Positions 1-24,000 of a stretch of 24,000 bases of DNA are shown here, piece by piece (the first letter of the stretch is position 1; the number at the start of each line of letters is the position of its first letter). The notes under the pieces are model-generated. The model was not told where the DNA came from. It ran no database searches and saw only the letters and a list, made by a program, of their open reading frames with translations. This stretch comes from Rhizobacter sp. (GTDB taxonomy: Bacteria; Pseudomonadota; Gammaproteobacteria; Burkholderiales; Burkholderiaceae_C). Made by a program: the position numbers and the translations under genes. The stretch covers positions 1 to 24,000 of the forward strand of contig JANYJL010000137.1 of the NCBI GenBank assembly GCA_025361845.1, written 5' to 3'.

Positions 1-89
1 CACTGCGACGGGTACTGGTCCTTGGCGTCGAAGACCATGCGCACCGCACGATCCTGAACCTCGGGGGAAAACTTCGGGGACTTCCTCAT
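1..89 (-). CDS. IS3-family transposase OrfA, N-terminal 29 codons only (partial; continues past the window edge)
   Basis: Translation is MRKSPKFSPEVQDRAVRMVFDAKDQYPSQ(W). The FSPE..RAVRMV....Y.SQW pattern is typical of the IS3-family OrfA helix-turn-helix region (compare IS6110 ...PELRERAVRMV...SEWAAI, from memory). A GGAG Shine-Dalgarno sequence lies 5 nt upstream. Confidence 0.8.
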   Translation of the reverse strand, partial: MRKSPKFSPEVQDRAVRMVFDAKDQYPSQ

Positions 90-90
90 C

Positions 91-1146
91 TTGGCTCCAT
101 TCTCAATCGAAGGAGCCTCCTCTAAACCCGGGGCGGTTCAAATCGACCTCACCGTCGACCTTGTCAGTCCAGCAAACTGGCGTCCAGTGCTGCCCCAGTT
201 CGAACGCGCTCTCGGGTTTCTCAGCGGCGATATCTGGAAGATATCGGTTCGCGATGATGGAGTCGCCGTTCCCCCTGGGCGAAGCGAACTGGCATTGGAC
301 GACTGTGTCTGCTTGCTGTCGGGCGGCTTAGACAGCCTCGTTGGAGCCATCGATCTTGTTCGCGGCGGAAAGCGCCCGATTCTGGTCAGCCACGCGTACC
401 CAAAGGAAGGCACGCTGCAGGCGTATTTCGCACAGCGAATCGACCCGACTCTGACTCACTTTTACGCGAATGCAGACGCGGGATTCAATAGCAAGAACGA
501 GATTTCGATGCGCTGCCGCTCGCTCTTGTTCGTTGCGATGGGGGTGCTGGCGGCTTCTGCGATTGCGAACGGCGATGAAGTCACTCAGTTGAACGTCCCC
601 GAAAACGGGTTGATCTCTCTCAATCCTCCTTTGAGCGTCCGTCGCATCGGCAGCCTGAGCACAAGGACGACGCACCCATATTTCCTGCGTCTCGTCTCCG
701 AGGTGCTGCATGGTGCCGGCGTGCCCGTGCAGATCGTGAATCCGTATGTGTTTCATACGAAGGGCGAGATGATCGAGCAGTGCAGAGATCTCGGCCTTCT
801 CAGATCGCTGATGGGTCATTCGATCTCCTGTGGCAAATGGAAGCGAAAGAATCGACCATGCGGGCGATGCTTCCCGTGCTTGATTCGTCGTGCCGCATTG
901 CATGCCGCAGGTGAAGAGGATTCACCAACCCGTCCGTACGTTTACGAGAACCTCAACGACGCCATCGACTACGAGGATGTGGTGGCAGTTCGCGCCGCAG
1001 TGGACCGCTACGAAGGGCAGGACATGGGCAAGGTGCTGCGGTCTATCTCACCACTTCCTCGGTCGTCGCGCGATCGACAAGCGCTGGTAGGTGTGGCCGA
1101 TCGAGGGATAGAGGAACTGAGACACTATCTCGACCACGCGCTGTGA
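91..1146 (+). CDS. qatC: QueC-like PP-loop ATPase (QatC-like), probably 5'-truncated. The first 17 codons (91-140) are IS-derived, so the ORF is chimeric; native sequence starts at 141.
   Basis: The PP-loop motif SGGLDS is at aa 77-82 (nt 319-336). A QueC-type Zn cysteine cluster C-x9-C-x2-C-x2-C is at aa 247-263 (nt 829-879, SCGKWKRKNRPCGRCFPCLIRRA). The stop overlaps the start of a TatD-like gene by 4 nt. There is no in-frame ATG between 141 and about 505; the only alternative start is a GTG at 187. GC is lower than in the core. Confidence 0.75.
   Translation: MAPFSIEGASSKPGAVQIDLTVDLVSPANWRPVLPQFERALGFLSGDIWKISVRDDGVAVPPGRSELALDDCVCLLSGGLDSLVGAIDLVRGGKRPILVSHAYPKEGTLQAYFAQRIDPTLTHFYANADAGFNSKNEISMRCRSLLFVAMGVLAASAIANGDEVTQLNVPENGLISLNPPLSVRRIGSLSTRTTHPYFLRLVSEVLHGAGVPVQIVNPYVFHTKGEMIEQCRDLGLLRSLMGHSISCGKWKRKNRPCGRCFPCLIRRAALHAAGEEDSPTRPYVYENLNDAIDYEDVVAVRAAVDRYEGQDMGKVLRSISPLPRSSRDRQALVGVADRGIEELRHYLDHAL
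113..140 (-). repeat. Terminal inverted repeat (IRL) of the IS3-family element
   Basis: This 28-nt terminus begins with TG and ends ...GGAGGCTC. It has the same length and the same conserved ends as the IS6110 IR as I remember it. The partner IR is outside the window, so the pairing cannot be verified here. Confidence 0.65.
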
Positions 1147-1883
1147 AGTGGGTTGACTTCCATTGTCATGTTGACCTGTACGACGATCCTCGGTCCATCT
1201 TGGCGTCGTGCGCACAGTCTGGCGTTGCTGTGTTCGCGGTGTCCACGATTCCGGCTGCCGCAGACCGCTTGAAGTCGCTCGTAAGTGCATCGGGTGCAGT
1301 AGTTCACATTGGCGTCGGCCTTCATCCGGAGGTTGCGCATAAACATCAGAAGTCTCTGGAACTTCTTCTCAACGAAGTCCGTGCCTATCGATTCGTTGGA
1401 GAAGTTGGGCTCGATGGTTCTCCGCAGTACCGTGAATATCAAGCTACCCAACGTCGCGTTCTCGAAGGCGTGTTCTCCGCCTGCGAAAAAGAAGGCGGCA
1501 AGATCTTGAGCCTTCATAGTCGCCGCGCAGTCCGACCTGTGCTCGACATGCTTGCCCAGCATCCTGACGCCGGCATCCCAGTTTTGCACTGGTTCTCCGG
1601 ATCACCGCATGAACTTGCCGAGGCATCGATGTCCGGATGTTGGTTTTCGGTAGGCCTTGGAATGCTGCAGACTGCTACAGGTCGAGAAGTCGTCGCATCA
1701 ATGCCTAGAAATCGTGTGCTCACGGAAACCGATGGCCCCTTCGCGCAGGCCGGCGGAAAGTCACTTACTCCCCTAGATATTGAGCGGTCCGTTGGAGCAT
1801 TGGCGAAAGTGTGGAACGTCCCGCCAGAATTAGCCCGCGAAATGGTCTGGAGCAACTACGAGGCTCTGATCGCCAAGTCCTGA
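1143..1883 (+). CDS. qatD: TatD-family metal-dependent nuclease/hydrolase (QatD-like), apparently intact
   Basis: The GTG start overlaps the qatC stop (GTGA at 1143-1146). All TatD metal-site motifs are present: FHCHVD (aa 6-11), GEVGLD, LSLHSR, LHWFSG and LTETDGP. It pairs with a QueC-like gene as in Qat operons. Confidence 0.8.
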   Translation: MKWVDFHCHVDLYDDPRSILASCAQSGVAVFAVSTIPAAADRLKSLVSASGAVVHIGVGLHPEVAHKHQKSLELLLNEVRAYRFVGEVGLDGSPQYREYQATQRRVLEGVFSACEKEGGKILSLHSRRAVRPVLDMLAQHPDAGIPVLHWFSGSPHELAEASMSGCWFSVGLGMLQTATGREVVASMPRNRVLTETDGPFAQAGGKSLTPLDIERSVGALAKVWNVPPELAREMVWSNYEALIAKS

Positions 1884-2052
1884 CAATGCACCTCTGGTCG
1901 CCCCATCCGTCTGAGCAATGAGGGTCCTGCCGCTGACCTGGAGGCAACGGTTGTGAAGCGTGTCGCGGCGACACATTGCTCAAGCGTGCCTCGCCCCGCT
2001 GGCGTCTCACAGAGTGAGTGAAACATCGAGGTCGATCTTGCGGCCCGGCAGG

Positions 2053-2166
2053 TCAGTTTGATAGTTTTCGTGCCAAGCCGTCGCAAGACTTCGCGCTGCC
2101 GACGATCTGCATCAGGTACTTCGCTCGTGACGTCCCGACGTAGATGGTCTCGGCCTCCTCGGCGTC
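2053..2166 (-). pseudogene. Remnant (last ~37 codons) of an SF1 UvrD/Rep-like helicase gene, cut off by the IS256 fragment
   Basis: The minus-strand tail reads ...DAEEAETIYVGTSRAKYLMQIVGSAKSCDGLARKLSN*. The segment EE....YVG.(T/S)RAK..L.I resembles SF1 helicase motif VI (E. coli UvrD EERRLAYVGVTRA, from memory). Upstream of about 2166 the sequence becomes IS256 transposase coding on the other strand. This is a very short match. Confidence 0.3.
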
Positions 2167-2700
2167 ACCGACGGCTTGAAGGGCATGCCCGAGTCGCTGG
2201 GCGCGGTGTACCCGGCCACGACGCTGCAGACCTGCATCGTGCACCTGATCAGGAACAGCCTGGACTACGCGAGCTGGAAGGATCGCAAGCTGCTGGCCCA
2301 AGCGATCAAGCCGATCTACACGGCCACCAGCGCCGAGGCGGCGCAGGCCGAACTCGACGCGTTCGAGCAAGGCCCGTGGGGTCGCAAATTCCCCACCGTC
2401 GTGGCCGCCTGGCGTCGGGCCTGGGACCGGGTGATTCCGTTCTTCGCGTTCCCGCTGGCGGTGCGTCGGGTGATCTACACGACCAACGCGATCGAGAGCA
2501 TCAACGCGCAGCTGCGCAAGATCATCAAGTCGCGCGGGCACTTCCCGAGCGACGACGCGGCCAGCAAATTGATCTGGCTGGCGCTGCGCAACATCACGGC
2601 CGACTGGGGCCGCGCAGCGCACAACTGGAAGGAGGCGATGAACCAGTTCGCGATACTCTACGAGGAGCGCTTCACTCGAGCCGCTGGCCCCCTGGGTTGA
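2131..2700 (+). pseudogene. IS256-family (Mutator-type) transposase, C-terminal half only
   Basis: The frame is open from 2131 and the recognisable homology starts at about 2167. The translation TDGLKGMPESLGAVYPATTLQTCIVHLIRNSLDYASWKDRK...IYTTNAIESINAQLRKIIKSRGHFPSDDAASKLIWLALRNI carries the DGLKG, C.VH..RN and YTTN.IES.N..LRK signatures of IS256 transposases. These signatures normally begin around residue 190 of a 400-plus-aa protein, so the N-terminal half is missing. Confidence 0.85.
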
Positions 2701-2823
2701 ACCATGCGATACATGGCTCAACCAGGGGCGCCTCCGGCGGCCTGGCAGGGGCCTCTGTTCAAAGAAGATCAAGCAAAGACGAATTCAACAACCCGCCTCG
2801 AACACAGAAATTCGGACACTCCC
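2167..2823 (+). mobile_element. IS256-family element remnant (3' half with right terminus; 5' half deleted)
   Basis: The region holds the transposase 3' fragment, a 123-bp tail, and a terminus ACACAGAAATTCGGACACTCCC ending at 2823. That terminus has the same ACACA-N6-CGGAC-N6 layout as the IS256 end as I recall it (ACACAATTATACGGACTTTATC). Confidence 0.7.
2796..2823 (+). repeat. Putative right inverted repeat of the IS256-family remnant
   Basis: The sequence is CCTCGAACACAGAAATTCGGACACTCCC. It is assigned by position after the transposase stop and by similarity of layout to IS256 termini. No left IR is present in the window to pair with it. Confidence 0.45.
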
Positions 2824-3000
2824 GCGTTGGACGATGCACAATCACGCACGGTTCTAGAATTCTTCTATCAAGCGGTTAGTAGGGGAACAGGCAGGGGAAC
2901 AACATCGTATTCCTGCGAAGGTTCTCCAATGAAATCAAGAACTTAGGTCCTGCGTTCGTTCTCCATCAGCCACCCCAAGAACACCGCTCGATGGTCAAGA

Positions 3001-3029
3001 CGCCCAGGCAACCCGTGGGCGCTTTTGTT
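3001..3029 (+). terminator. Rho-independent terminator-like hairpin oriented on the + strand, with no intact + strand gene upstream
   Basis: CGCCCA (3001-3006) pairs with TGGGCG (3016-3021), with two possible extra inner G-C pairs, and is followed by CTTTTGTTG. On the minus strand the downstream tract is only TCTT, so it is a poor terminator for the 3051..3335 gene. Confidence 0.4.
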
Positions 3030-3050
3030 GGTGGCTCGTTCGCATGATCA

Positions 3051-3335
3051 TCACGCGTTGAGCACCTGGAGCACGGCGGTTGTCGTGTTGATGGCGTGCT
3101 GGGCCACATCGCCCGGTCGGGTCGCCAGCACCTCCAGCGGGTACGTGCCCGAGACGATGTCGCCGTAGGCGAGTTCGGCCGCCTTGACCTCTTCGCCCAT
3201 GCCCTCGATGGCGGCGGCCAGGCAGTGAATGATCGAGCCCAGGCCGTCGTCGCTGTAGAGCTCCTCGCCCTCGGCGCTGACCGCGTAGTGAAAGCGGGCC
3301 GGGCCCGAAGGGTGGATCGAGATGCGAGCGATCAT
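3051..3335 (-). CDS. Hypothetical 94-aa protein downstream of the AtzE-like amidase
   Basis: The translation MIARISIHPSGPARFHYAVSAEGEELYSDDGLG... has its ATG at the complement of 3333-3335, preceded by GGAG-N7. The 226-aa version in the ORF track runs back through the amidase 3' end and is rejected. I recognise no family. Confidence 0.55.
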   Translation of the reverse strand: MIARISIHPSGPARFHYAVSAEGEELYSDDGLGSIIHCLAAAIEGMGEEVKAAELAYGDIVSGTYPLEVLATRPGDVAQHAINTTTAVLQVLNA

Positions 3336-3391
3336 GGCGGGGCTCCGTAGACGAAGTCCCGATTCTGAACGGCTCGCGCGAGGCGCTGAAC

Positions 3392-4798
3392 TCAGTTCAG
3401 CGCAGCGATCGGCGCACTGCTCACACCACGTGCTTCGAGTGCGGCGGCCACGCGCAAGGCCAGGTCTTCGCGCCAGGGCGCGGCGATCACCTGCACGCCG
3501 ATCGGCAGGTGCGGGCTTTGCGGGTTCATGCCCCACACCGGTACCGTCACGACGGGCAGGCCGATGCACGAGATCGGCTGCGCCAGCAAGCCCAGGCTCG
3601 GCCGTGCCGGCAGGCGCTTGCCACCCAGTTCCATCCACTCGGTGCCGATGCGTGGCGCCACGCAGGGCGTGGCCGGAGCGATCAGCACATCGACGGTTTC
3701 GAACGCGCGGGCCACACGATGCGCGAACCACTGCCGCACACGCTGCGCCTGCATCACCCAGGCCGCGGGCAGCAAGGCACCGGCCAGAAAGCGATCGCGC
3801 GAGAGCGGTTCGAAGTCTTGCGCGCGGCTGCGCAGATCGTTCAGGTGCAAAGCCGCGCCCTCGGCATTGCTGATGAGGAAAGCCGCAGCGCGCGCGCGCT
3901 CGACTTCAGGCCACTCGATCAGGCGCGTGGTGCCGAGCGCCTCCGCGGCGGCGTCGACGGCAGCCAGCGCCTCGGTCATCGCCATCTCGCGGAACCAGCC
4001 ACCGAGCACGCCGATGCGCAGGTTGTCGACACTGCCGGCCATCTGCGGCCGCACCGGTTCGGGCGCACGCCGCGCACAGGCCGGGTCGGCGGTCGAGGGG
4101 CCTTGCATCGCGTCATAGGCGAGCACCAGGTCGTCGACCGTGCGCGCGAATGGGCCGAGGTGGTCCAGGCTTGCGACGAAGGGATAACTGCCCACACGCG
4201 GCAGGCGGCCGAAGGTGGGCTTCAGGCCATAGATGCCGCACAGCGACGAGGGCACGCGGATCGAGCCATTCGTGTCCGACCCGAGCGTGAGGGGCACCTG
4301 GCCCGCCGCCACCGCCGCGGCCGAGCCGCCCGACGAGCCGCCGGACACATGCGCCAGATCGTGCGGGTTGCATGTCGGGCCGTAGTGGGTGTTTTCGGTC
4401 GTGAAGCCGTAGGCGTACTCGTCCATGTTGTTGGCGCCGATCAGGATGGCGCCAGCCGCTTCGAGCCGCCGCACCAGCAGCGCGTCGCGTGCCGCGGGTG
4501 TGGCCTCGCGTTCGATCTTCGAGCCGGCCAGCGTGGGCAGGCCGGCGATGTCGAACAGGTTCTTCACCGCGAAGGGCACGCCGGCCAGTGACAGCTCGCT
4601 GCGCCGGGTGTGCTTGTCGATCTGCCCGGCGCGTTTGAGGGCGCGTTCGGCCAGCAGCGAGGTGAAGGCGTTGACGCGGCCATCGGTCGCTTCGATGCGG
4701 TTCAGGCACTGCTCGACGGCGGTGCGTGCCGAGAGCGACCCATCGCGCACCTGCCGCGCGATCGTCGCCGCATCGAGTTGCCAGGCGGCGCCGTTCAC
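3392..4798 (-). CDS. Amidase-signature enzyme, AtzE-family amidohydrolase-like (468 aa)
   Basis: The amidase signature GGSSGGSAAAVAAG...GSDTNGSIRVPS is present with a GatA-like overall layout. The GTG start overlaps the stop of a DUF4089/AtzG-like small gene (GTGA), which is the AtzG-AtzE arrangement. Confidence 0.9.
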   Translation of the reverse strand: MNGAAWQLDAATIARQVRDGSLSARTAVEQCLNRIEATDGRVNAFTSLLAERALKRAGQIDKHTRRSELSLAGVPFAVKNLFDIAGLPTLAGSKIEREATPAARDALLVRRLEAAGAILIGANNMDEYAYGFTTENTHYGPTCNPHDLAHVSGGSSGGSAAAVAAGQVPLTLGSDTNGSIRVPSSLCGIYGLKPTFGRLPRVGSYPFVASLDHLGPFARTVDDLVLAYDAMQGPSTADPACARRAPEPVRPQMAGSVDNLRIGVLGGWFREMAMTEALAAVDAAAEALGTTRLIEWPEVERARAAAFLISNAEGAALHLNDLRSRAQDFEPLSRDRFLAGALLPAAWVMQAQRVRQWFAHRVARAFETVDVLIAPATPCVAPRIGTEWMELGGKRLPARPSLGLLAQPISCIGLPVVTVPVWGMNPQSPHLPIGVQVIAAPWREDLALRVAAALEARGVSSAPIAALN

Positions 4799-5010
4799 GA
4801 GCCCACCTCGGGCGAGACCGGTGTGAACACCGAACCCGATTCATCGTCCGGGCCGAGTGGCAGGCCCATCACCAACTCGGCCATGTCGGCGGCGAGCTTG
4901 AAATAGTTCGCCACGCCGGGCCGGTGCTCGATGGCGATGCGCAGGTCCAGCGCCGCGGCGTTGGCGTGGACGATGCGATCGAGCTGATCCGCAGTGAGAG
5001 GTGTAGCCAT
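4795..5010 (-). CDS. AtzG-like small subunit (DUF4089 family, 71 aa)
   Basis: The translation MATPLTADQLDRIVHANAAALDLRIAIEHRPGVANYFKLAADMAELV...SVFTP has the size, position immediately upstream of the amidase, and the AAALDL...HRPGV..F...A pattern typical of DUF4089. GGAG-N7 precedes the ATG. Confidence 0.7.
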   Translation of the reverse strand: MATPLTADQLDRIVHANAAALDLRIAIEHRPGVANYFKLAADMAELVMGLPLGPDDESGSVFTPVSPEVGS

Positions 5011-5076
5011 CGGTGCGCTCCGGTGCGAGGTTCAGGGGTGTTGCTGACTTGGAATCGACGCAATGATCAACGCAAG

Positions 5077-5125
5077 AAAACGGCCCGCCCGGTGTTCGCG
5101 TGCCACCCACGCGGCGCCCGGTTTT
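5077..5125. terminator. Bidirectional terminator-like imperfect hairpin between the kinase 3' end and the atzG-like promoter region
   Basis: The layout is AAAA (5077-5080), a GC-rich imperfect hairpin, then TTTT (5122-5125). The hairpin core is CGCGTG 5097-5102 paired with CACGCG 5108-5113, and the outer pair is CCGG 5089-5092 with CCGG 5118-5121. Confidence 0.4.
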
Positions 5126-5195
5126 CGAGCGTGCGAGTGCGGGGCATCTTGCTCTTCGCACCAGACCTGCCCGCCGCGGCACGGCTTTGGGGAAT

Positions 5196-7493
5196 TCAGG
5201 GCCGCTCCGACCACTCCCGTATCGTCACCTGGCAACGGATGCCGCGCGGCTCGACTTCACGCCACTCGACTTCGCCGCCGAGCTGCTTCACCCGCTTGCG
5301 CACACCGCCCAGGCCCAGGCCGTGCGACCAGGCGCGCGGGTTACGCCCCTTGCCATCATCGGTGACGGTGAGTTGCAAACGGTCGGCGGCAAGCGTGAAG
5401 TCGATGTCCAGGCGCTGCGCCTGCGCATGCGCGATCGCATTGCTGACCAGCTCGCGCAGCACCCGCGTCAGCGCCGACCACTGCACCACGGTCAGCAGCA
5501 TGTCGTTGTCGAAGTTGCAGGACCAACCGAGCGCGACATGCGCGGCGGTGAGCCGCTGTGTCAAATCAGCCTTCCATTCCGCTGCGGCGTGCGAGAGCCG
5601 GTGGTTGGGTGCGGCCAGGCCGCGGGTCAGCGTCTTCAGGTCTTGCAGGGTGTGCCGCACGTACTCTTCCATCTCGGGCGACTGGGCTTTGTACATAAGG
5701 GTCAGCAGCCGCGCGCCGATGTCGTCGTGCAGGTCTTGTGCAAGGCGCAAGCGCTCTTCGCTGCGGCCTTGTTCGACGGCCTTGTCGAAAGCCACCGCAC
5801 GGCGCAACTGCTCGACGATGCGATCCGTCAGGCGCGCGTCGTCGTGTGTGAACAGGCGCCGGCCGCGGTGCGCGAAACGGATCGTGATCGAACCGCGCGA
5901 CATGGCCTTGTCGCCGCTCAGCGTGGGCACCGGCACGAGCAGGGTCGAGCCATCGCTGGCCACGCGGGTGAGGCTGGACTGGCGCTCGCTCAGCGACACC
6001 TCCATCGGCTCGAACAAGTCGCGCAGCAGTTGCGCCAGCAGGGCCGGGATGCGCTCGGGGTGGGCTTCGACTTCGCGGGCAATGCGGTAGAGCTGCTCGA
6101 ACATGCGCTCGGTGGTCAGCATGCTGCTGCCGAGCAACTGGTTCAGGATCCATTGCCGCGCACCCGAGTACACGCCCAGCGAGATGAAGAGCGAAAGTGT
6201 CAGCGAAGCGAACTGCCCGAGCGAGAACACCGCGACGAAGAGCAGGTCGAGCGAGGTCGCCACGGTGCTGATGGCCGCGAGCAGCGAGAACTCGCGCATC
6301 ACCTGCTGCGAACGCGACATGAAGGGCACCAGCAGCAGCAGCGAAGCGAGGAACACGTACCAGACCATCGAGCCGGTGGCCGAGATGGTGGCGTAGGACG
6401 CGCCGGCCAGGCCCGCCGACAGCGCCACCGCCGCGCTCAGCAGCACCAGGGTGACGAGTGTCACCACGCCGAAGCGGCGCAGCACCACCGCGAACGGGTG
6501 CGGCTCGATCCGGTACGACCAGCTCAGCAGCGCGATGGCGAGCAGGCCCATCCCGATCATGCCGCCCTGCGCCCACCACCAGGTGGAAGCCAGCAAACCC
6601 AGCGCCGCGAGCACCGACAAGCCCACTGCCACGCCCCAGGTGCCCAGCGCGATCAAGGCGCCACCGGGCAACCGGCGCGGGTGCAGGCACACGGCGTTGA
6701 CCATCGCCGCAGCCGTCAGCAGATCGAAGGCCATGCGCGCCGGCATGTCGATCCGCGGGAAGGGCGCGGGCAGGCCGAGGCTGGCCGTGGCCTCCACGGC
6801 GATGAGCAGCAGGTTGCCGGCCTGGCACAGGCCCATCACGGCATAGATGAGGTTGCGCGAGGTCGGCTTGGCCAGCGCGACCACCATGGCGACGAGGTAG
6901 AGCACGAGCGCCAGCCCGCACAGCAGCCAGAACATCGCCGGCAGGCCGGTGAAGCCGCGCTGGAGCGGTTGCACTTCGACTGCGCTGCCATCGGCAAAGC
7001 GCAGGCTCACCCGCTCTTGCTGAACGGCGGCGAACAGGCGTTCGTGCAGCTCGCGGTGGCGCGTGCGCACCGCGTCGTCGGTCAGCCAGCGGGATGAATG
7101 CTGCAAGGCCAGGCCATCGACCGGCTCCTGGCCCAGTTGCACGAGCAGCTTGCCGATGTGGGGCCGCAGCAGCGGATCGGCCGTGGCGGCCAGCTCGACC
7201 TGGCCGCGTGCATCGACCCGCCAGCTCGCGTCGATGTGCAGCGGCGCGGCGAGTGCCCGCGCCAGCATCAGCAGGCCGACGCAGCCGAGCAGTGCCGCCG
7301 CCACCAGAAGACGCAGGCGCCAACCCATCCAGCGCGACAGGGCGGCCGAACCATCGAGCGAGCGGTCGTTGAAGACCGAGTCGAGCACCGAGTCGGCGGG
7401 GGTGCGGCTGTTGTCGCTCGCGCGGCGGCCCTCAGTGTTGCCTGAGCGGCCAGCGGACACTGCCGTGGGGCGCAGCGGTGCGTCGAGCGCCAC
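5196..7493 (-). CDS. Sensor histidine kinase, HisKA_3/NarX-type core, with a large multi-TM membrane sensor region (765 aa)
   Basis: The H-box ERLRLAQDLHDDIGARLLTL and the HATPase motifs LRELVSNAIAHA...DDGKG...GLGLGGVRKRV are present. The N-terminus has one TM segment, about 110 aa of likely periplasmic sequence, and then roughly eight to nine hydrophobic segments. The start is uncertain: GTG at 7493 has no clear SD, and an internal M at MGWRLRLL is possible. Confidence 0.85.
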   Translation of the reverse strand: MALDAPLRPTAVSAGRSGNTEGRRASDNSRTPADSVLDSVFNDRSLDGSAALSRWMGWRLRLLVAAALLGCVGLLMLARALAAPLHIDASWRVDARGQVELAATADPLLRPHIGKLLVQLGQEPVDGLALQHSSRWLTDDAVRTRHRELHERLFAAVQQERVSLRFADGSAVEVQPLQRGFTGLPAMFWLLCGLALVLYLVAMVVALAKPTSRNLIYAVMGLCQAGNLLLIAVEATASLGLPAPFPRIDMPARMAFDLLTAAAMVNAVCLHPRRLPGGALIALGTWGVAVGLSVLAALGLLASTWWWAQGGMIGMGLLAIALLSWSYRIEPHPFAVVLRRFGVVTLVTLVLLSAAVALSAGLAGASYATISATGSMVWYVFLASLLLLVPFMSRSQQVMREFSLLAAISTVATSLDLLFVAVFSLGQFASLTLSLFISLGVYSGARQWILNQLLGSSMLTTERMFEQLYRIAREVEAHPERIPALLAQLLRDLFEPMEVSLSERQSSLTRVASDGSTLLVPVPTLSGDKAMSRGSITIRFAHRGRRLFTHDDARLTDRIVEQLRRAVAFDKAVEQGRSEERLRLAQDLHDDIGARLLTLMYKAQSPEMEEYVRHTLQDLKTLTRGLAAPNHRLSHAAAEWKADLTQRLTAAHVALGWSCNFDNDMLLTVVQWSALTRVLRELVSNAIAHAQAQRLDIDFTLAADRLQLTVTDDGKGRNPRAWSHGLGLGGVRKRVKQLGGEVEWREVEPRGIRCQVTIREWSERP

Positions 7494-7508
7494 GGCGGGT
7501 CGGTCTGG

Positions 7509-8255
7509 TCAGACCAGGCCTTGTTTGCTGGCCAGCACGGCCGCTTCGGCGCGGCTCGACACATTGAGCTTCTTGTAGATGGACTTGATGTGGTCGTTGA
7601 CCGTGAACCACTTGATGCCCATCAGGTTCGCGATCTCCTTGATCGTGAAGCCCTTGCTCAGGTAGGTCAGCACTTCGCTTTCACGCGGGGTGAGGCGCTC
7701 GTGGTCGAGCGGCGCGCCCCGGCCCAGCGCCATCGGGCGGCTGCTCAGGAAGCCGGCGCCGAGCGGGGTGGGGCCGGAGTCGGTGGCGCCACCGGCGGCG
7801 CCACCGCGGAAGTGCGTCAGCAGGCGCCGCGCGATCGCCGGCGACAGGGGCGGCTGGCCACGCACGATCTTCTGCAACTCCTCGACCAGCACCTCGAAAC
7901 GGTCTTCCTTCAGCAGGTAGCCGTCGGCTCCGCATTGCAGCGCGGGGAACAAATGGTCGTCGTCGGAGTAGAGCGTGGTGACGATCTTGGTGGCCGGATA
8001 GCGCGCCAGTTCGGCGAGCAGTTCCATGCCATTCCCGTCCGGCAGTTCGAGGTCGACGAGGATGAGCTTGAAAGGATCGTCTCTGGGCCGAACTTCACCC
8101 AGCGGCCCAGCGAGCGGACCGATCTGCCGACGCGCCGTTTCCAGGTCGCCGGCTTCGGTGATGACGATGGTGTCGCTGAAACTCTCGCGCACCACGCGGC
8201 ACAGGAAGCTGCGGGCAACCGGGTTGTCTTCGAGGATGAGAACCTTGACTGGCAT
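7509..8255 (-). CDS. Response regulator, NarL/FixJ family (REC + LuxR-type HTH), 248 aa
   Basis: The REC domain (VLILEDNP...LILVDLELPDGNG) is joined to a C-terminal LTPRESEVLTYLSKGFTIKEIANLMGIKWFTVNDHIKSIYKKLNV. The two domains are separated by a Gly/Ala-rich linker of about 45 aa. Confidence 0.9.
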   Translation of the reverse strand: MPVKVLILEDNPVARSFLCRVVRESFSDTIVITEAGDLETARRQIGPLAGPLGEVRPRDDPFKLILVDLELPDGNGMELLAELARYPATKIVTTLYSDDDHLFPALQCGADGYLLKEDRFEVLVEELQKIVRGQPPLSPAIARRLLTHFRGGAAGGATDSGPTPLGAGFLSSRPMALGRGAPLDHERLTPRESEVLTYLSKGFTIKEIANLMGIKWFTVNDHIKSIYKKLNVSSRAEAAVLASKQGLV

Positions 8256-8354
8256 GCGCCGGACACTTTCCGATGGAGCGCTGATGGTAGCGCATGGACC
8301 GTGACGTATGCACGGCCCGCGTGGCCCTTCGATTGTTCTCTTGGGTCGTCCCTT

Positions 8355-9344
8355 TCAGTCGTTCATCAGCACCAGCTTGCCATGCACCTGACGGGTGCCC
8401 ATGCGCGCAAAAGCTTGGGGCAGTTGGGTCATCGGCAGGCGCTGGTCGATCACCGGTTTGACGCGGCCTTGCGCATACCACTGCGCGAGTTCGCCGAGGG
8501 CGCGGGCATTCGCCTTCGGCTCGCGGCGGGCGAAGTCGCCCCAGAACACACCGACGATGGACGCGCCCTTCAGCAAGGCCAGGTTCAGCGGCAGTGACGG
8601 AATCTGACCCTGTGCGAAACCGACCACGAGGTAGCGCCCACGCCAGGCGATCGAGCGGAACACCGGCTCGGCCAGCTCACCACCGACCGGGTCGTAAACG
8701 ACGTCGGGGCCCTTGCCTGCGGTCAGCGCCTTGAGTTGTTCACGAACCTGCGCTGGTCCGTCGGGTTGTCCGTAGTTGATGGTCGCGTCGGCACCAAGCG
8801 AGGTGCACAAAGCGCACTTCGCCTCGCTCGATGCCGCAGCGATAACGCGGGCGCCGACCGCCTTCGCGATCTGGATCGCCGCGGTGCCCACACCGCCCGC
8901 TGCGCCGAGGATCAGCACAGTCTCACCGGCCTTCAGCGCGGCGCGGTCGAGCAAGGCGTGGTGCGTGGTGCCGTAGGTGAGGACGAAGGCCGCCGCATCG
9001 TCGAACGCGAAGCCTTCGGGCAGCGGCATCAGCAAACCAACGTTGACACACGCATGGGTCGCAAAGCCACCGGTGCCCGAGAAGGCTGCCACCGCATCGC
9101 CCACCTTCATGTGCGTGACACCCGCCCCCACCGCGTCGACCACACCCGCGAACTCCGAGCCCGGCACGAAGGGCAGGGGCGGCTTCATCTGGTATTTGTT
9201 CTGCACGATCAGCAGATCCGGGAAGTTCAGGCTCGCGCTGCGGATCGCGACGCGCACTTCGCCTGCTTGCGGCTCGGGTGTGGGCAGTTCTTGCCAGCTC
9301 AGCGCATCGACGCCGACCGGGTTGATGCATAACCATGCGTGCAT
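8355..9344 (-). CDS. NADPH:quinone oxidoreductase / zinc-type alcohol dehydrogenase superfamily (MDR) protein
   Basis: The translation [42 protein letters not shown]...[19 protein letters not shown] is typical of the family. I chose the start at MHAWLC because AGGAG-N8 precedes that ATG; the 14-codon upstream extension in the track is rejected. Confidence 0.9.
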
Positions 9345-9437
9345 CGAAGCATCTCCTGTTGTGTCGTTGGGTGGGCGAGGGTGCACGAGCAGTGTCGCAA
9401 AACGGTTCTCGTGGCAACGAGTCCATACAATCCCGCC

Positions 9438-10187
9438 ATGCGTATTCTCATTGCGAACGACGACGGTTACCTCGCCCCTGGACTGGCGGCCCTGGTGAAG
9501 GCCTGCGAAGGGCTCGGCGAGCTCGACGTGGTCGCACCGGAGCAGAACGCCAGCGGCACCTCGAACTCACTCACCTTGCACCGGCCGCTGTCGGTCTACA
9601 CGGCCGCGAATGGCTTTCGCTACATCGGCGGCACGCCTTCGGATTGTGTTCACGTCGCGCTCACCGGCCTGTTGCCGCAGCGCCCCGACCTGGTTATCTC
9701 CGGCATCAACAACGGCGCCAACATGGGCGACGACACGCTCTATTCGGGCACCGTCGCCGCGGCGATGGAAGGCTTTCTGTTTGGCATCCCATCGATCGCG
9801 TTTTCGCAAGGAGAACGCGGCTGGACGCACCTCGATGCCGCCGCCCGCACCGCGCGCAGCGTGATCGAACAGGTGCTGCGCACGCCCCCCGGCCCCGCGC
9901 ACTGGCTGCTGAACGTGAACATCCCGAACCGGCCTGATGCCGATCAACTGCCGCGTGTCATCACCCACCTCGGCCGCCGCCACGCGAGCGAACCGGTGAT
10001 CCGCCAGACCAGCCCGCGCGGCGAAACGCTTTACTGGATCGGACCGGCCGGTGATGCGCGCGAGGCCGGTGCCGGCACCGACTTTCATGCGGTCGCGAAC
10101 GGGCAGGTGTCCATCACGCCGCTGCAAGTGGACCTGACCGATCACGCGCGGCTGCCGGCTTGGCGCGCCTGGGCGGGCAAGGAATGA
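9438..10187 (+). CDS. surE: 5'/3'-nucleotidase SurE
   Basis: [16 protein letters not shown]...[25 protein letters not shown] is the canonical SurE N-terminus, and the gene heads the surE-pcm-nlpD-rpoS cluster. The 33-codon upstream extension in the track is rejected. Confidence 0.95.
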
Positions 10188-11074
10188 GTGGTTCGGCGCC
10201 GCGTGCGCCGAAATTTCCGCTGCGCCTGGACCAGATGACGGCACCGGCCAGGTTGCCTGCGGCAGCGCCGCGCAAGCCGATCGCCAAGACGGTGGTCAAG
10301 CCCGCGTTGGCACGGACCCTCGTTGCGAACCAGCGCCCGGTGTTGCGACCGCAAGCCCATGTTCAGCATGCGCACACCGAAGCCACGCGGCGGGTGGCGC
10401 CCTCCGGCCTCGGCCTCGATTCGGCGGATGTGCGCCAGCGCATGGTGCGCCGCCTGCACGTGGCCGGCCTGCATGCCGACGCGGTGCTCGATGCAATGGC
10501 ACGGGTGCCGCGCCATCTGTTCATCGACCCGGCCCTCGTGACGCAGGCTTACGAAGACACCAGCCTGCCGATCGGCCACGGCCAGACCATCTCGAAGCCG
10601 AGTGTCGTGGCGCGCATGATCGAGCTGCTCCTGCAAGGCTCGAACGCACGCGCCAAGGGCTCGCTCGGCCGCGTGCTCGAGGTCGGCACCGGCTGTGGTT
10701 ACCAGGCCGCGGTGCTGTCGCTGATGGCCCGCCAGGTGATCTCGGTCGAACGCGTGCGACCGCTGCATGACAAGGCCCGCAGCATGCTCGATCGCCTGCA
10801 CGTGGGCCCGGTGCGGCTGGTGTATGGTGATGGCATGCTGGGGCACGCACCGAACGCGCCCTACGACAGCATCATCGCCGCCGCCGGGGGCGATGCCTTG
10901 CCTCAAGCCTGGCTCGACCAGCTCGCGCTCGGCGGGCGGCTCGTGTCGCCGATGCGGCAACCCGGCAGCGCCCAGCAGGTGCTGGTCGTGGTCGATCGAA
11001 CCGAACGCGGTTGCGTGCACTCGGTTCACGAATCGGTGAGTTTCGTCCCTCTAAAATCGGGGCTCGTTGGATAA
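10184..11074 (+). CDS. pcm: Protein-L-isoaspartate O-methyltransferase with a basic N-terminal extension of about 85 aa
   Basis: The translation includes ...[38 protein letters not shown]...[15 protein letters not shown]...DSIIAAAG. The ATG at 10184 overlaps the surE stop (ATGA). Confidence 0.88.
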
Positions 11075-11077
11075 CGG

Positions 11078-12052
11078 ATGCAGTGCATGGCGATTGACGC
11101 AAAACGGTGGTTCAAGAGCGCGTTCTGGATGAGCGGCGCTGTGGCATTGCTGCTGCTGAGTGCGTGTTCGACCGGCTTCAACCGCGCACCGGTCGAAGAC
11201 CGCATGGCAGGCACACGCAGCAGTTCGCCCGCACCACTGGCCGCCACGCCGCCCCCGCCCGGGCTCGGTACCGCCACCCCGGCCGATCTGACCAAGCCGC
11301 TGCCCGGCATCGAGAACCTCGGCAAGCCCGGCTACTACGCCGTGAAGCCGGGCGACACGCTGATCCGCATCGGCTTGGAGAGCGGCCAGAACTGGAAAGA
11401 CCTGGTCAAGTGGAACAACCTCGAGAACCCCAACATCATCGAGGTGGGCCAGGTGGTGCGTGTGGTTGCGCCCGGCGCCGATGCCACGGCCACGGCCACG
11501 CGGCCGATCACCAGTGCCAAGGCCGAGACCCGCCCGCTGGATGCCAAGCCGCCCACGGCCTCGGCCAGCTCGGCGTCGATGCCCGCGACCAGCGTGGCCG
11601 CAGCGACTGCGCCCACACCGGCCTCCGCGCCGGTCGCGCCGACGGCGGCCGTGCCACCGCCGCCGGTCGTGCGCGAGGGTGACGAAGACATCAACTGGTC
11701 CTGGCCCGCGGCCGGCACCGTGTTCGCCGGCTTCGAAGAAGGCAAGGCCAAGGGCCTGGTCATCTCCGGCAAGGCGGGCGACCCGGTGTTCGCGGCGGCC
11801 GATGGGCGTGTCGTGTACGCCGGCTCCGGCCTGCGCGGCTACGGCAACCTCGTCATCCTGAAGCACAACAACACCTACCTCACGGCCTACGCCCACAACC
11901 AGACGTTGCTGGTCAAGGAAGACCAGGCCGTGCGGCGCGGGCAGAAGATTGCCGAGATGGGTTCCAGCGACGCCGAGCGCGTGCAGTTGCACTTCGAGAT
12001 CCGCAAGCAGGGCAAGCCGATCGATCCGGCCCGCCTCTTGCCGCCGCGTTAG
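11078..12052 (+). CDS. nlpD: NlpD-like lipoprotein: LysM domain + M23 peptidase domain
   Basis: A lipobox LLLSAC is followed by a LysM domain ([30 protein letters not shown]), an Ala/Pro-rich linker and an M23 domain ([20 protein letters not shown]...LHFEIR). The position between pcm and rpoS fits. The ATG could be 11078 or 11087. Confidence 0.9.
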
Positions 12053-12071
12053 CGAACGACAGGGCCGCAGC

Positions 12072-13145
12072 ATGACCAAGAAGCGAACAACGCTCGATGG
12101 GCATGCGCCTGACGCGCCGGCGGTGGCATTCGATGCGCGCTTTCCGCCGGCACCGGTCGTCGCGTTGACGAGCCCGCTCAACGGCGCTCGTGCTGGTGAC
12201 GAACCCGCCGATGAGCCGGCCGACGAGGCCGACAACGCGCCCATCGACCCGCGCGCCGCCACCGAACTGGCGGCCGGCGACCCCGAGGTCGGCAACACCT
12301 TGCAGACCTATCTGCGCGAAATCCGTCGTGCGCCGCTGCTCACGGCCCAGGAAGAATTCGACACCGCCACCCGCGCCCGCAATGGCGACTTCGCGGCGCG
12401 CCAGATGATGATCGAGCACAACCTGCGCCTGGTCGTCAGCATCGCGAAGAACTACCTGGGTCGCGGCATGCCGATGACCGACCTGATCGAAGAAGGCAAC
12501 CTCGGCCTGATGCATTCGATCGGCAAGTTCGAACCCGAGCGCGGCTTTCGTTTCTCGACTTACGCGTCGTGGTGGATCCGCCAGAACATCGAGCGATCGA
12601 TCATGCACCAGGCCCGTCTGGTGCGGTTGCCGGTGCACATCGTGCGTGAGCTGAACCAGGTCCTGAAGGCGCGCCGTGCGCTCGAAGCGACCTCGGCCAG
12701 CAACGGCCATGCAGACCGACCGGTGCGTGTGGAAGATGTCGCTGCCGCCGTCGGCCGGCCCGTGCAGGAGGTGAGCGACCTGCTGAAGTTCGCCGAACAA
12801 CCGACCTCGCTCGACGCGCCACTGGACCGCAACCCGGCCGATGCGGGATCGGAATCGATGCTCGACAGCGTGGCCGACGACGGCTCGACCGACCCGATGA
12901 GCCTGGCACTGACGAACGAGGTCGAGCTGCTGCTCAACCACGGCCTGGACGAACTGAACGACCGCGAGCGCGAGGTGCTGGCGGGCCGCTACGGCCTGCG
13001 CGACCGCGAACCCGAAACGCTGGAGGTGCTGGCTGAGCGCCTGGGCCTCACGCGTGAACGCATCCGGCAGATCCAGCAAGAGGCGCTGCTGAAACTCAAG
13101 CGCCGCATGATTCGCCATGGTGTCGATCGCGATTCGATCTTCTGA
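12072..13145 (+). CDS. rpoS: RNA polymerase sigma factor RpoS (sigma-70 family group 2), 357 aa
   Basis: The translation [75 protein letters not shown] plus the region 4 sequence [19 protein letters not shown] fits RpoS, as does the synteny after nlpD. The start is the ATG at 12072; the 41-codon upstream extension in the track overlaps nlpD and is rejected. Confidence 0.9.
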
Positions 13146-14024
13146 ATGGCCGTGGGTGCATCGGTGATGCAGCGCAGCGAGTTCCGCCTGCTCGACCGGC
13201 TGCGGGTGCGTTGGGCCGAGATCGATGCGCAGCAGGTCGTGTTCAACGTGCACTACCTGATGTACTTCGACACGGCCTTGTCCGCTTACTGGCGTGCGCT
13301 GGCGATGCCGTATGCGCCAACGATGGCCAGCCTGGGCGGCGACCTCTACATGCGCAAGGCCACGCTCGACTACCTCAGCTCGGCGCGCTACGACGATGTG
13401 CTGGACGTGGGCGTGCGCTGCCGGCGCATCGGCACGACCTCGATGACCTTCAACACAGCGGTGTTCCGGCAGGAACGTTGCCTGGTCAGTGGCGAACTGA
13501 TCTATGTGTTCGCCGACCCGGCCACGCAAACACCCCGGCCGGTACCGGCGGTCTTGCGCGACACGATGCTCGCGTTCGAAGCCGGCGAAGCGATGGTGGA
13601 GGTTCAGGTCGGCCCCTGGCAGGAGTTGCGCGCGCCGGCGCAGGCCTTGCGTTTCGAGGTCTTCGTCGAAGAACATAAGGTGCCCCTGGAGATGGAGGCC
13701 GATGCCGCGGATGCGAGTGCCGTGCATGCCGTCGCGCGCAATCGTTTCGGGCTGACCTTGGCCACCGGGCGCATGGTGCAGCAAGCGCCGGGTGTTGCCC
13801 GCGTCGGGCGCATGGCGGTCACGAAAACACTGCGTGGCGGCGGTGTGGGCGCGCAGGTGCTCGAGGCTTTGCTGCGAGTGGCGCGTGAGCGCGGTGACCG
13901 GCAGGTGCTGCTGCACGCCCAGATCACGGCCGTACCCTTCTACCTGCGCGCGGGCTTTGCCATCAACGGGCCGGAGTTCGAAGAAGCGGGCATCGCCCAC
14001 ATCGAGATGATCAAGACGCTGTGA
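13146..14024 (+). CDS. Fusion protein: YbgC/4HBT-type acyl-CoA thioesterase (N-terminal) + GNAT N-acetyltransferase (C-terminal)
   Basis: The N-terminal half (RVRWAEIDAQQVVFNVHYLMYFDTAL...TSMTF) has a hotdog thioesterase pattern. The C-terminal half (RVGRMAVTKTLRGGGVGAQVLEALLRVARERG...LHAQITAVPFYLRAGF) has the GNAT motif A pattern. The ATG directly abuts the rpoS stop (TGAATG). Confidence 0.8.
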   Translation: MAVGASVMQRSEFRLLDRLRVRWAEIDAQQVVFNVHYLMYFDTALSAYWRALAMPYAPTMASLGGDLYMRKATLDYLSSARYDDVLDVGVRCRRIGTTSMTFNTAVFRQERCLVSGELIYVFADPATQTPRPVPAVLRDTMLAFEAGEAMVEVQVGPWQELRAPAQALRFEVFVEEHKVPLEMEADAADASAVHAVARNRFGLTLATGRMVQQAPGVARVGRMAVTKTLRGGGVGAQVLEALLRVARERGDRQVLLHAQITAVPFYLRAGFAINGPEFEEAGIAHIEMIKTL

Positions 14025-14048
14025 CGGGAATCTGCGCTTGGCTTCTCG

Positions 14049-15008
14049 TCAGACGGCCCCACGCGCGCGCCGCGGCACCTGCGGCTTGAGCAGGCTGCGC
14101 ACACGCGTGCGGCGTGTCGGCTCGGGCACGCTGTCGCCATCGGCAAGTTCCGATTCCGACACCACACCGAGTTCGGCATCCGCCGGAGCCGCCTGGGCGC
14201 TGTAGCGCGGCGGCCAGTGGCGCAGCGTCGAACGGCGCAACAGGGCCAGCCCACCGGTCGCGCTGAAGCTGCGCTCCAGCACATGCGTGATCAGGTGGCG
14301 CTGTGCGCGCTCGGTGATGACGAGGGTGGAGCAACGTGTGCCGTAGGCCCGGTCGGGTGTGCGGATGAAGGCGCTCGACAGCAGGCGTTCCAGGTCGGGC
14401 GAGACACCGGTCTTGGGCAGCGCGGCATCGTCGGCGACGGATCGATCGGCCAGCGCATCGAACAGGCGCGTGGCCAGTTCGTCGACCGTGCCCGCCGATT
14501 CGAGCGCCGAATGCATCGAGGCCTTCAAGGCCTCGACCTTCGGCCAGGGCGTGTCGAGCGCGGCGTTCGACAGGCCGTACAGGCCACGCTCCAGGCGCTT
14601 CGGGTAGGCCGCGACGTTCGAGGCCCAGAAACATTCACCCAGCCGGAAATCCGCTGCGATGAGGTTGAAGCCGTTGTAGCCGGAGAGCGCCGTGCGCATC
14701 CAGAACCGGTCGATCGGTTCGCGTGCGGCCAGCCAGTTCGCGACGATCTCGCCGCGCGATGGCGCCCGCGCGTCGATGCGACCCGGATCGCGGTGGTTGG
14801 TGACGAGGGCCAGCCGCCCTTGCGCCGTCAGGCCCATCCAGGTGCCACCGCCTTCGAGGTCGCGGCCACCAAGGATGGCCGGCTCACCCGGGCGCGGTGC
14901 CCACCAGGCCAGGCGCGCGGCGGGCCGTTTGAAAAATTCGTCGCGGTTGGCCGCGATGACGAGCGGGAAGCGCCGGCTCTGGTCGATCGCCAGGGCTACG
15001 AGACACAT
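14049..15008 (-). CDS. NRDE-family protein (DUF833/TANGO2-like)
   Basis: The translation is MCLVALAIDQSRRFPLVIAANRDEFFKRPAA...GGTWMG...LVTNHRD. The family-defining MC start and NRDE motif are present. The start is at 15008; the 17-codon upstream extension is rejected. Confidence 0.85.
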   Translation of the reverse strand: MCLVALAIDQSRRFPLVIAANRDEFFKRPAARLAWWAPRPGEPAILGGRDLEGGGTWMGLTAQGRLALVTNHRDPGRIDARAPSRGEIVANWLAAREPIDRFWMRTALSGYNGFNLIAADFRLGECFWASNVAAYPKRLERGLYGLSNAALDTPWPKVEALKASMHSALESAGTVDELATRLFDALADRSVADDAALPKTGVSPDLERLLSSAFIRTPDRAYGTRCSTLVITERAQRHLITHVLERSFSATGGLALLRRSTLRHWPPRYSAQAAPADAELGVVSESELADGDSVPEPTRRTRVRSLLKPQVPRRARGAV

Positions 15009-15301
15009 GCGGTGAACACCTCGACATGGCGCGTGCCGTGGATGAACGGCGCCAGACATGCGGCACGAGATTCGATCTCGGCTTGCAGTTCGACGCTGAT
15101 GCCTTGCGGGTCTTGCATGAGGTCGGTCGAGTAGATTTCCATCCAGGTCTGCAGGCGGTCTTGCACGTCCGGTCGATACAACATGCGCGCTCGCACTTGC
15201 GGCCGCGCTGCGATCAGTTGGGCCTGCATTTCACGCACCGCCACGAGGGCAGTGGGGACATGCGCAAGCTCGACGCGATAGTAGATGAACAGCTCGCGCA
15301 C
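14996..15301 (-). CDS. DUF4936-family small protein (101 aa)
   Basis: The translation MRELFIYYRVELAHVPTALVAVREMQAQL...RMLYRPDVQDRLQTWMEIY has a pattern typical of DUF4936 as I recall it. It overlaps the NRDE gene start by 13 nt. Confidence 0.65.
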   Translation of the reverse strand: MRELFIYYRVELAHVPTALVAVREMQAQLIAARPQVRARMLYRPDVQDRLQTWMEIYSTDLMQDPQGISVELQAEIESRAACLAPFIHGTRHVEVFTACVS

Positions 15302-15382
15302 GGGGTGTCCTCGCCTCAGGCAAAACCGATGGCGCTGTGAACTGTTGCCGCGCGCGCCGACTGCGTGGAGCCGCGCGTGGCT

Positions 15383-16321
15383 TCAGGTGCCCAGCGCCGC
15401 TTCGATCGGCACGGAATAAGGCAATTCGGCGCGCCGCAGCAGCGGCCCGTCGGGCGCACCGAGGTGCAAGCTGCCTTCGTTCAGCGCGGCCAGTTTCACT
15501 TCCACCAGGGCGCTGCTGCCCGCTGCCGAATCGGGGCGCGGTGCGGCATTCGCCACCAAGCCGGCGGGCTGGATCGCATCGCCACTGTGGAAGACCTCTT
15601 GCCCGGAACTGGCGAGCACATCGACATCGAACAGGAACATGCGGCGCTTCAGCGTGCCGCGGTACTGGCTGCGCGCCACGATCTCCTGGCCGGGGTAGCA
15701 GCCCTTCTGGAAATCGACACCGCCGACGAGTTCGAGGTTCAACATCTGCGGCACGAATTGTTCGACGGTCGAAGCTTCTATCGTCGCCACGCCGCTTTGC
15801 ACTTCGAGCCAGCGCCAAGCGTCGAGGCTCAAGGCCGGTGCTGGCAATGCAGGGCTGTCGATGGCGTCGACGAGCAGGCAGCGCGCTACGCCGGCCGCAT
15901 CGGGCAAGCGGATCACGCGGGCATCGCCGTGCGCTTGCTGCGTCCACACCGCCGCGTCGCCGAGAACGCCGATGGCGCTGGCACCCACACATCCGCCGAG
16001 CCGGAACTCGGCCGTCGCATCGCTGAGCTTGCATTGCGCGCGCATCACGAACATCGACAGGCGCTTCAGGGTAGCCGGCAACACGCTGGCGGCGCAGGCC
16101 AGCAGCACATCGTCGTGCGCCAGCTTCCACGCGATAAAGCTCGCCTGCAAACGCCCCTTGGCCGAGCAGAAACCGGCCAGCCGCACTTGCGACAGGCCCA
16201 GCATCGCGAAGTCCGTGGTGAGCTGGCTGTGCAGGAATTTGCCGGCGTCGGCGCCGCGTGCGCGGATCAGGCCGAGGTGGGCGAGCGGCACCGAGCCGTC
16301 GAGCGGGGTAGGGGCGTTCAT
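15383..16321 (-). CDS. ygfZ: Folate-binding YgfZ-family protein (GcvT-like fold)
   Basis: The translation includes LIRARGADAGKFLHSQLTTD...FCSAKGRL...VDFQKGCYPGQEIVARSQYRGTLKRRMF. The C-terminal K.GCY.GQE motif is diagnostic of YgfZ. Confidence 0.85.
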   Translation of the reverse strand: MNAPTPLDGSVPLAHLGLIRARGADAGKFLHSQLTTDFAMLGLSQVRLAGFCSAKGRLQASFIAWKLAHDDVLLACAASVLPATLKRLSMFVMRAQCKLSDATAEFRLGGCVGASAIGVLGDAAVWTQQAHGDARVIRLPDAAGVARCLLVDAIDSPALPAPALSLDAWRWLEVQSGVATIEASTVEQFVPQMLNLELVGGVDFQKGCYPGQEIVARSQYRGTLKRRMFLFDVDVLASSGQEVFHSGDAIQPAGLVANAAPRPDSAAGSSALVEVKLAALNEGSLHLGAPDGPLLRRAELPYSVPIEAALGT

Positions 16322-16389
16322 GCCCCATTATCATCAGCGCCCTTCGTTCCTTGCAGCCGGATGCTCCCGAACCCCTGTCTGCCGCACTG

Positions 16390-17388
16390 ATGAAACTCTG
16401 GCGCCTCCTGTTCCTCGCCCTGGCCCTCGCGGTGGCCGGCGGAGTCGCGGGCGCGGCGTGGTGGTTGAACCAGCCGATACTGCTGAATGCGGACACGGTG
16501 GAACTCTCGGTCGAGCCGGGCACCGCGCCGCGCGAGATCGCCAATGCGTGGGTGCAGGCCGGTGTGCAGGCCTCGCCGACCTTGCTGTACGAATGGTTCC
16601 GCTGGTCCGGGCAGGCGCGCAAGATCCGCGCAGGCAGTTATGAAATCTCGCGCGGCACGACGCCGATGTCCCTGCTCAACAAGATGGTGCGCGGTGACGA
16701 AAGCCTGGCCACGGTGAAGCTGCTCGAAGGCTGGACCTTCAAGCAGTTTCGCGCCGAACTGGCCAAGGCCGAGGCATTGAAGCCAACCACCGCGGCACTG
16801 AATGATGCCGAGCTGATGGCCGCGCTCGGCGCACCCGGCATCGCACCCGAAGGCCGCTTCTACCCGGACACCTATGCCTACAGCAAGGGCAGCAACGACA
16901 TCGCCGTGTTGAAGCGCGCCCTGCACGCGATGCAGAAGCGGCTCGACGACGCCTGGGCACAGCGCGCTGCCGACACCCCCTTGAAAACGGCGGACGACGC
17001 GCTCGCGCTGGCCTCGATCGTCGAGAAGGAAACCGGCGCGGCGGCCGACCGTGGGCGCGTGGCGGCCGTGTTTGCAAACCGGTTGCGCATCGGCATGCCC
17101 TTGCAGACCGACCCTACGGTCATTTACGGCCTGGGCGATGCCTTCGACGGCAACCTGCGCAAACGTGACCTGCAGGCTGACACGCCCTTCAACACCTACA
17201 CCCGCGGCGGCCTGCCGCCGACGCCGATCGCGATGCCGGGCAAGGCTTCGCTGTGGGCCGCGGTGCGGCCTGATCCGAGCACGGCGCTGTACTTCGTGGC
17301 GCGGGGCGACGGTAGCAGCGAGTTCAGCGCGACCCTCGCCGAGCATAATCGTGCGGTCAACAAATTCCAGCGTGGCAAGACACGCTGA
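16390..17388 (+). CDS. mltG: Endolytic murein transglycosylase MltG (YceG family)
   Basis: An N-terminal TM segment ([21 protein letters not shown]) is followed by YceG motifs (ASIVEKETG...[16 protein letters not shown]...YNTY...[11 protein letters not shown]). The synteny with tmk-holB fits. Confidence 0.9.
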
Positions 17389-17407
17389 GGAACCCGGAAA
17401 ACAGCGC

Positions 17408-18019
17408 GTGGGCGGTCGATTCATCACGTTCGAAGGCATCGACGGCGCCGGCAAATCCACGCACATCGAGGCCCTGGCCCAGCACCTGCGGCAACGCGGC
17501 GAGCGCGTCGTGTGCACGCGCGAGCCCGGTGGCACGCCACTCGCCGAACGTCTGCGCGAATTGGTGCTGCACGCGCCGATGGACCCGCTCACCGAAGCCC
17601 TGCTCGTGTTCGCGGCGCGGCGCGACCACCTTCAGCACCAGATCGAACCCGCCCTGGCGCGTGGCGACACGGTGCTGTGCGATCGCTTCACCGACGCGAC
17701 CTTCGCCTACCAGGGCGGTGGGCGCGGCTTCGACCTCGCGGTGCTCGCGCAGCTCGAACGCTGGGTGCAGGGCGAGCGCCAGCCCGATCTGAGCTTGTGG
17801 TTCGATATCGACCCCGACATCGCCGCGCAGCGCCGCGCCGCCGCTCGCCCGGCAGACCGCTTCGAGCAACAGGACAGCGCGTTCTTCGCGCGGGTGCGCG
17901 CTGGCTACGCCCTGCGCCAGCAGGCCGCGCCGCGGCGTGTGGTTCGCATCGACGCCAGCGGCGAGCGTGATGAAGTCTGGCGCCGCATTCTCGACGTGAT
18001 GGACGCCCGCGCGTGGTGA
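17408..18019 (+). CDS. tmk: Thymidylate kinase
   Basis: The GTG start gives [23 protein letters not shown]...[13 protein letters not shown]... with the P-loop and a typical length of about 203 aa. The long upstream extension in the track overlaps mltG and is rejected. Confidence 0.9.
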
Positions 18020-19101
18020 GCGACGATCCCGGGTTGCCGCTGCCCTGGCTCGCCGAGCCGTTGCGCCAGGCGCTGCAAACCCGCCGCGCGCACGCCTTGC
18101 TGCTCTACGGGCCGAAGGGTGTGGGGCAGTTCGAGCTGGCCACGGCCCTGGCACAAGCCTGGTTGTGCGAGCTGAACGGTCCGAACGCATCCGCGGCCCA
18201 ACCCTACGCCTGCGGCCACTGTGCGAGTTGCCGGCTCGTGCTGGCCCGCTCGCACCCGGACCTGCTGGTGCTGCTGCCCGAGGCCCTGCGCGAATCACTC
18301 GGCTGGGCCGGGGGTGAGGGCGAGGAGGGCGCGAGCGACAAGGCATCGAAGGCCAAACCCAGCAAGGACATCAAGGTCGAAGCGGTGCGCGCGGCCGTGA
18401 GTTTTGCCCAGACGACATCCGCGCGCGGGCGCGGCAAGGTGGTGGTGGTGCACCCGGCCGAGCGCATGAACGCGATCGCCGCCAACACCTTGCTCAAGAC
18501 CTTGGAAGAACCCCCCGGCGATTCACGCTTCGTGCTGAGCTGCGCCGCACCCGAGGTCTTGCTGCCGACCATCCGCAGCCGCTGCCAGGCCTTGCCGCTC
18601 GGCTTGCCGCCCACAGCAGAGGCTTCCGCCTGGCTCGCTGCACGCTCGATCGTTCGGCCCGAAGTGCTGCTCGCTGCGGCCGGCGGCCAGCCGTTGGAAG
18701 CATTGGAGTGGGCGGCCGATGGCATCGATGCCACGCTCTGGCTGCGCGTGCCGGGCTGGGTCGCGAATGGCGAGGCCGCGCCATTCGCCGCATGGCCGCT
18801 GCCGCGCCTCGTCGATGCCTTGCAGAAGCTTTGCCACGATGCGCTGTGCCGCGTCGCGGGTGCGGCGCCGCGCTACTTTCCAGAGTCCGCACTGCCCGCC
18901 AAGGGCGGCAGCTTCGCTTCGCTGACCAGTTGGTCGCAGGCCCTGGCACGCAATGCCCGCCATGCCGAACACCCGTGGAATGCGCCGCTCACGGTCGAGG
19001 CCCTGGTCCAGCAAGGCCGCGCTGCGCTGCAAGACAACGTCAAGGACCGCACAGTCGCGGGCGTGGTGAAGCAAGGCCTTTCGGTACACTTCCGCGCATG
19101 A
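18013..19101 (+). CDS. holB: DNA polymerase III subunit delta prime
   Basis: The translation includes [27 protein letters not shown]...[18 protein letters not shown]...[12 protein letters not shown]...TIRSRCQ. The start overlaps the tmk stop. Confidence 0.85.
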
Positions 19102-19493
19102 GCGAACCCAGCGGCCGCGGCAATCTCACCCTCACGCCAGGGCCAGTGGCAGCGTCACGCCCGAGCGTGATCCAGCTCGTGTTCCGCGAGAAGGGCGCGC
19201 TCTACGCCGCCTACATGCCGGTGTTCTCCGATGGCGGACTGTTCGTCCCAACGACTCGCGAATACAAGCTCGGCGAAGACATCTACCTGTTGCTGTCGCT
19301 GCCCGACGATCCGCAGCGCTACCCGGTGGCCGGCAAGGTCGGCTGGGTCACGCCGGCGAATGCCTCGGGTGGCCGCACGCAAGGCGTCGGCGTGCGCTTC
19401 CCCACCGACGACAAGACCCGCGTGCTCAAGCTCAAGATCGAGGAAATCCTCGGCACCTCGATCTCGTCAGCCAAGCCGACCCAGACGATCTGA
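19098..19493 (+). CDS. pilZ: PilZ-domain protein of the type IV pilus assembly PilZ (PA2960-like) type
   Basis: The ATG overlaps the holB stop (ATGA). The translation SVIQLVFREKGALYAAYMPVFSDGGLFVPT...GKVGWVTPANA...GVGVRF fits. The holB-pilZ-ycfH order is as in Pseudomonas. I found no N-terminal RxxxR motif. Confidence 0.8.
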   Translation: MSEPSGRGNLTLTPGPVAASRPSVIQLVFREKGALYAAYMPVFSDGGLFVPTTREYKLGEDIYLLLSLPDDPQRYPVAGKVGWVTPANASGGRTQGVGVRFPTDDKTRVLKLKIEEILGTSISSAKPTQTI

Positions 19494-19533
19494 GGGCGCC
19501 GCTGCGCGCTCGTTTCAACAGCGATCCTCCCGC

Positions 19534-20337
19534 GTGTTCGTCGATTCCCATTGCCATCTGGCCTTCCCCGAGCTGAGTGCGCGCATCGACGAGATCCGCG
19601 CGGCGATGGCCGCCGCCCAGGTCGACCGCGCCCTGTGCATCTGCACCACGCTCGAAGAGTTCGAATCGGTCCACGCCCTTGCGACGCGCTTCGACAACTT
19701 CTGGGCGACCGCCGGCGTGCACCCCGACAACGAAGGTGTGCGCGAGCCCTCGCTCGACGATCTGCTGGCCCTGGCGGCCTTGCCCCGTGTGCTGGCCATT
19801 GGCGAAACCGGCCTCGACTATTACCGCCTGAACGGCCGCAGCGTGGCCGACATGGCATGGCAGCGCGAGCGCTTTCGCGTGCACATCCGCGCCGCCCTCG
19901 CGACGGCGTTGCCGCTCGTGGTGCACACCCGCAGCGCCTCGGCCGACACGCTGGCGATCCTGAAGGACGAGGGCGCAGAAGCGCCCGGCGGCGTCTTTCA
20001 CTGCTTCACCGAAACCGATGCGGTGGCGCGTGCCGCGCTCGACCTCGGCTTCTACATTTCCTTCTCCGGCATCCTGACCTTCAAGACCGCGGCCGACCTG
20101 CGCGAGGTGGCGCGTTTTGTGCCGCTCGACCGCTGCCTGATCGAGACCGACAGCCCGTATCTCGCTCCGGTGCCCTACCGCGGCAAGGTCAATTCACCAG
20201 CCTACGTGCCCTTCGTCGCGCGCCAGATCGCCGAGCTGAAAGGCCTGTCGGTCGAAACCGTGGCACAGGCCACAACGGCGAACTTCGAGCGCCTGTTCAA
20301 GCCGGTGGCTGCGCAGTCGGTCACGAACGGCAGCTGA
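19534..20337 (+). CDS. ycfH: TatD-family hydrolase, housekeeping YcfH-type
   Basis: The GTG start gives MFVDSHCHLAF...AGVHP...AIGETGLDYYR...LVVHTRSA...GVFHCFTE...ETDSPYLAPVPYRGK.NSPAYV. It follows holB-pilZ as ycfH does in other proteobacteria. Confidence 0.9.
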   Translation: MFVDSHCHLAFPELSARIDEIRAAMAAAQVDRALCICTTLEEFESVHALATRFDNFWATAGVHPDNEGVREPSLDDLLALAALPRVLAIGETGLDYYRLNGRSVADMAWQRERFRVHIRAALATALPLVVHTRSASADTLAILKDEGAEAPGGVFHCFTETDAVARAALDLGFYISFSGILTFKTAADLREVARFVPLDRCLIETDSPYLAPVPYRGKVNSPAYVPFVARQIAELKGLSVETVAQATTANFERLFKPVAAQSVTNGS

Positions 20338-20456
20338 AAAGCGCGGGTCTTGTCAGGCAACTTCCGACACCCATCCTGTCGCCGCGCCGACTAGGCGCTG
20401 GACAGGCTCGGCCCTAAAGTGAACTTCATCGACATCCGTCGTACAGGAGCTTCCTC

Positions 20457-20666
20457 ATGGAACATGCCCAACTCGATTCGAACCCCTTCGCCCTCATGCT
20501 GGACCCGGCCGCGGTGTTCCTGGCGATGGAGAAGTCGGACCGTCTGAGCCGCTTGCAAAGCCGCATCTGCCGCCCGCTGGACAAGGTGGTTGGCACACCG
20601 AGTGCTGAAGACGCTGCGCCAGCCGACGACATGATCATCGGCGGCTTCGAGATCGATATCAACTGA
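20457..20666 (+). CDS. Hypothetical small protein (69 aa), no family recognised
   Basis: AGGAG lies 8 nt upstream of the ATG. The ORF fills an otherwise empty 360-bp gap between convergent genes, and its codon and GC usage are similar to its neighbours. Confidence 0.5.
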   Translation: MEHAQLDSNPFALMLDPAAVFLAMEKSDRLSRLQSRICRPLDKVVGTPSAEDAAPADDMIIGGFEIDIN

Positions 20667-20700
20667 AACCACCGGCCCGGCCGGGGTCTGCGCGCTGACG

Positions 20701-21399
20701 TCAGACCACGCGCAAGGACAGTTCGCCCAGACCCTCGACGCCGCCATGCAGTTGCTGGCCGCGTTCCAGTTTGCCGACGCCTTCGGGCGTACCGGTGTAG
20801 ATCAGATCCCCCGGCCGCAGCTCGAAGAAGCCCGACAGGTTGGCGATCACCTCGGGCACCGACCAGATCATCTTGTCGAGCGTGCTGCGCTGCCGCGTCA
20901 CGCCATCCACATCCAACCAGATCGAGCCCACCGCCGGGTGACCGACTTGCGCCACCGCATGCAAGGGCGCGATCGGCGCCGAGGCATCGAAGGCCTTGCC
21001 CAGTTCCCACGGTCGGCCCTTGTCGCGCGACTTGATCTGCAAATCGCGCCGAGTCATGTCCAGCCCGACGCCGTATCCCCACACATGCCCCAGCGCCGCA
21101 TCGACCGCGATGTCGCGTCCGGCGCGGCCGATCGCCACCACCAGCTCGATCTCGTGCTGGTAGTCCTGCGTCTGGCTCGGGTAGGGCAGGTCGACGGTGG
21201 CACCGCTCGGCACGACAAGGATGCTGCTGGCGGGTTTGCAGAAGAAGAAGGGCGGTTCGCGGTCCGGGTCGCCGCCCATCTCGCGCGCATGCGCCGCGTA
21301 GTTGCGGCCGACGCAGTAGATGCGCCGCACCGGAAATGATTGATCGCTGCCCGCCACGGGCACCGCGACCTGCGGTTCGGGTTCGAAGACAAAGCTCAT
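20701..21399 (-). CDS. Fumarylacetoacetate hydrolase (FAH) family protein
   Basis: The translation includes RIYCVGRNYAAHAREMG......PFFFCKP...HEIELVVAIG...GYGVGLDMTRRDLQ...PGDLIYTGTPEGVG. Confidence 0.9.
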   Translation of the reverse strand: MSFVFEPEPQVAVPVAGSDQSFPVRRIYCVGRNYAAHAREMGGDPDREPPFFFCKPASSILVVPSGATVDLPYPSQTQDYQHEIELVVAIGRAGRDIAVDAALGHVWGYGVGLDMTRRDLQIKSRDKGRPWELGKAFDASAPIAPLHAVAQVGHPAVGSIWLDVDGVTRQRSTLDKMIWSVPEVIANLSGFFELRPGDLIYTGTPEGVGKLERGQQLHGGVEGLGELSLRVV

Positions 21400-22025
21400 G
21401 CGGGCTCCATGGGAATCTCGCGGCTGAACAGGGCGATGGCGTTGTCGGCCACCTTGCGGGTGTCGTAGTAGGCGTAGCCGGCCACCCCCGCCGCGCCCAC
21501 CAGGGGCAGGTAGCGCGCGGCCGCCTTGCCGACGGTGCGCTGGGCGATCTGCAAACCGATCTTGCCGGCGAGCGACTGCAAGAGCATCACCCCGGCGCGC
21601 CGCACGATGAAACGCTCACCGGTGCGCACCACGAGATCGCGAAAGGCCTGTGCGGCTGCGTGCTTGAACAGGCAATAGAGCATCTGCTCCTTGCCCAGGC
21701 TCGCGCTCTGGCCGTAGGCCGCGGCGATGTCGGCGACCAACTTCGATTGAAGCTTCCAGACAACCAGCAAGTCCGGCAACAAGGTCAGCAGGCCGAAGGG
21801 CCCGGGCGCAAGAGCCGCCCCACCCGAGACACCGGCGGCCGACTTCGCCGCACTGCGCGCCAGGGCCTGCGCCCGGGCATGGGGCGTGGCGCTCAGCGGT
21901 TCATTGCTGGCGGGCACCTTGCCGGCCAGGTCGAGGATCGCTTCTTCAATGCGGCCGGCCAGACCCGTCGGGCCAAGCACCGTGGTGACCGCGGTCGTGG
22001 CGATGTCGTGGGATTCATCTGTCAT
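21396..22025 (-). CDS. EcsC-family-like protein (209 aa)
   Basis: The start MTDESHD is preceded by AGGAGG. The segment GPFGLLTLLPDLLVVWKLQSKLVADIAAAYGQS resembles the EcsC (PF12787) core as I remember it. The stop overlaps the FAH start (ATGA). The 30-codon upstream extension is rejected. Confidence 0.6.
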   Translation of the reverse strand: MTDESHDIATTAVTTVLGPTGLAGRIEEAILDLAGKVPASNEPLSATPHARAQALARSAAKSAAGVSGGAALAPGPFGLLTLLPDLLVVWKLQSKLVADIAAAYGQSASLGKEQMLYCLFKHAAAQAFRDLVVRTGERFIVRRAGVMLLQSLAGKIGLQIAQRTVGKAAARYLPLVGAAGVAGYAYYDTRKVADNAIALFSREIPMEPA

Positions 22026-22187
22026 GGGCGCCTCCTGCGTGCATGGTAGCGGCGCACGCAAGGCCCGCCTTTCGTGTGGAAGAACGCACTTCCGCGCGGC
22101 GGGCATCGAAGCCACGGCACGAACACTGCTAAGACTCTGTGAACATTGTTGAAACCGAAACCACGCCTCGCGTGTTGATCAACCGAC

Positions 22188-23036
22188 ATGTGCCAACTGT
22201 TCGCCCTGAGCTGCAATGTGCCGAGCGCCGTGACCTTCTCGTTCACCGGCCTGTCGGCGCGCGGCGGCCAGACCGGCGAGCATGCTGATGGCTACGGCCT
22301 GGCCTTCCATGACGAGCGGCGCTGCCGCCTCTTCATCGATGAAGGCCGTGCCTGCGACGCCGCCTTGGCCGGCTTCCTGCGCCAGCACCCGATCCGCGCA
22401 CGCACCGTGCTGGCGCACATCCGCAAGGCGACGCAGGGGCCGGTGCAGCTCTCCAATTGCCACCCCTTCCTGCGCGAGTGGCAGGGCCGGCACTGGTCGT
22501 TCTGCCACAACGGCGATCTGAAGGACTTCCACCCGCGTTTGTCCGGCAGCCATCTGCCGATCGGTGAGACCGACAGCGAGCGTGCCTTCTGCTGGATGCT
22601 TCAGGAACTGCGGCGGCGCTTCCGCTCGAGCCGGCCGACGGGCTGGGCACAACTGGCGCCGGTGATCGCCGAACTGGCCGAACGCATCGGCCGCCACGGC
22701 GTCTTCAACTTCCTGCTGTCCGACGGCGAGGCGGTTTATGCGCATGCCTCGACACGCCTCTTCTGGTTGCAGCGCGCGCACCCGTTTCCAACCGCGCACC
22801 TGGTCGATCACGACATCGCGCTCGATCTGAGCGTGGCCAACGGCCCGGACGACCGCATGGTGCTGGTCGCCACCGAGCCACTCACGCGCAACGAGGCGTG
22901 GCGGCCGTTTGCCGAGGGCGAGCTGAAAGTGTTCGTGGCCGGTGAGCTGGTGTGGCAGCACGTGCCTCAGGCCGTCATGAAAGCTGGCGTCGTGCGCGAC
23001 GAGGCGTCACGCACGACGCTTGCAATGTCGGCCTGA
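22188..23036 (+). CDS. Class II (Ntn-type) glutamine amidotransferase, YafJ-like
   Basis: The translation is MCQLFALSCNVPSAVTFSF...HADGYGLAF...AHIRKATQG.....NCHPF......FCHNGDL, with the N-terminal catalytic Cys2. Confidence 0.85.
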   Translation: MCQLFALSCNVPSAVTFSFTGLSARGGQTGEHADGYGLAFHDERRCRLFIDEGRACDAALAGFLRQHPIRARTVLAHIRKATQGPVQLSNCHPFLREWQGRHWSFCHNGDLKDFHPRLSGSHLPIGETDSERAFCWMLQELRRRFRSSRPTGWAQLAPVIAELAERIGRHGVFNFLLSDGEAVYAHASTRLFWLQRAHPFPTAHLVDHDIALDLSVANGPDDRMVLVATEPLTRNEAWRPFAEGELKVFVAGELVWQHVPQAVMKAGVVRDEASRTTLAMSA

Positions 23037-23065
23037 ACAGGCCGCACCGCCGGGATCAGACGTCC

Positions 23066-23983
23066 TCAGCCGCGCCGCGCTTCGCTCGCGCGCACCCGGC
23101 TGCGCTGCCCGTCCACCGCCACCGGCACATCACCCGCCACAGTCACACGCCGCACCACGCGGTGCTGGTCACCGTAATCGTTGATCGCGTAGTGCTGCGT
23201 CGCGCGGTTGTCCCAGAATGCCACATCGCCGGCCGCCCAGTGCCAGCGCACGGTGTTTTCCAGCCGCGTGATGTGGTTCTGGAAGATCGCGAACAGGTGG
23301 TCGCTGTCCTGCGTGTTGTAGCCGATGAAGTTCTTGATGAAGTGGCCCGCCACGAGCGTGCGTTCGCCGGTCTCGGGGTGCACACGCACGAGCGGATGTT
23401 CGGCTTGCAGTAGGCGCGAGGTGAAGACCTCCTGGTACTTCTTCGCGCCATGCGCATCGGGCTCGATGCGGGTGGCGGCGTAGTCGTAGTCGTTGCCGTG
23501 CACGGCCCAGAGCGATTCGGCCAGCGTCTTCAGCGCAGGCGGCAGCTCCTCGTAGGCCGCGGCGGTATTGGCCCAGACCGTGTCGCCACCGCGTTCGGGG
23601 ATCACCACCGCACGCAGCAGCGAGACCTGCGGGTAGTCGATCTCGAAGGTCACATCCGTGTGCCAGGAGTTCGCGCGCCCGCCGTGCGCCGAATCGAGCA
23701 CGAGGATCTGCGTGCCGTCCTTCGAGGGAACGGTCGGGTGCTCGACCAGCTCGCCCCAGTGGCGCGCCAGGCCCTGCTGCGCGGCATCGTCGAGGTGCTG
23801 CTGGCCGCGAAAGAACAAGACCTTGTGCTTCAACAAGGCTTGGCGGATCGCCGCGAAAGTCGGTGCCGCGAGCGTGCCCGACAGGCGCAGGCCGCGCACT
23901 TCGGCGCCGATGCGCCCGGCCAGCGGCACGAGATCGAGTGCTGCCGTGTCGGCTGCGGGAACGGTGTTCAAGACTGCGCTCAT
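23066..23983 (-). CDS. TauD/TfdA-family Fe(II)/2-oxoglutarate-dependent dioxygenase
   Basis: The translation includes ...[37 protein letters not shown]...[24 protein letters not shown]. The HxD...H facial triad context is present, and AGGAAG precedes the ATG. Confidence 0.9.
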
Positions 23984-24000
23984 GAAAGCTTCCTTCTGGG

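What the first reader, a model, noticed from the sequence alone, without database searches (positions are those of the whole stretch)
91..1883. Orphan QueC-like + TatD-like gene pair: the 3' half of a Qat-type anti-phage operon, with qatA and qatB not visible
Seen in the sequence: a protein with a PP-loop (SGGLDS) and a QueC-style four-Cys zinc cluster is translationally coupled (GTGA overlap at 1143-1146) to a TatD-fold protein that retains every metal-site motif (HCH, GEVGLD, HSR, HWFSG, ETDGP). The pair sits in lower-GC DNA and is bracketed by IS fragments. Established knowledge: QueC-like plus TatD-like is the QatC-QatD signature of the QatABCD defence system (Gao et al. 2020). Its mechanism is still poorly defined. 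From memory only, QueC-family enzymes in type IV CBASS were recently reported to attach a 7-deazaguanine moiety to a protein, which would make QatC chemistry interesting. Inference: either this is a recently IS-disrupted Qat operon, or, if nothing Qat-like lies upstream, it is a two-gene QueC/TatD variant that has not been described. There are no internal stops or frameshifts in either gene, which argues for recent disruption rather than long decay.
Basis: partly seen in the sequence, partly recalled or inferred. Interest (0 to 1): 0.7.

Follow-up and report, generated by a model that had tools for sequence, protein, structure and literature searches.

The report
IS-split QatABCD phage-defence operon
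The two genes are the back half of an ordinary four-gene QatABCD anti-phage operon that a 1.46-kb insertion sequence has cut in two inside qatC, so it is a freshly broken copy of a known system, not a new two-gene variant.

Summary
Window 142-1146 encodes codons 87-420 of a QatC, and 1143-1883 encodes a complete QatD.

The ORF called at 91 is a fusion. Its first 16-17 codons come from the terminal inverted repeat of an IS3-family element, which ends at base 140 and runs off the left edge of the window.

The closest relatives are 91.7% identical in DNA without gaps, and they carry an intact qatA-qatB-qatC-qatD operon.

The three sequencing runs that hold the window's qatC'-qatD contig also hold contigs with qatA, qatB and qatC codons 1-86. 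Those contigs end in the other inverted repeat of the same IS. The same 3-bp duplication (AAT) flanks both junctions.

So this is a simple IS insertion. Nothing was deleted, and qatA and qatB lie about 1.5 kb to the left.

Substitutions relative to the intact copies are mostly synonymous, which points to a recent insertion. Published work shows that QatB-QatC is the minimal defence unit and that the QatC N-terminal extension is indispensable. QatBC-dependent defence is therefore most likely off here.

The two-gene-variant reading is rejected. Interest is low. The main value is as a warning that apparent "qatCD-only" loci in draft assemblies can be IS or assembly artefacts.

The parts
1..140 (-). 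Left end of an IS3-family insertion sequence (about 1458 bp in full). The terminal inverted repeat TGAACCGCCCCGGGTTTAGAGGAGGCTCC occupies 140->111. orfA starts at the ATG at 89 and reads leftward off the window (MRKSPKFSPEVQDRAVRMVFDAKDQYPSQ...).
   Evidence: Translation. It is 95.7% identical over 1-141 to an annotated IS3-family element on Variovorax sp. WDL1 plasmid 4. That copy spans L032 483-1940 and ends in the same ...GGGGCGGTTCA.
141..143 (.). Right-hand copy of the 3-bp target-site duplication AAT.
   Evidence: The left-side contigs L026-L028 end ...GACGCGGCGAAT|TGAACCGCACC. The window reads ...GGTTCA|AATCGACCTCACC. The uninterrupted relative reads GACGCGGCGGATCGACCTCACC.
91..1146 (+). 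Chimeric ORF as found mechanically (351 aa). Codons 1-16 are IS inverted-repeat sequence, codon 17 straddles the junction, and codons 18-351 are QatC. NCBI's annotation of the source record starts it at the GTG at 187 (319 aa, P0248).
   Evidence: The profile matches begin at residue 17.
142..1146 (+). qatC codons 87-420 plus the stop codon. This is the last part of the N-terminal extension, the whole QueC-like PP-loop core (SGGLDS, STRTTHP, four-Cys Zn site) and the C-terminal extension.
   Evidence: PADLOC QatC 2.5e-87 over profile positions 90-446 of 453. NCBIfam QatC 293.7 bits, above the cut-off of 280. 97% amino-acid identity to the full-length 420-aa P0001. 91.7% nucleotide identity without gaps to L021 10259-11979.
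1143..1883 (+). qatD, a complete TatD-family nuclease gene (246 aa). Its GTG start overlaps the qatC stop (GTGA).
   Evidence: PADLOC QatD 1.4e-76. NCBIfam QatD 275.6 bits, above the cut-off of 230. Pfam TatD_DNase 2.4e-43. The HxH, GEVGLD, HSR, HWFSG and ETDGP motifs are present.
1862..1864 (.). Right-hand breakpoint of similarity to the related qat loci. The last few qatD codons differ: ...YEALIAKS* here, against ...YE(A/T)LVG* in the relatives.
   Evidence: In L029-L031 a 1339-aa nSTAND3 gene overlaps the qatD stop. It is absent here.
1865..2158 (.). About 290 bases of unassigned sequence between qatD and the IS256 remnant.
   Evidence: No match in plasmids with blastn. No match in any fetched locus except the identical contigs L015-L017.
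2159..2700 (+). 5'-truncated IS256-family (Mutator-type) transposase remnant. Only the C-terminal 40% or so is left.
   Evidence: 82-84% nucleotide identity to annotated IS256-family transposases. Pfam Transposase_mut 8e-42, profile positions 235-378 of 379. Stop codons lie upstream in frame.

Best explanation
The window holds the 3' part of a canonical four-gene qatABCD anti-phage operon, in the chromosome of an uncultured Burkholderiales bacterium. The operon has been split by a simple insertion of a ~1.46-kb IS3-family element into codon 86/87 of qatC.

The arrangement in the genome is qatA - qatB - qatC(1-86) - [IS, transposase genes antisense, AAT duplication] - qatC(87-420) - qatD. The window begins inside the IS, so only the right-hand piece is visible.

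How the intact system works, from the literature (not tested here): QatC is a QueC-family PP-loop ATPase. It binds QatB 1:1 and is thought to modify QatB's flexible N-terminal glycine tail, by analogy with Cap9 deazaguanylation in type IV CBASS. QatBC is the minimal defence unit. QatD is a TatD-type 3'-5' exonuclease / AP endonuclease that docks through QatB. QatA is a KAP NTPase that broadens the range of phages covered.

Inference for this locus: the insertion removes more than half of the QatC N-terminal extension, which is strictly required for defence. It also separates qatC'-qatD from the operon promoter by an antisense IS. QatBC-dependent defence is therefore most likely switched off, and qatA, qatB and qatD are intact bystanders. 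The insertion is evolutionarily recent.
For: Family assignment:
- The Qat-specific profiles are passed, and the housekeeping QueC and TatD profiles are failed.

Position of the break:
- Gap-free 91.7% nucleotide identity to L021-L023 begins at window 142, immediately after the IS terminus at 140. That point is 258 nt (86 codons) into their 420-codon qatC.
- The 86-aa fragment on the left contigs matches QatC profile positions 19-90, and the window piece matches 90-446. The two dovetail.

Relatives are complete operons:
- The closest relatives carry a 595-aa KAP NTPase QatA, a 260-276-aa QatB, a 420-aa QatC and a 243-244-aa QatD in one operon.
- More distant relatives (L001, L005) have the same four genes.

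The other half is in the same samples:
- The window's qatC'-qatD contig occurs at 100% identity in SRR20627842, SRR23617167 and SRR22198311.
- Exactly those three runs hold contigs L026-L028 with qatA-qatB-qatC(1-86), ending ...GCGAAT + TGAACCGCACCGGGTTTCGAGGAGGCCTGT.
- That 30-mer matches 29/30 the far end of the Variovorax IS3-family copy. The near end of that copy matches window 1-141 at 95.7%. The element is 1458 bp long.
- AAT flanks both junctions, and the two flanks rejoin into the uninterrupted qatC sequence.

Recency:
- dN/dS against L021 is 0.05 for qatC and 0.12 for qatD.
- Changes on the window branch are 33 synonymous / 4 non-synonymous in qatC and 46 / 21 in qatD.

Functional consequence:
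- PMC13279940: QatBC is minimally required, and deletion of the QatC N- or C-terminal extension abolishes defence.
- The PDB QatC 9zee aligns so that the break falls near residue 92, inside the N-terminal extension that precedes the QueC core starting at residue 145.
- No sigma-70-like promoter is found in 1-3100. This is weak evidence.
Against: - The physical link between the two halves is inferred. It rests on short metagenome contigs from the same samples, matching IS ends and a matching duplication. No single sequence spans the IS.
- No expression or phage data exist. One paper (PMC13434339) reports that QatD expressed alone gives about 10-fold protection against lambda and P1, so 'off' may not apply to QatD.
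- qatD's 3' end is itself at a rearrangement breakpoint, which the IS3 insertion does not explain.
- The promoter scan is a crude consensus search and is not tuned to this organism.
Confidence: 0.92

Rival explanations
1. This is an autonomous, previously undescribed two-gene QueC-like/TatD-like defence module that works without QatA and QatB.
For: Both reading frames are open, and they are translationally coupled. A survey lists rare natural 'qatCD' and 'qatD-only' arrangements (PMC13434339).
Against: - The QatC piece begins exactly at an IS terminus and lacks 86 codons that all five members of its 90%-identity cluster possess.
- Its 'start' is IS sequence.
- qatA, qatB and the missing 5' end exist in the same samples, abutting the other IS end.
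- QatC needs QatB and its own N-terminal extension for defence (PMC13279940).
Confidence: 0.02
2. These are housekeeping genes: QueC for preQ0/queuosine synthesis, plus a generic TatD.
For: Pfam sees only QueC (3.1e-10, C-terminal part only) and TatD_DNase.
Against: - TIGR00364 QueC scores 29.5 bits against a cut-off of 150.3. The TatD equivalog and subfamily models all fall far below their cut-offs. The QatC and QatD equivalogs are passed.
- None of the window genes that were given a family is queD, queE or folE.
- The genome's housekeeping TatD/YcfH-type gene is elsewhere in the window, downstream of tmk-holB at about 19.5-20.3 kb.
- The pair lies in low-GC DNA between IS elements.
Confidence: 0.01
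3. The two operon halves are no longer adjacent. Recombination between two copies of the IS (an inversion or translocation) moved qatC'-qatD away from qatA-qatB-qatC'.
For: - The IS is multicopy in these genomes, since assemblies break at it.
- The region has suffered other rearrangements: the qatD 3' breakpoint and the truncated IS256.
- No read spans the element.
Against: The same 3-bp AAT duplication sits at both junctions, and the flanks rejoin perfectly in frame. After recombination between two different IS copies, the flanking triplets would match by chance only about 1 time in 64.
Confidence: 0.05

Closest known systems
QatABCD anti-phage system (Gao et al. 2020; QatBC structures from P. 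aeruginosa and E. coli, PDB 9zee/9zef and 9vlk/9vll; A. baumannii QatD)
   Same: - Same four protein families in the same order, with overlapping or coupled genes.
- QatC has the PP-loop SGGxDS, the STRTTHP loop, the four-Cys Zn site and both family-specific extensions (in the reassembled gene).
- QatB has an N-terminal Gly-rich tail (MGTSRSHPGAGGG).
- QatD has the HxH type II TatD site.
- QatA is a KAP NTPase.
   Different: - This copy is interrupted by an IS3-family element after codon 86 of qatC.
- The last few qatD codons differ from those of its close relatives.
- The proteins are diverged from the studied ones. For P0001, the 97%-identical full-length relative, phmmer gives 189 bits to PDB QatC over residues 41-357.
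- The host is an uncultured Burkholderiales bacterium.
Type IV CBASS Cap9 (QueC-family deazaguanylase acting on the CD-NTase N-terminus)
   Same: It shares the QueC-family Rossmann/PP-loop core and Zn site. It is the proposed analogy for N-terminal modification of a partner protein (PMC13279940, PMC13639016).
   Different: - No CD-NTase or effector neighbours are present.
[quoted passage not shown]
- The best PADLOC model is QatC, not a CBASS component.
Housekeeping QueC (7-cyano-7-deazaguanine synthase) and TatD/YcfH
   Same: They share the fold families: PF06508 (C-terminal part) and PF01026.
   Different: - Both proteins fail the curated equivalog cut-offs.
- None of the window genes that were given a family is a queuosine-pathway gene.
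- A separate housekeeping TatD lies at about 19.5-20.3 kb, next to holB.
Published 'incomplete' Qat configurations (qatCD, qatD-only, qatBCD; PMC13434339)
   Same: Seen in a single contig, this locus would be scored as a qatCD-only form.
   Different: Here the incompleteness is demonstrably an IS insertion combined with an assembly break. It is not a reduced module.

Membership tests
QatABCD defence system | QatC: a QueC-family protein that passes the Qat-specific profile | tested here: met
   NCBIfam NF041925 gives 293.7 bits against a cut-off of 280, even though the protein is truncated. PADLOC QatC gives 2.5e-87.
QatABCD defence system | QatC catalytic and structural motifs: PP-loop SGGxDS, STRTTHP loop, four-Cys Zn site | tested here: met
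   SGGLDS, SLSTRTTHPYF and SCGKW..PCGRCFPC are present in the window ORF. They align to PDB QatC 9zee.
QatABCD defence system | Complete QatC N-terminal extension, which is required for defence (PMC13279940) | tested here: not met
   The window gene lacks codons 1-86. The match starts at profile position 90 of 453 (PADLOC) and 42 of 398 (NCBIfam). The missing piece lies on the other side of the IS. The gene is therefore a member by descent but is disrupted.
QatABCD defence system | QatD: a TatD-family nuclease with the HxH site, encoded directly downstream of qatC | tested here: met
   NF041926 gives 275.6 bits against a cut-off of 230. PADLOC gives 1.4e-76. HCH is at residues 7-9, and the start overlaps the qatC stop as GTGA.
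QatABCD defence system | QatA (KAP NTPase) and QatB encoded upstream in the same operon | tested here: inconclusive
   - Neither is in the window.
- Both are found on contigs L026-L028 from the same three samples, ending in the matching IS terminus and AAT duplication.
- PADLOC gives QatA 3e-167 and QatB 7e-50.
- Adjacency is inferred and is not read through.
QatABCD defence system | QatB N-terminal flexible tail with a glycine motif | tested here: met
   The L026 QatB begins MGTSRSHPGAGGG. This is on the same-sample contig, not in the window.
QatABCD defence system | Protects against phage | not testable with these tools
   This needs cloning of the disrupted and repaired operons and a phage challenge.
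Housekeeping QueC (preQ0 synthesis) | Passes the TIGR00364 equivalog, with queD/queE/folE neighbours | tested here: not met
   The score is 29.5 bits against a cut-off of 150.3, and only the C-terminal 60 residues match. None of the window genes that were given a family is a que gene.
IS3-family insertion sequence (left flank) | TG...CA termini with imperfect inverted repeats, orfA close to the left repeat, and a 3-bp target duplication | tested here: met
   The left and right repeats are TGAACCGCCCCGGGTTTAGAGGAGGC and TGAACCGCACCGGGTTTCGAGGAGGC. The element is 95.7% identical to an annotated IS3-family element of 1458 bp. The duplication is AAT. Only 140 bp lie inside the window.

The most novel reading that the evidence does not exclude
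The IS-split locus is not simply dead. Two readings remain open:
- Intact qatD, possibly together with intact qatA and qatB on the other side, might still give a reduced, QatC-independent defence. One paper reports QatD acting as an autonomous unit.
- IS insertion into and excision from qatC might act as a population-level on/off switch for a costly or autoimmune defence system.
Probability: 0.07. Interest if true: 0.4.

Novelty: new member of a known kind. Interest (0 to 1): 0.15.

Why it matters
For biology it matters little. It is one more QatABCD operon, in an uncultured Burkholderiales bacterium, caught shortly after an insertion sequence knocked out its signature gene.

It has two modest uses:
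- It shows concretely that a "qatCD-only" locus in a draft assembly can be an artefact of an IS insertion plus a contig break. That bears on published counts of reduced Qat configurations. Gene callers also missed an intact qatD in three related contigs.
- It gives a natural pair of alleles: the disrupted one here and 92%-identical intact ones. These could be used to test what qatA, qatB and qatD do without QatC.

Tried and rejected
- The genome-contig scan with QatC found no source genome. The best hit was 46% identical. It did show the canonical four-gene operon in distant relatives.
- Looking up the NCBI-derived 319-aa product (P0248) to obtain the source contig's left flank failed, because it was not on record.
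- Two other QatA-bearing contigs came from unrelated samples, and their breakpoints did not fit (L024 and L025).
- I searched for a second copy of the IS3 inverted repeats in the window and found none.
- A 49-60-nt match at 2694-2754 to the region just beyond the transposase gene inside IS3-family elements is only a short hairpin-like element, not an IS fragment.
- The ~290 bases at 1865-2158 matched nothing in plasmids.
- No tRNA gene marks an integration site.
- The promoter scan found no sigma-70-like site in 1-3100. I treat this as weak evidence only.
- The Variovorax copy of the IS has no matching 3-bp flanks (GTT versus ACC), so it could not serve as independent confirmation of the duplication length.
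- Structure prediction was not run. The solved QatC structures and the profile matches already settle the fold question.
Full report
**1. What is in the sequence**

Two same-strand ORFs occupy 91-1146 (351 aa, TTG start) and 1143-1883 (246 aa, GTG start). They overlap in the sequence GTGA at 1143-1146.

The first carries CLLSGGLDSLVG (a PP-loop), SLSTRTTHPYF and SCGKWKRKNRPCGRCFPC (four cysteines). The second carries DFHCHVD, GEVGLDG, LHSRR, LHWFSG and TETDGP. Neither has an internal stop.

GC is 0.57-0.59 over the first 2 kb. It is 0.63-0.73 for nearly all of the remaining 21 kb.

**2. Family assignment**

| Protein | Model | Result |
|---|---|---|
| First | PADLOC QatC | 2.5e-87 |
| First | NCBIfam QatC equivalog | 293.7 bits (cut-off 280) |
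| First | Housekeeping QueC TIGR00364 | 29.5 bits (cut-off 150.3) |
| First | Pfam QueC | C-terminal third only |
| Second | PADLOC QatD | 1.4e-76 |
| Second | NCBIfam QatD equivalog | 275.6 bits (cut-off 230) |
| Second | All TatD/YcfH/YjjV-type models | Far below cut-off |

The window does contain the organism's housekeeping TatD. It lies downstream of mltG-tmk-holB at about 19.5-20.3 kb. It scores only 1e-21 on the QatD model.

**3. The left boundary**

The QatC profile matches start at residue 17 of the ORF. That is PADLOC model position 90 of 453 and NCBIfam position 42 of 398.

The minus strand of 1-89 encodes MRKSPKFSPEVQDRAVRMVFDAKDQYPSQ, the start of an IS3-type orfA. Bases 1-141 are 95.7% identical to the end of an annotated IS3-family element on Variovorax sp. 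WDL1 plasmid 4. That copy runs from TGAACCGCACCGGG... at L032 483 to ...GGGGCGGTTCA at L032 1940, which is 1458 bp.

In the window the element ends at base 140. So the ORF's first 16 codons are IS inverted-repeat sequence and codon 17 straddles the junction. The "gene" at 91 is a fusion. NCBI's own annotation of the source record starts it at the GTG at 187 (319 aa, P0248).

**4. What the intact locus looks like**

A protein search found a full-length 420-aa QatC that is 97% identical (P0001).

Its contigs (L021-L023) align to window 142-1862 at 91.7% identity without a single gap. The alignment starts 258 nt (86 codons) into their qatC. These contigs encode:
- a 595-aa KAP NTPase (QatA);
- a 260-276-aa QatB;
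- QatC;
- an intact 243-aa QatD, which the gene caller had missed.

A second set of close relatives (L029-L031) shows the same four genes. Relatives at 40-46% identity from Rhodospirillales and Bradyrhizobium do so as well.

A QueC/TatD pair without qatA and qatB is therefore not a feature of this lineage.

**5. Where qatA and qatB went**

The window's qatC'-qatD segment occurs at 100% identity on short contigs from three sequencing runs: SRR20627842, SRR23617167 and SRR22198311. Those contigs break at the IS on the left and in the IS256 remnant on the right.

One member of the 90% cluster of the relatives' QatA (P0243) is encoded in exactly those three runs. Its contigs (L026-L028) carry qatA, qatB and then 86 codons of qatC. 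They end in ...GACGCGGCGAAT followed by TGAACCGCACCGGGTTTCGAGGAGGCCTGT.

That 30-mer is 29/30 identical to the far terminus of the Variovorax IS copy. It is also an imperfect inverted repeat of window 140->111.

The window continues from the IS with AATCGACCTCACC. The uninterrupted relative reads GACGCGGCGGATCGACCTCACC. The two flanks therefore rejoin exactly, with AAT duplicated. A 3-bp target-site duplication is typical of IS3-family transposition (established knowledge).

At the profile level, the left fragment covers QatC positions 19-90 and the window piece covers 90-446.

I conclude that the genome reads qatA-qatB-qatC(1-86)-[IS3-family element, antisense]-qatC(87-420)-qatD, with nothing deleted.

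The adjacency is inferred rather than read through. The matching duplication makes separation by recombination between two IS copies unlikely: the flanking triplets would match by chance only about 1 time in 64.

**6. Age of the event**

Against L021, Nei-Gojobori dN/dS is 0.05 for the qatC part and 0.12 for qatD.

Changes unique to the window's branch are 33 synonymous and 4 non-synonymous in qatC, and 46 and 21 in qatD. This is still the signature of purifying selection.

No intact allele with this lineage's diagnostic residues is on record among the five members of the cluster. The insertion is recent on the scale of the roughly 8% divergence from the relatives. It is nevertheless the allele present in every sample that holds this lineage.

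**7. Mechanism and consequence**

The following comes from the literature and was not tested here.
- QatB and QatC form a 1:1 complex that is minimally required for defence, and sufficient against some phages.
- QatC's QueC core begins at about residue 145. It is preceded by an N-terminal beta/alpha extension whose deletion abolishes defence.
- QatB's N-terminal glycine tail is essential. It is proposed to be modified as in Cap9 deazaguanylation (PMC13279940; PMC13376578; PMC13639016).
- QatD is a TatD-type 3'-5' exonuclease / AP endonuclease inhibited by NTPs. It docks through QatB (PMC13434339; PMC13639016).

Alignment to PDB QatC 9zee places the break near residue 92, inside the N-terminal extension.

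Inference: the split QatC cannot fold or function, so QatBC-dependent immunity is off. qatA, qatB (MGTSRSHPGAGGG...) and qatD remain intact.

qatD is now separated from the operon promoter by an antisense IS, and no sigma-70-like promoter is seen in 1-3100. That is weak evidence. One paper reports about 10-fold protection from QatD alone, so residual QatD activity cannot be excluded.

**8. The right boundary**

Similarity to all the relatives ends at 1862-1864, 19-21 bases before the qatD stop. The C-terminus here reads ...YEALIAKS* instead of ...YE(A/T)LVG*.

In L029-L031 a 1339-aa nSTAND3 gene overlaps the qatD stop. It is absent here.

What follows in the window is:
- about 290 bases that match nothing;
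- a 5'-truncated IS256-family transposase at 2159-2700;
- from about 3 kb onward, high-GC chromosomal genes: an amidase, a two-component system, surE-pcm-nlpD-rpoS, and mltG-tmk-holB-tatD.

There is no tRNA gene.

The qat remnant is thus the edge of a low-GC island that has been reworked by IS elements. Upstream of qatA, the same-sample contig L026 carries AbiEii/DUF6088, an HTH-M78 peptidase pair, and PIN and TIR genes, which together look like a defence island.

**9. Host**

SurE is 84-86% identical to that of Piscinibacter, Methylibium and Caldimonas. The host is therefore an uncultured Burkholderiales bacterium of that group. It is not Variovorax, even though the IS is shared with Variovorax plasmids.

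**10. Verdict**

This is a new but disrupted member of a known and now well-studied system, so interest is low.

One point is worth keeping. A published survey counts rare "qatCD" and "qatD-only" configurations as natural modular forms (PMC13434339). This locus would be scored as such from its contig alone, yet it is an IS insertion plus an assembly break. In addition, an intact qatD went uncalled in three related contigs.

Noticed in passing
window 1862-2158: qatD sits on a second breakpoint. Similarity to all related qat loci ends 19-21 bases before its stop, so the last few codons differ. The ~290 bases that follow match nothing in plasmids or in the fetched loci. In relatives L029-L031 a 1339-aa nSTAND3 NTPase gene overlaps the qatD stop, which suggests a linked fifth gene that has been lost here.
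   Followed up: partly
window 2159-2700: A 5'-truncated IS256-family (Mutator-type) transposase remnant. It covers Pfam profile positions 235-378 of 379 and is 82-84% identical in DNA to the ISEc58-like and other IS256-family elements.
   Followed up: yes
window 2694-2754: A short hairpin-like element (GGGTTGAACCATG...CATGGCTCAACC...). It recurs at about 90% identity just beyond the transposase gene, inside IS3-family elements on Variovorax plasmids. Its role is unknown; it could be a terminator or a REP-like element.
   Followed up: partly
window 18013-20337: The housekeeping cluster mltG(yceG)-tmk-holB is followed by a TatD/YcfH-type hydrolase (Pfam TatD_DNase 4e-77). This paralogue also hits the PADLOC QatD model at 1e-21, so QatD calls need the Qat-specific cut-off or genomic context.
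   Followed up: yes
L021 11260-11991 (also L022 and L023): In three related Logan contigs the gene caller missed an intact 243-aa qatD. It called a 154-aa antisense ORF plus fragments instead. Automated counts of 'qatABC-only' loci could be inflated in this way.
   Followed up: yes
L026 1-8326 (same-sample contig upstream of qatA): Upstream of qatA lies what looks like a defence island. It has a TIR_2-domain protein, a PIN_12 protein, an AbiEii/DUF6088 pair (AbiE-type toxin-antitoxin) and an HTH + Peptidase_M78 pair.
   Followed up: no
window 3051-3731 (minus strand): A 226-aa ORF at the island/chromosome boundary has no Pfam or PADLOC match. Only its C-terminal ~95 residues look like a real small protein. 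The rest is probably an over-extended ORF in high-GC DNA.
   Followed up: partly
window 9441-13145: The conserved stationary-phase cluster surE-pcm-nlpD(LysM/M23)-rpoS is present. This confirms that the window is chromosomal. SurE places the host near Piscinibacter and Methylibium (84-86% identity).
   Followed up: yes
L032 480-482 and 1941-1943: The nearly identical IS3-family copy on Variovorax sp. WDL1 plasmid 4 has non-matching flanking triplets (GTT versus ACC). That copy has probably taken part in a rearrangement.
   Followed up: no
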